This document shows positions 1 through 64,000 of a stretch of 64,000 nucleotides of DNA, piece after piece. Made by a program: the position numbers and the translations under genes. This DNA comes from a virus, in the IMG/VR virus record IMGVR_UViG_3300024275_000007; one strand, written 5' to 3'. Position 1 is the stretch's first letter; each line of letters begins with the position of its first letter. Below the pieces are notes generated by a model. The model was not told where the DNA came from. It was given only the letters and a program-made list of their open reading frames with translations, and made no database searches.

Positions 1-1
1 C

Positions 2-292
2 AACGATGATGCCACCATTAGCGCTTACTTAGCGGCTATGGCACGGAGCCCAACGCACGTCGCGGTATTGATGAAGATGCTGGGCTACATCATGAGTGAG
101 AGTGTCAATCAAAAGGCCTCTATTACTATTACATCAACTAAGAAAGGTCTCAAAGGTGCCGAGAACTCTGTTCTCAACCTCATGGTTAGAGACCCAACTG
201 ATGAGTATCCCAAGGTGTCCATGGAGCTTATTGAAGAGGCTTTCAATAAGACCCTTCTGGACTACAAGAAATCCGACCCACTGCTTAACTAA
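2..292 (+). CDS. hypothetical protein, 5'-truncated
   Basis: Frame of the track ORF 38..292 is open back to nt 2; TAATG overlap with the next gene. Confidence 0.7.
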   Translation, partial: NDDATISAYLAAMARSPTHVAVLMKMLGYIMSESVNQKASITITSTKKGLKGAENSVLNLMVRDPTDEYPKVSMELIEEAFNKTLLDYKKSDPLLN

Positions 293-468
293 TGAAGACA
301 CTAACAATACTGCACGATAATTTTTATGACAGATCCGAGTTCAGAATCGATGGTAAGTTCTATGCCCAACTAAGTGGCGGTGAAATAAACACCGAGTTCT
401 GGGTCAAGCTCGTTAAGCAGCTCGGAACTACAGTAGTGCAAAAAGACAGAGACCTAGTAGGAGAATGA
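292..468 (+). CDS. hypothetical protein (58 aa, not in track)
   Basis: ATG overlaps the upstream TAA; MKTLTILHDNFY...DLVGE fills the gap exactly. Confidence 0.65.
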   Translation: MKTLTILHDNFYDRSEFRIDGKFYAQLSGGEINTEFWVKLVKQLGTTVVQKDRDLVGE

Positions 469-469
469 C

Positions 470-1009
470 ATGACAACATACGTAATTTTAGTCGTCAATG
501 CGACTAAGCTATACCCCAACATTGACCCCTTCATCCCCCAGCCGGCCATGGGCAACATGCTGCCGACGACCAAGGGGTATGATGAGAAGTTCCAGGAGAA
601 GCTATTCAAGATCCAGTCCGAGCTAGTAGCTGATCCGCTATTCGCTTATCCCACCGATGTTACGATTCAGTTTATCGGAGACCCAGGGTCGGACATGTAT
701 GGACCAAAGAAGAGCTATAATACCAAGACTCTTTTAGACAGCGCAGAACTGCGTGTTAGTCCCAAGGAAGTATTTCCGGGGCAGTACACGCTGACCGGAG
801 TTAATCCCTATGTTGACCGTGCTCTGATGACAAGTTACCTAGCAAAGAATAAGACGGAGTTACCGTTTTGGTTGAATCCCAAGCTAGTCGAAGTCCTCGA
901 TGTCTGGAAGCTTCTAACGGGCACATCGGATTGGCGTACAGCAGCTTCACTGTGGAACTTGCCCAAGGATCCAGTTGATGCTACCTCAGAGCTGCTTAAG
1001 CGTCTATGA
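470..1009 (+). CDS. hypothetical protein
   Basis: 179-aa ORF, AGGAG upstream, ATGA-coupled to the next gene. Confidence 0.8.
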   Translation: MTTYVILVVNATKLYPNIDPFIPQPAMGNMLPTTKGYDEKFQEKLFKIQSELVADPLFAYPTDVTIQFIGDPGSDMYGPKKSYNTKTLLDSAELRVSPKEVFPGQYTLTGVNPYVDRALMTSYLAKNKTELPFWLNPKLVEVLDVWKLLTGTSDWRTAASLWNLPKDPVDATSELLKRL

Positions 1010-1554
1010 CTGACGACTGCTATGTATCAGCAGCCCCAATAGACGTCTCCTGTTTACTGATCACTACGCTATGGGCGCAGATGCGATCAAAGGACCCCAG
1101 GACTAAAGTAGGTGCTGGGGTCTATGATCCAGTAAGCGGCGGCATTTACTTGGGCTACAACGGCATGCCAGTGGGGGTGCCGGATTTGAAATCGGTATGG
1201 GATAACAGGGACCACCTGACCCCAAATAATAAGTATGAATACTGCATTCACGCTGAGGCCAACGCCATTAGAAAAGCGGCACAGGCCATCGGTGACTTGT
1301 CGCACTGCATCTTGTATGTAACCCATTATCCCTGTGGACATTGCACCAAGGACTTCATTGTTCCCTTTGGTATCAAGCATGTCGTCTACATGGAGAATAG
1401 GTTCGACGAAGTAACGGCTGAACTAGCTCGGTCCTGCGACATCGAAATCGTTAGGTCAATGCTAGACGTAGACGTCATTAACGGCTGTACAAAGGACTGG
1501 GCCGAATGGCCTAAGACCATAACAATCACAGAACGAAAGAGTCAATTCCAATGA
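1006..1554 (+). CDS. dCMP deaminase family protein
   Basis: SKDPRTKVGA, GYNG, HAE and PCGHC zinc deaminase motifs. Confidence 0.92.
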   Translation: MTDDCYVSAAPIDVSCLLITTLWAQMRSKDPRTKVGAGVYDPVSGGIYLGYNGMPVGVPDLKSVWDNRDHLTPNNKYEYCIHAEANAIRKAAQAIGDLSHCILYVTHYPCGHCTKDFIVPFGIKHVVYMENRFDEVTAELARSCDIEIVRSMLDVDVINGCTKDWAEWPKTITITERKSQFQ

Positions 1555-2621
1555 CTACTGAATGCCACAAATTGAGTATGCGTAAAGATGGTACCGCTGA
1601 GATGTTTAGCCTCCGGCAGTCGCCTTGGCATCAGCTCGGTAAGGTGCTACCCGAAGAGATCAGTGACGACCAAGTTCTCGTTGAGGCCGGTCTAGACTGG
1701 GAAGTGAAGCAGGAACCGGTCTATACATTTGACGGAGAGGCTACCCCAACGGCTCAAGCCATCCCAGGCTACAAGGTCCTGAAGCGCAGCGATACCGGTT
1801 ATCCCCTGAGCATTGTTGGTGACCGTTATCGAGTCTTCCAGAACCATGAGATGGTTAAGGCCATGCGCCTTATCGCCAGGGATCTCCACGTTGTCTGGGA
1901 GACTGCTGGTGCCCTTAAGGGTGGCCAAATCGTATGGACTCTCGGCTATATGCCGGACCTGATTTACAACGTCAGAAATGATCAGATGAAGACTTACATG
2001 GCCATTGTTAATGGTCACGGTAACGCTAAGTCATTAATCCTTGTCCCAACTACAGTTAGGATCGTCTGTCAAAATACGCTGCGTATGGCTACGCGTGGTA
2101 GTGAACGTAGTAGACTTGAGAGGGCAGCTGAAAAGGATTATAGCGAGCAAAGCCTGTCCGAGGGCTTCTCGATCCGTCACAATGGTTCCCTAGACGTCCT
2201 CTTGGCTGGTGTCGTCGGGGCGTATGCAGATATCGTCAAGGACGCAGAAGCTACTAAAGAGGTGTCCGAGGCCCTAGCCGACAAGAAGATGGCTAGAAAG
2301 GACTCCCAGAATTACTGGCGCACCGTATTTGGCTTAGAGTCCCCGGCTGGTTTAGATGAGGCCGAGAAGGTCAAGGCCATGCGCAGGGATGCTAAGATCA
2401 TTACGAAGTTAGATCAGATCATGGACTCTCCGACGTGTGCGGCTCCAGATATCAAGGACACCCTCTGGGCTGCTCTCCAGGCATGCACGGAGTATGTTGA
2501 TCACCATGATGTCAGCGACACCACTAGTGCTGCTCGTCGGTTCCAAACCGCTAACTTCGGTACTGGACTCAATTTAAAGCAAAAGGCTTGGGATAGTGCT
2601 CTGGAGCTGTTGGAGGCGTAA
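1551..2621 (+). CDS. DUF932 family phage/plasmid-like protein
   Basis: PWHQLG, AGLDWEV, YRVFQN, ETAGALKGG, TTVRIVCQN, WAALQACTEYVDH and LKQKAW match this family. Confidence 0.85.
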   Translation: MTTECHKLSMRKDGTAEMFSLRQSPWHQLGKVLPEEISDDQVLVEAGLDWEVKQEPVYTFDGEATPTAQAIPGYKVLKRSDTGYPLSIVGDRYRVFQNHEMVKAMRLIARDLHVVWETAGALKGGQIVWTLGYMPDLIYNVRNDQMKTYMAIVNGHGNAKSLILVPTTVRIVCQNTLRMATRGSERSRLERAAEKDYSEQSLSEGFSIRHNGSLDVLLAGVVGAYADIVKDAEATKEVSEALADKKMARKDSQNYWRTVFGLESPAGLDEAEKVKAMRRDAKIITKLDQIMDSPTCAAPDIKDTLWAALQACTEYVDHHDVSDTTSAARRFQTANFGTGLNLKQKAWDSALELLEA

Positions 2622-2971
2622 TGGTTGCCACCATCAAGTACACCGAGATTCCGGTTATTCCGAATCCCAAGGATCATTACCAGATTGAGCTGACGCTCAT
2701 GCACGGCGATGCCGATAAGTATGAGACCATTACAATAAACTGTAATACCGAGAAGAAGTTCCTTAAGATGATGGATGCTCTTAAGAACATGCCTACCCCG
2801 ACTAGTATGGGTGGTACGACGTATGAAACATGGTGTATGGATAACTTCGGAGATATCATCCCACATGATTGTAAGTATGGATATGAAGTTAGCGCAACTG
2901 TTGACTCGTTCGAGGGAATCTATTGGGATCAACTCGGCGTGAAGTACCACGCCGGTGTTGTTGAGTCATAG
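2621..2971 (+). CDS. hypothetical protein
   Basis: 116-aa ORF, TAATG-coupled. Confidence 0.75.
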   Translation: MVATIKYTEIPVIPNPKDHYQIELTLMHGDADKYETITINCNTEKKFLKMMDALKNMPTPTSMGGTTYETWCMDNFGDIIPHDCKYGYEVSATVDSFEGIYWDQLGVKYHAGVVES

Positions 2972-2988
2972 CTAAACAAAAACACAAG

Positions 2989-3009
2989 CCCCTAGGCATC
3001 ACCTAGGGG
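2989..3009 (-). terminator. hairpin with T-rich tail on the minus strand (possible antisense or bidirectional terminator)
   Basis: CCCCTAGG-catca-CCTAGGGG 8-bp stem; A-rich run upstream on + reads as a U-tract on -. Confidence 0.4.
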
Positions 3010-3020
3010 TACAGGAAAAC

Positions 3021-3269
3021 ATGCGAAAACCACAATCAAAAGAACTAGAGAATCTCAATTATGGCATCGCAGAACTTGTTGGTGCCGTTCAACTCTTAGA
3101 TCGTATACGCCACAGTCTGGTTATGAATGAGTTCATGGATAGCCCCCAATATATACCGGAGGACATAGCTAGTGCTATGAAAGTTACTTCCGGTATATCC
3201 AGCAAGGTTAAAGAACTAACTGAGGAACTCAGGAGATACGAGAAACTGCAACCCAAGGAAACACAATGA
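3021..3269 (+). CDS. hypothetical protein
   Basis: AGGA RBS, 82 aa. Confidence 0.75.
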   Translation: MRKPQSKELENLNYGIAELVGAVQLLDRIRHSLVMNEFMDSPQYIPEDIASAMKVTSGISSKVKELTEELRRYEKLQPKETQ

Positions 3270-3565
3270 GTTGGCACAGAATCTGGTATGTCGGTAATGG
3301 CGGTTATGAAGGTGATGAGCGCTATGTAGAGCTATATGATTCCGATGATGAAGGCGATATGGCAGAACAGGTCAGGGAGCATTTAGGATCACTTCCCGGT
3401 GGAGCGCGCTCAATAAATTGGGAGAAGGTCAAATTTCTACCCGATGAAGTACTAGATGAAAAGATTAAGGATCAGCAGTGGATCATCGAGCACGGAGTTG
3501 AAAGGGCTCGTAAGAAGATTGTCGAACTGGAGAAGCTACGTAAACCCAAGGAAACACATGCCTAG
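3266..3565 (+). CDS. hypothetical protein
   Basis: AAGGAAACAC RBS, ATGA overlap. Confidence 0.8.
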   Translation: MSWHRIWYVGNGGYEGDERYVELYDSDDEGDMAEQVREHLGSLPGGARSINWEKVKFLPDEVLDEKIKDQQWIIEHGVERARKKIVELEKLRKPKETHA

Positions 3566-3755
3566 TATAGCAAACATATCAGCGGGTATTCAGATTTTTG
3601 CTAAGTATTGTGATATCAACAAAGAATGGTTTGGAGCCGCGCACGACTTCATTTGGGGTATTGAGGAAAGTCTAGTAACCAACGAAGAAGACCGTACCGC
3701 TCTTGAAAATCTGGGTTGGCATATCGCAGATGGTTGTTGGTCGGCGTACACATGA
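3558..3755 (+). CDS. hypothetical protein (start moved to ATG 3558)
   Basis: AAGGAAACAC-ATG; MPSIANISAGIQIF. Confidence 0.75.
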   Translation: MPSIANISAGIQIFAKYCDINKEWFGAAHDFIWGIEESLVTNEEDRTALENLGWHIADGCWSAYT

Positions 3756-3976
3756 ATGACCCACAACCAATAGCAACCGCTCCCAAGGACGGCACTGTTA
3801 TTCTAACCGATTGCGGCTGCGCCATGTTCATAGATCAGGCATACTGGGGTCCACGTAGTGGTAAAGGTAAGTGGGCCGAATGCTCTCCTTGGGGAGACCC
3901 GGATCACTGTGCCGACGACGGTACGATTTACTGTTCGCCCAAACTGTGGGTGCCTCTACCGGAATGGATGAAATAA
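3752..3976 (+). CDS. DUF551-like small protein, paralog 1
   Basis: QPIATAPKDGT N-terminus and W.PLP C-terminus; ATGA overlap. Confidence 0.75.
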   Translation: MNDPQPIATAPKDGTVILTDCGCAMFIDQAYWGPRSGKGKWAECSPWGDPDHCADDGTIYCSPKLWVPLPEWMK

Positions 3977-3984
3977 GGAAACAC

Positions 3985-4203
3985 ATGGATAATCCACAAC
4001 CAATAGCAACGGCTCCGCATGATTTAGTAGTATTTACTGATTGTGGCTGTGCCATATTCACTGACATGGTGTACTGGGACGGCGTACCAGGCAATAGATG
4101 GGTTGAGTGCTCTCCATGGGGTAGCATAAACGAGTGTGCCGACAACGGCCCATTCTTCTGTCATCCAAAGCTATGGGTACATCTCCCGGGATGGATAAAG
4201 TAA
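3985..4203 (+). CDS. DUF551-like small protein, paralog 2
   Basis: QPIATAPHD, TDCGCA, ECSPWG and PKLWV shared with the upstream gene; AAGGAAACAC RBS. Confidence 0.75.
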   Translation: MDNPQPIATAPHDLVVFTDCGCAIFTDMVYWDGVPGNRWVECSPWGSINECADNGPFFCHPKLWVHLPGWIK

Positions 4204-4517
4204 TGACTGCTAATTTACCTAAGGTCTATTATGTTATGTGCGGTACCGGCGGTGAAGTCGAATGGGGATGGATGCTAGGCTCATCAGGCGACCATATTTC
4301 TATAGGTGACCCTAAGACGAAGAAGCTCACGGGGTATAATCCTAAATCCACTACGTTCTTTACTAAGCAACAAGCCATCGACGATTGGAAATGGCGTTCC
4401 GGTGCCGAGACCTCTGAACATGCTGACATTCTTCAGCGTGAAGGTGAAAAGCTGGTAGCCGCAGCTGAAAACCTCCGTGATAAATTGCGCATAAAAGGCG
4501 ACTGGAGGGATCTCTAA
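4203..4517 (+). CDS. hypothetical protein
   Basis: TAATG-coupled start MTANLPKVYY within the track ORF 4134..4517. Confidence 0.7.
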   Translation: MTANLPKVYYVMCGTGGEVEWGWMLGSSGDHISIGDPKTKKLTGYNPKSTTFFTKQQAIDDWKWRSGAETSEHADILQREGEKLVAAAENLRDKLRIKGDWRDL

Positions 4518-5317
4518 TGGGACACTTCTCAGTACATTGCTGTTTAAGCGGTATACCAATTAATGAGCGTAATCCAGTGGCTGGCTGGCATTTACAGCGC
4601 ACAAAGTTCGAAGAAGTATCGTGTGAGCCATGGATACCGCTTACGTTTCCAATAACTGGTATCTATGACGGGTACGGTAATATCGTAAACGGCAACGGTG
4701 AGCAGCTCAACAGGGACAATGAGTACCTAGCAATATGCCACCAGGACCTCTGGGATGAGTTACCGAGCTTATGGGATTCACGAGATGGTGGATCGATGCG
4801 TGAGGCTGTAGAGGCCGCACACAAAGAATTCCTGGAGCGACGCGATGAGGAATCCGAGATGCCATGGCGTAAGTCACCGTATTGGGATGCACATTCAGCA
4901 AGCTTTCAGAGGCGTTACCCCCTGACTTGGCTCGTTAATCTGTGTCTCGGCGAGCCAGCTGAGAGCGATGGTAAGCCCAGCAAGGAAACTGAGGATTGGG
5001 GTCACGAGAGACGCTGTGGACCGTTCGAGAAGCTGCTCCTTGACCTTGTCATATCGGGTCCGATGCATCTAGATTTCAGAGAAACCTGTGGAAATCTCGA
5101 AAAGCTATTAGGGGCCTACACGTCAACTATTTACCGTGGTAAGCCCATTATCCCTTTTGAAGCCACGCATGCTGCCCAGGATACTGATTACAAGGTTGAG
5201 AAGAAGTGGTTCAGCTTCGTCAATGCTAAGCTCACCGCACTTCGCAAAGTAGAAATTGAGCGAGAGAAGGAAAACAAACGCGAGATGGCTGAGTGGGAAG
5301 CCAAGGAGAATGAGTAA
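4517..5317 (+). CDS. hypothetical large-phage protein
   Basis: 266 aa; MGHFSVHCCLSGIPI...PITGIYDGYG N-terminus of a type I recall from large phages. Confidence 0.8.
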   Translation: MGHFSVHCCLSGIPINERNPVAGWHLQRTKFEEVSCEPWIPLTFPITGIYDGYGNIVNGNGEQLNRDNEYLAICHQDLWDELPSLWDSRDGGSMREAVEAAHKEFLERRDEESEMPWRKSPYWDAHSASFQRRYPLTWLVNLCLGEPAESDGKPSKETEDWGHERRCGPFEKLLLDLVISGPMHLDFRETCGNLEKLLGAYTSTIYRGKPIIPFEATHAAQDTDYKVEKKWFSFVNAKLTALRKVEIEREKENKREMAEWEAKENE

Positions 5318-5319
5318 CC

Positions 5320-5613
5320 ATGTACGAGACAGAGTATCAGCGACAGCGCGAGTATTACCTCCAAGGTGGTCCGGTATTCAAGAGACGCAATCAGTGGACC
5401 AAGAGCTGCAAGTCCTGTGGTCGCAGTAATCTCCATTGGGGCCACACCGAATATGGCTGGCGTCTGTTCACCCCCGAGGGTGTCATGCATGATTGCCGGG
5501 GACGTCATAACCAGTCCCATGGTCCTACGATGAACAAAGTGATTTACGAACTGGAGAAGGTCAAGCGAGAGCTAGCTGAGCTACGGCAATATGTAATCCA
5601 GGAGATCTCGTGA
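5320..5613 (+). CDS. zinc-ribbon protein
   Basis: CKSC...HDC motif. Confidence 0.7.
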   Translation: MYETEYQRQREYYLQGGPVFKRRNQWTKSCKSCGRSNLHWGHTEYGWRLFTPEGVMHDCRGRHNQSHGPTMNKVIYELEKVKRELAELRQYVIQEIS

Positions 5614-5843
5614 CTGTCTACAATACACGCAACGCCCGCATTAGGATTGACCACATTACTACTTTATTGATGTCTACTCGCGCTCTTCTCGGAGATGTCG
5701 ATAGGCAGTCGGGTCGATTCGAGGAGACCTCTAAGCTGGGATTAAGTGACTTAGAAGATATCAAGGATGAGCTAGAGGCGCTTATTAACGAATGGAAGTA
5801 CGGCATTATCAGAGACACCCCTAAGCACAAGGAAACACTGTGA
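5610..5843 (+). CDS. hypothetical protein
   Basis: GTGA overlap, 77 aa. Confidence 0.7.
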   Translation: MTVYNTRNARIRIDHITTLLMSTRALLGDVDRQSGRFEETSKLGLSDLEDIKDELEALINEWKYGIIRDTPKHKETL

Positions 5844-6058
5844 TCTCATCAGAGAAGCTGAATGTATACGCTGATGTCCTCGACGATGCCGAGGATATGA
5901 TCCAAGACATTAAGGAAGACTTTTATGATGCCGATGATTGCTTTGAAGACAACGAAGTTGAAGACCACGATGCTTACATGGATAATGCCAAGAAGGGCCT
6001 CCGTGAACTCATTGCACGGCTCAATGCAGTATTAGTAGATGCTGAGACTGTACCGTGA
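5840..6058 (+). CDS. highly acidic small protein
   Basis: 22 D/E versus 6 K/R in 72 aa. Confidence 0.75.
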   Translation: MISSEKLNVYADVLDDAEDMIQDIKEDFYDADDCFEDNEVEDHDAYMDNAKKGLRELIARLNAVLVDAETVP

Positions 6059-6276
6059 ATTACAAAGACATTTCTAAGCATCAAATGCGGATTAAGGACT
6101 GGGATGTAGATCTGGAGCATATCAAGGACTTGTTCATTCAGGTTATGACGCGTCACGCGTCCAAGGCCAAGCTATGGACTAAGGAAGAGCTGGACAATGA
6201 TATGATGCAGCTCCGATGGAAGATCAGTGACTTCCGGTTCGAGCTAGACAAGCTGCTAAGGGCTACGTTCAAATGA
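6055..6276 (+). CDS. hypothetical protein
   Basis: GTGA overlap. Confidence 0.7.
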   Translation: MNYKDISKHQMRIKDWDVDLEHIKDLFIQVMTRHASKAKLWTKEELDNDMMQLRWKISDFRFELDKLLRATFK

Positions 6277-6518
6277 ACGTCAATTACGACTTCTTTGAGC
6301 GGCAGCACAAGCAGGATGGCGGTACCGCAGATCAGCAGCGGCATTACGAACTTGGCTGGGAGGCCTGTGATTGGGTCTATAAGCATGATCCCCGCGGTAA
6401 GCTACTACGGGATCTACAGGATCTCCTAGAGGATATTGACGCATGGCTTCCTGGAGAGCTACCGGTTCGTATCCGCAAATGCATAAAGGAGTTGGAGATA
6501 TTCAATGAGAACCCGTGA
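6273..6518 (+). CDS. hypothetical protein
   Basis: ATGA overlap. Confidence 0.7.
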   Translation: MNVNYDFFERQHKQDGGTADQQRHYELGWEACDWVYKHDPRGKLLRDLQDLLEDIDAWLPGELPVRIRKCIKELEIFNENP

Positions 6519-6717
6519 TATCAGTAGGCTAAACGATTTAGCTACGGCAGTAGACATCAATAACGAGGACCTCCAGGCATGTATGCATATAGTGCTGCAT
6601 GGTGGTAAAGAGACTAAAGAGACTTGGGTCATAGGGGCACTGCAAGATGCTAAGAAGCTACGTGCCGATGTCGACGAATTCATCGCTAAAGCAAATAAGG
6701 TACTAAGACATGACTGA
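6505..6717 (+). CDS. hypothetical protein
   Basis: GGAG RBS, chained with neighbours. Confidence 0.7.
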   Translation: MRTRDISRLNDLATAVDINNEDLQACMHIVLHGGKETKETWVIGALQDAKKLRADVDEFIAKANKVLRHD

Positions 6718-7033
6718 TGAAGACGACAAACACGAATTGGTGATGCAGGGGCTACGAGGCATATCAAATGACGATAACTGCTATGCCGCTGACCGTGATG
6801 CGGCGGATAGAGCCATTGATTACATCAAGTCTCTCCTTAGAGAGATAGGCGAGAAAGATAAGACGATCCTAGCGCTTAGAGATGATCTGGTCAGAGTATA
6901 CCAGCCATTGCCGCACCATAGACCGGTGGTATTTCCGGAGTCGAGAGGTACTACTCATGGTCAGTTGATGCAGATGCAGCACGAGGCTGAGACTATGCAC
7001 GATAATCCGCCACACGATCAGCCAATGGGATGA
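6710..7033 (+). CDS. hypothetical coiled-coil protein
   Basis: 107 aa, AAGG RBS. Confidence 0.7.
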   Translation: MTDEDDKHELVMQGLRGISNDDNCYAADRDAADRAIDYIKSLLREIGEKDKTILALRDDLVRVYQPLPHHRPVVFPESRGTTHGQLMQMQHEAETMHDNPPHDQPMG

Positions 7034-7034
7034 C

Positions 7035-7274
7035 ATGCTGCCAAATTCAAAAGAAGAATGTATTGTGTGGGAACAAGATGTATTAGAGGAAGCTAGGCGG
7101 ATGGGTTTGGAACTAACTATCCAGCTTAGCAATACCCGAGATAAATTATCCAAAGCCATGAAGCTTATTGATAACTTAGTGTATGACGCAAAAGTTAGAC
7201 AGATTGGGATCAGAGAAGATGAGTTGGTTCGTTTGGGCTTCAACATAGTCAGAGGAGAGGTGAGGCTGTGGTAG
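7035..7274 (+). CDS. hypothetical protein
   Basis: 79 aa, in the operon chain. Confidence 0.7.
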   Translation: MLPNSKEECIVWEQDVLEEARRMGLELTIQLSNTRDKLSKAMKLIDNLVYDAKVRQIGIREDELVRLGFNIVRGEVRLW

Positions 7275-7450
7275 AACACATCATCTTGGACCATCCCAAG
7301 GGACAGGTCTTCATTACTGTAGGCAGTAACGAACCGAAGCTAGTTAGTCACGTTGTCAAGAAGATCGAAGAACTGTTCGGCGTCAAGAAGTCAACGTCCT
7401 TCGAAGATCTCTTTAAGGACTTCGATGGACTCTTTGGTAAGAAGAAATGA
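7268..7450 (+). CDS. hypothetical protein
   Basis: GAGGTG RBS, 60 aa. Confidence 0.7.
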   Translation: MVEHIILDHPKGQVFITVGSNEPKLVSHVVKKIEELFGVKKSTSFEDLFKDFDGLFGKKK

Positions 7451-7659
7451 ACGATCGAATCGCAGAACTAGAGGCACAAGTAAAGACTCTTCAGGGCTTC
7501 AAGGACTTTGTCCACGGGAGTCTCGATGATTTCGGTGTTCCACCGGACCCCGATCCAGAAGGTACTAGGTCCCATGGTTGCCGTATAGAGGGACGCCTCA
7601 ATTGGCTCTATGATACCATCTCATGTTTGGAATTCACAGTTAGGAATGGTAATCCATAA
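7447..7659 (+). CDS. hypothetical protein
   Basis: ATGA overlap. Confidence 0.7.
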   Translation: MNDRIAELEAQVKTLQGFKDFVHGSLDDFGVPPDPDPEGTRSHGCRIEGRLNWLYDTISCLEFTVRNGNP

Positions 7660-7714
7660 GTTCATCTTGACCCATCATTCCCGGTATGTTAGTTAATGGC
7701 AAGGAGATAAAGCC

Positions 7715-7909
7715 ATGGCCGCACCAGCCCCACTAAGACGCCCCAATGACGATATCGAGAACATCGTTGAATTCGTGGAACTCTACATGGATGCCTGTAC
7801 CAAGAAGGATGCCCGCCAGATCTCTAGGGCTAAGAAAGACTTGGTGGTAGCCCTCCAGGTGTTCAAGAGTTCGATCATTGACGATGTCCTGGACTACATA
7901 AAGAAATAA
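7715..7909 (+). CDS. hypothetical protein
   Basis: AAGGAG RBS. Confidence 0.75.
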   Translation: MAAPAPLRRPNDDIENIVEFVELYMDACTKKDARQISRAKKDLVVALQVFKSSIIDDVLDYIKK

Positions 7910-7919
7910 ACGAGGTACT

Positions 7920-8231
7920 ATGAAGCTTGAGTTAGACACCGAGTGGTGTCTGGACTGCGATACTGATTCCGTCCAACTCATTAAGAAGGTCGTCATTGGC
8001 GCTGCTCAAAAGGGCAAGCCGGTCAAGGAAGAGAATATCGGGAAGATCAGATTGGAGAATTATGGGTTCTACGGCAACCTGGAGCAGGCTCTAACGGCAT
8101 ATCTCCAGAAGAAGGTAGGCAGTGTTCAAGGGGAAGCTACAGCGGCTCAGATCATCGATATGTGGGCGAAGTGCTGTGAAGTCATCAAAGAAGCCTGTAA
8201 GAACTTACCGTTACGAGGAATAGTTAAGTGA
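7920..8231 (+). CDS. hypothetical protein
   Basis: GAGGT RBS, 103 aa. Confidence 0.75.
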   Translation: MKLELDTEWCLDCDTDSVQLIKKVVIGAAQKGKPVKEENIGKIRLENYGFYGNLEQALTAYLQKKVGSVQGEATAAQIIDMWAKCCEVIKEACKNLPLRGIVK

Positions 8232-8626
8232 AGCCAGAGGGAACTTGCCTAGAACGCTGGCTCAATGTCTGTGACACCCTTGAAGGTTTCGGTTGGAGAG
8301 CGGTAGACTTTGATGGCACTCTAGTAAACAATAGTCATTCTAAGCCCCGGGATCCCTATGAGATACATGGTGAGCCTATTGCGGCCATGGTGGATACGGT
8401 TAAGGAATGGATTGCCCATGGAGTCAAGGTGTGTCTGTTTACTGCGCGTATAGGTCCAACTGATGACGTCCGTGATGTAGCCAGAGTCCGTACTAAGCTC
8501 CAAGGCTGGTGCTTAGAGCATTTGGGGATAGTAATTCCTATTACATGCATCAAGAGTCATCATATCGAAGCCATTTATGACGACAGAGCCTTCCGAGTAA
8601 CCCGTAACCAAGGAATCATAGAGTGA
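8228..8626 (+). CDS. HAD-superfamily phosphatase (polynucleotide-kinase 3'-phosphatase-like)
   Basis: AVDFDGTL motif I, LFTAR motif II, K...IYDDR motifs III/IV. Confidence 0.85.
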   Translation: MKPEGTCLERWLNVCDTLEGFGWRAVDFDGTLVNNSHSKPRDPYEIHGEPIAAMVDTVKEWIAHGVKVCLFTARIGPTDDVRDVARVRTKLQGWCLEHLGIVIPITCIKSHHIEAIYDDRAFRVTRNQGIIE

Positions 8627-8922
8627 TGGACTACTGGAGCCATGACGACGATGACTACTCATTTATGGACGCCAGAGACGATGAGTTAGATACCCTAAGA
8701 GCTAAGATCGAGACCGACCTCCGAGACAATGATACGGAGTTCGCCGAGCTGTGTCAGTTTGTCGCGATGTGCCGTCGCTTTGGCTATGCCGAGATCGCGG
8801 ATAAAGAAGATGTAGCCATCGCAGACTGGATTAATGAAGAACTAGCCATGTATCTCGAAGTACAAGAAGAACAGCGAGACCCATATGGCTATAGGGGTTT
8901 GCGCCGATCGGATTTCGTATGA
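8623..8922 (+). CDS. acidic hypothetical protein
   Basis: 28 D/E in 99 aa; C-terminal DPYGYRG...DF. Confidence 0.75.
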   Translation: MMDYWSHDDDDYSFMDARDDELDTLRAKIETDLRDNDTEFAELCQFVAMCRRFGYAEIADKEDVAIADWINEELAMYLEVQEEQRDPYGYRGLRRSDFV

Positions 8923-8997
8923 AGAAGATGTTCAACTACTGTTGTCTCAAATTCTTGATCTTGCTTGCTTATATCAAGGATACCTACAGAGACGACA

Positions 8998-10281
8998 ATG
9001 GACCTGAACCTCGCAAATAGTTGGCCATGGTTGGCAGGCGGCGTTGCCGCTATTGCTGGGGGATGGGGATTAATACGGAGTGTCCTGGAATGGTTGAGTA
9101 CTCTGTTTGTTGGTCGTATCAAGAATGAAGGTGATGTTGTAGCGGTGTGCTGGTTCGTCTGGAATAAATGTTTTAGAGTGCCAGTTGGTGCTCTTAATGC
9201 GACGTGGACCGTGTTTAACCGTGATGGCTCAACTCGTGAGTACGGGGCCTATGAGTCACCGGGAACCGACATACTGTTGGTATTCTACGGTATAATACCA
9301 TTAATCATCACTGACTCCTCACGGACAAGTCCGGGTGGTAAGTTAACCATTAGCTATATCCGTGGAACTATTAATCCAGCCAAGTTCTTGAAGGATATTC
9401 AGAGGGCATATAAGAAACGGACTATTAAAGGCAGGTTCAGAGTCGGCTATGTCCATGGTTTCGCCAGCACTGCCGGTAGTAACTCCAACAGCAGCAGACC
9501 CACTGAGGCGGCGCCTGTTCAACATAATACTGGGGCGGATTTGTATCCCGGTTATCGACCAATAACACATAGCGCAGAAGAACTGACATCCTCCACTGGA
9601 GTAGCATCTATTGATGAGTTAAGTCTTGACGATGATATCCTAGAGGCTATTAAAGAAATCGAGCAATGGCTGACACTCAAGGATTGGTATAAAGAGAAAG
9701 GTATTCCATGGCGTCGCGGCTGGCTATTGACTGGTAAACCGGGGACTGGCAAAAGTACGTTAGTCAAGTCCTTAGCTAAGACTATGGACGTGCCTGTGAT
9801 GTACTTCGATTTATCGACTTTCCTTAATAGTTGCTTCATGAGTGCTTGGAAAGAGCAGTCAGCTAATACGCCATTCATTGCATTGTTTGAAGACATCGAC
9901 GCGGTATTCAATAAACGGGATAACCTCAACAAGACTGTTAATGGTGGCTTGACCTTCGATTGCTTCCTCAATGCCATTGCTGGTGCTGATACCACAGACG
10001 GCATATTCACTGTTATCACAACAAACGACATCACTAAGATCGACCCAGCTTTAGCTGTAGTCGATGAACACGGTGGTACTTCTCGCCCGGGGCGCATTGA
10101 CCGCATCCTGGACCTGAAGACCCTTAGTAGTGCGAGTCGCACGAAGATCGCTAAACGGATATTGAAGGATCACAGCCAATCCTTCATCGATACTGTAGTC
10201 AGTAGCTGTGACGGATTCACAGCAGCGCAATTCACTGAAGTCTGTGTCCGCAGAGCCCTTAAAGAGAAATGGAACAAATGA
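8998..10281 (+). CDS. BCS1-like membrane-anchored AAA+ ATPase (track start 8965)
   Basis: N-terminal hydrophobic segment; PWRRGWLLTGKPGTGKS Walker A; LFEDID Walker B; TTN sensor; DPAL...RPGRID. Confidence 0.88.
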   Translation: MDLNLANSWPWLAGGVAAIAGGWGLIRSVLEWLSTLFVGRIKNEGDVVAVCWFVWNKCFRVPVGALNATWTVFNRDGSTREYGAYESPGTDILLVFYGIIPLIITDSSRTSPGGKLTISYIRGTINPAKFLKDIQRAYKKRTIKGRFRVGYVHGFASTAGSNSNSSRPTEAAPVQHNTGADLYPGYRPITHSAEELTSSTGVASIDELSLDDDILEAIKEIEQWLTLKDWYKEKGIPWRRGWLLTGKPGTGKSTLVKSLAKTMDVPVMYFDLSTFLNSCFMSAWKEQSANTPFIALFEDIDAVFNKRDNLNKTVNGGLTFDCFLNAIAGADTTDGIFTVITTNDITKIDPALAVVDEHGGTSRPGRIDRILDLKTLSSASRTKIAKRILKDHSQSFIDTVVSSCDGFTAAQFTEVCVRRALKEKWNK

Positions 10282-11147
10282 CTGAATTCAAAGTAGGCAC
10301 CGAGGTTGCCGTTAGTTCTAACATTTATCACAAGCCGTATATGCATTGCCGTATTTTAGATACAGCAGTTACCCCGCATGGCACGTATTTCTTAACTAGA
10401 GTCACGGAAACCTTCGGCAGTAGTCAGGCTGTCGGTGATATAGTGTCTGTACCGCTCTGTGATTGTACCGTTATTGACAAGCAGCCTGCACACGAACCAC
10501 AAACCGTAAGAGAGACCATGAACGAAATCGAAGTTGCTATCATTACTGATGTACTCAAGTACCGCAATGATCATCCTGGTGCCTCAGTGGAACAATGCGC
10601 TGCTGATCTCGGCCTATGCCCGGAAACTGTTACAGCGGTTATTGAGTCACCGAATCGCCTGGCGTCAGGTGTTACGGTACTAGCAGACAAGGTTGCCCCA
10701 GCTATTACTGACGCCTTAATGACCGAAGCCCCAGAGGGCAGCACCAAGCCTATTCCGACGCTAGCCGGCTCTGTACGAGAGGGCGCAGTGCATCTACCGA
10801 TTCTTGATGATATCAAGACCGTTGGCCGAGAGGCCTCAGCTGAGGCCTGTACCACTAAGAAGGATGAGCCGTACAATCACAGCATGGGCGTTAAGCTGGT
10901 AAGCGCCGGAGCCAGTGGTGAAGATGTCCTTCTCGAAGCTGAGACTGTGAGTGAGCTGATTTACATTATTGCTGGTGCCCTACAGAAGCTGATAAACGAG
11001 TATGATTACGGCACCGAGGAGGCCAGAGTAGAGGCTGAGGACTTCATCAGTGGTCACTTCAGACAGCTGAAGTTCCTCTGCATGGAAGCCGAGCAGCTCC
11101 ATGGCATCCTAGAGGATGAGTATCTCCAACAGGAGTATCAGGAGTAA
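10278..11147 (+). CDS. hypothetical protein with possible central HTH
   Basis: ATGA-coupled start; HPGASVEQCAADLGLCPETV looks HTH-like. Confidence 0.75.
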   Translation: MTEFKVGTEVAVSSNIYHKPYMHCRILDTAVTPHGTYFLTRVTETFGSSQAVGDIVSVPLCDCTVIDKQPAHEPQTVRETMNEIEVAIITDVLKYRNDHPGASVEQCAADLGLCPETVTAVIESPNRLASGVTVLADKVAPAITDALMTEAPEGSTKPIPTLAGSVREGAVHLPILDDIKTVGREASAEACTTKKDEPYNHSMGVKLVSAGASGEDVLLEAETVSELIYIIAGALQKLINEYDYGTEEARVEAEDFISGHFRQLKFLCMEAEQLHGILEDEYLQQEYQE

Positions 11148-11824
11148 TGCGGCTCAAAGCTTCGGAGAAAGACATTAACTGGGACGATATCCCAGATGAA
11201 TACAATTGGGTAGCATTCGATGGTAGTGGTGGATGCTTCGGGTATAGCACAGAGCCTTATATGACGTACAGTGGCTGGCACTGTCGTGGCCCAGCTGGTA
11301 CATGTTTCGGGCATCTACCCAAACTGACTGCACTTAGTCGAATCGGTGGAAGTGACGCTGTGTTCGAAAGACCAATGCAGAAGGTAGCCAAAATGGCTAG
11401 TTTCTGTATCAAGTGGGGAGTAAGCAAGGGTATTATAGATGGCTCGATTACCGTAGATGGCAAACTCTATAGCGCCCGTGCCGAGAAGGTAGCCAGTGGT
11501 AATAAGTGGATAGCTTACGTGTACCCGGCGTGTGGTGTTGGCTATGAGCCGGCATACGGTGGCGATCCACATGAGGCGTTCGCTGTACTGACTAAGCATT
11601 TCACTGAAGCAATGGAGCAGTACAACAAAGGTAGTAACACCCTGGACCTACAGAAGTTGTATGATTGGTTCTGTGATGACGGTGAACAGCCCAGTGTTGA
11701 AATGTGTATTCGACGCCTTGAAGAGATGCGTCGTGCTGAGATTGTTCTAAGAGGCTTCATCCATGATTACGAGAAGAACCACACCTTCCTCAACCAGGAC
11801 CAGTTCCCGGATACCGTAGAATGA
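11147..11824 (+). CDS. hypothetical phage protein
   Basis: INWDDIPDEYNWVAFDGSG...Y..EP N-terminal motif. Confidence 0.75.
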   Translation: MRLKASEKDINWDDIPDEYNWVAFDGSGGCFGYSTEPYMTYSGWHCRGPAGTCFGHLPKLTALSRIGGSDAVFERPMQKVAKMASFCIKWGVSKGIIDGSITVDGKLYSARAEKVASGNKWIAYVYPACGVGYEPAYGGDPHEAFAVLTKHFTEAMEQYNKGSNTLDLQKLYDWFCDDGEQPSVEMCIRRLEEMRRAEIVLRGFIHDYEKNHTFLNQDQFPDTVE

Positions 11825-12483
11825 AGACACCTGAACACCCACTATTTGAGAAGTATCCCCAGCTATTCCGTGAGAAAGACCTACCGGCGTCGCAGACCTG
11901 TATGTGCTGGGGCATTACTTGCGGCTCCGGATGGGGTAAGATCCTCGAAGATCTCTGTGCTAAACTGCATAAGCTCTTTACTGATGCCGGTTTAGAAGGC
12001 GACAATTACCCCTCTGTTGGTCAAGTCAAAGAGAAGTTCGGCACTCTCAGGTTCTACATGAATCAGATGCCGGAGTCAGTTAGCGAGAAGGCCTACGAGT
12101 TTATTAGCGAAGCCGAAAATCTCTCGGCTATTACCTGCGATATCTGTGGTGCCCCCGGTAAGACGAGGAATCGTAGCTGGGTAGTGGTACTCTGTGATGA
12201 CCACGCTAGACCCAAGGTCATAGATGGAACTAGTTGGGATACCATCTGGCGCTTCGGTGAGGCACACGAGAAGGGCTGGGATGATTGGCTCCTTAAGGCT
12301 AGGATGCAATTTAATGGTGATTACCCAGCCACTTACGATGAAAAGGCTGAACCACCAACGGTTCAATTCATGGACACTACGATTCAAGTTAAGAAAGAGG
12401 ATCAACGAAATATTGCTTTGTTGCTCAATATCGGTGTTATGGCCATACTCGAAGCTGACAAACCAAAGGAAACCCATGTCTGA
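11821..12483 (+). CDS. phage protein of the QVKEKFG(T/G)LRFY type with Zn site
   Basis: CGSGW, QVKEKFGTLRFY, CDICG...CDDH. Confidence 0.8.
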   Translation: MKTPEHPLFEKYPQLFREKDLPASQTCMCWGITCGSGWGKILEDLCAKLHKLFTDAGLEGDNYPSVGQVKEKFGTLRFYMNQMPESVSEKAYEFISEAENLSAITCDICGAPGKTRNRSWVVVLCDDHARPKVIDGTSWDTIWRFGEAHEKGWDDWLLKARMQFNGDYPATYDEKAEPPTVQFMDTTIQVKKEDQRNIALLLNIGVMAILEADKPKETHV

Positions 12484-12778
12484 CCTACCGCATTCGGTTG
12501 TACACGTTGTACACATCGAAGATCTTGATTCGCTATTCCCCGAGGGTGATTTCGATGAGTTCCTCGATTATCTCAGCTATGTCTGGGAAGTCACTGAGGA
12601 CATCGATGATGAGTACGGCGACTGCGCGCTGTTCGTAAGCAAGGATTGGCTTATGCGCAGAGCCTGTGATTTCGGTGTTACTGAAGATACGCTCCAATCA
12701 CTTGAGGCGCATCTCTTCCCGGAATTCTTTATTCAGATTGATCTCCCATCGATTGCTCCGGAATACGTAGAGGAATAA
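12476..12778 (+). CDS. highly acidic protein (start moved to ATG 12476)
   Basis: AAAGGAAACCC-ATG; 26 D/E versus 3 K/R in 100 aa. Confidence 0.8.
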   Translation: MSDLPHSVVHVVHIEDLDSLFPEGDFDEFLDYLSYVWEVTEDIDDEYGDCALFVSKDWLMRRACDFGVTEDTLQSLEAHLFPEFFIQIDLPSIAPEYVEE

Positions 12779-13066
12779 ATGCGGGTACCGAATATCCAAC
12801 AGTGCTATTACGTACCATTCAGTGAGCTGAAATGCTTCTTTGAAGGCGATCAGGCCAGCCAGTTCCTGGACTCAGTATCAGATGGTGGTGAGATAACATG
12901 GGGCAACTGTAATAGATCGCTTGCCTCAATTGAGAAATTCATGGTAGAGCTTACTGCTGCTACGGATCCACTTGGAGCCAACATACAGATTGCCCGTATT
13001 ACGGAGTTGAATGACTTCCTAGAAGAATTGCGGCTAAAAGAAGCTTACATTGACTTCGAAAACTAA
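12779..13066 (+). CDS. probable paralog of the upstream acidic protein
   Basis: FFEGDQASQFLDSVS versus LFPEGDFDEFLDYLS; WGNC versus YGDC. Confidence 0.7.
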   Translation: MRVPNIQQCYYVPFSELKCFFEGDQASQFLDSVSDGGEITWGNCNRSLASIEKFMVELTAATDPLGANIQIARITELNDFLEELRLKEAYIDFEN

Positions 13067-13078
13067 CCTAAGGACTAT

Positions 13079-13438
13079 ATGAAGAAGACCGTAACCCTGT
13101 GGCGCCCTGTCCTCCGTTGGGAGGATCTCTATGAGATCTCGAACAAGGGATCGATTCGTCGCCGTGCCATTTCAAGCCAGGACCACCGCAATGTGGTCTA
13201 TCATTTCCCGGAGCGTATCATTCGTGGTCGTGTCAATGCCAATGGCACTGTATCAGTGCGTCTAACCGATGGCGTTAATATCCAGCAGCACCAAGTACAT
13301 AAGCTACTCATGGATGCCTTCCCCAGCATCTCGGAGTGGGACGCTCTGGAGATCGCTGAGTATCGCTATGATACCGCAGTGAGGATGATCCAGCGTGACT
13401 TCCGATTCAGTGGCATTGCAGCGAAGGTACGTAAGTGA
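13079..13438 (+). CDS. NUMOD4 domain protein
   Basis: WRPVLRWEDLYEISNKGSIR, V.L...VHKLLMDAF; no HNH catalytic domain follows. Confidence 0.8.
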   Translation: MKKTVTLWRPVLRWEDLYEISNKGSIRRRAISSQDHRNVVYHFPERIIRGRVNANGTVSVRLTDGVNIQQHQVHKLLMDAFPSISEWDALEIAEYRYDTAVRMIQRDFRFSGIAAKVRK

Positions 13439-13647
13439 AAGTCACTGTCGTACCAGTTAAGATTAAGAAAGAAACGAAGCCTAAGGAGAAGAAGACTGAG
13501 TGGGTGGTTTTCTACGGTAAATTTGATTCAGAGGAGGGGCTTCTTGTCGATAACTCGGTGTATACCGTTAAGCCCACAAGTGAAATGATTAAGAGCGACA
13601 TGCTCGAAGACTGGGAAGTCCTACAAGTCCTAGAGGTGACAGAATGA
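13435..13647 (+). CDS. KPT-family small protein 1
   Basis: YTVKPT and WEVLQVLEV motifs shared by 4 tandem genes. Confidence 0.8.
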   Translation: MKVTVVPVKIKKETKPKEKKTEWVVFYGKFDSEEGLLVDNSVYTVKPTSEMIKSDMLEDWEVLQVLEVTE

Positions 13648-13871
13648 AAGTTGAGTCTGTACCGTTCAAGATTAAGAAGACTGATTTTACTAAGAAGGGT
13701 CCAGTTATTCGGTGGACATCAATTTGGGGTAAGATGGATGAAGATGGCAGTCTCAGTGTAGATACTACCGAGTATACCAAGAAGCCGACGAATGCCGAGC
13801 TTCAAGAGACTGCCGAAGATGACGGACTCGATGGCTGGGAACTCTTAACCGTACTACAGGTAACCAAATGA
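13644..13871 (+). CDS. KPT-family small protein 2
   Basis: YTKKPT, WELLTVLQV. Confidence 0.8.
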   Translation: MKVESVPFKIKKTDFTKKGPVIRWTSIWGKMDEDGSLSVDTTEYTKKPTNAELQETAEDDGLDGWELLTVLQVTK

Positions 13872-14104
13872 AAGCCAAACTCCTACCCATTCCCGAGATG
13901 CCTAAGCCCAAGCCGAAAACCGGCACGGGTTACTTGGCGGTGTTTGCTCAAATTGATCCCGAAGAGGATCCCGATTACAACGAGGGTATCAATTCCGAGA
14001 ATACCTATTACGACCACAAGCCAACAGCCGAAGAGCTTAAAGAGGAAATTAATGGCGCTGATGCCGGCTGGGAGCTTATTGCATTGATGGAGGTTAAGCT
14101 GTGA
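13868..14104 (+). CDS. KPT-family small protein 3
   Basis: YDHKPT, WELIALMEV. Confidence 0.8.
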   Translation: MKAKLLPIPEMPKPKPKTGTGYLAVFAQIDPEEDPDYNEGINSENTYYDHKPTAEELKEEINGADAGWELIALMEVKL

Positions 14105-14310
14105 AGATCAAAAATCTTCCTATTCCAAGTGAAGGCAAGACTAAGCCTAAGAAGCCAATAACCTACTGGGTTGTAACACAGGCCTTCAATGAAGACGATG
14201 ATTTCGACACCACCGTAGATTGGTATACTGTTAAGCCAACTGCTGACCGACTCGCCGAGGATACGGATCCAGGTTGGGTCGTTGTTTCCATTGTCGAAGT
14301 AACGCTGTAA
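14101..14310 (+). CDS. KPT-family small protein 4
   Basis: YTVKPT, WVVVSIVEV. Confidence 0.8.
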   Translation: MKIKNLPIPSEGKTKPKKPITYWVVTQAFNEDDDFDTTVDWYTVKPTADRLAEDTDPGWVVVSIVEVTL

Positions 14311-14317
14311 CACCAAT

Positions 14318-14343
14318 CTCCGGGGTGCTTCGGTGCCCCGGAG
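14318..14343 (+). promoter_or_regulatory. stable C(UUCG)G tetraloop hairpin
   Basis: CTCCGGGGTGC-TTCG-GTGCCCCGGAG 11-bp stem with 2 G:U pairs; intergenic; no U-tract. Confidence 0.65.
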
Positions 14344-14349
14344 GCTGTT

Positions 14350-14544
14350 ATGAAACCGCCAAACCTAACCGTTGAAGCAGTAGTTGAGATGGCCCGTAGG
14401 CATGGACCTCTTGAGGTTAATCCGCTGAAGTACCGTAAATGGAGAGGCACCGATGCTTGCTTCCAAGCAGCCAGAGAAGGATTGCTGAAGAAAGAGCGTA
14501 TTAACTGCGGGAGATTCCGTTTCTACTACATCGAGAAAACATGA
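14350..14544 (+). CDS. basic small protein
   Basis: GAGG RBS, 64 aa. Confidence 0.7.
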   Translation: MKPPNLTVEAVVEMARRHGPLEVNPLKYRKWRGTDACFQAAREGLLKKERINCGRFRFYYIEKT

Positions 14545-14717
14545 CTAAAACCAAAAATGGACGTGTCTACAAAGCTGAACTACTAGGCATTCTCATTGAG
14601 CATTTCAAGAACCTTGACGGTGAAGAACTAGCTGAAGCAGCAGGCTGTGCCTTAGACAAAGAGATCACTGACTTAGGTAACCACTTCTTCATGATCGAGG
14701 ATATATGCCCGTATTAG
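14541..14717 (+). CDS. hypothetical protein (58 aa, not in track)
   Basis: ATGA overlap; MTKTKNGRVYKAELL...ICPY; resembles 15089..15277 and 15556..15744. Confidence 0.65.
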   Translation: MTKTKNGRVYKAELLGILIEHFKNLDGEELAEAAGCALDKEITDLGNHFFMIEDICPY

Positions 14718-14917
14718 ATCAGATAGAGCAAGCTGAAGCCAGAGCAGATAGGCAGTACAACGAGATGCTGCAACAGAACGGTAAACTACTCTGTGGCTGT
14801 GGCCGCATTTTTGATCCCGATGATGAAGGTGGCACACTAACCGCTGACCCCTATGCTATGCCGGCCTGTGGGTACTGTCTAGAACAGTGGTGGTTGGAAT
14901 ATGGAGGACAAACGTGA
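14705..14917 (+). CDS. zinc-binding small protein
   Basis: CGCG...CGYC; GAGG RBS. Confidence 0.7.
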   Translation: MPVLDQIEQAEARADRQYNEMLQQNGKLLCGCGRIFDPDDEGGTLTADPYAMPACGYCLEQWWLEYGGQT

Positions 14918-15102
14918 GTACACGTATCAAAGACGGCATAACCATGAGTAAAAACGAACTGACTGCTGACTTAGGTGAGATGCTGAGACAAGGCGACTAC
15001 GATACTGTTGTGGCAGCCGCTAATTTGATCATGCAGCGCAAAGTCTCTTTGCTCAAAGATTTCAAGAACAACGAGAGATTCCTGGTGCATGACTATGCCT
15101 AA
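14914..15102 (+). CDS. hypothetical protein
   Basis: GGAGG RBS, GTGA overlap. Confidence 0.65.
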   Translation: MSTRIKDGITMSKNELTADLGEMLRQGDYDTVVAAANLIMQRKVSLLKDFKNNERFLVHDYA

Positions 15103-15277
15103 TCACCGTAACAAGGAAATCGACGGTCCCGAGCGTCTCAGTGTCGATGAGGTCTGCCAGCGTATTGCCGACACCTTAGCAGACGTATATTCCGGTATGG
15201 ATATAGCGAGCATAGCCAACGGCATCCTGGACAAGAAAGTCACTTACGATGAAGACGGTATGTTTACCCTGAGGTAA
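15089..15277 (+). CDS. hypothetical protein
   Basis: 62 aa, in the operon chain. Confidence 0.7.
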   Translation: MTMPNHRNKEIDGPERLSVDEVCQRIADTLADVYSGMDIASIANGILDKKVTYDEDGMFTLR

Positions 15278-15279
15278 CT

Positions 15280-15555
15280 ATGAACAAAATACGTAAAGCT
15301 GTGACACTCATTGAAGTTATGATTATCATATCGATTATTGCTCTTATTGCCGCTATCACCATTCCAAGCTTTTTGCAGGTCCGCAGCTGGACGCAGCCCG
15401 GTCAGTATCGCATGTGGCATAACCACAGAGTATACGTTGTTACGGAGGATTATAAGACTTCTCCACAGACGTATATAGTGCGTACTGAGGATAACAAAGA
15501 AATCCATGTCAATTCAGATGAGTTAAGCCCAGACACAGCCGTGGAGAAGCAATAA
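15280..15555 (+). CDS. type IV pilin-like (prepilin N-methylation motif) protein
   Basis: MNKIRKA-VTLIEVMIIISIIALIAAITIPSFLQVR: basic leader, TLIE with E+5, hydrophobic helix ending IP. Confidence 0.75.
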   Translation: MNKIRKAVTLIEVMIIISIIALIAAITIPSFLQVRSWTQPGQYRMWHNHRVYVVTEDYKTSPQTYIVRTEDNKEIHVNSDELSPDTAVEKQ

Positions 15556-15744
15556 GTGGCTAGAAGCCTTACCAGGGATCAGCTGTGCTTGACTATCGCC
15601 ACTGAGATTGCTCAATGGAACAACGAGAGCCTCGAAACACTGGCGTGCCGCGTATTAGTGGATCACGTTAGACACATCGGGGACGGTATTTTCAAAGTCG
15701 GTGATATCGATGATATGAGGTTGAAACCAAAGGAGAGTCCGTGA
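15556..15744 (+). CDS. hypothetical protein
   Basis: 62 aa, abuts the upstream stop. Confidence 0.7.
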   Translation: MARSLTRDQLCLTIATEIAQWNNESLETLACRVLVDHVRHIGDGIFKVGDIDDMRLKPKESP

Positions 15745-16004
15745 AGTTCGCTAAAAAGTTTCTAATAGAGCTATTAGAAGACCATGATCCTAGTATTGTA
15801 GTGGAGGACACTATAGAGGATAAGAGTCGATGGACAGTTTGTCACAGACTTATATTCCGTCATGACGGTAAACTATACGGCACCCATTATTCAGTAGGTG
15901 CAACGGAGTACCAAGATGTAAGTCCGTTTGAGAACGAGTCCGATGAGATAGAATGTTCAGAGATGATGGCTGTTCCGTCAGTCGCCTATGTGATTAAGCA
16001 ATGA
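15741..16004 (+). CDS. hypothetical phage protein
   Basis: AAGGAG RBS; SRW....LIF..DGKLY...YSVGATEYQD. Confidence 0.75.
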   Translation: MKFAKKFLIELLEDHDPSIVVEDTIEDKSRWTVCHRLIFRHDGKLYGTHYSVGATEYQDVSPFENESDEIECSEMMAVPSVAYVIKQ

Positions 16005-16270
16005 ACGGCGACGACGTCGAAGAGATGTTGTCATTTAGCGATAAGACGTTGTATCCCAACAAAAAAGAGCGTGAGCAAGTTAAGTCGAAGCGTACTCTGC
16101 GCTTAGAGTTGCAAGAAGCCAAAGATGGGTTTATTACAGCAGCCCTTGAGTTATGGGATTCTCAGAACGACATTAACGGCCTATATGACCACTTCGAAAT
16201 TCAATGTCAGTTCAAGAAGACCGGCCACATCTATGGTATAGCATTGGAGGCTTTACGAAAGTCATCATAG
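16001..16270 (+). CDS. hypothetical protein
   Basis: ATGA overlap. Confidence 0.7.
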   Translation: MNGDDVEEMLSFSDKTLYPNKKEREQVKSKRTLRLELQEAKDGFITAALELWDSQNDINGLYDHFEIQCQFKKTGHIYGIALEALRKSS

Positions 16271-16614
16271 CCGGCATGAGGGACTACCATAACTACCAGA
16301 GCCTCTTAGAAGCTGTGGCGGAGAGTAAGTTCGACATTACTGAAGTAGTATCCGGTGGAGCATCCGGAGTCGATGCCCTCGGTGAGCGCTATGCCCACGA
16401 GAACGGTATCCCGCTTAAGGTGTTCCCAGCGGACTGGGCCAAACATGGTAACGCGGCCGGTCCCCTACGAAACAAAGAAATGGCCATCTACGCTGACGCC
16501 CTCATTGCTCTCTGGGATGGTCAGTCCAAGGGTACCCGCAGTATGGTTGGTTACGCTAATATGCGCAAGTTGAAGTTATACATCAAACCCATAGCCCCGA
16601 ATAAAACCGCATGA
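16204..16614 (+). CDS. SLOG superfamily (DUF2493/YspA-like) protein
   Basis: KVIIAG.RD, VVSGGASGVDALGERYA, PADW..HG.AAGPLRN.EMA, WDGQSKGT. Confidence 0.88.
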   Translation: MSVQEDRPHLWYSIGGFTKVIIAGMRDYHNYQSLLEAVAESKFDITEVVSGGASGVDALGERYAHENGIPLKVFPADWAKHGNAAGPLRNKEMAIYADALIALWDGQSKGTRSMVGYANMRKLKLYIKPIAPNKTA

Positions 16615-16919
16615 AAAAACTAGACTTCAATGATGTCTTAGAATTCCTCGATGGTGCTGAGCATTACTTAGTTAATGGCACCTTAGTTGATATAAGTGTC
16701 CTTAACCACGACTCTGTCTACGCCGCTCCGCGTATAATTATCTTTGGTCCAGTACATGTTTCATTGGAGGAAGAGGATATCAAAAACATCCAAGTCAATC
16801 CAGGTAGACCAGGTATTAACTTGGTTTACGGTACCCAGACCCTATCCATTATACCACTTAGGGGTAAGACCTATGAAGATTACGTTTCAAAAAGCCCAAG
16901 AATTTCTCAAAGGCGCTGA
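16611..16919 (+). CDS. MKxxF-family protein 1
   Basis: MKKLDFNDVLEFL...YLVNG. Confidence 0.75.
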   Translation: MKKLDFNDVLEFLDGAEHYLVNGTLVDISVLNHDSVYAAPRIIIFGPVHVSLEEEDIKNIQVNPGRPGINLVYGTQTLSIIPLRGKTYEDYVSKSPRISQRR

Positions 16920-17148
16920 CACCTATGAGGTCAATGGCGAGCCTCATAGTCTCGGGTTCAATGATCCCTGGTGTAATCTCTATATCAGCAGCAGCGGTAT
17001 CGAGGGATACTACCTCGCTGAGAAGGACACTAAATCGATCTCAGTTGATCCCAGTGGCGCCCTGATCTTTTTGACGAACAGACGCTACGAACCGATAGTT
17101 GTAATAAAGTCTTTTGCACTAAGGACATATGGAAACAATACCCTTTGA
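16873..17148 (+). CDS. MKxxF-family protein 2 (start moved to ATG 16873)
   Basis: MKITFQKAQEFL...YEVNG. Confidence 0.75.
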   Translation: MKITFQKAQEFLKGADTYEVNGEPHSLGFNDPWCNLYISSSGIEGYYLAEKDTKSISVDPSGALIFLTNRRYEPIVVIKSFALRTYGNNTL

Positions 17149-17395
17149 TACTATGATCGATTTCCTCAAGGATGTCGATGCTGTGTTCCTTAATTTGCAG
17201 CCAGCTGGATTCCAGGTAAGGCGAGATTCCAAAGATAAATGGGAACTACGAGTCACAACTCGCAGGGACTCATGGGACTTCACCGCAGAACATAACAAAG
17301 ACGTCACAGTCATTGGCGGCGGTGGTTTCAGACTCAGTGATGAGGATGGCCACAGCGCCGACATCATGTGCCTAACACTGAAGCCGTACAAGTGA
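17129..17395 (+). CDS. MKxxF-family protein 3
   Basis: METIPFDTMIDFL...NKDVTV. Confidence 0.75.
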   Translation: METIPFDTMIDFLKDVDAVFLNLQPAGFQVRRDSKDKWELRVTTRRDSWDFTAEHNKDVTVIGGGGFRLSDEDGHSADIMCLTLKPYK

Positions 17396-17697
17396 AGATC
17401 ACGTTTAAAGAGGCCATACGGTTTTTGCAGCGCTACAGCTTCGTATGGTCCTCCATTGATGGGCTCATGGAGTTGAAGTGCTACGACAGTGAAAACAGGC
17501 GACCAGCCTATCTTAGGCTCTATGATCCCCATACTGATTACGATCAGTTTATTATGGAAGACGATAACAAGACCGTTTATGTCAAGCATGGCCGAATCTT
17601 GGAATTCGTACAACGCGATCCAGCTTATAATCCCGTATTGATGAAGTCGGTAGAGATCATCCCACTCAAAGAAGTAATGTATGAAAATCACGTTTAA
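17392..17697 (+). CDS. MKxxF-family protein 4 (GTG 17392)
   Basis: MKITFKEAIRFL...NKTVYV. Confidence 0.75.
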   Translation: MKITFKEAIRFLQRYSFVWSSIDGLMELKCYDSENRRPAYLRLYDPHTDYDQFIMEDDNKTVYVKHGRILEFVQRDPAYNPVLMKSVEIIPLKEVMYENHV

Positions 17698-17944
17698 AGA
17701 GGCTTTCGATTTCCTGCGCTATGCCGATGACTACCGAGTCTTCGGCCAACAGGCGCTTCTAGATCTGTGGGATGGTGAAGAAACCTATATCCATTGTGAT
17801 CACGAAGAACATGTCAAGGACTTCCACATGACAGAGAAGAACGTCGTTTCAGTGGAAGTTAATAGGGGAGGTTTAGTAGAGTTCACTCTCGACAATGGCG
17901 ACGTCATCAAGATAGAAGCTCTACACATCAAGGAATACCGGTGA
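17681..17944 (+). CDS. MKxxF-family protein 5
   Basis: MKITFKEAFDFL. Confidence 0.8.
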   Translation: MKITFKEAFDFLRYADDYRVFGQQALLDLWDGEETYIHCDHEEHVKDFHMTEKNVVSVEVNRGGLVEFTLDNGDVIKIEALHIKEYR

Positions 17945-18099
17945 GGTTCTGGAACTGGCTAGTAAACCGATTTCGGTGCAAGCACCCCTATACCCGTGAA
18001 GTAAATGTCGTAACTATATATGCCGCCGGCAGTAAGCGCGTATTTGTTACGTATCAATGCCTTCACTGCGCAGCCTACATCAACAAGGAATACCCGTGA
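17941..18099 (+). CDS. small Zn-ribbon protein (52 aa, not in track)
   Basis: GTGA overlaps at both ends; CKH...CLHC. Confidence 0.65.
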   Translation: MRFWNWLVNRFRCKHPYTREVNVVTIYAAGSKRVFVTYQCLHCAAYINKEYP

Positions 18100-18410
18100 A
18101 AACCATCAGCTTCAAACAGGCCTGTGATTTCCTGAGTCAATTTCAGTGGATCAATGTGAACGGTTACCCAGCTAAGGTAAAGGAACAAAGTGATACCTTC
18201 ATCAGTTTTGGGTACGACGACGAAGATGGGAGTCACGATGATATCAAGGAAGAGGAGAACAAGGAAGTCGAAGTAACCGAAGACGGTCTAGTATTCCTCA
18301 GGAAGTGGTGGGGTTACCCGGCCTACGTCAAGGATCCGGAGTGGTTCGAGAAGATCGATCGCATCGTAGTCTGTGGCTTAGTCGATGTTAAGTATTGTGT
18401 GGTACCATGA
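18096..18410 (+). CDS. MKxxF-family protein 6 (GTG 18096)
   Basis: MKTISFKQACDFL...INVNG...NKEVEV. Confidence 0.75.
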   Translation: MKTISFKQACDFLSQFQWINVNGYPAKVKEQSDTFISFGYDDEDGSHDDIKEEENKEVEVTEDGLVFLRKWWGYPAYVKDPEWFEKIDRIVVCGLVDVKYCVVP

Positions 18411-18709
18411 AGACCATAACGTTTGATGAAGCATTGCATATCATAAAAGACGTTACCGATTGCTCCGTCGAAGGCATCAATGGTAAAATTCATAGACTCA
18501 CAGATGTGCGTGATAAGGAGTTTTTAGTAATTGATGTACCACTTCCCAGTGTTGGCGAGTGCCTATTTGTTCGACGAGAAACTAATAAGGAAGTTACAGT
18601 ACGAGATAACGGTGATATTGTTTTTAGGTCCGAGATAATGCAGGATCCCCTAGTTCTCGAATATGAAGTAGAGATATCTCCGCTTAAGAAAGCCAGTTAC
18701 ACTGCCTAA
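18407..18709 (+). CDS. MKxxF-family protein 7 (ATG 18407)
   Basis: MKTITFDEALHII...NKEVTV. Confidence 0.75.
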   Translation: MKTITFDEALHIIKDVTDCSVEGINGKIHRLTDVRDKEFLVIDVPLPSVGECLFVRRETNKEVTVRDNGDIVFRSEIMQDPLVLEYEVEISPLKKASYTA

Positions 18710-18765
18710 AGTCATGAATTGCAAGGTGCTATTGATTAGTGCTCCTGGGACATTAAGGTACAGCC

Positions 18766-18996
18766 ATGGAAGAAGTCCCAGGAGCACTGGATCTCCTCAC
18801 GACAGAGGAGCTAGTGGATGAGCTGATCAAGAGACACAAAGGTCTCCACAGGAGCTTAATCATCAGTAGCTGCACCCCCAAAGAGGGCACCACTGGCAAG
18901 ATGGAGATGCGCAGCATCGTAGTGGCCAATGATAACCAAACCATTATCAACATGTTGAGAGGCGTAACTGAGTCCTTGACGCAGAAGCCCAAATAG
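18766..18996 (+). CDS. hypothetical protein
   Basis: AAGGT RBS, 76 aa. Confidence 0.7.
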   Translation: MEEVPGALDLLTTEELVDELIKRHKGLHRSLIISSCTPKEGTTGKMEMRSIVVANDNQTIINMLRGVTESLTQKPK

Positions 18997-19694
18997 TGTT
19001 CGCGCAAACAATGTCTCCATTCCGTTTAGCTGTTTACAATTCAGCACATAAACTCCTTGGCTACTGGTTCTTACGTGAATCAGAGCCCGGTAGTTATGCC
19101 TTAACTACAAGGGATCCTCTCCATAGGAACTTCATCCTGAAGACGGCTGAGACCCCTGAAGACCTCATTAAGATGTTCTTCAAGAGCTACACCGGATACC
19201 TCGGTAGGTTAGTAGCTCAAGTCGAAAAGGATATTGCACAACTCCCATCCCAAGAGTATGATAAGCCAGGATTTAGGAAAGGCTGGTTAGTGAAGGCCCG
19301 ACGGGACTTAGTGTCTCGGAGAGCGGAACTAATCTGTTCTAGCCGGCAGAAGTACGCGGAAGCCGTGACGGTGCTTCGCAGCAGAAACTGGCCTCCTGTG
19401 GCGCCATTGAAACTACCATGGGACCGAGTCGATGTCAGTAGAGCAACCTTTATCACCGGAATTAGAGCAGGCAGTCCTGGAATTGTACAGTCAGGACATG
19501 TCGATGAACGCCGTAACCAAGGCCATGGGCATCAAGTACCCAGTGGTGCGCAGCATCCTGTTGGAGCACAACGTCCCAATACGGGGCAAGGCGGTCATGA
19601 GTCCCAAGGGGTCAAGACACCCCTCTTCGAAGTTATCCGAGGACCAACGAAACCAACTCCTGTTGGATCTCCAGTTGGGCCAAACAAGCCATAA
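18996..19694 (+). CDS. hypothetical protein (3' third overlaps the next gene)
   Basis: The first ~145 aa fill an otherwise empty gap; the C-terminal part overlaps 19432..20049. Confidence 0.55.
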   Translation: MFAQTMSPFRLAVYNSAHKLLGYWFLRESEPGSYALTTRDPLHRNFILKTAETPEDLIKMFFKSYTGYLGRLVAQVEKDIAQLPSQEYDKPGFRKGWLVKARRDLVSRRAELICSSRQKYAEAVTVLRSRNWPPVAPLKLPWDRVDVSRATFITGIRAGSPGIVQSGHVDERRNQGHGHQVPSGAQHPVGAQRPNTGQGGHESQGVKTPLFEVIRGPTKPTPVGSPVGPNKP

Positions 19695-20049
19695 CAAACT
19701 GGCACAGCACTATGGAATCTCCCGTGAACGAGTTCGACAAATTGCGAAAGAGCACAGTTGTCCATCGGGACGAGATATCGCTGAGTTCCGGAGAGAGCAG
19801 CGAGAAGATGCTCGGCAGACCCGTGTCATGGAACGGAAAATATTGGCACGCCGGAGATATGAACACAGGTACCTTATCTGGCGCGATCTCTGGGCATCTG
19901 GGAAGAGTATTGCCGATATCGCTGCGGCGATGGGTACTACCGTCGGTACCGTAGGTGTAAGAATAGCTGAGATCAGGAAGAAGTTTCCGGAGTGGTTCCC
20001 TTATAGACTGCCTCGCCTAAACCGGGAAGATAGTTCGCAGTCCACTTAG
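19432..20049 (+). CDS. multi-HTH DNA-binding protein with a sigma70 region-4-like HTH
   Basis: SMNAVTKAMGI, HNKLAQHYGISRERVRQI and SIADIAAAMGTTVGTV are three HTH-like motifs. Confidence 0.75.
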   Translation: MSVEQPLSPELEQAVLELYSQDMSMNAVTKAMGIKYPVVRSILLEHNVPIRGKAVMSPKGSRHPSSKLSEDQRNQLLLDLQLGQTSHNKLAQHYGISRERVRQIAKEHSCPSGRDIAEFRREQREDARQTRVMERKILARRRYEHRYLIWRDLWASGKSIADIAAAMGTTVGTVGVRIAEIRKKFPEWFPYRLPRLNREDSSQST

Positions 20050-20071
20050 GACTGCCGAGCCCTTATTTTTT
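20037..20071 (+). terminator. probable intrinsic terminator
   Basis: GCAGTCC-actta-GGACTGC 7-bp stem spanning the stop codon, then TTATTTTTT shortly downstream. Confidence 0.5.
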
Positions 20072-20080
20072 AGGTATGAC

Positions 20081-22102
20081 ATGAGCAAGACCGACGGACT
20101 TATTTGGCCCACCAGCGATAATGGCTGGAAGAAGATCCCTACTGGCCCCGGCTATGTGTCTACGGTCTCCGCAAACCTTTCTCCTGTTTCGCTGCGCTGC
20201 GTAAAAGGCGCTGGAGCCGTAGCGGGAGCCCCGGGACCGATCGTCGATTTTACTAGCCCGGATCAATTGGAGACAGCTAACCCCCCAAGAGATGGCAAAC
20301 CAGTCGTCTTATGGGCTGGGGTCCATCCTACTGACCTAACTACAGCTCTAGTGGTATGGTCATGCCCAGTCGTTGTACTTGACCCAACGAAGTTCAATGT
20401 GACAGGAAATGTCAGTGTTAACGGCAGAGTGATGTCCGTTAAGCTCAACGACTCCGTTGACATCGACGGCGGTAACCCCCAGAACATCACTATTCACAGT
20501 GGGGCCGTAGGTGGGTATGGGACCATCACTGACAATGGTAGCCCTCCTAGTGGCGTTGTAGCACCGGATACAGCCAACGATACCACTGATGATGCCACCG
20601 ATAAGAAATCTCCTACGGATGGCGAGGAGATCCCAGCTTTCTTCGTTAATGACGACACCACCTTAAATGTCATCTGTGTGTACCAATTCGAGATGCTCCA
20701 GGTCAAGCACTGCGGTGGTGCCAAGAACCACAAAGCCTGGGGTGTCTGCTGGTGCCTCTGGGGCTCTACGACCCCAATGGATCTGTTTCCTTTTGGGACT
20801 TTCAGAGATGTTGACGTCACTAATCTCGTACCGGGGACTATCAAGCACTACGCCGGGGCCGTCACAGGCTTTGCTGACCGCAGTACAGTTATCCCAGTCA
20901 GTGTAGTAGGCACAGCTGGCCCAGCGGTTACGGTGCAGGCCTGCTTAGAAAGCGGTACTGCACTACAAGACGGGGAATTCGTTGGCTTCGACGACTACGA
21001 ATGCGATACCGCCTGTAGCCACAACGATGTCACTAAGGTCCAGCGCGATGAAGCAATCCCCTTTGTCGATGAAGACATCATCAAGCCCGCCTTAAGAACT
21101 CTTCCTCTGAAGTTCTTCACTACAGCGGCTGCCTTTACAACGGCTACTGTACCCATCATTACGACGTCAACGTTTCAGCCGTTTACTCCGACTACACTGG
21201 CTCACAGTACTGTACCGCTATTTACGTCATCGATGTTGGCAACGTTAATGACATGGAACAATCCTCCGCCGATACCGCAGGGGACAACGACGATCCTGTC
21301 TAACGTCGATACCGGTAACATCCCCATTAAGGTCATCGGCTCTTCACTGACCCCGATCCACACTACTGTACTGTCAACAGTTGATTTAGTCGTGTGTCTC
21401 CCTGGGGGTAGTAGTACTACACTGCACTTGTTCGCATTGGGTTCAGCGGGGTCCGTCACTGTCATAACGTCAATTGAGACGGAGATGGCTAACTCTCCGG
21501 CATCACTGGAAGACATAACATATTTCGTACCAACAACTACTGGCTTTACACTACAATCAGTTATTGAAACGCTTCCCAGCGGATTGACGCAATTAGATGT
21601 CGTCCTTAGGACCGGCGATACCAATCTCGTCTTGGGGACCCCAATTGGTTCCCCTGTACCGTTTAGTGTTGGTACCGGCAGTACTACAACAGCCTTCGTA
21701 CCTGATCCAAGCGGAACACTGCACTTAGCAGCCATCGTTGATACTGACTCCCCTACAGACGATATGATTCAGGTCCTAACGGTGACCAATAGTGGCAAGC
21801 TCCATAAAACAAACACGACAGTGACGGCCCCGGGGACATGCGACAAGTCAGCTACGACAGTAGTAACCTCAGATGGCGGTTTGTATGAGGCATCAACTGA
21901 AATCGTTATGTTGAAGCCTATAATTGTCCAAAAGGACAGTGGAAACGAACAGGCATGCCCGTGCTTCACAACAACAGATGGCACCCCAGAAGCTAAGCCC
22001 GGAGACATCAGTGATGGGTTCAGTAGTAGCTCAGATGCCTATAATCCCTGCACCATTAAGGTCCGTAGGTTACAACACCGTAGGTGCCTAACGAGTTCAT
22101 AA
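20081..22102 (+). CDS. Thr-rich, beta-rich large protein, probably virion structural
   Basis: 673 aa; T/V/P-rich centre; scattered Cys clusters. Confidence 0.7.
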   Translation: MSKTDGLIWPTSDNGWKKIPTGPGYVSTVSANLSPVSLRCVKGAGAVAGAPGPIVDFTSPDQLETANPPRDGKPVVLWAGVHPTDLTTALVVWSCPVVVLDPTKFNVTGNVSVNGRVMSVKLNDSVDIDGGNPQNITIHSGAVGGYGTITDNGSPPSGVVAPDTANDTTDDATDKKSPTDGEEIPAFFVNDDTTLNVICVYQFEMLQVKHCGGAKNHKAWGVCWCLWGSTTPMDLFPFGTFRDVDVTNLVPGTIKHYAGAVTGFADRSTVIPVSVVGTAGPAVTVQACLESGTALQDGEFVGFDDYECDTACSHNDVTKVQRDEAIPFVDEDIIKPALRTLPLKFFTTAAAFTTATVPIITTSTFQPFTPTTLAHSTVPLFTSSMLATLMTWNNPPPIPQGTTTILSNVDTGNIPIKVIGSSLTPIHTTVLSTVDLVVCLPGGSSTTLHLFALGSAGSVTVITSIETEMANSPASLEDITYFVPTTTGFTLQSVIETLPSGLTQLDVVLRTGDTNLVLGTPIGSPVPFSVGTGSTTTAFVPDPSGTLHLAAIVDTDSPTDDMIQVLTVTNSGKLHKTNTTVTAPGTCDKSATTVVTSDGGLYEASTEIVMLKPIIVQKDSGNEQACPCFTTTDGTPEAKPGDISDGFSSSSDAYNPCTIKVRRLQHRRCLTSS

Positions 22103-22611
22103 TGGGTTTCTATACTCTCCCATATAAGGTCGATGATAGCTGCTGTCTTACCTGCCCAACGGTACAGAGCTGCACCTGTGATGAGACCAGCTGTTTGATC
22201 TGTTCTACGGATACGTCATGTTTAACAGCTAGTACTCAACCAGATGCTTTTATAACTACTTTCGGCTTATCGGTCCCATTCTTTAGTGTAGCTACATCCC
22301 CTCATACCTGGCATTGGCTCCTCCATTTGACCGATAACTGTGATGTTACCGTTGATCTTAACTGTAACCCATTTGACAGCTTTGCCTATGAAGTCATTGT
22401 GTCAGTAGTTGGGGTATCTGGTAGCTGTCCAGTGGGTGGTAGGACTACGTGGTTAAAAGGCTTCGGAGAAAGCGACAATATCATCTGCTGTACCGGTGGG
22501 GTCATAACTGGTACCGCCTCTGGACTGTCATTGGTAACAGCAGACTGCTTCCCCGATGTCCCCTGTGTCGGTGGTACGCTGCCGTTTGATGTAGACGTCA
22601 CCTTCGGATAA
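22102..22611 (+). CDS. Cys-rich protein (TAATG-coupled start)
   Basis: CCLTCPTVQSCTCDETSCLIC...CC. Confidence 0.75.
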   Translation: MGFYTLPYKVDDSCCLTCPTVQSCTCDETSCLICSTDTSCLTASTQPDAFITTFGLSVPFFSVATSPHTWHWLLHLTDNCDVTVDLNCNPFDSFAYEVIVSVVGVSGSCPVGGRTTWLKGFGESDNIICCTGGVITGTASGLSLVTADCFPDVPCVGGTLPFDVDVTFG

Positions 22612-22623
22612 GGAAACTTAGAT

Positions 22624-23232
22624 ATGAGCCCATTCCTCAGCGCTGTACAAGCGATGATCGACTTATGCACGACGTATCACAGTCAGCAGAAACACAGAGC
22701 GCTGTACGTCAGGTACAACATCTTCAGGGTAGCTGCTACACTGGCTCAGGAATGGCCACGGATCTGTAAGGTATTGCCACCACGAGACTTCAGTGATACA
22801 GAGATACCGATGGGGATAAACAGCTCTGTTACGCTATGTGCCAATGGAACAGTACTATACAATTATAAGAGGAACTGGGTAGATATGCCCTCTGAGGTTG
22901 CTGCTGCTTTGAAGGCTAGTGCTCAGCTCGACAGAGCCTGTCTTGACATATTAGATGCTGCCGGTATATCTGTGCCTGAGCCAATCGTGGATACGCCAGC
23001 ACCTACTACGGTTCAAAAGGTATTTAGCTTAGCTGACGCCATGGTGCAGTGGGCCAAGTCCGGCTTCAAGATCGCTCCCGAAGAGCAGTACAAGGACAGG
23101 AAGGCTATCTGCTTGGCCTGTGATCAATGGGACGGCGAAGGCTACTTCGGAGCTGGGGCCTGTAAGTCCTGCGGCTGCTCAGGGGCTAAGCTTTACTTGG
23201 CATCATCGAAATGCCCTAAGGAGAAATGGTGA
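22624..23232 (+). CDS. protein with a C-terminal DUF6171-like Cys cluster
   Basis: R..IC..C...C..CGC......CP..KW at the C-terminus. Confidence 0.7.
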   Translation: MSPFLSAVQAMIDLCTTYHSQQKHRALYVRYNIFRVAATLAQEWPRICKVLPPRDFSDTEIPMGINSSVTLCANGTVLYNYKRNWVDMPSEVAAALKASAQLDRACLDILDAAGISVPEPIVDTPAPTTVQKVFSLADAMVQWAKSGFKIAPEEQYKDRKAICLACDQWDGEGYFGAGACKSCGCSGAKLYLASSKCPKEKW

Positions 23233-23675
23233 ACATCACCGCCTCAGCTATCCTATCGTTCTTCCGTCCCGTTGATGGTAACAAGCCCAGCCTCATTGAG
23301 TCTGCACTGTGGCAATATTTCAATGCTGAGTTTCCCGAGGCACAGGGTGACTTATATAGCTATATCGAGAATGCTCAGTGCTCTTGCAAAGCCAAGCTTA
23401 TTAGATTACTGAACCTGAATCCAGACAAAGCCAAGGTCTGCATCGACATCATATATAGCGGTACCGATAAAGCTAAGCCGACGTTTGTCCTTAGTCAGGA
23501 CATGGCAGTCGATCAGACAGAACTGATATCTGTAGCTGGGACTGTCCTAACCATTCCTGCTGATATTGACAGCTACAGAAACTGTGTTATGAAGCTTCAC
23601 AGTGAGCGCAAGGTCTACCAAGGCATATTCATCAAAGATCTGCCTGATAAGAGATGGCAGCTGTTCTTTTACTAA
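23226..23675 (+). CDS. hypothetical protein
   Basis: AAGGAG RBS; CSC motif. Confidence 0.75.
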   Translation: MVNITASAILSFFRPVDGNKPSLIESALWQYFNAEFPEAQGDLYSYIENAQCSCKAKLIRLLNLNPDKAKVCIDIIYSGTDKAKPTFVLSQDMAVDQTELISVAGTVLTIPADIDSYRNCVMKLHSERKVYQGIFIKDLPDKRWQLFFY

Positions 23676-23752
23676 CGCGGGGTAGAGAAGTTGGTCATCT
23701 CGCCAGCCTCATAAGCTGGAGGTCGCTGGTTCGAATCCAGCCCCCGCGACCA
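23676..23752 (+). tRNA. tRNA-Met (CAT), initiator-like body
   Basis: Full 77-nt cloverleaf: CGCGGGG/CCCCGCG acceptor, CCAGC-CTCATAA-GCTGG anticodon arm, GGTTCGAATCC, encoded CCA. Confidence 0.95.
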
Positions 23753-23788
23753 CATGATTACCGGTCACCCTTCTTCTATTGAGGAACA

Positions 23789-23959
23789 ATGAAAGAACTA
23801 AGCAAAGAAAACGAGATCATCGATCTACTGTATAAGATCAGGGACCTTATTGGTGACACCCTAGATAAGGAAGCCCCCGATGTTAAACAGTTCGATATCA
23901 CGGTATCAAGTGTAGATCCAGGGAAGCCACGTACCTGTCGAATGGTCTTCTATGCCTGA
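23789..23959 (+). CDS. hypothetical protein (56 aa, not in track)
   Basis: GAGGA RBS; MKELSKENEIIDLLY. Confidence 0.65.
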   Translation: MKELSKENEIIDLLYKIRDLIGDTLDKEAPDVKQFDITVSSVDPGKPRTCRMVFYA

Positions 23960-24254
23960 GTCACTCATGACTCCATATCCAGGCTCGCCTCTTGGCTTAG
24001 GGCTTGGTGACACAGTTGATACTCCAACCCCAGAGATGCAGCGTAGCGTCGAAGAAGGCATTGAGAGACAGCTCAGGCTTAGGGATGACCTACATGCCAT
24101 AGCACAGAAGCGTATAGCTCTAAGCCTTAAGGACATTACTTGTGCTTGCGGCAGCAAACAGGTCCAGCTCATGTCTTGGATAGACAAGGTTGTGTACCGC
24201 TGCCGTGAGTGTCGGCTAACCTTTGATTACAAGGAACCAAATGGACCCACCTAA
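23952..24254 (+). CDS. zinc-ribbon protein
   Basis: CACG...CREC. Confidence 0.7.
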   Translation: MPESLMTPYPGSPLGLGLGDTVDTPTPEMQRSVEEGIERQLRLRDDLHAIAQKRIALSLKDITCACGSKQVQLMSWIDKVVYRCRECRLTFDYKEPNGPT

Positions 24255-24777
24255 TGGCGTACCGCCGAGACCGAAGAATTTCCATTATCCCGGAGAACCT
24301 TTGAATAAGTCCAAATTCGAAGACGCCGTCAACTTTCTCAATTCACTTGTTGAGACATGGGGTCCAGATGACTTCGCTGAAGCCACTCGCCTGATGTCAG
24401 AGTACCACACTAAGGAACCGAAGATGCTGCATCCCTCCGCTTATCCCGATAAATCTGCTTGTCTCGGTAGAGCACCAGTACCCATGGGCATAGATCTTCT
24501 TAAGATCAAGGAAACGCTCGTAGAATTAGCTAAGACACGGCGAAGCATGCACTGCGATCTAGAGCGTATCCGTACCGACTTGTCTGTTCTTATTAATGGC
24601 GGTGCGCAGCCAGAGGATCAGAAGTGCAAAGATGTCATGGAAGATATCGATTGGGCCAGTATGGGTATTTGGAATCTCTTAGAGCTTCTCACTACCCAGA
24701 CACAAGAAGACCACACTGAGCTAGTCCAGATCAGTGGTCACTTAAATCTTAATGGCCTAGGTAAGCCCAGTGCTTGA
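24241..24777 (+). CDS. hypothetical protein
   Basis: AAGGA RBS before ATG 24241. Confidence 0.75.
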   Translation: MDPPNGVPPRPKNFHYPGEPLNKSKFEDAVNFLNSLVETWGPDDFAEATRLMSEYHTKEPKMLHPSAYPDKSACLGRAPVPMGIDLLKIKETLVELAKTRRSMHCDLERIRTDLSVLINGGAQPEDQKCKDVMEDIDWASMGIWNLLELLTTQTQEDHTELVQISGHLNLNGLGKPSA

Positions 24778-25183
24778 TTACGGCCCCCATACCGCTGTTG
24801 ACCAAACTGACGCCATTACCCAGAAACCCTTTGGGCCGCGTCTCGTTGGGATGCACTACGTCCAACAGGTTAGACCCCACTTAACGGATCCCTATAAGCT
24901 CGCTGAGACAGCTGAGCGGATCCTATTACAGATGATTGCCGTCAATCAGCAGCATGACCCCATGGCTAGGCTGACTGAAACTGATCTCATAGAGCGTGGT
25001 GTTAGTCGAGCTATGAAGATAGCTAAGGCATTGCATGCCGAGTTCAAGATTCTCGAAGATGAAGTCGAGAAGGAAGCTGAGGTGGAGATGCATCGGGAGA
25101 TAGTGAAGTGTCAGCAGCATCAAAGACATATTACTGAGTTACTCAGCACTCCTATAACGGGACAGAAGCCGGACTTAACATGA
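24770..25183 (+). CDS. hypothetical protein
   Basis: 137 aa, in the operon chain. Confidence 0.7.
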   Translation: MLDYGPHTAVDQTDAITQKPFGPRLVGMHYVQQVRPHLTDPYKLAETAERILLQMIAVNQQHDPMARLTETDLIERGVSRAMKIAKALHAEFKILEDEVEKEAEVEMHREIVKCQQHQRHITELLSTPITGQKPDLT

Positions 25184-25380
25184 GATGCAAGAGTTACCGC
25201 TCCTGGGGCGATGCCTTAGCCAGGAATCTTAGGGCCGTAGAAGTCATTGGTGACCTACCAAAGGACTTCGTATTGAGTACAGCTCCAGGAGCGGTTAACA
25301 GACCAGATGTCGTATATAAGACCTATCTAATGAATTACGAGACCAACGAGCTGACTCTCATGAAGGAAGATAATGAGTAA
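25180..25380 (+). CDS. hypothetical protein
   Basis: ATGA overlap. Confidence 0.65.
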   Translation: MRCKSYRSWGDALARNLRAVEVIGDLPKDFVLSTAPGAVNRPDVVYKTYLMNYETNELTLMKEDNE

Positions 25381-25729
25381 GACTACCGCCACTATGCCGT
25401 CTATCCTCGGTACCAGCATAGCAGTCCAATCGACTGAATATGTCTTTGACTACATCTTGACCCGTTGCAGGGAACTATGGCCCAGTGCTATAGCCGTCAA
25501 CGACAACAATGAGTACTTCTACGGCACCCAGCCTGTCCCGGAACCAGGCGCCTATGGCTATGACATCTATAGAGACGCTGAGGAGTATGTAGGGCGCACC
25601 ATTGACTGCGGTGAGCCCATTCCATATGTGAACGTCAGACTAGACGATACCGCTACTATGATCCATGTACTAGGTGATCCAGCTATGGTGATGTTCATCA
25701 ACAGACTTGCGCTGTGGAAGCGCACCTAA
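25373..25729 (+). CDS. hypothetical protein
   Basis: AAGGA RBS, 118 aa. Confidence 0.75.
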   Translation: MSKTTATMPSILGTSIAVQSTEYVFDYILTRCRELWPSAIAVNDNNEYFYGTQPVPEPGAYGYDIYRDAEEYVGRTIDCGEPIPYVNVRLDDTATMIHVLGDPAMVMFINRLALWKRT

Positions 25730-25730
25730 A

Positions 25731-25907
25731 GTGTTTATGGTTACTCCGGAGCAGTACTCCTTGAACATCGATAGGATTCTCAAGCTGGAGCGTGAGAACA
25801 TGCAGCTCCGTGCCATGATCTCAACTAGGGACAGCGAGATCATGGACCTTAATAAGCAGATCGACGAATTACAGAGTTACGTTAACAATGCGGTTGATCC
25901 ACTATGA
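25731..25907 (+). CDS. small coiled-coil protein
   Basis: Heptad pattern LERENMQLRAMISTRDSEIMDLNKQIDEL. Confidence 0.65.
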   Translation: MFMVTPEQYSLNIDRILKLERENMQLRAMISTRDSEIMDLNKQIDELQSYVNNAVDPL

Positions 25908-26338
25908 CTGATCCCTTCAAACTGCTGCAACCCGATAAAGCCCCGCAGGCTATTATCAGACAGGCCCAACATGAACAAAGCAGTGGCAGTCTGGGTATGT
26001 GGCGTAATTGCCATATCGCTTTACCTGATATACACATTATTGATGTAGACCAAGTCATTAAGCCCCCAGTAGCAGACGACGGCAAAGAACTGACTTTTGA
26101 GCGGCGCCAGGAACTGATGAAGGGCAAGAAGACGTTCTTCGAACTACAGGGTGAGCAATGGGCAGCCAGGCTCAGTGGTGAGACTTACAACGATAAGTTC
26201 ACTGAGATTCAGCCCGAGGTGGTTGGTAAGTCAGCTGAGGCCGCTAAGCCTAAGGCATCGACGTATGCCCCGCCTAGAGAAGCTAAGATAGAGCTGAATA
26301 GCACTAACACCGATACGTCGGTACTGGAGACCAAATGA
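25904..26338 (+). CDS. hypothetical protein
   Basis: ATGA overlap, 144 aa. Confidence 0.75.
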   Translation: MTDPFKLLQPDKAPQAIIRQAQHEQSSGSLGMWRNCHIALPDIHIIDVDQVIKPPVADDGKELTFERRQELMKGKKTFFELQGEQWAARLSGETYNDKFTEIQPEVVGKSAEAAKPKASTYAPPREAKIELNSTNTDTSVLETK

Positions 26339-26676
26339 CCTATCCACATTACCCAAACATTACTAGAGAGCAGCTCGTCGAGTCTGTTTACCCCATCTGG
26401 CATCATGCTAAGTTTAGCCTCGATAACCCCAATAGCGGCATTATCTCCGCTAGTACCTACAACATCCGTAGGCTCATGGAGAGATTCTTTGAGGATCCCG
26501 GTTGGGTCAAATATGTAGCTACTGATGATCAAGTACGTGCTGTTATATCCGGCGGTAAGAAGATCTTGGGCTTTGACGTTGTTATCAGCGACCAGCAGCT
26601 ATCTGTTATGTGGAAGTCCAGTAACCCAGAGATTCCTTGTACGTTCTTTACTTTTGGAGTGGGAGAAGAGATATGA
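26335..26676 (+). CDS. hypothetical protein
   Basis: GGAG RBS, ATGA overlap. Confidence 0.75.
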   Translation: MTYPHYPNITREQLVESVYPIWHHAKFSLDNPNSGIISASTYNIRRLMERFFEDPGWVKYVATDDQVRAVISGGKKILGFDVVISDQQLSVMWKSSNPEIPCTFFTFGVGEEI

Positions 26677-26894
26677 ATTACGTTTCAGAACAACAGATAA
26701 TTGAGTGCATGAGGGATGTAGATAAACTCAAGAAGATCGTAGCTGAACACCAGAGGATCATCGATTCGCAATGGACTGCTCTACAGCAGGCCGGTATGCG
26801 CACCACGGTCTTTGGCCCCGGTGATGACGACTATGGCCGTGGGAGTGCGGAACGGCATGCATTTAAGTGCTTAGGTGAACCGTGGAGGAAATAA
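26673..26894 (+). CDS. hypothetical protein
   Basis: ATGA-coupled start MNYVSEQ. Confidence 0.7.
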   Translation: MNYVSEQQIIECMRDVDKLKKIVAEHQRIIDSQWTALQQAGMRTTVFGPGDDDYGRGSAERHAFKCLGEPWRK

Positions 26895-27519
26895 CCAATG
26901 GAGAGCTACTAGCGAAATGAGCCCATTATCGGGTGTTCTTGAGCTATTTGACTTAGTCTTTCCCCGTGTTAAGAAGCTCGTTATGACGACGTCCATTGAT
27001 ACCTATTGTGGCATTGACTTTCACCCCTTTAATCCAGTACCAAGCATGGTGGTCATCGAAGACATCGCCCATGCCCTTTCCAATCTGTGTCGCTTCAGTG
27101 GCCATTGCCGGGAGTTTTATTCTGTAGCTCAGCACTCCGTATTGGTGTCTAGTATTCTGCCTCAAGAGCACAAGATGCCTGGGCTACTGCATGATGGCAG
27201 CGAGGCGTACCTCCAAGACATCTGTAGCCCTATTAAGAAGTCACCCGAGTTCAAAATGTATCGGGAACTAGAGGCCAATGTTGAGGCTGTCATAGCCCAG
27301 AAGTTTGGTTATCAGTTTCCGCTACATCCCAGTGTTAAAGAGGCCGACTTAATCCTATTGGCTACTGAAATGCGCGATCTGATGCCGTATCCATTAGCCA
27401 AGCCAGCACCACCTCTTAAAGAGATCATTATTCCCATGAGCCCCAAAGAAGCTAAGGCAGCTTTCTTACAGGCTTACTATGATATTCGTCACAAAGAGAA
27501 TGAGGACTTCAGGGGATGA
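26875..27519 (+). CDS. HD-domain phosphohydrolase (YfbR/5'-deoxynucleotidase-like); true start probably ATG 26983
   Basis: IEDIAHALS..CRFSGH..FYSVAQHS, LLHDGSEAYLQD, VKEADL..LATE.RDL. Confidence 0.9.
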   Translation: MNRGGNNQWRATSEMSPLSGVLELFDLVFPRVKKLVMTTSIDTYCGIDFHPFNPVPSMVVIEDIAHALSNLCRFSGHCREFYSVAQHSVLVSSILPQEHKMPGLLHDGSEAYLQDICSPIKKSPEFKMYRELEANVEAVIAQKFGYQFPLHPSVKEADLILLATEMRDLMPYPLAKPAPPLKEIIIPMSPKEAKAAFLQAYYDIRHKENEDFRG

Positions 27520-27803
27520 ACGTATTTCCCATTAGTATTCCCGTTCTACGGACCTATCAAGACTTCCACAGGGCCTGTGAGGAGCATGGACTTAGCTACG
27601 CCAAAAACAGCCTGAGGACCTGGGTCGAATGTGGGCAACCAGATACCTGGGGGTTTGGTCTCAGCTGGAGAGCCCTCTGTGCTGTTGCATCCTTAGGTGT
27701 TGAAGGAAAGCCAATTAGTGACTTTACCGGGTGCTATCTCGATACGAAGTACGGCAGTGAGCTGTATTGGTTCATGGCAGAAGGACCCGGAGATAATGTC
27801 TAA
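27516..27803 (+). CDS. hypothetical protein
   Basis: ATGA overlap. Confidence 0.7.
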   Translation: MNVFPISIPVLRTYQDFHRACEEHGLSYAKNSLRTWVECGQPDTWGFGLSWRALCAVASLGVEGKPISDFTGCYLDTKYGSELYWFMAEGPGDNV

Positions 27804-27963
27804 AGAAGAATGTGCTATCAAGCAAGAGGTAGGCCTAGATCGCTGGTCAGGGAGGCACCCCATTATGAGACGGCGTTCTAAGTCCTGGGTGAAACGATAT
27901 ACCAGGCGCATCATACGCCGCCTATCGCGACTCTGTTTAACTAAGGAACAAGATGCTTCCTAA
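27796..27963 (+). CDS. Arg-rich basic mini-protein
   Basis: GGAG RBS; 16 R/K in 55 aa. Confidence 0.65.
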   Translation: MSKEECAIKQEVGLDRWSGRHPIMRRRSKSWVKRYTRRIIRRLSRLCLTKEQDAS

Positions 27964-28007
27964 GAAATCGCTTGCTGATACCCAAAGTTCTAGTAGAAAG
28001 GCGCACT

Positions 28008-28445
28008 ATGCAGTGGATCGCTGATAAGCCATGTATCGCCCATCTCAGAGATGGCTCATGGGCTAAGATCGATCTGTTCTACCCAGAATCAGAGCGGCCA
28101 TTGTTGGGGCTTATCCTCAAGGGCTGCCCATCGGAGAAAGACGGCTATCGGTTCCACTTAGCTGATAATCCGTATTACTCCTGGCTCCCTGATGGTCGTG
28201 TCGTCAGCTGTAATGAGCATCACTACGACATCATGGAGACCAGCGCTCTGCCCTGTGAGTACGTAGCTGATGCCATGGAAGCGCTAAGACTTCAGAACAG
28301 GATACTGACTAAGAAAGAAGCTGTAACTCGTGCTTATTGCGTGGAGTTACGTGGAGCTATAACTAATCTAATGAGACAAGATATTAAGTATCTAGAGCCA
28401 GAAGAAATACAGGCATACGAGAAGCTACGAGACAGGCCACTATGA
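28008..28445 (+). CDS. hypothetical protein
   Basis: AAGG RBS before ATG 28008 (track start 27972). Confidence 0.7.
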   Translation: MQWIADKPCIAHLRDGSWAKIDLFYPESERPLLGLILKGCPSEKDGYRFHLADNPYYSWLPDGRVVSCNEHHYDIMETSALPCEYVADAMEALRLQNRILTKKEAVTRAYCVELRGAITNLMRQDIKYLEPEEIQAYEKLRDRPL

Positions 28446-28672
28446 AACCCGAAGCCGAACCCATTGACGAAGATGAAGACCTCACACTAGGCGACATACT
28501 GGACAAGGAAGTCGTTGAGCCCGGCATCAAGTGGGTGCTCTATACCTACTTAGATGGGAACAGAGAGATCAAGCCGTTAAAGGGCCGTCTGGAGCACTTG
28601 CAAGTTAAGAAAGCTGTGATATACGACCGTCATAGTGAGGCATCCCGTGATCTTAAGAAGAGTGTAAAGTGA
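28442..28672 (+). CDS. hypothetical protein
   Basis: ATGA overlap. Confidence 0.7.
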   Translation: MKPEAEPIDEDEDLTLGDILDKEVVEPGIKWVLYTYLDGNREIKPLKGRLEHLQVKKAVIYDRHSEASRDLKKSVK

Positions 28673-29418
28673 AGACGTGTAATAAGTGTGAGTTAGAAAA
28701 AGGCGATGAGTGCTTCGGCGTTGACCGTCGCAATACAGATGGTCTTAGCTATACTTGTAAGGCGTGCGTTACAGAACGTAGGCATAAAGACAAGGAGAGG
28801 TTTAAAAAGAACCGGAGACGTACTTATCTTAATAACAAGCAAATAGTAAGTGAAAGACAGAAGAAGTTCCGTTTAGAACATCCGGATTTAGTTTCAGATT
28901 GGGCTAAGAAGTCTTACATGAAGAACAGAGAGAAAAGGCTAGCGCGTCAGAAGAAATATGCGTCGCTAAACAGAAACAGAATAAATAAGAACTGTAATCG
29001 GCGTAGAACGGAAAATAGAGAGGAGTATTTGCGGCGTATACGCGAGAATTGCAGTGGCGGCAAGCCAGCGCATCTTCGTTCTATTCTTCGCTCAAGATTC
29101 TATAGAGCGGTACGGCGCGGTTTTAAAAGAGGTTCAGCAGTCAGAGATCTAGGCTGTACAATTCCAGAGTTTAAAGCCTATATAGAGAAGCAGTTCAAGG
29201 ACGGCATGAGCTGGGATAACTATGGCAAAGAAGGTTGGCATTTGGATCATATTCGCCCATTAGCCTCCTTCGACTTGACTAACAGAGAAGACGTTGTACA
29301 AGCCTTACATTACACGAACTACCAACCACTAAGTGCCTCTGATAACCTTAAGAAGAACAGTCGGTGGAACGGTGTTTTAGTAAGAAATAACGCCACAGCG
29401 CTGGCTTTAAGCGCATAA
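28669..29418 (+). CDS. HNH homing-type endonuclease with N-terminal Zn finger
   Basis: CNKC...CKAC; LGCTIPEFKAYIEKQF, WHLDHIRPL, HYTNYQPL...NL.K. Confidence 0.88.
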   Translation: MKTCNKCELEKGDECFGVDRRNTDGLSYTCKACVTERRHKDKERFKKNRRRTYLNNKQIVSERQKKFRLEHPDLVSDWAKKSYMKNREKRLARQKKYASLNRNRINKNCNRRRTENREEYLRRIRENCSGGKPAHLRSILRSRFYRAVRRGFKRGSAVRDLGCTIPEFKAYIEKQFKDGMSWDNYGKEGWHLDHIRPLASFDLTNREDVVQALHYTNYQPLSASDNLKKNSRWNGVLVRNNATALALSA

Positions 29419-29431
29419 AGAAAGGGTCAAA

Positions 29432-29824
29432 ATGAGATTCGATGAGGTTAGTGGGTACATCAGAGAAGCTAGTGCTACACTATCAGATATTCAGTATCAC
29501 TTAGGCCGTGCGTATCCACGTAATATGCAGCACCCGGATGTAGAGAGACGTGGCGCACTAGCACTTGATGATAGTAGTTTAGTTGCGCTTCTCTTTATTC
29601 TACGTACGGTTAGAAAGGCTATTTACGATGTTGCTAATGAGCCATACCCAACTGAACCTGGCGTAGTAACTCTAAGTGATAGAGTAGTACCAAGCGTGCC
29701 TGTGGAGAGTGTGCGTCGGGATGACTACACCCATCAGATACCGTCAGTAGCAGTTGTTAACGGGGAAGTACAGTACCCTGTTGGCGTAGCAGTAAAAGAA
29801 CTACCAAAGAATAAGGAAATCTAA
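29432..29824 (+). CDS. hypothetical protein
   Basis: AAGGG RBS, 130 aa. Confidence 0.7.
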   Translation: MRFDEVSGYIREASATLSDIQYHLGRAYPRNMQHPDVERRGALALDDSSLVALLFILRTVRKAIYDVANEPYPTEPGVVTLSDRVVPSVPVESVRRDDYTHQIPSVAVVNGEVQYPVGVAVKELPKNKEI

Positions 29825-29825
29825 C

Positions 29826-30443
29826 ATGTGGGATGCATATCTTAAACTGATGCCGAAAGCCATTCTGAGGACTATCGACGCCTATGGTGCTGAGTCTCTC
29901 TTTGACGGCCCCGCGGTCTATAATCCCCGTTCGATGCGGTGGCAGCCCGGTCGTGACGGTGTTACTCAAGTAGCTCTTGGGCTCACCAGTGCTAAGCCCG
30001 ATGGTAAGGACTTCAACTATGCCACAGCTTATTGGATCCGTCCCGATATCGATCTTGGGTTCGTTAATGACATTCAAGACACGATGAAGCAGTACAACGA
30101 TATCATGAACATCCCCCAGGGTATCACTTCAGATGGCGGCACTACTGTAGCACCGACCCCGATGCTGAAGCACAACAAAGTACCGGGTCAGCCTGACACC
30201 TTTGACCCCACTGGTGTTGTCCCAGGACGCCCTGATGTCGTTGAGCACTTCAAGGAGCCCAAGCATATCCCATTTGAGCCACCGACAGCTGCACGGGGCC
30301 AGCAGCCTGTAGCGCTCCATCAGCCAGCTCCTATTGGGGCTAATCAAGATGCGGCTCGCGCTGCGCTGAAGACTGAAGCAGACGCCCTACGGGCACAGGC
30401 TCAGAAGCTCTTAGAAGCCGCAGCTAAGATGGATAAGACGTGA
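29826..30443 (+). CDS. hypothetical protein
   Basis: AAGGA RBS; Pro-rich linker and Ala-rich helical tail. Confidence 0.8.
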   Translation: MWDAYLKLMPKAILRTIDAYGAESLFDGPAVYNPRSMRWQPGRDGVTQVALGLTSAKPDGKDFNYATAYWIRPDIDLGFVNDIQDTMKQYNDIMNIPQGITSDGGTTVAPTPMLKHNKVPGQPDTFDPTGVVPGRPDVVEHFKEPKHIPFEPPTAARGQQPVALHQPAPIGANQDAARAALKTEADALRAQAQKLLEAAAKMDKT

Positions 30444-30787
30444 AAGTCGAGATCAACGAAGCCGGTACGCGGTACACACTCCTAGAGAGTGAATGGTATC
30501 CAGCGTATGGCATTACGGTGCCAGCTGGGTACACCACAGACTTCGCTAGTACTCCTAAGTTCATTTGGAGTCTATACCCGCCAACTGGCTGGTATGAGCG
30601 CGCAGCACTGCTCCATGATTACCTCTACGACAGGCATCACAGTTATCAAGATCTCTGTGATCGCAAGGAAGCCGATAGACGTCTCCGTGAGCAGATGAAG
30701 TTCGATGGCGTAGGCTTTAGAACTCGCTGGACCTTCTGGTTTTTTGTCAGACTGTTCGGTGGATATGTCTGGAATAAGAACGAATGA
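30440..30787 (+). CDS. DUF1353 family protein
   Basis: VPAGYTTDFASTP, AALLHDYLY, R.EAD..L. Confidence 0.88.
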   Translation: MKVEINEAGTRYTLLESEWYPAYGITVPAGYTTDFASTPKFIWSLYPPTGWYERAALLHDYLYDRHHSYQDLCDRKEADRRLREQMKFDGVGFRTRWTFWFFVRLFGGYVWNKNE

Positions 30788-31005
30788 TTTACAGCATGAT
30801 ATTCGGTATCGTTTGTGTGACCCTACTACTGTGTATAGGTATACTAGGCATGTTTTCAGATCGCAAAACGTGGAACAACGGGATATGCAAGAAGAACGGC
30901 TTGCCATGGATTCTCCGAGATGTCGGGATGGCTGGCGATAGGCTCTATCGTGCCGGTGACGAGACCTGTTGGATCAGCTCACCCTTTGTCGGTAATAACA
31001 AATGA
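30784..31005 (+). CDS. single-TM small protein
   Basis: Hydrophobic N-terminus; WNNGIC..NG.PW. Confidence 0.7.
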   Translation: MIYSMIFGIVCVTLLLCIGILGMFSDRKTWNNGICKKNGLPWILRDVGMAGDRLYRAGDETCWISSPFVGNNK

Positions 31006-31139
31006 CTACTCCCGAACTTGTCAGTGTCGTAAGCAGCGTAACTTCTGTACTGCTCAATCTTGTCCTGTTGTGGCAGCTCCGGCTGTACATCGGCAAAGAG
31101 CTGTCTAAGGGGGCTAAGAAGGTCGAGGAGAAGCTCTGA
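31002..31139 (+). CDS. single-TM mini-protein (45 aa, not in track)
   Basis: ATGA and TGATG overlaps; LVSVVSSVTSVLLNLVLLW. Confidence 0.6.
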   Translation: MTTPELVSVVSSVTSVLLNLVLLWQLRLYIGKELSKGAKKVEEKL

Positions 31140-31339
31140 TGGACAAAGAAGTCAAGGATCGTCTAGCTAATATGACCGCTACTGAGCTACACGATAAGAT
31201 CGCTGATATGTTGATCCTCTTCGCTAATGTCAGATCATCGCAATCAGCGAGTAAATGGGGCCGTCAAGGTGCCCTTCCTACGGCCAAGGAAATCGCCTTG
31301 CTAGTTGGATGCTGGATCCATGCAAAGGACAAAGAATGA
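31139..31339 (+). CDS. hypothetical protein
   Basis: GAGGAG RBS. Confidence 0.7.
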   Translation: MDKEVKDRLANMTATELHDKIADMLILFANVRSSQSASKWGRQGALPTAKEIALLVGCWIHAKDKE

Positions 31340-31440
31340 CACTATCTATCATTGCTATAATCATAAGTCTTATAGCGATTGCAAACACGTTTTGGACTGT
31401 ACGAAAAGCACGTCAAGATCGCCGGGATGCTACTAAATGA
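31336..31440 (+). CDS. single-TM mini-protein (34 aa)
   Basis: MTLSIIAIIISLIAIANTFW followed by a basic tail; ATGA overlaps. Confidence 0.6.
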   Translation: MTLSIIAIIISLIAIANTFWTVRKARQDRRDATK

Positions 31441-31733
31441 GCCTCCACGTTGTTAAGTCTGAGTACAACGGTCATCAGGAGTATCACCTCAGATATCCCG
31501 GCATGACTAAAGAGGCTGCTCAACGCTTAGCCGACAGGATCAATGGCGGCGCCCTAGAGCTGGCTGACGACATCCTACGGAGCCAGAAGCACCACGGTGA
31601 GCTATGTTACAAGATCTTCGAAGCAGCTCTCAAGAAGAAGCTGGTCTACAACATCGGTGCCTGCGGTAATGGTGGCATCCCAGCCTTTGATGCTATCGTA
31701 GCCAAGTGCCTTGAAGCTATTGAAGCACTATGA
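31437..31733 (+). CDS. hypothetical protein
   Basis: ATGA overlap. Confidence 0.7.
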   Translation: MSLHVVKSEYNGHQEYHLRYPGMTKEAAQRLADRINGGALELADDILRSQKHHGELCYKIFEAALKKKLVYNIGACGNGGIPAFDAIVAKCLEAIEAL

Positions 31734-31888
31734 GTGATACAACAGCACAGACCCCTGATCCCAGGTATACGGTGTATCTCCAGCTCCACAAAGAGGGTGA
31801 CGCCTATGTCACCAGGATCTCAGCTAAAGACCTGGAGGAGAAGCTGTTGCGCCGCGAGATCCAGAGGATGCTGGACAACCTTAGATGA
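31730..31888 (+). CDS. hypothetical protein (52 aa, not in track)
   Basis: ATGA overlaps at both ends. Confidence 0.6.
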   Translation: MSDTTAQTPDPRYTVYLQLHKEGDAYVTRISAKDLEEKLLRREIQRMLDNLR

Positions 31889-32148
31889 GCACCATACACC
31901 TTAAGCCCAACGGCGAATTCTGCGGTGGTACTCTACTACAGCGTAAGCCCAAGGAACAGTCTAGGACAATGGTAGCTGTGTTCGTCAATGGCCAAGAGGT
32001 CAAGCAAATCATTCCTATTTATGCTAGATGCATTGTCTGTGGTACTGAAGTACTGATGAACCCCGTTAGACCAGATGTACAGATAGACGTCCCCTACGAG
32101 ATAATCCGTGAGACGATTCCGAACGACACGCCCCTGCTTTCCAACTGA
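31885..32148 (+). CDS. hypothetical Zn-binding protein
   Basis: H...C and CIVC motifs. Confidence 0.65.
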   Translation: MSTIHLKPNGEFCGGTLLQRKPKEQSRTMVAVFVNGQEVKQIIPIYARCIVCGTEVLMNPVRPDVQIDVPYEIIRETIPNDTPLLSN

Positions 32149-32854
32149 AGCCGCTATGGGTGAAGTGGTGTTGCCGCTCCTCCATGAGTGCGGCTTCACT
32201 CACCTGTATCCAGAACTCCAGGGCACCGATTTAGTGGGCGTCAGGGACATAGACGACATGGTGATCGCCTTCGAGCTGAAGCTCAAGATGAACACCAAAG
32301 TGATCTGCCAAGCTGAGCGTCACAAGAGATACGCCAATGGGGTAGCTGTCATAATCAATCAGTGCAATACCCCGGAACAGTATTGGCTCCGCAATATCTG
32401 CAAGGAACACGGTGTCGGGGTCTACGTAGTAGAACGTTCGTACACGAACCCCGATGGTACCCCTCAGACCTTTGACGGTCCGGTATCGTATCAGATCACT
32501 GAGTGCGAAGCCCCAGTGATGCACCATGCTAAGACCGATTGGTATACCAAGCACATGTCAGCCAGAGCTGAGACTCATACGACGCCAGGCCACAAGGGGC
32601 CGACGAGCGTAACTCCATTTAGAGCAACTGCTTATCGCTTAATAGACTATGTAGTGGCTCATCCGGGTTGCACCGTCAAAGAAGCCGTAGCAGCTATTCC
32701 CCATCACTATGCCTCTCCATATACTGCTCAGTACCGATTAAAGGCCATTACGCTATCCGGAGGCATCCCTGGACTTAGCGTAGGATATGATAACGTTCTC
32801 AGTTATGAAGAACCCCGTAAAGGAACCAATGAAGCCGTCCAAGTTGTCCCGTGA
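32108..32854 (+). CDS. PD-(D/E)XK-fold protein, DUF2161-like, with C-terminal winged helix
   Basis: E...DLVG...AFELK...QA core; VTPFRATA..L...HPG. Confidence 0.7.
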   Translation: MRRFRTTRPCFPTEAAMGEVVLPLLHECGFTHLYPELQGTDLVGVRDIDDMVIAFELKLKMNTKVICQAERHKRYANGVAVIINQCNTPEQYWLRNICKEHGVGVYVVERSYTNPDGTPQTFDGPVSYQITECEAPVMHHAKTDWYTKHMSARAETHTTPGHKGPTSVTPFRATAYRLIDYVVAHPGCTVKEAVAAIPHHYASPYTAQYRLKAITLSGGIPGLSVGYDNVLSYEEPRKGTNEAVQVVP

Positions 32855-33020
32855 ACTCCGTCAGTACCTCGAAGCCGAAAAGGCTTTAGAGAAGATCAGG
32901 GACCGAGAAGAGCATGACTCACTTGATGAGTACAACCAATGTAAGTACGTCGACGCCCTATATGAGCGTCTCAGTGAAGCCGATAAGAAGGCGCTGGACA
33001 GTGGTGCCAATGAAGTTTGA
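32829..33020 (+). CDS. hypothetical protein
   Basis: AAGGA RBS before ATG 32829. Confidence 0.65.
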   Translation: MKPSKLSRELRQYLEAEKALEKIRDREEHDSLDEYNQCKYVDALYERLSEADKKALDSGANEV

Positions 33021-33111
33021 GACTGTATTCAATACCGCAGCTGTAATGGCCTGTTTGGGGATCATAGCGTACATGATCTATTGGGGATGGCAGATCTACT
33101 GCCGTATGTAG
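33010..33111 (+). CDS. single-TM mini-protein (33 aa)
   Basis: AAVMACLGIIAYMIYWGW. Confidence 0.55.
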   Translation: MKFETVFNTAAVMACLGIIAYMIYWGWQIYCRM

Positions 33112-33115
33112 AAGC

Positions 33116-33144
33116 TTGACAACTCTTAGTAGAGTCAGTATAAG
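33116..33144 (+). promoter_or_regulatory. sigma70-type promoter, probably giving a leaderless transcript
   Basis: TTGACA-N17-TATAAG; the 7th nt downstream is the A of ATG 33151; no SD present. Confidence 0.7.
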
Positions 33145-33150
33145 TGCCGC

Positions 33151-33912
33151 ATGAAGACATGCAGTAGATGTAAGATAAGCAAGGATGAGAGCGAGTTTCG
33201 TAAGGCTTCCTCATCTAAAGATGGATTGGCCTCACATTGTAAGGTTTGTGCATGTGCGTATGATCGCGAGTACCACATGAAGAACTTAGAGAAAATAAAA
33301 ATTGAAAGAAAAGAATTTAGAATAGCCAACAAGGAGAGAATTTCAATTAAAAGAAAGGAACACCGTTTAGCAAATAGGGAAAGATTAAACGCACAGCGGA
33401 TGGCCTTTTACTATCGGAATAAGGATAAAGTAAAAGCTCAGAAACAGCGGTATAGTGCAGCAAATGCAGCAGCTATTAGTGTAAAGAATAAAGAATGGCG
33501 AAATAAGAATCGGGAAGAGTTGAGACAGAAGCAATTAGAAAAACGCAGAAATGATCCTATAGTTCGACTTAGGCATAACTTACGTAATAGACTTAGATCA
33601 GCAGTCCGAGGCAACTACAAGTCTGGATCGGCCGTCCAAGACCTCGGCTGCTCAATAGAGGAGTTTAAAGCTCATATAGAAAAGCAGTTCGTCGAGGGGA
33701 TGCACTGGGGCAACTATGGCATCGGTGATGGTAAGTGGGTTTTGGATCATATTATCCCATTGGCAGCATTCGACTTACCGCAACGCGAACAATTCTTAAA
33801 AGCAATGCATTACACCAACTATCAACCGCTCTGGTGGCGGCACAACTTGATGAAGGCTGATAAAGTTAATGGAGTTAGGTGCAAAGCCGCAATCGATTGT
33901 GCTGTAGCCTAA
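33151..33912 (+). CDS. HNH homing-type endonuclease with N-terminal Zn finger
   Basis: CSRC...CKVC; LGCSIEEFKAHIEKQF, LDHIIPL, HYTNYQPL...NL.K; paralog of 28669..29418. Confidence 0.88.
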   Translation: MKTCSRCKISKDESEFRKASSSKDGLASHCKVCACAYDREYHMKNLEKIKIERKEFRIANKERISIKRKEHRLANRERLNAQRMAFYYRNKDKVKAQKQRYSAANAAAISVKNKEWRNKNREELRQKQLEKRRNDPIVRLRHNLRNRLRSAVRGNYKSGSAVQDLGCSIEEFKAHIEKQFVEGMHWGNYGIGDGKWVLDHIIPLAAFDLPQREQFLKAMHYTNYQPLWWRHNLMKADKVNGVRCKAAIDCAVA

Positions 33913-33930
33913 GCCCCGTAAGCTGGAGGC

Positions 33931-34605
33931 ATGCCAGCACCTGTAGTCAATGTAAAATCGAGTGGCGTACAACGCCCCAGTACAGCACCAGCCAATGGGC
34001 CAGCGGATGAGTTCGGTTCCCAAACAACGATCAATCCGGCTGGTATCGTTAGCCAGATTAGAAACAACACCACCATTATCCAGAAGGTACTGGGGGACGG
34101 TAGAGTCACTGTTCCAGTCCTTTCTAGCACCCCTAGTGGTCTAGCCCCGGGTCAGTTGTATCTCCAGGACATAGCCGGTACTGTTTACTTGGTATATGTT
34201 GATAACGCCAGTACCCCGATCCAGGTAACCAATGGATCACCGGCCCCAACGGTCCCAACTGTTTATCCATTAACTATAGCAGTCCCAGAACTACTAGACT
34301 CGCTTCTGGTAGACACGGCTGGTTGCGCTTATTGGTTCGTGTCGGTAAGCGACATAACAACTGGGCGCCGAGCGATCTACCAGATAGCAGTAACAAACAA
34401 CGGAACGACTGGTGCTGATGCGACTTCAACATCTATATGCGTTACTGGTGGGTCATCTATCGGTACTCCAGATGTGGGGTCGCAGATAACGTGGACAACT
34501 ACATTTACCGGGGCTGGTGCATCGCAGTACATGAACTTATTCATCACTTCTAGCGTAGCTGGTCTACAAGCCGCTATCGTCCGTAGTCCTCTTATAAGTA
34601 CCTAA
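33931..34605 (+). CDS. putative virion/tail protein
   Basis: GGAGG RBS; beta-rich; C-terminal module shared with 34607 and 36588. Confidence 0.7.
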   Translation: MPAPVVNVKSSGVQRPSTAPANGPADEFGSQTTINPAGIVSQIRNNTTIIQKVLGDGRVTVPVLSSTPSGLAPGQLYLQDIAGTVYLVYVDNASTPIQVTNGSPAPTVPTVYPLTIAVPELLDSLLVDTAGCAYWFVSVSDITTGRRAIYQIAVTNNGTTGADATSTSICVTGGSSIGTPDVGSQITWTTTFTGAGASQYMNLFITSSVAGLQAAIVRSPLIST

Positions 34606-34606
34606 C

Positions 34607-35488
34607 ATGGACAGCACCCTCAGCTTTAGTATTCGTCTTAAGCTACTAGGATCAAACGCAAACCTCAGTTTCGCGTTCCCTTTAGTCAATAATGACGAAA
34701 GTCCAACCGCATCTACCGCTGCCGGTCGCATGGGGTTCTATGCAGACCGCACTGGTGGCTTAGAAAACATCACAGCTACGATCTTGGGAACAGACGTCCT
34801 ACAAGTGTTTGCAGGCTCTGTTAAAGTTTTAGGAAGCCCGGTCTGGACTGCGGCTACGTTCTCTCCTAGTCTCTACCAATTAATCAGTGCCAAAGGCATT
34901 GCGAATGGCTACGCCGGCTTAGACAGTGGCGGCAAAGTACCCTTGGCACAGTTACCGGCTTCAGTAGCCAATCAGCTGTTCTACGTCAGCGGTTGGAACG
35001 CCAATAGCAACTCCCCAACGATTGTGTCTGGGGCAGGTACACTGGGGCAGGTTTACCAAGTCACTACTGCTGGTGTAACGAACATCGATGGCAATACCGA
35101 GTGGTATCCCGGCGATCTCATCTGGTTCAACGGCTCACAGTGGAAACGTATATTGGGTAACCCGATATTCGTTACGCCACCAGCAGCTGTTACATTGGTC
35201 AGCGCTGTTGCTACGACAGTAGACAGCTTCGGTGATGATAGTGCTGTGATGTACCAATGGGACCTAGTTATCAACAATGGTGCCGGCGCAGTACAGTGCT
35301 ACAAAGTCATGGCAGCCCGTACTGGTGTGTCAACGTTCTCAGTTAACTCAGCAGTAACTGCTGGTAACGCCGCTGGAGACGTGTCAGTCATAGCTGTAGC
35401 ACTGAGTGCTGGTAACATCGTTCTTCAAGTAACCATGGGTACTACGGGCTACTCAGCTACCGTAAGACGCTGGAAGTCGTTAGTTTAA
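34607..35488 (+). CDS. putative tail fibre protein
   Basis: KGIANGYAGLDSGGKVP..QLP and W.ANSNSPT...G..Y.V...G...W..GD..W motifs seen in phage fibres. Confidence 0.75.
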   Translation: MDSTLSFSIRLKLLGSNANLSFAFPLVNNDESPTASTAAGRMGFYADRTGGLENITATILGTDVLQVFAGSVKVLGSPVWTAATFSPSLYQLISAKGIANGYAGLDSGGKVPLAQLPASVANQLFYVSGWNANSNSPTIVSGAGTLGQVYQVTTAGVTNIDGNTEWYPGDLIWFNGSQWKRILGNPIFVTPPAAVTLVSAVATTVDSFGDDSAVMYQWDLVINNGAGAVQCYKVMAARTGVSTFSVNSAVTAGNAAGDVSVIAVALSAGNIVLQVTMGTTGYSATVRRWKSLV

Positions 35489-35520
35489 GCTATAACATCA
35501 ATTAACTTAAGGAATCTCCT

Positions 35521-36333
35521 ATGGCCGGTTTACCATTCTTATTCACTGTTGGCACTACTCAATACGACTTCCGTGAAGTGCTTACTGCGCTTCCGTTCGC
35601 CGGTGATCCTAACCGCGTCGTTGTGACCTTCGACAACGGTCAAGGTTCTCTAAATCTTGACGCCGCAACGTTTAATGCATTGCGCCTCGCTGCATTGAAC
35701 TCGACTGGTAATCCCCCGACTGGTAGTGCCGGTGGTGACCTGACTGGCTCATATCCAGATCCGACTATTGCCACGGTTATGGGTACGTCCCCGACTGCGG
35801 CTGGTCTAGCTCTCTTAGGTGCTGCTGATGCCGCCGCCCAACGTGTTTCCATTGGACTTGATACTGCTGGTGGTGATCTCAGTGGTACTTTACCAGCTCC
35901 GACTGTTGCTAAAGTAGCTGGCGTTACCCCTGGTGTAACTGGTCTCGTAATTCTGGCAACTGCATCAGCCGCTGCGGCTCGTGCAGCTATTGGCATTACT
36001 CCAGCCAATGCGCCGACGATCATACCGCTAACTGATGCTGCTACTATCGCCGTTGATGCTTCCCTTGGTAGTCTCGGTCGTGTTACTCTTGCTGGTGATC
36101 GCACTCTAGGCAATCCAACGAACCCAACCGATGGCCAGTATATCACCTTCGAGTTTACCCAGGGCTCCGGTGGTACGCATACCCTAGCATTCGATACGAA
36201 GTACGCTGCAACTACAACCCTAGCACTACCGACACTATCGACCTCCGCTGGTGATGTTGATTACGTTGCATTCCGGTATAACTTAGCCAAGGACAAGTGG
36301 TACATCCAGCTCAGTAACCTCGGCGGTGCATAA
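35521..36333 (+). CDS. putative tail fibre protein
   Basis: Two GGDL(T/S)G..P.PT repeats; C-terminal LTDAATIAVDAS...TLAG.RTL.NPTN domain. Confidence 0.78.
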   Translation: MAGLPFLFTVGTTQYDFREVLTALPFAGDPNRVVVTFDNGQGSLNLDAATFNALRLAALNSTGNPPTGSAGGDLTGSYPDPTIATVMGTSPTAAGLALLGAADAAAQRVSIGLDTAGGDLSGTLPAPTVAKVAGVTPGVTGLVILATASAAAARAAIGITPANAPTIIPLTDAATIAVDASLGSLGRVTLAGDRTLGNPTNPTDGQYITFEFTQGSGGTHTLAFDTKYAATTTLALPTLSTSAGDVDYVAFRYNLAKDKWYIQLSNLGGA

Positions 36334-36539
36334 TGGCCTCTGTAACTAGTCCTTTCATTTTGTATACCGGCACAACGGCGTACGATCTTAGAAAGGTATC
36401 AAGTTGGTCACAGACAAATCCGCAAACGGAACCAGCTACGGTGCAGGTACGTTTTATAGATATGCCTGAACGTACCGTTCCTTTTGATATGGCTACGTTT
36501 GAAACGGCTATGCAGGCGGCTTTAGACGCTCAAGTTTAA
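36333..36539 (+). CDS. stand-alone copy of the fibre N-terminal module
   Basis: TSPFILY.G.TAYDLRK and V.FD.ATF match the N-termini of both flanking genes. Confidence 0.75.
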   Translation: MASVTSPFILYTGTTAYDLRKVSSWSQTNPQTEPATVQVRFIDMPERTVPFDMATFETAMQAALDAQV

Positions 36540-36587
36540 CGAAGCAGCAGTTGTTGATCCAGACCCTTTAACCTATAGGCTGTTAGT

Positions 36588-37514
36588 ATGCCAGTTACGT
36601 CGCCGTTCATCCTGTATGTGGGCAACACGGCATATGATTTACGGAAGATCTCCTCAGTAATCCCAGGTGATGACACTGAACACGTCATTGCCCGGTTTAT
36701 CGATGATCCTCGTGTCACAGTTCAGTTCGATACCGCTACGTTCTTCCCGGTTTGGCAGACTTCGTTAATCGCCAGCCAAGGAGCTTCGCCTACTGGTCCA
36801 GCTGGTGGTGACCTTAGTGGTACGTATCCGAATCCTACGGTTGTCAGGATCCAGGGTCGTCCAGTATCAGCAGCTGCCCCAACGTCAGGTTCGACGTTCA
36901 TCTGGGATGGCAGTACTTGGCAGATCTCGTACCCAGTACAGTACTTTGCTAGCTCAGCTGCTGCCGTAGCCTCCGCTCCGTTCATCAATGGAACAACCAT
37001 TGTTATCAGCCCCGGAAGTCCGACGTCGGAAGCCGGTACTTATCAAGTTACTTCAAATGGTGGTGTCAGCTTCCCATCGGATTACACCCTTATCAGCTCA
37101 GCTGTTATTACAGCGAGTGATGTCGGTATTACCGATAGCGCAGGCTGGTATGCTGGTGCTACAAACGTTGAAGATGCCCTAGCCCAGGTTGGTGCCGGTC
37201 AAGAGGGCCAGCTAACTGGCACACTTATTGTTGGCGCGAACACTTTAGACAGCGTGGCTATAGCTCAATATGGCGCTGTAGAGTGGCAGCTTGAATTGGT
37301 CAAGGGTACAACGAGGTACTACGACTTAGTAAGCGCCGTTACTGATGGAACTACGGCAAACTTCACGGAATCCAATATTGCTCTCATCCCAGGAAGCGGG
37401 ACATTTGACTTTACGATATCAGTCAGTATAAGTGGTGCTAACATGATATTGGTCGTTACACCATTGACGACTGGTTGGGCATATCGCGTCCGGAGGCGCC
37501 TGCTCAATGCGTAA
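36588..37514 (+). CDS. putative tail fibre protein
   Basis: Shared N-terminal module, GGDLSGTYPNPTV, and NVEDAL..V motif. Confidence 0.78.
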   Translation: MPVTSPFILYVGNTAYDLRKISSVIPGDDTEHVIARFIDDPRVTVQFDTATFFPVWQTSLIASQGASPTGPAGGDLSGTYPNPTVVRIQGRPVSAAAPTSGSTFIWDGSTWQISYPVQYFASSAAAVASAPFINGTTIVISPGSPTSEAGTYQVTSNGGVSFPSDYTLISSAVITASDVGITDSAGWYAGATNVEDALAQVGAGQEGQLTGTLIVGANTLDSVAIAQYGAVEWQLELVKGTTRYYDLVSAVTDGTTANFTESNIALIPGSGTFDFTISVSISGANMILVVTPLTTGWAYRVRRRLLNA

Positions 37515-37558
37515 CGCGTAGCATTCCCTCCATAACACCATGCGTGGAAAGTGAAACC

Positions 37559-37960
37559 ATGAGTGATTCGAAGCCCCATATCCTTAACCTTACTAATGCA
37601 GGCGCTCTGACGCTGTACAGCATTTTACGTGACGTAAAGTGGTACACCGACAGTCTAGACCTCATTAACGCCGGCGTCATCTCGCAGATGATCGTCAAGA
37701 AGCTCCCGGAGATCCGTAATCAAGAAGCGATGTCGAAGATCCAGAACTTCGAGACCTGGCGAGATAAGACATTCCGTTTCAAGATCAATGAGTCGATGCG
37801 CGAGACCTGTAAGAAGACCGTTACGCATCACCTCAAGGACGGTGCATTCGTTGCCGAGCCAGCTGTTCTGAACCTTATCTACGAGCTAGGCCTCGGTAAG
37901 GCTCCGGATATCAGCGATCTCGAAGATGATGAGCCTGTAGCAGCAGCCGCAGCGGGTTAA
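37559..37960 (+). CDS. hypothetical protein (possible tail assembly factor)
   Basis: Likely start MSDSKPHIL; position between fibre genes. Confidence 0.65.
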   Translation: MSDSKPHILNLTNAGALTLYSILRDVKWYTDSLDLINAGVISQMIVKKLPEIRNQEAMSKIQNFETWRDKTFRFKINESMRETCKKTVTHHLKDGAFVAEPAVLNLIYELGLGKAPDISDLEDDEPVAAAAAG

Positions 37961-38003
37961 ACCGTTGCTGTTCAGCCCTAACCTGGTTAAATAGAAAGCA
38001 CAT

Positions 38004-41000
38004 ATGTCAGCTCAATCCTTTCTTGCCAAGTTAGGGCTGCGAACAGCAACCCTTGGTAGTCTAGCTAGTCTCGCCCTTGCCTTCCCCCTAGCTGAGGGAA
38101 GCATGGATCCAGCGGCGCATACTGATGCTACCCGCATCGGTGTGTTTGCTGCTCGTGGTGGTACCCCCGAAGTTGGCGTTGTAGTCAGTGGTACTCAGTC
38201 TCTCTCAGTTCGTCAGACCGGTGTAGTGGTTACCGGCACAATCAATGCTTCAAGTACAGTTACCTCAACTGGCGCAGTTTTAACTCCCGTAGCAGCTAAC
38301 CCCGGTGGTGCAACCACGATTTGGGTCGATAGCGCCGGCAATATTCTCAAGTTCGGTGCCAACCCAATGATTTCCGTTGGTGGCGCCGGTGCAGTACAGT
38401 TTAGCAATGGTTCCGGTGTTGACGGCGACGCCGCGACATTCTTCTGGGACAACACCCTGAAGGCTTTAGCGCTTGGCAGTAACACTCCAGCCGCTCGCCT
38501 TGACATACTTGGCTTAGACCTCAGCGCAGCTGCTGATGGTGCTGTTGGTGCAATTAACGTCCATTCCGGCGGTCTATCTAAGAACGATACGAACACCCGT
38601 CAGTTCTACGGTACTAGACTACGCCCGACCTTTAATACTGGTGCCAGCAACGCTAATACCACGTATGACATTTTGAATGTCGATTCAGTTAACGGCACCA
38701 CCACTGGTCTGACCGTCAATCTTGTCAGCCTCAACTACGGTGGTACCAACGTATTCAAGGTTGTCAGCGATGGCTCAACTGTCATTACTGGTGTTCCCTA
38801 TGTGTGGCCAACTGTCCAGGGTGCTGCCAACAGCATCATGCAGAACAATGGTTCAGGCACCCTTGTCTGGAATGCTGTATCAGGTGATGCCACGCTTAAT
38901 GGCTCCGGTGTACTAACTCTGGCTTCTACGATAACTGCCGGCGGTCCAACTGGCTCTGGTACTGTCGTCCCCGTTATCACCTATGATGCCAAGGGCCGTT
39001 TAACTGCTGTCACTACTGCCGCTATCACAGCTGCTGGCATCGGTGCCATTGGTGGTTCAATTGCCGCCAATCAGATCGCTTATGGTCTAGGCGCCAATAC
39101 GATTCAAGGTAGTGCGACGTTCCTCAATGTAGCCGGCCAAGTCACCCTCGGTACTGCTACTCCAGATGCTACTGCTAGCTTTACTCTCGTTGGACCAAGC
39201 CTAACGACTCAAGCTACGAACTCAATTGGTTCGGCTGTTATCGGCAGCACACTGTCGAAAAACGATACCAATACCCGTACGTTCTACGATACGCTGTATA
39301 AGCCAACCATTAACGCTGGCGGGTCCAACACCAATACGACCTTCAACGTCTTAGCAGTTGATACAGTTAACGCGGGTGTTACCGGGGTCACTACTAACTT
39401 ACTGAATCTGGCGTATGGTGGTACTACTGTAGCCACAATTACTTCCGTGGGTTCACTCACTGCCCAAAACATCAAGACTGAGCCCAACGGCAAAGTACGT
39501 CTAGGAAATGTTGATTTAGGCTACTCTAACCAAGTCAATACCGTAGTCATAGCTGTTGGTAACGCTAACCAGGCTAGTGATACCGGCTCTATTATTCTTG
39601 GTATGAATAGCGTTAATAGCTCTGTTTTGATGCCAAACGCTATTTTAATGGGTGACTCTATCAACGCCACATCGTCTGGTAGTTACCATTTCTACCATTT
39701 CGCGATGGGTCAATACATCAATATCACCAATTTCGATAAGACCATTACTCTTGGTTTCGGCGCAGCTACTGCTGGTGCCAGCAGACTAGCCCCAGTTGGT
39801 TCGAACAGTATTAACTTCGGCGTCAACTCCTCTGTCCCAACTCTTTGGATTGGAGCAGCCTCTGGAGTGGGAACTTTTGGACAAGTCGGTTTGGGCACTG
39901 TTACTGCTGATGCTACAGCGCGCTTCACTGTTCGTGGTACCGACTTAAGTACCGCAGTTGATCAATCAGTAGCTACTATTGCCGCCGGTTCTACACTTAC
40001 TAAGAACGATACGAATACCCGTGTATTCTATGGCACTCAATATAAGCCAACCTTTAACACTGGGGCTAGCAACGCTAATACGACATATAACGTTCTAGCA
40101 ATCGACTCGGTTAACACATCAGTAACTGGTTTAACCGTCAATCTGCTAAACCTGAATTATGGTGGTGTTAACGTCGGTAAGATCGATTCAACTGGCTTGG
40201 CTACCTTTAACGGTGGTATCAACAGCTCAGGTGTTGTAACCCTATCCCGCAACGGTTCTGGTACCGGCGATTACACCCTCGGTGTAACCGGCACAACCAT
40301 CAACAACGCCACTTCAAGCCAAGTTAGAATCGGTAGTGCTATCGCTAGCGGTAATACCGCTACCAATGGTGGTACCTACCTTGGAATCAATAGTGCCGCT
40401 TCCGGAGCCGGCTCTGCTGCTGATTTGATTCACGCTCAAGCTGCTGGTGTTTCAGCATTCCGTGTACTAAGCAATACGACGGTGCGTATCAATAGCACTG
40501 TAGATGATGCCACAGGAGTAGCACAACTTTCAGTGGCGAACGTTGTTACTGCTGCCAGTGCTGCGTGTCTGTTTGTAGATAACGGTAACGATACTGGGGC
40601 AGCTAGTACCGCAATTCTTGTACGTTCGAAAGGAAATACTGGGGCAAGCCGAGTATTCTGTGTCCGAAATCTAGATCACGCCGCACAATTCTCTTTCACG
40701 ATTGGTAGCCTTGGTGCTATGGCTTGGGGTTCTGGAGATGCTGCACGCGATGTAGGTCTTAGCCGCAGCACCTCTGTGGCAAACGCTCTAGTCGTAGATG
40801 GTGGTGGTAGCCCAGGAAACTTCCTGATCTCCGGTCGTCTCGGTGTTAACACGGGATCACTCAGCTCCACCAACGCTGTTATCTCAGTAACGCCATACAA
40901 CATTACTACAGATGCTGACAGCGCTACATCTGTGATGACATTCTCTGGCACTGTGCTCAGTAAGAACGATGCCAATACTCGGCAGTTCTATGGCTTCCGT

Positions 41001-44000
41001 TTCTTACCAACATTCAACACAGGTGCATCCAACACAGGTACGACCTACAACGTCATCAACGTTGATACGGTCAATACCTCCATCACCGGCCTAACCGTCA
41101 ATCTACTGAGCCTAAGCTCCGGTGGCACGAACGTCTTCTTGGTAGATTCCACTGGTGTTACGACTCTTCCCCGTGATGGTGCGGGTGCAGGCAACTATAC
41201 TCTCGGTTTGACTGGGCGTCCTAATCAGAGTGCTTCCTCTAGCCTCTTCCGACTCGGCAACGGCATCAGTGGTGGTAACAACGCTACCAATGGCGGTACC
41301 TACATCGGTATCAGCACACCAGGCTCTCTAGGCGGTTCAGCTGCTGACTTCATCAACTTCCAGAAGAATGGTACTTCAGTCTTTAATATTACCGTCAATG
41401 GCCTAACGGGTATCGGAAGCGCCGCCTCAGCTTCGACAGCGCTTCTGTTGCCCATTAGCACGACGACTATCAGCAGTCTTCGTATCCCTCACGGTGCAGC
41501 TCCAACCTCTCCGATTAATGGCGATATCTGGACTACATCAACCGCTATGTTCGTCCAGATCGGTGGTTCCACAGTACAACTTGGATCAGGCACTATTGGC
41601 GGCTCGATTGCAGCTAACCAAGTCGCCTTCGGTCTGGGCTCCAACACGATTCAGGGCAGTGCAAACCTCACTTACGACGGCACTACCCTGACGTCTGCTA
41701 GTCAGATCGTTAGCACCAAAGCCGGCGCAGCATCTGTCCCAGCAGTAACTCTCACAGGCGCTTGGTTCACTGGCGGGAGCGCTACAACCACGAAGCCCCA
41801 GCTACTCGTCGAGCCCACTGGTGCAACCTCAACCGGTTGGAGTACCAGCGGTACCGGCTTAGGCGTTAACGCCGCTTCAGGCTTTACTGGTAACTTGGTG
41901 GACCTACAGCTCAATGGTGTCAGTAAATTCAACGTTGCTTCTACTGGCGCCCTAACTGTTGTTAGCACATCAGTCAGTATCGGCACTGTCTCATATGTCT
42001 GGCCATCAAGCCAAGGCGCAGCTAGTACAGTCCTAACTAATGATGGTGCCGGTAACCTATCATGGGTAGCTGGTGGCGGTGGCGGTACCCCAGGTGGCTC
42101 AACGACTCAGCTCCAGTACAACAACGCCGGAGCTTTCGGCGGCATCGCTGGCTTTACCTATACCCCAGCTGGCTCGAACACCTTCGATCTCAACATGTCG
42201 CGCACCTATACTGGTCTTGCCAGTGGTAGCAACAAGTATGGCACGCTGAATTCGACTCTAAGCGTTACCCCGACGACCACAGCATCTGGCGGTACCGGTT
42301 ATGCTCTTCGTGGCGCTCTCAGCATTGACGATGTCACCGGCTTGGCCAGCACGAACGGTTCGCTATTCGCCATCGAAGCGAGCATCACTGATGCGTCAAT
42401 CGTGGGCGGTACATGGAATGGTACTATTGGTGCTTTCCGCGCTGTAACCGACATATCAACTGACAACAATACCGCTGGTGCATTCTCCGCAGTTGGTGGC
42501 GCCCACAATACGACTGGTATAAACGTAGCAGCAACCAAGTCCTACACTGGGTCGGCTACAAGTTACGTCGGTATCGTTTCTACGGTTCAGTTGACAACCA
42601 CAGGCACTGTTACAAGTGCTTACGGTGTCCGTATGGGTGGTATCACCGCCAGCTCCGGTGCTATCACCACAGCCTATGGCGTTTACATCGAGACTGTCAC
42701 TGGTACCGGTATCACCACTGGTTATGGTCTCTACCAAGTCGATACAGGTGCGCTGAACTTCTTCGGCGGTGTAGTAGCAGTAGCTGGTGCTACCCCAATA
42801 ACTTCGACCGCCTTAATCACCCCAGCATCGACTACGGCTCGTAGCAGCTTGCGTATTCCGCATGGTACGGCTCCGACATCACCGGTTAACGGCGATATCT
42901 GGACTGATACGACTGGGCTGTTCGTACGAGTCAATAACGCGACAGTGAAGATGGGTACCGTTGGTGGTACGTTCAGCCAGAATCAGATAACCTTTGGTTC
43001 CGCGACTGCTAATCAGATCTCTGGATCTTCGAAGCTGACCTGGGATGATACCAGCGCTATGTTCCATATCACAGCCAGTAACTTCACGGCTTCGTCTGGT
43101 ATTGCTAGAATCAACGGCGACTTCTCCGGCTCAGCCGGTAACCACTACATGAGTGGTTTGACGATTACTCTGGATAACGCCCAGACCGGTGGTTCGAACA
43201 ACTCCATAGACGGCGTCCTAACGAACATCTCCTGCACCGGTAACGGAACCACCAACAACACCGTTAACGGTTTCCGTACCATCGTCAGCCTCCCCACTGG
43301 GCAGAATACTAGCCAGGCAACACTCTTTACTGGATCGATGACGACCTCGGGTGGCAGCACGTACACGTCGGTCTACGGAAGCAATCTGAGCGCCTCGATC
43401 GATGGTGCAGTAACAAACTTCATCGGTTACGAGATAGCTGCCGCAATAAACAGCACCATATCGACAGCTGTAGTCGGGTATAGCGAGACCACTTCTACCA
43501 GCGGTGGTGTTATAACCATACCGACTCTGCGTGGTTTCTCCTCTACCGCTACGGTCAGCTCTGGCGATATCGCCAATGACTTCATGAGCTTCTATGCAGC
43601 CCCACAGCTGCTAGGCGTCTCTACGAACGTCTATGGCGCCTATCTGGCTCCGAACGTCAACGGCTCTGGCGTCGCCACTAACCTCTACGGTATCTACATC
43701 GCCCCACAGAACACTGGGGCGGTTACTAACATGTATGGCATCTATCAGGCTGGTGCCAATGTTAACAACCAGTTCGAAGGTCCAGTCATCTCGAATCTGT
43801 CCCCGTCGGCATCACAAAATGCTGTGGTCCTGACTGGTACTTGGTTTACTGGCGGTGATGACACCACGACTAAGCCACTAGTCTTGATTGAGCCATCGGG
43901 CACAACTTCGAATAACTGGAGCACCGCTGGGACTGCCTTTGGTATTAACGCCAATGTTGCCTTCGTTGGTAACCTAGTTGACCTCAAGGTTAACGCTGCT

Positions 44001-44345
44001 TCCTACTTCAAGGTCGATAATCTTGGTACAGCAGTCATCAGCGGTCTTGCCGATCTAAGGGTAGGCGATGTCTCATCGTCTTGGACTGATAGCGGTTCAC
44101 AGGTTATTCAGGACAATTCCTGGAATATCATCAATACCAACTCGTCAACGATCTCAACGTTTACGCTGGATATGATGCCAAACCCGATCGATGGTAAGAT
44201 AACTACCATCGTCACCGCTGGGGATGTAACTACCTTTACCTTGAATGGTAATGGGCACACAGTTAATAACGCCCCAGGCGCTCTTGTAGCCAATACCAGC
44301 GTGTCATTCATCTACTTCGGCGGTATCTGGTATCGCCTCTACTAA
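38004..44345 (+). CDS. giant repeat-rich tail fibre/adhesin-like protein (2113 aa)
   Basis: G/T/S/N-rich beta-type sequence with several internal repeat families. Confidence 0.8.
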   Translation: MSAQSFLAKLGLRTATLGSLASLALAFPLAEGSMDPAAHTDATRIGVFAARGGTPEVGVVVSGTQSLSVRQTGVVVTGTINASSTVTSTGAVLTPVAANPGGATTIWVDSAGNILKFGANPMISVGGAGAVQFSNGSGVDGDAATFFWDNTLKALALGSNTPAARLDILGLDLSAAADGAVGAINVHSGGLSKNDTNTRQFYGTRLRPTFNTGASNANTTYDILNVDSVNGTTTGLTVNLVSLNYGGTNVFKVVSDGSTVITGVPYVWPTVQGAANSIMQNNGSGTLVWNAVSGDATLNGSGVLTLASTITAGGPTGSGTVVPVITYDAKGRLTAVTTAAITAAGIGAIGGSIAANQIAYGLGANTIQGSATFLNVAGQVTLGTATPDATASFTLVGPSLTTQATNSIGSAVIGSTLSKNDTNTRTFYDTLYKPTINAGGSNTNTTFNVLAVDTVNAGVTGVTTNLLNLAYGGTTVATITSVGSLTAQNIKTEPNGKVRLGNVDLGYSNQVNTVVIAVGNANQASDTGSIILGMNSVNSSVLMPNAILMGDSINATSSGSYHFYHFAMGQYINITNFDKTITLGFGAATAGASRLAPVGSNSINFGVNSSVPTLWIGAASGVGTFGQVGLGTVTADATARFTVRGTDLSTAVDQSVATIAAGSTLTKNDTNTRVFYGTQYKPTFNTGASNANTTYNVLAIDSVNTSVTGLTVNLLNLNYGGVNVGKIDSTGLATFNGGINSSGVVTLSRNGSGTGDYTLGVTGTTINNATSSQVRIGSAIASGNTATNGGTYLGINSAASGAGSAADLIHAQAAGVSAFRVLSNTTVRINSTVDDATGVAQLSVANVVTAASAACLFVDNGNDTGAASTAILVRSKGNTGASRVFCVRNLDHAAQFSFTIGSLGAMAWGSGDAARDVGLSRSTSVANALVVDGGGSPGNFLISGRLGVNTGSLSSTNAVISVTPYNITTDADSATSVMTFSGTVLSKNDANTRQFYGFRFLPTFNTGASNTGTTYNVINVDTVNTSITGLTVNLLSLSSGGTNVFLVDSTGVTTLPRDGAGAGNYTLGLTGRPNQSASSSLFRLGNGISGGNNATNGGTYIGISTPGSLGGSAADFINFQKNGTSVFNITVNGLTGIGSAASASTALLLPISTTTISSLRIPHGAAPTSPINGDIWTTSTAMFVQIGGSTVQLGSGTIGGSIAANQVAFGLGSNTIQGSANLTYDGTTLTSASQIVSTKAGAASVPAVTLTGAWFTGGSATTTKPQLLVEPTGATSTGWSTSGTGLGVNAASGFTGNLVDLQLNGVSKFNVASTGALTVVSTSVSIGTVSYVWPSSQGAASTVLTNDGAGNLSWVAGGGGGTPGGSTTQLQYNNAGAFGGIAGFTYTPAGSNTFDLNMSRTYTGLASGSNKYGTLNSTLSVTPTTTASGGTGYALRGALSIDDVTGLASTNGSLFAIEASITDASIVGGTWNGTIGAFRAVTDISTDNNTAGAFSAVGGAHNTTGINVAATKSYTGSATSYVGIVSTVQLTTTGTVTSAYGVRMGGITASSGAITTAYGVYIETVTGTGITTGYGLYQVDTGALNFFGGVVAVAGATPITSTALITPASTTARSSLRIPHGTAPTSPVNGDIWTDTTGLFVRVNNATVKMGTVGGTFSQNQITFGSATANQISGSSKLTWDDTSAMFHITASNFTASSGIARINGDFSGSAGNHYMSGLTITLDNAQTGGSNNSIDGVLTNISCTGNGTTNNTVNGFRTIVSLPTGQNTSQATLFTGSMTTSGGSTYTSVYGSNLSASIDGAVTNFIGYEIAAAINSTISTAVVGYSETTSTSGGVITIPTLRGFSSTATVSSGDIANDFMSFYAAPQLLGVSTNVYGAYLAPNVNGSGVATNLYGIYIAPQNTGAVTNMYGIYQAGANVNNQFEGPVISNLSPSASQNAVVLTGTWFTGGDDTTTKPLVLIEPSGTTSNNWSTAGTAFGINANVAFVGNLVDLKVNAASYFKVDNLGTAVISGLADLRVGDVSSSWTDSGSQVIQDNSWNIINTNSSTISTFTLDMMPNPIDGKITTIVTAGDVTTFTLNGNGHTVNNAPGALVANTSVSFIYFGGIWYRLY
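38574..41150 (+). repeat. four ~63-aa (S/T)KND(T/A)NTR.FY repeats inside the giant protein
   Basis: Copies start at 38574, 39252, 39996 and 40956. Confidence 0.9.
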
Positions 44346-44353
44346 GGATCTAT

Positions 44354-44725
44354 ATGGCAGACGTCTTCATTCCATTTACAAAGACCATAGCTCAATACGA
44401 GATTCGCGTTCCGAACTTCGTGGCGTATAACAACCTTGACGTACCCGTTACAGATCCACTTAATAAATATAGCTTCGTTATCAATCGCGTAGCTGAGCCA
44501 CAAGACGCTGATCATAATCAGGTTGGTTCTAGGATTCCGCTACAGTCCCACACCATGAAGATTGCTGACATAGCCGAGCAGGAGTTTACCGCTGCCGGAG
44601 TCACTGCTACTGGTCTTCAGGTTCTAGCACTTGTCAGTGCGGTTATAGACGCCCATAAGGGTGACGGTCTAACGACGGATAATATCGACGTACCCAATAT
44701 AAATGCTAACGTCGTAGGTTCCTAA
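44354..44725 (+). CDS. fibre-associated small protein, paralog A
   Basis: DVFI..TK...QY.I.VP, R.AEPQ, VGSRI.LQS.TM shared with the next gene. Confidence 0.8.
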   Translation: MADVFIPFTKTIAQYEIRVPNFVAYNNLDVPVTDPLNKYSFVINRVAEPQDADHNQVGSRIPLQSHTMKIADIAEQEFTAAGVTATGLQVLALVSAVIDAHKGDGLTTDNIDVPNINANVVGS

Positions 44726-44730
44726 ACGTT

Positions 44731-45084
44731 ATGCCTGATGTCTTCATCGATAATACCAAGAGTGCTGTACAATACGCTATAGTTGTACCGAAGCTTGAGA
44801 TCTTTAATGACCTCAACGTACCCATAACTGACTTGCCACACAAGTTTACGTTGGTCATTCATCGCATAGCCGAGCCACAGAATAGCGCGCATGTTCCAGT
44901 TGGCTCCCGTATTACGCTTCAGAGTCGTACCATGCGTGGCGGCGACGCTGCCGCTGAGTTCTTCACTGTAGGTAACATTACTTTAACTGGGGCACAAGTA
45001 CTGGCTTTCGTACAAGCAGTAGTTGACAAACACAAGCCCGATGGTTTAACTGCTGATGTCATCGCGGCCAGCGCGAAGCAGTAA
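44731..45084 (+). CDS. fibre-associated small protein, paralog B
   Basis: Full-length similarity to the upstream gene. Confidence 0.8.
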   Translation: MPDVFIDNTKSAVQYAIVVPKLEIFNDLNVPITDLPHKFTLVIHRIAEPQNSAHVPVGSRITLQSRTMRGGDAAAEFFTVGNITLTGAQVLAFVQAVVDKHKPDGLTADVIAASAKQ

Positions 45085-45089
45085 ATCAT

Positions 45090-45165
45090 TGGCGAGTAGC
45101 TCAGTTGGTAGAGCAGCGCACTGTTAATGCGCTTGTCCTTGGTTCGACTCCAAGCTTGCCAGCCA
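45090..45165 (+). tRNA. tRNA-Asn (GTT)
   Basis: 76-nt cloverleaf: TGGCGAG/CTTGCCA acceptor, GCGCA-CTGTTAA-TGCGC, GGTTCGACTCC, G73, encoded CCA. Confidence 0.95.
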
Positions 45166-45168
45166 AAC

Positions 45169-45203
45169 CAAGCCATTCTTAACCGGATGGCTTGTACTGT
45201 TTT
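45169..45203 (+). terminator. probable intrinsic terminator after tRNA-Asn
   Basis: CAAGCCAT/ATGGCTTG stem, extendable to 10 bp, followed by TACTGTTTT. Confidence 0.6.
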
Positions 45204-45225
45204 ATAGAACTACTAATCTAATAGT

Positions 45226-45528
45226 ATGACACCAGAGGATTTATCTACGAAATTCGAGAGATTACTGGTATCGCAGGCCACGCTATGTTCAACAGTCTCC
45301 GAACTAATGGGAACACTTAATACAGTTGCTACACAGCAGTTGCACCTCATTAAGAAGATGAATGAGCACAGTGATGTTCTGATGCGGCATGAGCGCGCAT
45401 TGGGTCGCTGCACTAGCTGTACGAACTATCAAGGTAAAGACCCCAACGAAGAGACCGATGAAATACCGGCATACGATCCCAGAGGTACAGGGCCATTGGT
45501 CGCCCTGAAGCAGCCTTCCAAGGAGTGA
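45226..45528 (+). CDS. coiled-coil protein with CxxC
   Basis: 100 aa, heptad pattern, CTSC. Confidence 0.7.
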   Translation: MTPEDLSTKFERLLVSQATLCSTVSELMGTLNTVATQQLHLIKKMNEHSDVLMRHERALGRCTSCTNYQGKDPNEETDEIPAYDPRGTGPLVALKQPSKE

Positions 45529-45562
45529 TTGTTCCAGTTTATCCATAGCTTAAAATAGCAGC

Positions 45563-45793
45563 ATGGATCCCTGTGGTATCTATTACTGTGAAAAGAGGCA
45601 CGCCTTGGAAATCGAGCTAGAAGCCAATAAGAACGATGTCGTAGACCTCCTCAAGGAAGTCTATGCCCTTCGCAGTGAGAACTCGGTTATTAGACCGAAG
45701 CTCTTCGAACTCCAACATAAGCTTGCCCAACTTGAACACGATAATGCCATGCTCAGACTCGAACTAACAAAGTATCCCCCATGCTCCAAGTAG
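45563..45793 (+). CDS. coiled-coil small protein
   Basis: CxxxxC start and long heptad helix. Confidence 0.7.
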   Translation: MDPCGIYYCEKRHALEIELEANKNDVVDLLKEVYALRSENSVIRPKLFELQHKLAQLEHDNAMLRLELTKYPPCSK

Positions 45794-46215
45794 GCTTCTA
45801 TAAACACGGACTAGACTTCTTCGACAGAGCCATTCGGCTATGGACCTGGAGTAAGTATTCGCATTGCGAGCTGCGGTTCAGTGATGGCTGGAGCTATTCG
45901 TCGTTCCCCGATATTGGGACATCTTTCTTTAAGCATAGCTGTGAAGATCCCTGGCATTGGGACTACATAGACGTCTTAGAGAATAAGCCCCTAGAACAGA
46001 AAGTACGAGCCTTCTGCGATGCTGAAGCCGGTCTTAAGTATGACTGGAAAGGTATTGTTTTATCGCAGGTTCTTGGCCTAAATCGTAGTGCCCCAAATGA
46101 GTGGTTCTGCTCCGAAGTATGTACCGCAGCCTTGCAGCAGATTGGCTTGTTCAGTAGAGTTGTGCCACACAAAGTAAGCCCTAAGGGGTTATATCAGTTG
46201 GTATCAAAGCGTTAG
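45781..46215 (+). CDS. permuted papain-like (NlpC/P60, YiiX/YaeF-type) amidase
   Basis: SKYSHCE (His), KYD..G, WFCSE (Cys) in circularly permuted order. Confidence 0.82.
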   Translation: MLQVGFYKHGLDFFDRAIRLWTWSKYSHCELRFSDGWSYSSFPDIGTSFFKHSCEDPWHWDYIDVLENKPLEQKVRAFCDAEAGLKYDWKGIVLSQVLGLNRSAPNEWFCSEVCTAALQQIGLFSRVVPHKVSPKGLYQLVSKR

Positions 46216-46268
46216 AGATAGCTTTGCTTCATCAGTTGCTTTCCAGTAAACTACTAGGAGAGGCAACC

Positions 46269-46442
46269 ATGAAAACCATCGTACTCGAAATCAACGAAAC
46301 TGAACTGGGCTGCGAGCACAATACGACGTCGTTACGGATAGATGGTCAGAAATGTGAGATCTATTGCCGTAGCTGTGGTGACATCGTACAGACCTTCATT
46401 GAGTCACGCTGCGAGAACAATCCGCACTACGAACATGGTTAA
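46269..46442 (+). CDS. small Zn-ribbon protein
   Basis: AGGAGAGG RBS; CEH...CRSCG. Confidence 0.7.
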   Translation: MKTIVLEINETELGCEHNTTSLRIDGQKCEIYCRSCGDIVQTFIESRCENNPHYEHG

Positions 46443-46491
46443 GCCCCAGGGGGCTGGACTGATAAGTCCAGTGGGGTAATATACTAGCATA

Positions 46492-47484
46492 ATGCTAGAT
46501 GAGTTAGTCACTATAGTGGAAGCCATTAAAGGCTATTCACCGGTTGCCCTCTTACTTATCCTTATCGTGGTGGTCATCTTTAGATGGTTCGCCAGTAAAG
46601 ACAAGGAAACTGAAGCCCAGGCTGAGAAACACTTAGCCCAGCAGATCGATACTGCTGTGTCGAATACCGTTGCACTTCAAGCAGTTGTGAGTAAAAGTGT
46701 AGAAGGACAAAAGAACATGATAGGGGTATTGTCTAGTTTATCCGAGGCTAATGACATCCGGTTCGCCCAGGAAGTCTCAGTACTCCAACAGATACATCGC
46801 CAACTTGTTACATTGAATGCAGTTACAGCGAGTGCTGTTAGCCCGGCCAACGCCAAGGTGATCATAGAGCAGAACTGGAATTGGTGCCGTGACGAAACCG
46901 CTAGAGTCATCACTGGTTCCATAAGGAATAACCACTTCAAAGGTAATGAGGAACGTGTTGCCCGTAGTGTCTACAAAGCCCTCCTCAAAGCTTGCACCGA
47001 CTCAATGGCTGGGATCACGAAGATCGAGGGTATCAAGTATCCGTATCACCACTTGTTCACGCATCACATCAAACTGATCTGGGAGATGCTCTGGGATTGG
47101 TCACTACCGGTATACCATGGTTCCCATGATGCCCAGTTAGATGCTAGCTTAAAAGACCTAACTGAGCGTATCGTAGCGATCTTCGACCAAGTCCTCATTT
47201 TGCACATAGAGATCGTAGAAGATATTGACAGTGGTCTATACTACGATGAGACCCAGAGCACCCGCCAAACGGCTATAGCATCCGATCTAACTATTCCAGC
47301 TAAGATGGCGCACAAGCTCATAGAGTTCACTCCCGACACTGGTGCCACATCGGGAATACGTCTACGTCTTACTACGGACTACATCAAGCAGCGGCTCATC
47401 GGTAACTTCCAAGAAGACCTCGCTAAGCAGGAATTCAAGCCCTACCAGAGGACCAAGAGTTCCGCAGAAATCCGTGTTCAATGA
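46492..47484 (+). CDS. membrane-anchored protein (possibly lysis-related)
   Basis: TM helix PVALLLILIVVVIFRWF, then a coiled coil and a soluble domain. Confidence 0.75.
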   Translation: MLDELVTIVEAIKGYSPVALLLILIVVVIFRWFASKDKETEAQAEKHLAQQIDTAVSNTVALQAVVSKSVEGQKNMIGVLSSLSEANDIRFAQEVSVLQQIHRQLVTLNAVTASAVSPANAKVIIEQNWNWCRDETARVITGSIRNNHFKGNEERVARSVYKALLKACTDSMAGITKIEGIKYPYHHLFTHHIKLIWEMLWDWSLPVYHGSHDAQLDASLKDLTERIVAIFDQVLILHIEIVEDIDSGLYYDETQSTRQTAIASDLTIPAKMAHKLIEFTPDTGATSGIRLRLTTDYIKQRLIGNFQEDLAKQEFKPYQRTKSSAEIRVQ

Positions 47485-48059
47485 CCATCGATTATCTGAA
47501 GATCCTCGGTCTAGGGGTGATTGCCTTCCTAGCTTTCACTGTGTATACTCATGGTAAGCAACCCGTAAGCGATATCCGTGGACTCACTCCAGTACATCAG
47601 AACCGGCCGAACCTCAACTGGTGGAAGGCTCCAGGCGATTCGGAAGGCACCTTCGAAGCTAAAGACAACGCTGGCAAGCATCTTGCTAGCTTTGCTACTG
47701 ATCGCAGTGGGGTCCTGTACCCCGAGGACGGACAGTCAAACATCCAACTTACCTATACCCCAAATTACTACGGCGGTAGAACAGTACTCGACCTCGGCGG
47801 CTGGGCCGGCTTTGCCCCGGGCTACAAAGAGCATCCAGCCCAAATCGGCCTCAGAGTCAGCCCCGTTAGACTCATCGAATCTGTCGCCCCCGAAATCGTC
47901 GTCTCCCACGACCTCATCGGTGTCGGTGCCACCTACTACTTCTCCAGAAACCTCGTCGGCCCCTCGTGGTCCAAAGTGGGATTGGGTTTCGATTACTGTG
48001 CTAGCTTTGACGGCACTTTCCGTGGTCCTGTATTTACGGTTGCAACATCAACCTTCTGA
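47481..48059 (+). CDS. exported or membrane-anchored protein with beta-strand-rich C-terminus
   Basis: N-terminal hydrophobic helix; IGVGATYYF and VGLGFDY strands; terminal Phe. Confidence 0.72.
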   Translation: MTIDYLKILGLGVIAFLAFTVYTHGKQPVSDIRGLTPVHQNRPNLNWWKAPGDSEGTFEAKDNAGKHLASFATDRSGVLYPEDGQSNIQLTYTPNYYGGRTVLDLGGWAGFAPGYKEHPAQIGLRVSPVRLIESVAPEIVVSHDLIGVGATYYFSRNLVGPSWSKVGLGFDYCASFDGTFRGPVFTVATSTF

Positions 48060-48069
48060 AGGAAATACT

Positions 48070-48426
48070 ATGTTTCAGTGGATCAAGAACCAAGCTCTTC
48101 GAATCAAGGGCATCTTCGTTAAAGACGCCGCTAAGGCGACTGACCCCATTGAGCATGGTGTCCTAGATAATCCCACGCTATGGGTTGTACTGGGCTTTGC
48201 CGGTCTCCTGGTCTGGTTAGGCCATGGCATCCTCACTGAGGCTAACTTTGATAGGTTGTACCACTTAGCTGTGATCTACATCGTTGGTCACATAGTCCTC
48301 AAGCTGGCCCAGATGATTATCAATGGACTCATTAAGATGAAGCTCATCGATAAGAGCTTTGACGATAAGGAGCTGGATCCCGAAGAGACCCAAGCCATTA
48401 ATGCCATCACGATCAGCGACAAGTAG
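48070..48426 (+). CDS. holin-like two-TM protein (true start 48070, not 47578)
   Basis: AAGGA RBS; LWVVLGFAGLLVWLG and LAVIYIVGHIVLKLAQMII helices; charged C-terminal tail. Confidence 0.65.
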   Translation: MFQWIKNQALRIKGIFVKDAAKATDPIEHGVLDNPTLWVVLGFAGLLVWLGHGILTEANFDRLYHLAVIYIVGHIVLKLAQMIINGLIKMKLIDKSFDDKELDPEETQAINAITISDK

Positions 48427-48468
48427 TTGGCTGACTTGACTTAACGTTTGCGCGGACACAATGCCGGC

Positions 48469-49011
48469 ATGCTAGAGTTGCCAGATCGGGCTTGTCTACA
48501 TTGTGGTAATCCTATTAAATTGATATGTAACAGGGACTTAGATCGTAAGAAGTACTGTTCGCATCGTTGTCGTATGTTGCATAGATACAAGCAAGCCCCT
48601 TGGGATATGCGACCTGTAATTGAGAAAAGTCACGGTACTGATAAACGTCCAGTAAAATCCAAGGTCTGTCCTTGCTGTGAAAACGAGTACTTGCCGATAA
48701 CTGGTAATCAACATTGGTGTCTAACCTGTGTCCCTGATAAGCGAGCCAGAAACGTGCTAGATAGATATGGTATCACTTATCCCGAATTCATGATTCTTCT
48801 TGCTAAGCAGGATGGCAAATGCGCTATATGTCAAGGAGAGATAGATCGAGATACAGCTAATATAGATCATGACCATGCGTGCTGTTCGGGCTCTAAAACG
48901 TGCGGTAGTTGCACCAGAGGCTTGCTATGCAATAGGTGCAACGTAGGATTACATTATGTCGAAAAGAAGGGCTGGCTCGACAATGCTAGCTCATACCTTA
49001 ACAGGAGTTAA
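48469..49011 (+). CDS. Endonuclease VII (HNH-like) family protein with Zn fingers
   Basis: YGIT..EF..LL.KQ.GKCAIC, IDHDH, RGLLC.RCN.GL. Confidence 0.88.
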   Translation: MLELPDRACLHCGNPIKLICNRDLDRKKYCSHRCRMLHRYKQAPWDMRPVIEKSHGTDKRPVKSKVCPCCENEYLPITGNQHWCLTCVPDKRARNVLDRYGITYPEFMILLAKQDGKCAICQGEIDRDTANIDHDHACCSGSKTCGSCTRGLLCNRCNVGLHYVEKKGWLDNASSYLNRS

Positions 49012-49013
49012 CA

Positions 49014-49652
49014 GTGCCCTTTGCTAGCCAAGCTCAACGCAGATATTTGTTCGCCAAGGAACCTGAGGTTGCCAAGGAATTCGCTGCTGCTACCCCTAAG
49101 GGCAAGAAGCTGCCGGAACACGTTAAAAAGAAAGAAGCCTCAGCCATGCTCAAAGAGATACTCGCCAGGAATACGAAGACCGCTGAGTTAGACTCCCCGG
49201 CCAAAGAGCCAGGTGATTCAGCTCTGAAGAGCGGCAAGATCCCCGTTGAAGGTCGGGAGATCGAGGACAAGAAGGCTAAGAAGCCCAAGGGCGAAGATAA
49301 GATGAAGCCGCCTGGTCCCACGAAGCCACCTGAGGGCATGAGCACTGATGGTCTCAAGACCGCTAAGGTTCTAGCTAAGGCAGCTGCTGAGATGACCCCA
49401 GAACAGCGGGACTACGTGATGTTCGGCAAGAAGCCAACCACGTCGGTTCAGCCAACAACTGCTCCTCCGGCCCCAGCTGCCCCAGTGGCTGCTCCAGCTC
49501 CTAAGGCCGTTACCCCGGCACCAGCGCCAGCACCCGCACCAGCCGCAGGTAATAAGTCAGCAAATGACTATGTGCTCTTCGGTGGTAAGAAAGTAGCTGC
49601 CGCCCCAGGGCACCTATTGGCCGCAGTACTTATTCGTAATCAAGAGGCCTAA
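49014..49652 (+). CDS. putative internal virion protein
   Basis: MPFASQAQRRYLFAKEPEVAKEFA..TPKGKKLPE.V N-terminus; KTAE motif; Pro/Ala linker. Confidence 0.75.
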   Translation: MPFASQAQRRYLFAKEPEVAKEFAAATPKGKKLPEHVKKKEASAMLKEILARNTKTAELDSPAKEPGDSALKSGKIPVEGREIEDKKAKKPKGEDKMKPPGPTKPPEGMSTDGLKTAKVLAKAAAEMTPEQRDYVMFGKKPTTSVQPTTAPPAPAAPVAAPAPKAVTPAPAPAPAPAAGNKSANDYVLFGGKKVAAAPGHLLAAVLIRNQEA

Positions 49653-49653
49653 G

Positions 49654-50244
49654 ATGTCCAGTGACGGGACTAAAGTAGCATCGGAGCCAGGAGCGTTTGC
49701 AGCGCCTGAGCAGGCCAATGAGGACTATGCCGCAAAGCATCAGGATCCTTCGTTGCAGCGCTATGTAACCAATCATCCCGGTCAAGCCGCTGGCGTAGCT
49801 GCTGGTATTGGTACAGCAGGCTTACTAGCTGGCGTGTTACTGAATAAGCTCCGTAACAAAAAGTCTAAGGTCGCCGCTGAACTACAGATGGACAAGATCA
49901 AGGAACTCGATCAGAAAGCTACCCCATTGGCTCCCGTAGCCATTGAAGGCATTAAGCGTTTAGCTGCACCGATACCGGCACTCGTTGATGCCTATCGTTT
50001 GCTCAAGAAGACTTCTTCGGCTAGAGAGATCCTCGCAGGCGTTCTGCTACTCAATAAGACGGCTGATGTTCCACCTGAGCTTCTTGCTGGTGGTATCGGC
50101 GCTCTTGGCGGTGGGGCATTAGGGGCTATAAATGCTCAGCCCGACAGTGAGGGTAAAGTTAATCGTTGGAAGAGTGCATTGCTCTCCGCGCTGTTATCAG
50201 GCGGTTTGTCAGCTGGCCTAACACATATGATGAATCGGCGGTAA
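49654..50244 (+). CDS. glycine-zipper protein, putative internal virion/ejection protein
   Basis: AAGVAAGIGTAGLLAGVLL followed by KLRNKK; KVASE, KVAAE and KTAD motifs. Confidence 0.75.
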   Translation: MSSDGTKVASEPGAFAAPEQANEDYAAKHQDPSLQRYVTNHPGQAAGVAAGIGTAGLLAGVLLNKLRNKKSKVAAELQMDKIKELDQKATPLAPVAIEGIKRLAAPIPALVDAYRLLKKTSSAREILAGVLLLNKTADVPPELLAGGIGALGGGALGAINAQPDSEGKVNRWKSALLSALLSGGLSAGLTHMMNRR

Positions 50245-50247
50245 GCC

Positions 50248-50544
50248 GTGCGTAAAACAGCTCAACTACTGGCTGCGGTTCTTCTGAGGAACCTTCAGAA
50301 GAAGGCCCAAGAGCTGCCTATGGGTGGCATGGGTTTTATGACGAACCAATTGGCGACGCAGACCGATGCAACCAATGGTACCTCCATTTTGGGTAACGTC
50401 ACAAAGACGCCGACTCAGGTCCAGATCCCTAATGGTGAACTCGGCAACTTAGCCATGAATCCTCCACAGACCACGACTGACTCACTTCGCAAGGCTTATA
50501 ACAGCAATAAGCCAGCAGCACCAACCCCGAATCCGTATGGTTGA
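50248..50544 (+). CDS. putative internal virion protein
   Basis: KTAQLLAAVLLRNLQKKAQE. Confidence 0.7.
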   Translation: MRKTAQLLAAVLLRNLQKKAQELPMGGMGFMTNQLATQTDATNGTSILGNVTKTPTQVQIPNGELGNLAMNPPQTTTDSLRKAYNSNKPAAPTPNPYG

Positions 50545-53207
50545 TCATGGCAAACTGGTTAAGGCCTCTAGCGCCGGTCACCAATAACATCAAGGATGTT
50601 TACTCGGTCCTTCCCCGAAAGGAGCCAGAGGATTTCAGTGGTCGCGTAGCGGATAACGTATTTGCTCAAGAAGAGCTGGAACGTCAGAAAAAAGAAGAGA
50701 AGCAAAGCCTGTGGAGCAGAGCACTGAAGAGTGCCCTCACCGGTGGTGCTTTCGGTGCCGGTGTAGCAGCTACTAAAGTCATTCCGATTACTCACCGTCT
50801 CTGGAATCCCGAAGCCGCTATCGTAGGTGGCACCCTAGCCGGTGGTGCTAGTTTAGCCTTTACGCTGGCTCGGCATTACCTCAAAGAACGCATTGCCAAT
50901 GAAGCCCAGAAGACCATTGAACAGTCTGACCCAGCAGTTAAGTACGTAGCTGATAGTCCTAGGACCCGAGAGGAAGCCCATAACTGGCAAGAGGCTCAAT
51001 GGGCTCCTGGCTCTGGCGCCGAAACCGGTGCTCTCGTTGGTGGCTTAGGCACTCTTGGCGCACTTTGGGCTGCTGGTAAGAACCCGACTGGTGTCGGTTC
51101 TACCGTAGCTGGCCTAGCTGGTGCCGGCGGGGGAGCTTTACTTGGCTTAGCGCTGGGGAAGATGTATAAAGCTCGTAAGCAGAAAGACTTCTTGGCACAC
51201 ACCGAACAGGCGCTTCAACATATGCGATCACCCCATGCACAGGAAGCCGTCACCGAGGCGGAAGTCGAACAGGCTCCATTGCTGAAGGCTGCGTTGTCTA
51301 AAATCGGCCAGGACTTCGATCCCCGGGAATATGCCATCAAGAACTTCTTGTACAAAGATCTCATGGATAAGCAGCAGACTGCTGGGAATATGGCAGCTGA
51401 TGTTCAACGGATTAATGAGCGTCACAACGACAGCTACCAAGGGCCAATCACAGCAGAGGAACGCGTTAATCTGACGCACAACCATAACATGTTGGTCAAC
51501 GCTCAAGGGCAGGCTAATACTCTACGACAGGCCTACGCAGATCTCGACAAGCCTAAGCCCGGCGCAACTGGACCACAACAGGCCGCACAACCACCGATGA
51601 GCCCCGTAGCTGTGCCTGAAACGCGGATTGCGGCTACTCCACCTCCAGCAGCACCAATGACTCCTCCGGTGGCTCCATCACCGGCTCCGCCGCCAATCGC
51701 TGGTCCAGCTAGTAAGCCTATAGTTGTACCGCATCCAGCTTCGACGTCGCCAGTAACCACGCCGCCCGAAAAGATGCCATGGGCCGGTGAGTCCCTGAGC
51801 ACTCCATCTCCAGACGGTTCTAAGCTAGCCGTTGACTGTGATCACAGGTATCCCTATGTGTCAACGAATGCTCCACTTCTCAAAGGCATGGGTGGTCCTC
51901 CGGAGCGCTATGCCGCCACTTCTCGTGGTGCAGTCCAGGTTAAGGCCCTTCCATACGTGAACTCTATATTCAAGCAATCCTCGGATGCACTGCATAGCAT
52001 GTTAGAGGACAATGAGTTACGTAGTCTCTGTGATGCCATAGAGAAGCTAGCCCTTGGCAGTGAAGAGGAAGACGTTGCCCAAGGGGCTGATGATCCGGCG
52101 CCACCAGGCGAGAAGATGAACGGCAAAGTCGTCACCCCATCACCGTTCCCTGACACCTATAGAAATCCCCCGAAGGCCTCTTTGGACCCCAAAGTCGAGA
52201 GCGCCAAGGGTGACATCGGTAATAACCTCAATCAGGATGTACAAAGTCTTTCTGGGCCACCTTCTCAAGCTGCGGGTGTCCAAGTCAATCCCACAGAGAA
52301 AGTGGCTGCAAAGAAGAAGAAAGAGGAAACAAAGGACGGTAAGCGTCTCCGTGCCCGCGCTGAAGTTATCTGCCATGACGGCCAAGGGGTCTTAGCCATT
52401 AAGAAGGATGGCTATCTCCTGATGCCCGGTGGTGGTATCGATGAAGGCGAAGACGATAGAGCAGCCGTTGTCCGTGAAGCCATTGAGGAAGCTGACCAGA
52501 AGCTGATGGATGTCACCACTGATGGTGTCATAGATGCACTCTATGATCCCAAGCATCCCATCGTTCCAGGCTTTGACGGGGAGCGTACAACGTTCTACAG
52601 TGCTGTTGACGGCGGCAAGATTGGTGCTAAGCACAAAGACAATGAGCCCTTCAAGTTCATACCGTTCAAGGAAGCCATTGCATTCCTAGCCGACTGCATT
52701 GCTGATCCCAAGAACCAGTGGGCCATCCAGGCAAACGTCAAGCGCATGGAACTCATCGCTAGAGCCAGCGGTGTCGATAGCTTCGTCAGTGGCGCCGAAA
52801 TCATCAAAGAAGCTGACGTCGCCTCACTGCTGCCTAAAAATGAAGTCCTGATGTTCAGCCCCGAGGGCAAGTTAGCTGTTAAGCGGACAGCTCATCGACG
52901 CTTCGAACTGCCCAGTGGTATTGAAGGTGCTAGAGCTGTACCCTATGAGAATCCTGTTTCCATCATACCTGAAACAGGTGTGCCTGACCCCGGCGTCCAT
53001 GGTTACCGCATAGGCCTACAACATGCCGAAGGCGCTGCCCCTGAGGGCTTCGAAGAAGTTGATCCCCAGCATGCACTCAATGAGTTGTATGCCGCCATGG
53101 GCAAGCCGGAGAATAAGCTGTACCAGAACCTTGACAGAGCACGAGCCAGGGCTATTCTGCGCTTAGTCAAGAAACGGCAAAATGTACAAGCTCCTCAAGT
53201 CGTATAA
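50541..53207 (+). CDS. multidomain protein: glycine zippers, Pro-rich linker, Nudix hydrolase and a degenerate second Nudix
   Basis: PGGGIDEGEDDRAAVVREAIEEAD fits the Nudix box GX5EX7REUXEE; FELPSG later marks a second Nudix-like fold. Confidence 0.8.
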   Translation: MIMANWLRPLAPVTNNIKDVYSVLPRKEPEDFSGRVADNVFAQEELERQKKEEKQSLWSRALKSALTGGAFGAGVAATKVIPITHRLWNPEAAIVGGTLAGGASLAFTLARHYLKERIANEAQKTIEQSDPAVKYVADSPRTREEAHNWQEAQWAPGSGAETGALVGGLGTLGALWAAGKNPTGVGSTVAGLAGAGGGALLGLALGKMYKARKQKDFLAHTEQALQHMRSPHAQEAVTEAEVEQAPLLKAALSKIGQDFDPREYAIKNFLYKDLMDKQQTAGNMAADVQRINERHNDSYQGPITAEERVNLTHNHNMLVNAQGQANTLRQAYADLDKPKPGATGPQQAAQPPMSPVAVPETRIAATPPPAAPMTPPVAPSPAPPPIAGPASKPIVVPHPASTSPVTTPPEKMPWAGESLSTPSPDGSKLAVDCDHRYPYVSTNAPLLKGMGGPPERYAATSRGAVQVKALPYVNSIFKQSSDALHSMLEDNELRSLCDAIEKLALGSEEEDVAQGADDPAPPGEKMNGKVVTPSPFPDTYRNPPKASLDPKVESAKGDIGNNLNQDVQSLSGPPSQAAGVQVNPTEKVAAKKKKEETKDGKRLRARAEVICHDGQGVLAIKKDGYLLMPGGGIDEGEDDRAAVVREAIEEADQKLMDVTTDGVIDALYDPKHPIVPGFDGERTTFYSAVDGGKIGAKHKDNEPFKFIPFKEAIAFLADCIADPKNQWAIQANVKRMELIARASGVDSFVSGAEIIKEADVASLLPKNEVLMFSPEGKLAVKRTAHRRFELPSGIEGARAVPYENPVSIIPETGVPDPGVHGYRIGLQHAEGAAPEGFEEVDPQHALNELYAAMGKPENKLYQNLDRARARAILRLVKKRQNVQAPQVV

Positions 53208-54003
53208 AGGGCAGTTCGGTCCTATACATATCATCGAAGACGATGAAAGCCGACGCCTCAGTATAAACAATCAAGTACAGGGCCGGGCCTTTATGAGTCC
53301 TAGTGCGGCTGTAGTTGATGTCACACTTCGTGGCCCCGGGCCAGTAGCTGAGTCAGCATACACCTATGGTTGGCTCCTTGCGGGGGTCCATAAGCCATTT
53401 GGTAGCGGAGTCATGATTGGGCTCGGTTCCGGTATCGGTGCGGTACAGTTGCTGTACAACTTCCCTAAGATTGATTTGACGATCATTGAAATTGATCCCG
53501 TTATGATTGAAGCCGCTTTAGCGTGGTTTCCGTTGTTGCAGCACTACATCGACAAGGGTCGCTTAAACATCATCTGTGGAGACGCCAACCGTGAACTACT
53601 CACTTTGGAGGGCAACTTCGACTATGGATTCTGTGATGCCTATACCGGTGCAAACTACGACTGCGTCAGTGATTACTTCAACTTACTGGCCCTTAAATGT
53701 TCAGCACTGTTTCTGAATATTATCGATACGTCGCAGGGCGCAGTGATCCTGAAGACACTGCGGTACTTCCAGAGCATTGGTTGCCCCATGAAGTATGTCA
53801 TGAAGGCTCAGCTCCCGCAGTCCATGAATTACGATGCGTTCCAAGGCAACTGGATTATGACGTCGGCCCAATTAAGCCTGCCGGACCTCGACTCGTTTAT
53901 ACCCCATTCGGCATTAACGGGCTTAGCTGCGGATTACGGTAGAACAATTTGGAACAACATGATCAGCCAACCCATTGCTATCAATCGGTCTATTGCTATT
54001 TAG
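53182..54003 (+). CDS. spermidine-synthase-like / class I SAM-dependent transferase
   Basis: MIGLGSGIG, IIEIDP.MIEAA, IICGDA, FDY.FCDAY. Confidence 0.82.
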   Translation: MYKLLKSYKGQFGPIHIIEDDESRRLSINNQVQGRAFMSPSAAVVDVTLRGPGPVAESAYTYGWLLAGVHKPFGSGVMIGLGSGIGAVQLLYNFPKIDLTIIEIDPVMIEAALAWFPLLQHYIDKGRLNIICGDANRELLTLEGNFDYGFCDAYTGANYDCVSDYFNLLALKCSALFLNIIDTSQGAVILKTLRYFQSIGCPMKYVMKAQLPQSMNYDAFQGNWIMTSAQLSLPDLDSFIPHSALTGLAADYGRTIWNNMISQPIAINRSIAI

Positions 54004-54026
54004 CATTTATTTAGTAAGGTTCCGGT

Positions 54027-54746
54027 ATGAGTGAAGGCATAACTTATTTGGCGTCGATTCCTACGTTACCCAAGCATCTTCAGGCCGAGCGAATCAAGCA
54101 CGATAATGGCCGCATAGTAATTGATAGAAACTCAACTATTGCCGTAGAGAAAGAATCTATGACCACTGAGAAGCCTCTACAAATGGCTGCTACCGGTGAT
54201 GTCATTACTGCCCCTCCTATTGAGGAACGCCCCGAAGTGACATATGCTTCTCGGCCAGGAGCGTCTGATCCCCTGATGGTGCGTCCCGATGTCGAAGTCG
54301 GTGAACACGGCGTTGGGTCACCTCCGATGACTCGCAGTGTAGCTGAGATCAATGCCAACCAACCCATTGTCGGTGCAGTAGCAGTTAAGCCACAACCAGT
54401 TGCTGCTAAACCAGTTATGCCACCTAGACCGGCTCCGGCCCCAGCTGCTCCGGCTCCAGTAGTACCGGTTGTAGTAGTGAAGCCTAAAATGCGTGTCAAG
54501 CTCAGCAATTCGGGAATGGGTAAAGTAACGGTATCCGTACAAAATGTGGCTATCGGTGATGGCTGTGTTATCCTGGCGTATCCCAGCGATGCCGAAAACA
54601 TCGTTGAACCACCACTGTGCAACGAAGACAATCCGATTCGCGTTGATTTCAACGATAAGCGGTACAACTGCTGCTTCGCCGGCCAGACCGCTGAGCTAGA
54701 AGGGCTCTACCTCGTGATCCTGATCAGGATCGATGATGATAAGTGA
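54027..54746 (+). CDS. hypothetical protein with Pro-rich linker
   Basis: 239 aa; PAPAPAAPAPV linker, beta-rich C-terminal domain. Confidence 0.75.
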   Translation: MSEGITYLASIPTLPKHLQAERIKHDNGRIVIDRNSTIAVEKESMTTEKPLQMAATGDVITAPPIEERPEVTYASRPGASDPLMVRPDVEVGEHGVGSPPMTRSVAEINANQPIVGAVAVKPQPVAAKPVMPPRPAPAPAAPAPVVPVVVVKPKMRVKLSNSGMGKVTVSVQNVAIGDGCVILAYPSDAENIVEPPLCNEDNPIRVDFNDKRYNCCFAGQTAELEGLYLVILIRIDDDK

Positions 54747-54797
54747 AGTTGCTTACCGTAGTTAAACGGCGACAATAAAGAAACAGAAGGGTACCTT

Positions 54798-55115
54798 ATG
54801 GCTACATCTCATGTCAGGGATACCTGGGTCAAGCTGTCCGGCGGTGAATACGTGCTGATGCAGTGCGACATCCAAGGACTGACATCACACGGTAGTAAGT
54901 TCATTTGGGTGGCTCCCGATAGTGGTAAAAACGAATTAGATACCTGGACCCATGAGACGCTTCATACGGCTCTGCCCAATGCTTCTGAGGAGCAAGTCGA
55001 GCGCATAGCCGGTGATATAGCTGAGGTCTTGTGGAAAGTCGGATATCGTAGACAATTTAAGAACCCTAAAAAGCGCGCAGCCGCTAAGTCCCGCAAACCT
55101 AAGAAGAAGAAATAA
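54798..55115 (+). CDS. small zincin-like (HExxH) protein
   Basis: LDTWTHETLHTALP..SEE.V...A..IA..LW..GYR. Confidence 0.72.
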   Translation: MATSHVRDTWVKLSGGEYVLMQCDIQGLTSHGSKFIWVAPDSGKNELDTWTHETLHTALPNASEEQVERIAGDIAEVLWKVGYRRQFKNPKKRAAAKSRKPKKKK

Positions 55116-57025
55116 TGGCCGCATTCCCTGGCGTTGGTCCGACATTGAGTCCTGGTTCAGGTACTGGCTACGGAGTCATACCGTTTAGCGCGACTGGTGC
55201 TTATGGCAGCGGTGCAACGAATAAGCCTATTCTCAGCCCGTGGATGGACTACTCCACTCCAACGGTCCCCGATAGCCATGATCTCGTTCTTTGGTGGGCT
55301 CAGTATCTCTGGCTGATGGACGGCAATTACCGCAGTGCCATGGAGCGCGTTGCCGCGCACTTCATGACCATGCTGGAGTTCCCCGATCTAGAGCCCGATG
55401 AGGAAAACGCTTGGAAGGACTTCTTCAACGAACACATGGATTACCGCACAGACCTCCTGGCCTGTGCCCATGATTACCTGTGCTTCGGCAACTTATTTGT
55501 AACGATCAACCTGCCGTTCCGCAGATACATGATCTGTCAGAAGTGCCAGTTCGACCAACCGATTTCAGAAGTTGAATATAACTTAACTACCACCGATCGT
55601 GAGCCGTATCTGGTGTGGAACCGTATCCGTAGCTGTCCCAAGTGTGGCGATCAAAAGCCATACATGGTCCACGATAGACGCGATACCGACTTAAGTAAGG
55701 TCAAGCTGAACCGCTATAACCCCATGGAAATGGATATAGCACAGAACCGCTTCAGTCTGAAGAAAGATATCTTCTGGAACATCCCAGAAGATGATCGCAG
55801 AGACATCAACAATCGTGCCCGTATCCATATCGATGACACCCCCTTAGAGATTCTCCAAGCCGTTGCAGTCAGTGGTAAAGTCAAGTTCAACCCCGACTTG
55901 ATCCTGCATATTGAAGAGCCCTGCATCGCTGGTGTCCGTACCCGTGGTTGGGGCATCCCCAGGACTATCGCTACGTGGCGTACCGGTTGGATGCAGCAGA
56001 TGTCTAACAAGATGGATCAAGCCATCATCTCAGATTACACTCTGGGGATGCGTATGATTTCACCGGCTCCGACAGCTGGTGGTACCGACCCCATGCAAGT
56101 CAAGGGCATGCAGGACTTCGTCGCTAATCTCGATGGTATCATTGCACAGCACCGCCTGAACCCCGCTAGTTACCACGCTGTCCCATATGCGTTGAACTAC
56201 CAGTTCTTAGGTGGCGAAGGCAAGGATCTGATGCCACCGGACAAGCTCAAGTTCCGGCAGCAGGAGTACTTGAACCAGATCGGCGTTCCCCTGGAATATC
56301 ACCAGATGAGTCTTTCGACGCAGGCTGCGCCTAACGCGCTGCGGTTGTTTGAGGCCTATTGGCAGCAGGTACCGGCGTTCTACAACAAGGTCCTGAACTG
56401 GATCGTGACCATCATGTCGAAGACTTACAATCTCGACAGCAGCAAGGTCCAGATGCAGAAGACCACTGTAGTTGACGATAGTAACTACAAGGCTCTGTTG
56501 CTCCAGCTCATGGGCGGCAACCAGCTCAGTGCTCAGACTGCTCTTGAGCCTCTTGGCATCGATGCTCACACCGAAGTCAAGAAGGTCATGAAGCACCAGG
56601 AGTACGTCGCTCGGATTCAACAGGAGTACGACGAGAAGGCGGAGAAGCGTCAGGAGATGGCCTCGTTCAAGAAGAACGTCCAGCAGCCTGACGCCAATCA
56701 AGTGATGCAGCAACAGCAGGCAGCGGCACAAGGTGGTCAACCTACACCACCTGGAATGCCTCAGGGCGGCATGCCCATGGGTGGTGCTCCAGGCGCTGGG
56801 TCGTCACCGCAGTCTCTCCAGGAGATCGGTGATCAAGCCATGCAGATCGCGCAGTCATTGGTGACAATGCCGGAATACGATAGAAAGGCGCAGCTCAAGC
56901 AGCTCCGCGAAGGCAATAAGCAGTTGCATGCCCTTGTCACACAAGACCTTGAGGATCTCCGGAGCCAAGCAGGATCACAGGGTAAGGCCATGATTCTGTC
57001 ACCACAGGGTGCTGGTCAGGGCTAA
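55115..57025 (+). CDS. probable portal protein with Zn-ribbon insertion
   Basis: 636 aa; DYLCFGNLFV and GWGIP portal-like motifs; CQKC...CPKC insert; Q/P/G-rich tail. Confidence 0.65.
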   Translation: MAAFPGVGPTLSPGSGTGYGVIPFSATGAYGSGATNKPILSPWMDYSTPTVPDSHDLVLWWAQYLWLMDGNYRSAMERVAAHFMTMLEFPDLEPDEENAWKDFFNEHMDYRTDLLACAHDYLCFGNLFVTINLPFRRYMICQKCQFDQPISEVEYNLTTTDREPYLVWNRIRSCPKCGDQKPYMVHDRRDTDLSKVKLNRYNPMEMDIAQNRFSLKKDIFWNIPEDDRRDINNRARIHIDDTPLEILQAVAVSGKVKFNPDLILHIEEPCIAGVRTRGWGIPRTIATWRTGWMQQMSNKMDQAIISDYTLGMRMISPAPTAGGTDPMQVKGMQDFVANLDGIIAQHRLNPASYHAVPYALNYQFLGGEGKDLMPPDKLKFRQQEYLNQIGVPLEYHQMSLSTQAAPNALRLFEAYWQQVPAFYNKVLNWIVTIMSKTYNLDSSKVQMQKTTVVDDSNYKALLLQLMGGNQLSAQTALEPLGIDAHTEVKKVMKHQEYVARIQQEYDEKAEKRQEMASFKKNVQQPDANQVMQQQQAAAQGGQPTPPGMPQGGMPMGGAPGAGSSPQSLQEIGDQAMQIAQSLVTMPEYDRKAQLKQLREGNKQLHALVTQDLEDLRSQAGSQGKAMILSPQGAGQG

Positions 57026-57033
57026 GTATCGCG

Positions 57034-57061
57034 TTGATATAGCTTTAAGAACCCGTAAATT
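57034..57061 (+). promoter_or_regulatory. possible promoter
   Basis: TTGATA-N16-TAAATT in an AT-rich intergenic gap. Confidence 0.3.
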
Positions 57062-57082
57062 AGAACCAATAAGGAATATCAT

Positions 57083-57286
57083 ATGCCAGATGCAGTAACA
57101 GATGCCAGCAATACCGGAGGCGCTATTGCAAACGCCGGTAAAGCCATTGGCGAAGCAGGCAGCAATGCGGCTGGTGCAGTCGGTAAGTTCATTGAGACGC
57201 ACCCCTATATCTCAGCTGGTGGTGCCGGTGCAGCCGGTCTCCTAGCTGGCGTACTGATTCATAACGCCTCCAAGAAGCGTCAGTAA
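57083..57286 (+). CDS. glycine-zipper mini-protein
   Basis: AAGGA RBS; HPYISAGGAGAAGLLAGVLIHNASKKRQ. Confidence 0.75.
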   Translation: MPDAVTDASNTGGAIANAGKAIGEAGSNAAGAVGKFIETHPYISAGGAGAAGLLAGVLIHNASKKRQ

Positions 57287-57792
57287 TGTCCATTGAGAGC
57301 CTTGCTCAGGCATACCGCAAGGTAGCTGCGGAGAGTCCACTTTTGGGCTATAGACCAGATGGGTCGTTTAGTGCCGCTAAGCCAGTTGGTGCTGCTCTAG
57401 CGACAGTAGCCAGGAATCCCCGCGTAGGTCGCGGCCCTGCGGCGGCAGCAATAGGCACAGCAGCTGTTCCGTTGTTGACGAATCTCGGTGTGATCTACAA
57501 TAACTACAAAGATGCCAACAAGCCTCTTCCTGGAGCTGTTACTCCAGAGGAACTAGCCGCAAACAGGGCTAAGATCGATATTGCACGGGCTAAACCTCCG
57601 ATGCCCAGTAGCGTTGAGAAGCCACAGGTTGACGCCGTTGTAGCTCCTGTGAAGCCACAGCCATGGGCAGAAAAGAATCTTGGTGTCAGTACTGGCTCAA
57701 ATGTCGGTGACGCCGTAGTTGGTGGTGGTGCCGCATTAGCCGGTTTAGCTGCTGCTTATCACTTACTAAAGAAAAAGCAGCCCGAAGAGTGA
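57286..57792 (+). CDS. glycine-zipper protein
   Basis: KVAAE near the N-terminus; C-terminal GGGAALAGLAAAYHLLKKK. Confidence 0.75.
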   Translation: MSIESLAQAYRKVAAESPLLGYRPDGSFSAAKPVGAALATVARNPRVGRGPAAAAIGTAAVPLLTNLGVIYNNYKDANKPLPGAVTPEELAANRAKIDIARAKPPMPSSVEKPQVDAVVAPVKPQPWAEKNLGVSTGSNVGDAVVGGGAALAGLAAAYHLLKKKQPEE

Positions 57793-57827
57793 ATTGTTAG
57801 TTAGGGGTTAATCACTAGGATATAGGC

Positions 57828-59690
57828 ATGGCCGATCCGGCAGTCCAAGGTCGTGTAACACTATCTACGGATACGTTCACTCCTACTCGTAATCTCCTCA
57901 ATGTCGGTTGGCGCGAGAAATACCGCGACGCCCTTAAGAAGATCTGTAGCGCTCCTAAGCTTAGCCCAGATCTGGCAGTTATACTGAAGACCAGCCAAGA
58001 GCTTGATATCCGCGATACTAATCCCGTAGCTCAGCATCCAGCAGTTGCCAAGGCTTACGAGGAACCACAGCATCCCGAACCCGGCGATCCCTTTAAGGCG
58101 CAGGGTCAGTTTCATCCCAATCAAGATATTCCGAGACAGCAGGCACTGGGGTCACTGGCTACTACAACTGCTAGCACGCTGTTCAAAGCCCCGTGGCTCC
58201 GCAACACACTGAATTGGGGCGGTCCCGTAGCTTCTGGTCTATATGCCGGTGCAACGAATCCACCTGAGGTCGCACAACGGGACACCGCTGGGATAGCTGC
58301 GCATCTCAAGAATGTACAACTTCAACAGCAAGCCGCAGCAGCTCATGAAGCAGCGCGTAGCGGCAAGCCCGAAGACGTTCAGGCATATATCAAAGCCGAG
58401 CGGGATTACCGCAATGATCTCCGGAACCAAGCCGCCACTGAGTATAGTACGCATCTAAGTCCAAGTGTTGACAGCAGAAGTGCTGGTCTAACAAACGCAC
58501 TGTGGAACGCCGAAACCGGTGCTCAAGTTGCGGCATCGCTGCCACCCGCTGAAGCTACGGCTAAGGGCGCTTTACTGCGTCGTGCCATGCTGCCCTATGG
58601 CATCTCATCCGCTGTTGGTGCCGGTGCCCAAGCATTAGCTGGTCGTAGTCCCGGCGAGATCGGTGAGACTTTTATACGTAGTGCATTGCCGGAAACAGCG
58701 GCACAACTGGCATATCGCAGAGTTGCCCCATCACTAGTAGGTGCTCGCTTTGCTGCGCTGCGTGGAGCAGGGCCAGCGGCCTTAGCTGCCTCTATACCTA
58801 CGGCAGCGTTTAATATAAACGATTACGCCAACAACATGGATGAGTCCGAGCGAAAGGCTATGCTGCGTCAAGAATCCGAAGAGGCCATGGATCGCGGTGT
58901 CGCCGGTAAGATATATCAGCCCCTGAGAGCGGCCGGCAAATTCATTACTGGTGACTTAACTGGCGCCGCTAACATGACGATTGCTCAGCAGCCGGAATCC
59001 ATGGAAGCCGCGAAGATGGACGCCGCTAATCGTAACAAATACGTGAGACCGCCAATCGAAGCCGGTGATAATCCCAGGGATCCAACCTTCAGTGATCCCC
59101 GTAACAGAATGTACACCCCCAATGATACCAAGCGCTGGATGTCGAATGTCTTAGATGACATGCCTACTGTACCATCGAAGTACGTTTCTCAGCTGATGTC
59201 TGGCGCGTTCCAGAATCCTCGCACCGTAGCGCATGTCAGCAACATCGACGGGGCCATGGCTAGAGTACTCCATGATGCCAAGCGCGAAGGGGTCACTATT
59301 CCACCGGAGAGGATGCCTGAGTTAAAGCGTCGGATCCAGTTAGCGGAACTCCAGAAGCCCGAGAACCAAGAGGCCCTTAAGGCTCTTGAAGCCAACATTC
59401 AAAAGCTGACTGGCACGCAACTTACAGAGAAGGGCGCCAATGATCTTGGGGCTCTTGTAGCTAATATCGGCCCAGCCGGGGCTCAGACAGCCATTGAGCA
59501 AGGTATGTCCGGTAGACTAGATGGCGGTATCTGGATGCAGAAAGATCTCGGTTGGTTCGAACCAAAGGGTCGATTCGCTCCACGGGATACCAGTCAGAAC
59601 GATAAAATGCGGTCGCAAATGTCCGAGGAAGCCAAGGCCAGAGCCATTTATCGTGCAGCACATCCCGATGGTGTCCGCAGGGTAGGGTAA
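57828..59690 (+). CDS. Ala-rich putative internal virion/ejection protein
   Basis: 620 aa, helical and Ala-rich; KTSQE motif. Confidence 0.75.
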   Translation: MADPAVQGRVTLSTDTFTPTRNLLNVGWREKYRDALKKICSAPKLSPDLAVILKTSQELDIRDTNPVAQHPAVAKAYEEPQHPEPGDPFKAQGQFHPNQDIPRQQALGSLATTTASTLFKAPWLRNTLNWGGPVASGLYAGATNPPEVAQRDTAGIAAHLKNVQLQQQAAAAHEAARSGKPEDVQAYIKAERDYRNDLRNQAATEYSTHLSPSVDSRSAGLTNALWNAETGAQVAASLPPAEATAKGALLRRAMLPYGISSAVGAGAQALAGRSPGEIGETFIRSALPETAAQLAYRRVAPSLVGARFAALRGAGPAALAASIPTAAFNINDYANNMDESERKAMLRQESEEAMDRGVAGKIYQPLRAAGKFITGDLTGAANMTIAQQPESMEAAKMDAANRNKYVRPPIEAGDNPRDPTFSDPRNRMYTPNDTKRWMSNVLDDMPTVPSKYVSQLMSGAFQNPRTVAHVSNIDGAMARVLHDAKREGVTIPPERMPELKRRIQLAELQKPENQEALKALEANIQKLTGTQLTEKGANDLGALVANIGPAGAQTAIEQGMSGRLDGGIWMQKDLGWFEPKGRFAPRDTSQNDKMRSQMSEEAKARAIYRAAHPDGVRRVG

Positions 59691-59702
59691 TAGGATATAA
59701 CT

Positions 59703-60722
59703 ATGTCAGTAAATGAGATATACGAGAAATTCTGTGATACCATGAAGGTAGCACAGGATGCACCGATTCAGCCGCCCAATTTCATGGGTGATCTCTCTAA
59801 GAACATCTTAGAGACCGCTAAGTCATGGATGCCCGGCGCACAGGCCCCAGCTGCTCCACAGGCTCCACAGGCTCCAGCGACGCCTAAGGTCGTTGAACCA
59901 GTTGCTCCAGTAGCAGTACCCAAAGCGAACCTCAGTGCTCCCCAGGCCCCAGCTGCTCCAAGCGTGGATGCCGCTAATATCGCTAAGTCAGTTCCCAAAC
60001 CGGATGCTGGGGTGCAAGCTGTCCCTGCTCCAGTAAAGACTGAAGGTACTCCAGCAGCTAGTCCAACGGATAAGCCCGAAGTACCGGCAGCGCCAGCTGC
60101 GCCTAGCCTCGTAGAGAGTGCCAAGGGAGCCATTGCTACCACTGGGGCTAACTCACTGATTAAGAACGTCATGACTGCCGCCAAGGATAATCCTCAGGGC
60201 TTCGGCATCATGGACTGGTTGAAGAACAACTGGGGCGCCATCGCTGTCCCAGCTGGTTTATTGCTATCAGTATTCGGTGGACGTACCGGAGCTATCCTCG
60301 GTGGTATCGCTCTTGGTGCCGGTGGCGCTAATCTCTATGGGCGTTACAAGACGCTGATGTCAAAGGAAGCGCAGCCTGCACTTCAGGAAGTCATTGGTAG
60401 CAACTTCGACAAAGGAGTCATTGAGAGGCTCCAGCAGCAGAATCCAACGCTGGGCCAAGCCGCCTTAGATCTTCAGGCCGCTATTCACTATGGATTCGCC
60501 ACTGATGTCATCAAAGGCATTCAAAGTGGCGGCGAAGCTGCTATCAAGGGCTTCAAGATGTCTCCTGACGCAGAGGCTACGATTCTTCAGCGGTACCGTG
60601 AAGGCACCCAAGCTGATACCTCGCAGTTGCCCGGCATGACTACATGGGGCAGCACCGCTAAGGACTACGTCGGTAATCTCTATGACAAAGGTAAAGAACA
60701 ACTACAGGGTATGATGCAGTGA
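59703..60722 (+). CDS. glycine-zipper protein with Pro/Ala linker
   Basis: KVAQD; WGAIAVPAGLLLSVFGGRTGAILGGIALGAGG. Confidence 0.75.
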   Translation: MSVNEIYEKFCDTMKVAQDAPIQPPNFMGDLSKNILETAKSWMPGAQAPAAPQAPQAPATPKVVEPVAPVAVPKANLSAPQAPAAPSVDAANIAKSVPKPDAGVQAVPAPVKTEGTPAASPTDKPEVPAAPAAPSLVESAKGAIATTGANSLIKNVMTAAKDNPQGFGIMDWLKNNWGAIAVPAGLLLSVFGGRTGAILGGIALGAGGANLYGRYKTLMSKEAQPALQEVIGSNFDKGVIERLQQQNPTLGQAALDLQAAIHYGFATDVIKGIQSGGEAAIKGFKMSPDAEATILQRYREGTQADTSQLPGMTTWGSTAKDYVGNLYDKGKEQLQGMMQ

Positions 60723-61339
60723 GTCTACGGGATGCCGCACAACTGGCGCAACTGATCTCTTCGCGACGCGGTATCGCTGAAGGCTCCGGTTCACTGTTGG
60801 ATAAAGCAGAAGACTTGTCGGTACTCGATAGGGTTCAACAGGCCCCTGACACCGAGGATACTAAGCGCACCCTAGGTAACTTACTCAAGGGTGTTATCGG
60901 CAGTGCTTTCGGTTTCGGGTTAGCCAAGGGTATTAGCTCAGAGATGGGTCTACCAGATGGAGCAGCGGATAACGTAGCCGAAGCCGGCGCATTACTAGGA
61001 GGTCTCGTGGGTTTATCTAAGATCGGTTCAGATGAACGCCTGGCCTTTAGGGCGGCATTCATTAAAGAAGCTATTGCTCAGGGCTACTTCAAGAAGGCCC
61101 TCTTCGACTGGGTGACTGACCTCCCTATGGCCGCAGCTAACATTGCTCACAAAGGCAGTGAAGCTACTGGCGCCGCACTAGGCACAATCGCTAATCCCGG
61201 TGATGCCGATGAAGACATCACTAAGACAAAAGTCGAGACCGAGTTACTGCGTCAGGAACTAGAACGCCTGAGAGCGAAGCAGCAGAACTCCGCGCTTAAG
61301 CAGATACTTGCTAAGCGACGCAGCGTTAGTAATGTTTAG
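60719..61339 (+). CDS. glycine-zipper protein
   Basis: KIGSD and KKALFD motifs; AGALLGGLVG. Confidence 0.75.
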   Translation: MSLRDAAQLAQLISSRRGIAEGSGSLLDKAEDLSVLDRVQQAPDTEDTKRTLGNLLKGVIGSAFGFGLAKGISSEMGLPDGAADNVAEAGALLGGLVGLSKIGSDERLAFRAAFIKEAIAQGYFKKALFDWVTDLPMAAANIAHKGSEATGAALGTIANPGDADEDITKTKVETELLRQELERLRAKQQNSALKQILAKRRSVSNV

Positions 61340-61341
61340 GC

Positions 61342-61689
61342 ATGCCAGAAAGCTCAGTCAATAAAGTCCTGCGGGTGCCACGGGGCGTTCCCACGGCTCG
61401 CTATTATCCACCACAGACCGTTGAAGTTCCGGACAACACTGAAGTACCGCTCTTTGGTAAGGATGATAAGCCCGAGAATAAGCTCCAGCAGATCTTCAAT
61501 GCTAAGATCCGTGTCTTTAACCTCAGTCTAGAACAGGATCTAAAGGACTACACCGACGTCTGGCAAAAGATCACTTTCGGCGAAGGCGCTGTCAGTGAAA
61601 GCATCGTTAACTTCCACAATGGCACCTACGTAGCCTTCTTGCGCTGGTCCGAATTTTCGCTTAAGATACCTGACACAAAGAAAGTATGA
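61342..61689 (+). CDS. hypothetical protein
   Basis: 115 aa, ATGA-coupled to the next gene. Confidence 0.75.
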   Translation: MPESSVNKVLRVPRGVPTARYYPPQTVEVPDNTEVPLFGKDDKPENKLQQIFNAKIRVFNLSLEQDLKDYTDVWQKITFGEGAVSESIVNFHNGTYVAFLRWSEFSLKIPDTKKV

Positions 61690-62432
61690 CCGATTTCAAC
61701 TCCTTTCTAGAAGCGTCTCCATATGTTGCCGGTTCCGCTGCGCTTGTCGGTGGTGGTGCCAGAGCGCTTAAGGGAATCTACGATATGGTTTCCAGAGGAG
61801 ACCCGGAAGCGGCTCCAGTCAACGTCAGCCATACCACGTTGCCAGTAGCTCATGTGCCGGTCCCCGTTAGTGGTGATGAAGCCGATGAGTTGCGGCGCAA
61901 AGGTATTAAGGTCCGTAGAGTATTGAAGCAGGCCTTTGAGTTACCGACATTCAATATCAATCCCGCTGAAGCCATGGGGCTCGGAGCACTCGGTACTGGT
62001 GCCGCTATTGGTGGTTGGAAGTTCGGTAATTGGCTCCTCAACAGAAATCGTCAGGCGGCGGTTAACGAAGAGAAGGAGCGCGTCAAGAATCGCATCAAAG
62101 GTATTCTCAGTGACGCCCCCGACGAGGAAGACGAAACGCTGCACGCCCACATGAAGGCCGCTGAGGATATGCACTTCTTGAAGGTATCATTTAGTAAAGA
62201 AGGCTGGTATCCCGGTAGAGACGTTGTTAACTCCCTCGCTGGTTTGCTAGGGGGCTCATTGGTATTCAGTGGTATGCGGGCCTACAACCAGGCACAGGCC
62301 GGTAGTGAGAGCGCCGCTAAGATCAACGCTTTGAAGGCTATGTTGCGAAAGAAGAAGACTGAACCACCCATGGCTGTCGCTGAACCCGTTGAATATGTGG
62401 ATAACGAACCGCAACTCGCAATGGCGGGGTGA
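61686..62432 (+). CDS. glycine-zipper protein
   Basis: Three Gly-rich hydrophobic segments; KQAFE motif. Confidence 0.75.
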   Translation: MTDFNSFLEASPYVAGSAALVGGGARALKGIYDMVSRGDPEAAPVNVSHTTLPVAHVPVPVSGDEADELRRKGIKVRRVLKQAFELPTFNINPAEAMGLGALGTGAAIGGWKFGNWLLNRNRQAAVNEEKERVKNRIKGILSDAPDEEDETLHAHMKAAEDMHFLKVSFSKEGWYPGRDVVNSLAGLLGGSLVFSGMRAYNQAQAGSESAAKINALKAMLRKKKTEPPMAVAEPVEYVDNEPQLAMAG

Positions 62433-62435
62433 TAA

Positions 62436-64000
62436 ATGGCCATGTTCGATGAACCGGCTGCGCCACCGGTAACATTTCGTAAGTTCGATGATATTCCTGG
62501 ACAACGCCAAGATATCTACGATTACGCCCAAAAGGCGATAACAAACTTCAAGCCCATTGAGAACGCCACGCATCGCTTGGAGTTCAGCAATGTCGGTTAC
62601 GACAATGAATACGAACCCGGCATATCCGATGAAAAAGACGCCGTACTGCGGCGTAAGTCCCTGCAACGCGCTCTTAAAGCTGACGTCTCCCTGAAGGACG
62701 CCACGGGTCGTGTTGTGGATCAGCAGCGCATGACTGTTGCTCATGTGCCGCACCTCAATTCTCAGGGCTTATTTGTACGTAATGGTATTCAATACGCCCT
62801 CAGGAATCAGTTACGTCTTCGGCCCGGCATCTATACTAGGGAGCAGCGTAATGGCGGCGTAGAAACGCATTTCAACGCAAAGCCCGGCACCGGCCGTGGC
62901 TTTCGTATTGAACTGGAACCACAATCTGGTCTATTCAAGTTCAAGGTCGATCAGTCAACTACGAGGCTTTATCCTGTATTGAAGTCATTGGGTGTCAGTG
63001 ACGAGTCCATGAAAGCTGCTTGGGGCGAAGAGCTGTTCGATAAGAACTTCCGGGCTCCAAGCGGTCGTGATGACATGGACATGACTAAGCTGGTTCACAA
63101 GCTCAGTCACGTCAAAGGCGACGTCCCCCATGGTGACTTAGCTGAGGTGCTTAAAGCAGCACTGCAACGCTCCCAGGTTGATGAAGACACTACCGAGCTG
63201 ACCCTCGGTGAACGTGTCAAGAACATCACCCCTGATACACTGCTCAAAGCAACGCAGAAGCAGCTCAAGGTAGCCCGTAAAGAAGCTCCCAGTGATAACC
63301 GGGACTCACAGGCATTTCAGTCGTTCCACAATCCTCAGAGTCTCATAGCCGAGCGCCTCGGGAGAGATATCACTGGTTCGCTGCGCCAAGCATTCTGGAG
63401 AGCTTCGCGCAAGGGCTCACTACAACCGATTCAGCCGGGAATGCTGAACAAGAACATCGGGACGATCTTCGAGGGTAGTGGTTTAGCGCAGACCCCTGAA
63501 AACATCAATCCCATGGAAATCCATGACTTACGTCAGGCCATCACCCGTCTCGGTGAAGGTGGGATCCGTAACATCGAGTCCGTTAGTAAAGATGCCCGTA
63601 ACGTCCAGGCCAGTTATTTAGGTGTAATTGACGCCAGTCGTAATCCTGAATCCAGTAACATCGGCGTTGACCTCAGAGCCACCGACGCTGCTCTCCAGGG
63701 CAGCGACGGTCAATTATACACCACCGTCAGAAATCTGAAGACCGGTCAATTGGAGACTGTTTCAGCGCGTAACTTATCGACGAAGACCGTAGCGTTCCCC
63801 GGTGAGATGAGCGGTCCCAATAGACGTGTTGCTGTTGTGCGTAACGACAAAGTCACGCACGCCCCCAAGGAAGAGATCGACTACGAGATCGTCAAGCCCG
63901 ATGATTTGATGTCCCGTGGAACTAGAATCATTCCGTTCCCCGAGGGTGTTAAGGGCCAGCGCCTCCTCATGGGCGCCCGTATGACCCAGCAGGCTGTGCC
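62436..64000 (+). CDS. rpoB: phage DNA-directed RNA polymerase beta-like subunit, 3'-truncated (missing from the track)
   Basis: 521 codons open to the window end. VPHLNSQGLFVRNG...NQLRLRPG, INPME...ITRLGEGG, RNVQASYLG.ID..RNPESSNIGV and IPFPEGVKGQRLLMGARMTQQAV align with conserved RpoB segments. Confidence 0.93.
   Translation, partial: MAMFDEPAAPPVTFRKFDDIPGQRQDIYDYAQKAITNFKPIENATHRLEFSNVGYDNEYEPGISDEKDAVLRRKSLQRALKADVSLKDATGRVVDQQRMTVAHVPHLNSQGLFVRNGIQYALRNQLRLRPGIYTREQRNGGVETHFNAKPGTGRGFRIELEPQSGLFKFKVDQSTTRLYPVLKSLGVSDESMKAAWGEELFDKNFRAPSGRDDMDMTKLVHKLSHVKGDVPHGDLAEVLKAALQRSQVDEDTTELTLGERVKNITPDTLLKATQKQLKVARKEAPSDNRDSQAFQSFHNPQSLIAERLGRDITGSLRQAFWRASRKGSLQPIQPGMLNKNIGTIFEGSGLAQTPENINPMEIHDLRQAITRLGEGGIRNIESVSKDARNVQASYLGVIDASRNPESSNIGVDLRATDAALQGSDGQLYTTVRNLKTGQLETVSARNLSTKTVAFPGEMSGPNRRVAVVRNDKVTHAPKEEIDYEIVKPDDLMSRGTRIIPFPEGVKGQRLLMGARMTQQAV

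Follow-up and report, generated by a model that had tools for sequence, protein, structure and literature searches.

Motility, DNA uptake and secretion are driven by type IV pili and their related filaments, which are also major receptors of phages. Phage proteins directed at these filaments serve as tools for the study of pilus assembly and determine which phages can co-infect; the known phage inhibitors Tip, Aqs1 and PfsE are directed at the ATPase or the platform of the pilus. Small early superinfection-exclusion proteins such as T4 Imm and Sp have a single membrane helix at the N-terminus, a small part in the periplasm and no prepilin-type motif. The modular type IV pilins PilB and PilC of Streptococcus sanguinis consist of a complete pilin fold onto which a functional module is grafted. 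The phage pilins studied so far are copies or truncations of host pilins and come from cultured Pseudomonas and Xylella phages: P-FimU is found in F10-like prophages of P. aeruginosa, and P-PilA in Xylella prophages and in virulent phages (PMC12952977). P-FimU is built into the P. aeruginosa pilus, leaving the pilus unharmed while tip-binding phages are blocked (Sztanko 2026, PMC12952977). A truncated P-PilA of 60 residues occurs in six virulent Pseudomonas phages, and its authors suggest either incorporation or inhibition of assembly (PMC12952977). Similarly, pilins of the archaeal virus SNJ2 hijack the machinery of the host (PMC12426801).

The gene described here lies in the window, the whole stretch of 64,000 nucleotides of viral DNA that was analysed (IMG/VR record IMGVR_UViG_3300024275_000007), and encodes a protein of 91 residues, P0001, here termed a mini-pilin. 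Like P-FimU and P-PilA the mini-pilin is phage-encoded and has a prepilin-type N-terminus, and both kinds of protein would depend on the pilus machinery of the host. As in the truncated P-PilA, little more of the pilin than α1N is kept; some of these phage pilins belong to virulent phages, and the proposed role is again the exclusion of pilus-dependent phages. In contrast to P-FimU and P-PilA, which are full-length or truncated homologues of host pilins, the mini-pilin family displays no pilin similarity beyond approximately residue 40 and carries a barrel of its own. With type IVa pilins and Geobacter PilA-N (PDB 2m7g, 1oqw, 2hi2 and 8tj2) it shares the leader, Glu5, Pro22, α1N and a near-smallest size. 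It differs from type IVa pilins in the predicted lack of α1C, of a β-meander head and of a disulphide, and in having Ala at −1 and Val at +1; moreover, its gene is found within arrays of small phage genes rather than next to genes for pili. As in the modular pilins, a class III signal and a helix carry a non-pilin domain, although in the mini-pilin the barrel takes the place of the head, and the entire protein has fewer than 95 residues. T4 Imm and Sp resemble it in being small, with one N-terminal membrane helix and a small part beyond it, which in the mini-pilin is predicted to be periplasmic, and are set apart by the prepilin-type motif of the mini-pilin. Phage-encoded pilins are already known; what is new is a different design in uncultured phages of several lineages, in which a minimal prepilin module is joined to a private Tudor/SH3-like barrel. 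The features of the gene are as follows.

15280..15555, + strand: complete mini-pilin gene P0001, 91 aa (ORF list)
15267..15279, + strand: ribosome-binding region with GAGG, between the stop of the upstream 62-aa gene and the ATG (sequence)
15280..15300, + strand: leader MNKIRKA, three basic residues and Ala at −1, predicted to be cytoplasmic and to be removed by the host prepilin peptidase (sequence; cleavage by prediction)
15301..15372, + strand: α1N-like hydrophobic helix VTLIEVMIIISIIALIAAITIPSF, with Glu at +5 and Pro at +22 (N_methyl match, PDB profile matches, AlphaFold2)
15373..15402, + strand: variable linker of ~10 residues, LQVRSWTQPG, from helix to barrel (lower pLDDT, 69 for the block 31–40, and length variation in the alignment)
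15403..15531, + strand: predicted five-stranded Tudor/SH3-like small barrel, residues ~42–84, the family hallmark (AlphaFold2, Foldseek, VIA)
15538..15546, + strand: GTGGAGAAG, which codes for the conserved V-E-K tail and doubles as the Shine-Dalgarno of the gene that starts with GTG at 15556 (sequence)

The mini-pilin gene is real, conserved and phage-restricted. Its ATG is preceded at 7 nt by the GAGG Shine-Dalgarno and at 2 nt by the stop codon of the upstream 62-aa gene, and the GTG start of the downstream gene, at 15556, follows immediately after its own stop codon. This tight spacing suggests that the gene is transcribed within the array; a promoter and terminator scan around it gave nothing above shuffled expectation. 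A protein 100% identical to P0001 is encoded on three metagenome contigs, an 84-kb ENA contig and two shorter ones. When compared with three phage relatives of the same lineage, at which distance synonymous sites are saturated, both halves of the gene display dN/dS values of 0.06–0.15, showing that it is translated and under constraint. An antisense ORF of 87 aa at 15244–15507 (− strand) overlaps the gene and is regarded as a coding-strand artefact, given this selection on the + frame.

Judged by its residues, the N-terminus of P0001 is a genuine prepilin-type motif. The protein starts with MNKIRKA followed by VTLIEVMIIISIIALIAAITIPSF, and the basic leader, Ala at −1 and Glu at +5 are as the sequence-only reading had described them; Val at +1 and Pro at +22 complete the pattern, the latter being the same as in type IVa pilins. 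The hydrophobic helix comprises 23 residues, with Glu +5 as the sole charge in the run, and VTLIEVMIIISIIALIAAITIPSF displays the stretch of ~21 hydrophobic residues, broken only by Glu +5, that is characteristic of a class III signal. The leader is short and basic as in class III signals but ends in Ala rather than Gly. That reading had also named N_methyl and TIGR02532 as the models by which the motif should be recognised, and the two differ in outcome. Pfam N_methyl (PF07963) matches residues 5–27 with 22.3 bits against a gathering score of 21.2, corresponding to E 9.4e-5 for the whole library and ~4e-9 for the single model, a value much lower than chance would give among the window's ~1,500 ORFs, whereas TIGR02532 (IV_pilin_GFxxxE) gives 14.0 bits, under its curated cut-off of 16.3. 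The top NCBIfam rows are Myxococcus PilA (1.9e-6) and E. coli PpdD (8.6e-6), both through the N-terminus only, and the GspG model TIGR01710 reaches 15.5 bits against a cut-off of 88.85, again over the N-terminus only. A motif scan of the window in six frames revealed no second class-III-like ORF.

When the profile of the mini-pilin family was compared with PDB sequences, it matched type IV pilins exclusively and over α1N alone. Geobacter PilA-N scored best (2e-8), followed by the pilins of Myxococcus, Neisseria, Pseudomonas and Thermus (1e-6 to 1e-5), with PilE, PilA and PpdD at 1e-6 to 1e-4. GspG lagged at E 0.025, whereas type IVa pilins reached 1e-6 to 1e-8. The pilin matches of P0001 stop by residue ~40–49, and likeness to host pilins was not found beyond α1N.

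The type IV pilin fold is built on an α1 helix of ~50 residues, the second half of which is packed on a head formed by a four-stranded antiparallel β-meander (PMC4471445). The AlphaFold2 model of P0001, calculated from a 12-sequence alignment (mean pLDDT 82), departs from this fold: a 23-residue helix (residues 10–32) is followed, with no α1C, by a five-stranded barrel whose strands span residues 43–46, 49–57, 64–68, 74–78 and 82–84, with pLDDT ~90 over residues 41–80. We thus assign the C-terminal ~50 residues with high confidence, on the basis of this model, to a five-stranded Tudor/SH3-like barrel rather than a pilin head. Foldseek against the PDB and VIA-align against 48,161 chains recovered mostly Tudor, KOW, SH3 and chromo-like barrels, the best structural match having Z 7.9 and an rmsd of ~2 Å over ~51 residues, and no pilin was present among the structural matches listed by either program. 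The statement made from the letters alone, that the β-rich C-terminal domain does not look like a pilin head, agrees well with these Tudor/KOW/SH3-like matches. Searches of BFVD and the ESM Atlas returned small uncharacterised phage and bacterial barrels. Throughout the PDB, BFVD and ESM Atlas fold searches the matches are to generic small barrels (Z ≤ 7.9, E ≥ 0.007) and yielded no functional lead; the barrel is a common generic fold and therefore gives no clue to function. The C-terminal part has no Pfam family in any of 14 members (14/14), and the barrel was not found outside the mini-pilin family by the exhaustive phmmer search. Residues V51, P62, R68 and E81 of the barrel are invariant in the family alignment.

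Bacterial leaders of class III signals end in Gly, and Gly-1 is 'absolutely critical' for processing in the systems studied, while Glu5 is unnecessary for cleavage and required for assembly (review by Berry and Pelicic, PMC4471445). The residue at −1 in 15 scored members of the family, whose leaders vary from 4 to 11 residues, is Ala in 12 and Gly in 3. Ala at −1, which had been singled out as unusual, is therefore the majority state in this family, and it also occurs in cellular prepilin-type proteins. Thus, 85 of 105 other prepilin-type N-termini retrieved have Ala at −1, a count from a query-biased sample (MRKAF-like words) that demonstrates occurrence and not frequency; they include full-size pilin-like proteins and proteins named prepilin-type or DUF1559 by their sources, for example from Armatimonadota. 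Since cellular prepilin-type proteins share this residue, Ala at −1 is no argument against cleavage, and its interpretation as the sign of an uncleavable decoy was downgraded. Glu5, in turn, is invariant in 14 of 14 aligned members while the remainder of the helix drifts, and its retention points to the assembly step and not to a mere membrane anchor or a peptidase decoy.

The mini-pilins constitute a rare family. It comprises about 17 sequence clusters, each of 83–93 aa and each retaining both modules. Exhaustive phmmer searching of 1.84 billion representatives retrieved about ten further proteins that match over their full length (83–91 aa, 37–72% identity), the members being P0002, P0003, P0005–P0010, P0012, P0014 and P0015. 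A profile search of a 5.8-billion-protein collection added P0043, P0045 and P0046, the scores dropping there from 108 to 61 bits, and P0044 and P0129 were read from loci. All members derive from metagenomes and are nameless in every source. N_methyl matches 10 of 14 members and TIGR02532 7 of 14 (E ≤ 0.01; best TIGR02532 value 6.7e-10), with an N_methyl score of 30.9 bits for the IMG/VR relative of the window, and the hydrophobic segment is degenerate in four members. In the GenBank phage collection P0001 had no tblastn match and the surrounding 7.9 kb no blastn match. No cellular copy was present in species genomes among the matches listed, in a search that reaches close relatives. Several pilin-like families are already included in PHROGs, mostly of unknown function. 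A protein of 2,243 aa, P0004, with 16 matched stretches and E 5e-15, was at first taken for a repeat form of the barrel; it is made up of an MBG_2 unit repeated identically 16 times, each repeat matching the query with ~25% identity over a repeat junction, and was rejected because its score is the sum of a weak match over these repeats.

In other phage proteins the N-terminal module, MRKAFTLIELMI...AIAIPN/Q, is fused to unrelated short C-terminal bodies (P0047, P0049, P0050 and P0051), a pattern that suggests swapping of modules among phage mini-pilins. The V-E-K tail recurs in mini-pilins with other C-terminal bodies. As a protein motif, V-E-K-x was set aside, since it coincides with the Shine-Dalgarno GTGGAGAAG of the following gene; the tail would be the imprint of a ribosome-binding site and need not be a protein motif. 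The last codons of several small genes nearby likewise encode E-V or V-E and so contain a GAGG ahead of the following start.

The window consists of a one-strand gene array in which nearly all genes are without family matches, the exceptions being DUF932, an AAA ATPase, NUDIX, NUMOD4, endonuclease VII, tRNA-Met and tRNA-Asn. Pfam and PHROG scans of its 30 larger proteins identified DUF932, AAA, NUDIX and endonuclease VII only, and no host marker among these 30. The mini-pilin gene belongs to an extended series of small genes that separates the AAA/NUMOD4 block from a sigma-like gene, and this series looks like an early or host-takeover region, 'early' being deduced from the position in the array. 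A locus search with the single protein found one IMG/VR relative (L014, IMGVR_UViG_3300028800_000073), a contig of 79.8 kb in which no Peptidase_A24 was found. CheckV rates this contig as 43% complete, suggesting a genome near 185 kb for the lineage. The one-strand array of mostly unknown genes, together with this relative, upholds the assignment of the gene to a phage made by the sequence-only reading.

Nine contexts of family members were read, representing at least six unrelated backbones, and every one displays a phage-like run of small genes, mostly on one strand. In the lineage of the window (L001 and L011–L014) the mini-pilin gene is syntenic. The other settings are a short array with DUF6876 (L005), a 123-kb contig with rIIB (L006), a contig with the Kyano_Gp96 and P22_Y8K6 families (L007), contigs with Thy1, DUF1643 and DUF3850 (L008–L010) and a 62-kb contig (L016). 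Apart from the mini-pilin itself, no neighbour gene common to the unrelated backbones was found, and the contexts read contain no pilus or secretion machinery genes near the family members. The absence of both suggests a self-contained module relying on the machinery of the host, and the mini-pilin gene behaves like an independent module passed from phage to phage. Tandem arrangements recur as well. In L011–L013 the pair P0043 then P0015 (L011:7738-8270) is only ~37% identical to the window protein, in L016:5717-6213, from a phage unrelated to that of the window, the family member P0129 is directly followed by a different mini-pilin, P0049, and on the contig of P0047 two N_methyl genes lie ~500 bp apart. 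Tandem duplicates and swapped C-terminal bodies fit a fast-evolving gene of surface interaction.

The reading that we prefer, to which sequence and comparative analysis lend about an even chance, is that of a phage mini-pilin dependent on prepilin peptidase that would enter or jam the type IV filament machinery of the host and so alter the pili of infected cells. We infer its topology, its cleavage, its contact with the pilus machinery and the outcome as follows. The SRP/Sec route of the host would place the 91-aa protein in the inner membrane so that the leader faces the cytoplasm and the barrel the periplasm, and the host prepilin peptidase would cut the 7-residue leader after Ala7, giving a mature protein of 84 aa. 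The mature protein would then offer α1N and the assembly-critical Glu5 to the type IV filament machinery, most likely that of a type IVa pilus and possibly a T2SS or a competence pilus. The mini-pilin may replace a host subunit in the filament or at its tip, or may stall assembly, with the Tudor/SH3-like barrel standing in for the normal pilin head. The non-pilin head and the lack of α1C in the model mean that incorporation into a filament is not assured. The phage would benefit from a changed or disabled pilus either through exclusion of competing or sibling phages or through the shutdown of a surface function of the host. A 'poison', a 'cap' and a 'harmless replacement' all fit, so that the dominant-negative action is one of several possible outcomes. 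The prior view that phages block pilus receptors for superinfection exclusion has its precedent in P-FimU (PMC12952977).

The retention of Glu5 bears directly on whether the protein might instead be simply a bitopic protein of the inner membrane, akin to T4 Imm and Sp, with an uncleaved N-in/C-out anchor and a periplasmic barrel that acts on another target such as peptidoglycan, the injection route or a periplasmic protein, for example by blocking the DNA entry of superinfecting phages. A plain anchor would have difficulty in explaining a membrane-buried Glu that is invariant in 14/14 members at exactly +5 from Ala/Gly, and the short basic leader and Pro +22 are equally hard to explain. The N-terminal module is, in addition, near-identical to cellular prepilin N-termini and reused with other bodies, so the module itself appears to be selected. 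This explanation is nevertheless consistent with the small size of the protein and its location within a host-takeover-like gene array, with the strongest conservation besides Glu5 being that of V51, P62, R68 and E81 in the barrel, and with the four members whose N-termini are too degenerate for N_methyl. Such small barrels are also common in phage proteins, and in the Sulfolobus bindosome a class III signal does no more than bring binding proteins to the surface (PMC4471445). We consider the plain anchor rather unlikely, though worth keeping in view. If the protein were a mere membrane anchor, the result would amount to the modest annotation of a new family of small phage proteins.

The residue at −1 gives rise to another explanation, according to which the protein acts on the host prepilin peptidase as a decoy substrate or inhibitor: Ala −1 and Val +1 would be bound and poorly cut, the enzyme would be titrated, and pilins and pseudopilins would be left unprocessed. 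The replacement of the canonical Gly by Ala in 12/15 members and the critical role of Gly-1 for processing in studied systems (PMC4471445) agree with such a decoy, by which one small protein could shut down pili, T2SS and competence together. However, Ala −1 is found in cellular DUF1559-type proteins and in the full-size pilins P0021 and P0054, which are presumably processed, three family members have Gly −1, and an inhibitor could do without an invariant Glu5, a residue on which processing does not depend, and without a conserved barrel in the periplasm, making this mechanism highly improbable. It also seems very unlikely that the mini-pilin is a subunit directed by the phage, polymerised by the host machine alone or with its tandem paralogue, or used to display the barrel on the surface, since the helix has no α1C, the predicted head is not a pilin fold and a large virulent phage has little time to profit from new filaments. 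In its favour, viral pilins that hijack host machinery for filaments of their own are documented for SNJ2 (PMC12426801), very small pilins polymerise, the best PDB match being the 61-residue Geobacter PilA-N, and tandem pairs recur in related and in unrelated phages.

If the mini-pilin is processed and incorporated, as the preferred reading allows, it would offer a natural probe of very small size for the demands that the assembly machine makes on a subunit (α1N and Glu5, without a pilin head), and the interchangeable C-terminal bodies would suggest that phages have a modular set of tools directed at the cell surface. The boldest form of this reading is distinctly unlikely. It would hold that a class of mini-pilins confined to phages, with the barrel in place of the head, has been sighted here for the first time. 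This class would spread as an independent module among unrelated uncultured phages, frequently as tandem copies or with exchanged bodies, and would be built into host filaments as a cap, chain terminator or decoration. Large virulent phages would then routinely re-engineer filaments early in infection, in contrast to the mechanisms of Tip, Aqs1, PfsE or P-FimU.

Clues to the host are few. The earlier suggestion of a Verrucomicrobia/PVC host keeps one N-terminal match, to Victivallales (PVC), in its favour, while the top HMM rows, Myxococcus PilA and E. coli PpdD, stand against it, and the clue is weak. TIGR02596 (Verrucomicrobia cassette protein D) gives E 0.39 on P0001. The closest cellular N-termini among the matches listed belong to Victivallales, Armatimonadetes and Omnitrophota genomes, all with Gly at −1 and all matching over the N-terminus only; α1N is too conserved across bacteria to identify a host. 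Elsewhere in the window, a protein of 192 aa (47481–48059) has no Pfam match and displays an N-terminal hydrophobic segment and a C-terminus, ...FRGPVFTVATSTF (...TVATSTF), that resembles an outer-membrane β-barrel insertion signal. By these features it could be an outer-membrane protein encoded by the phage, which would hint at a diderm host. A protein of 2,113 aa (38004–44345), without a Pfam or PHROG match, contains several internal repeats of ~200 aa (...SKNDTNTR.FYG...PTFNTGASN.NTTYNVL.VDSVN...) and looks fibre-like. A Cys-rich protein of 187 aa (48448–49011) carries a C-terminal recombination endonuclease VII domain (Pfam 1.5e-14).
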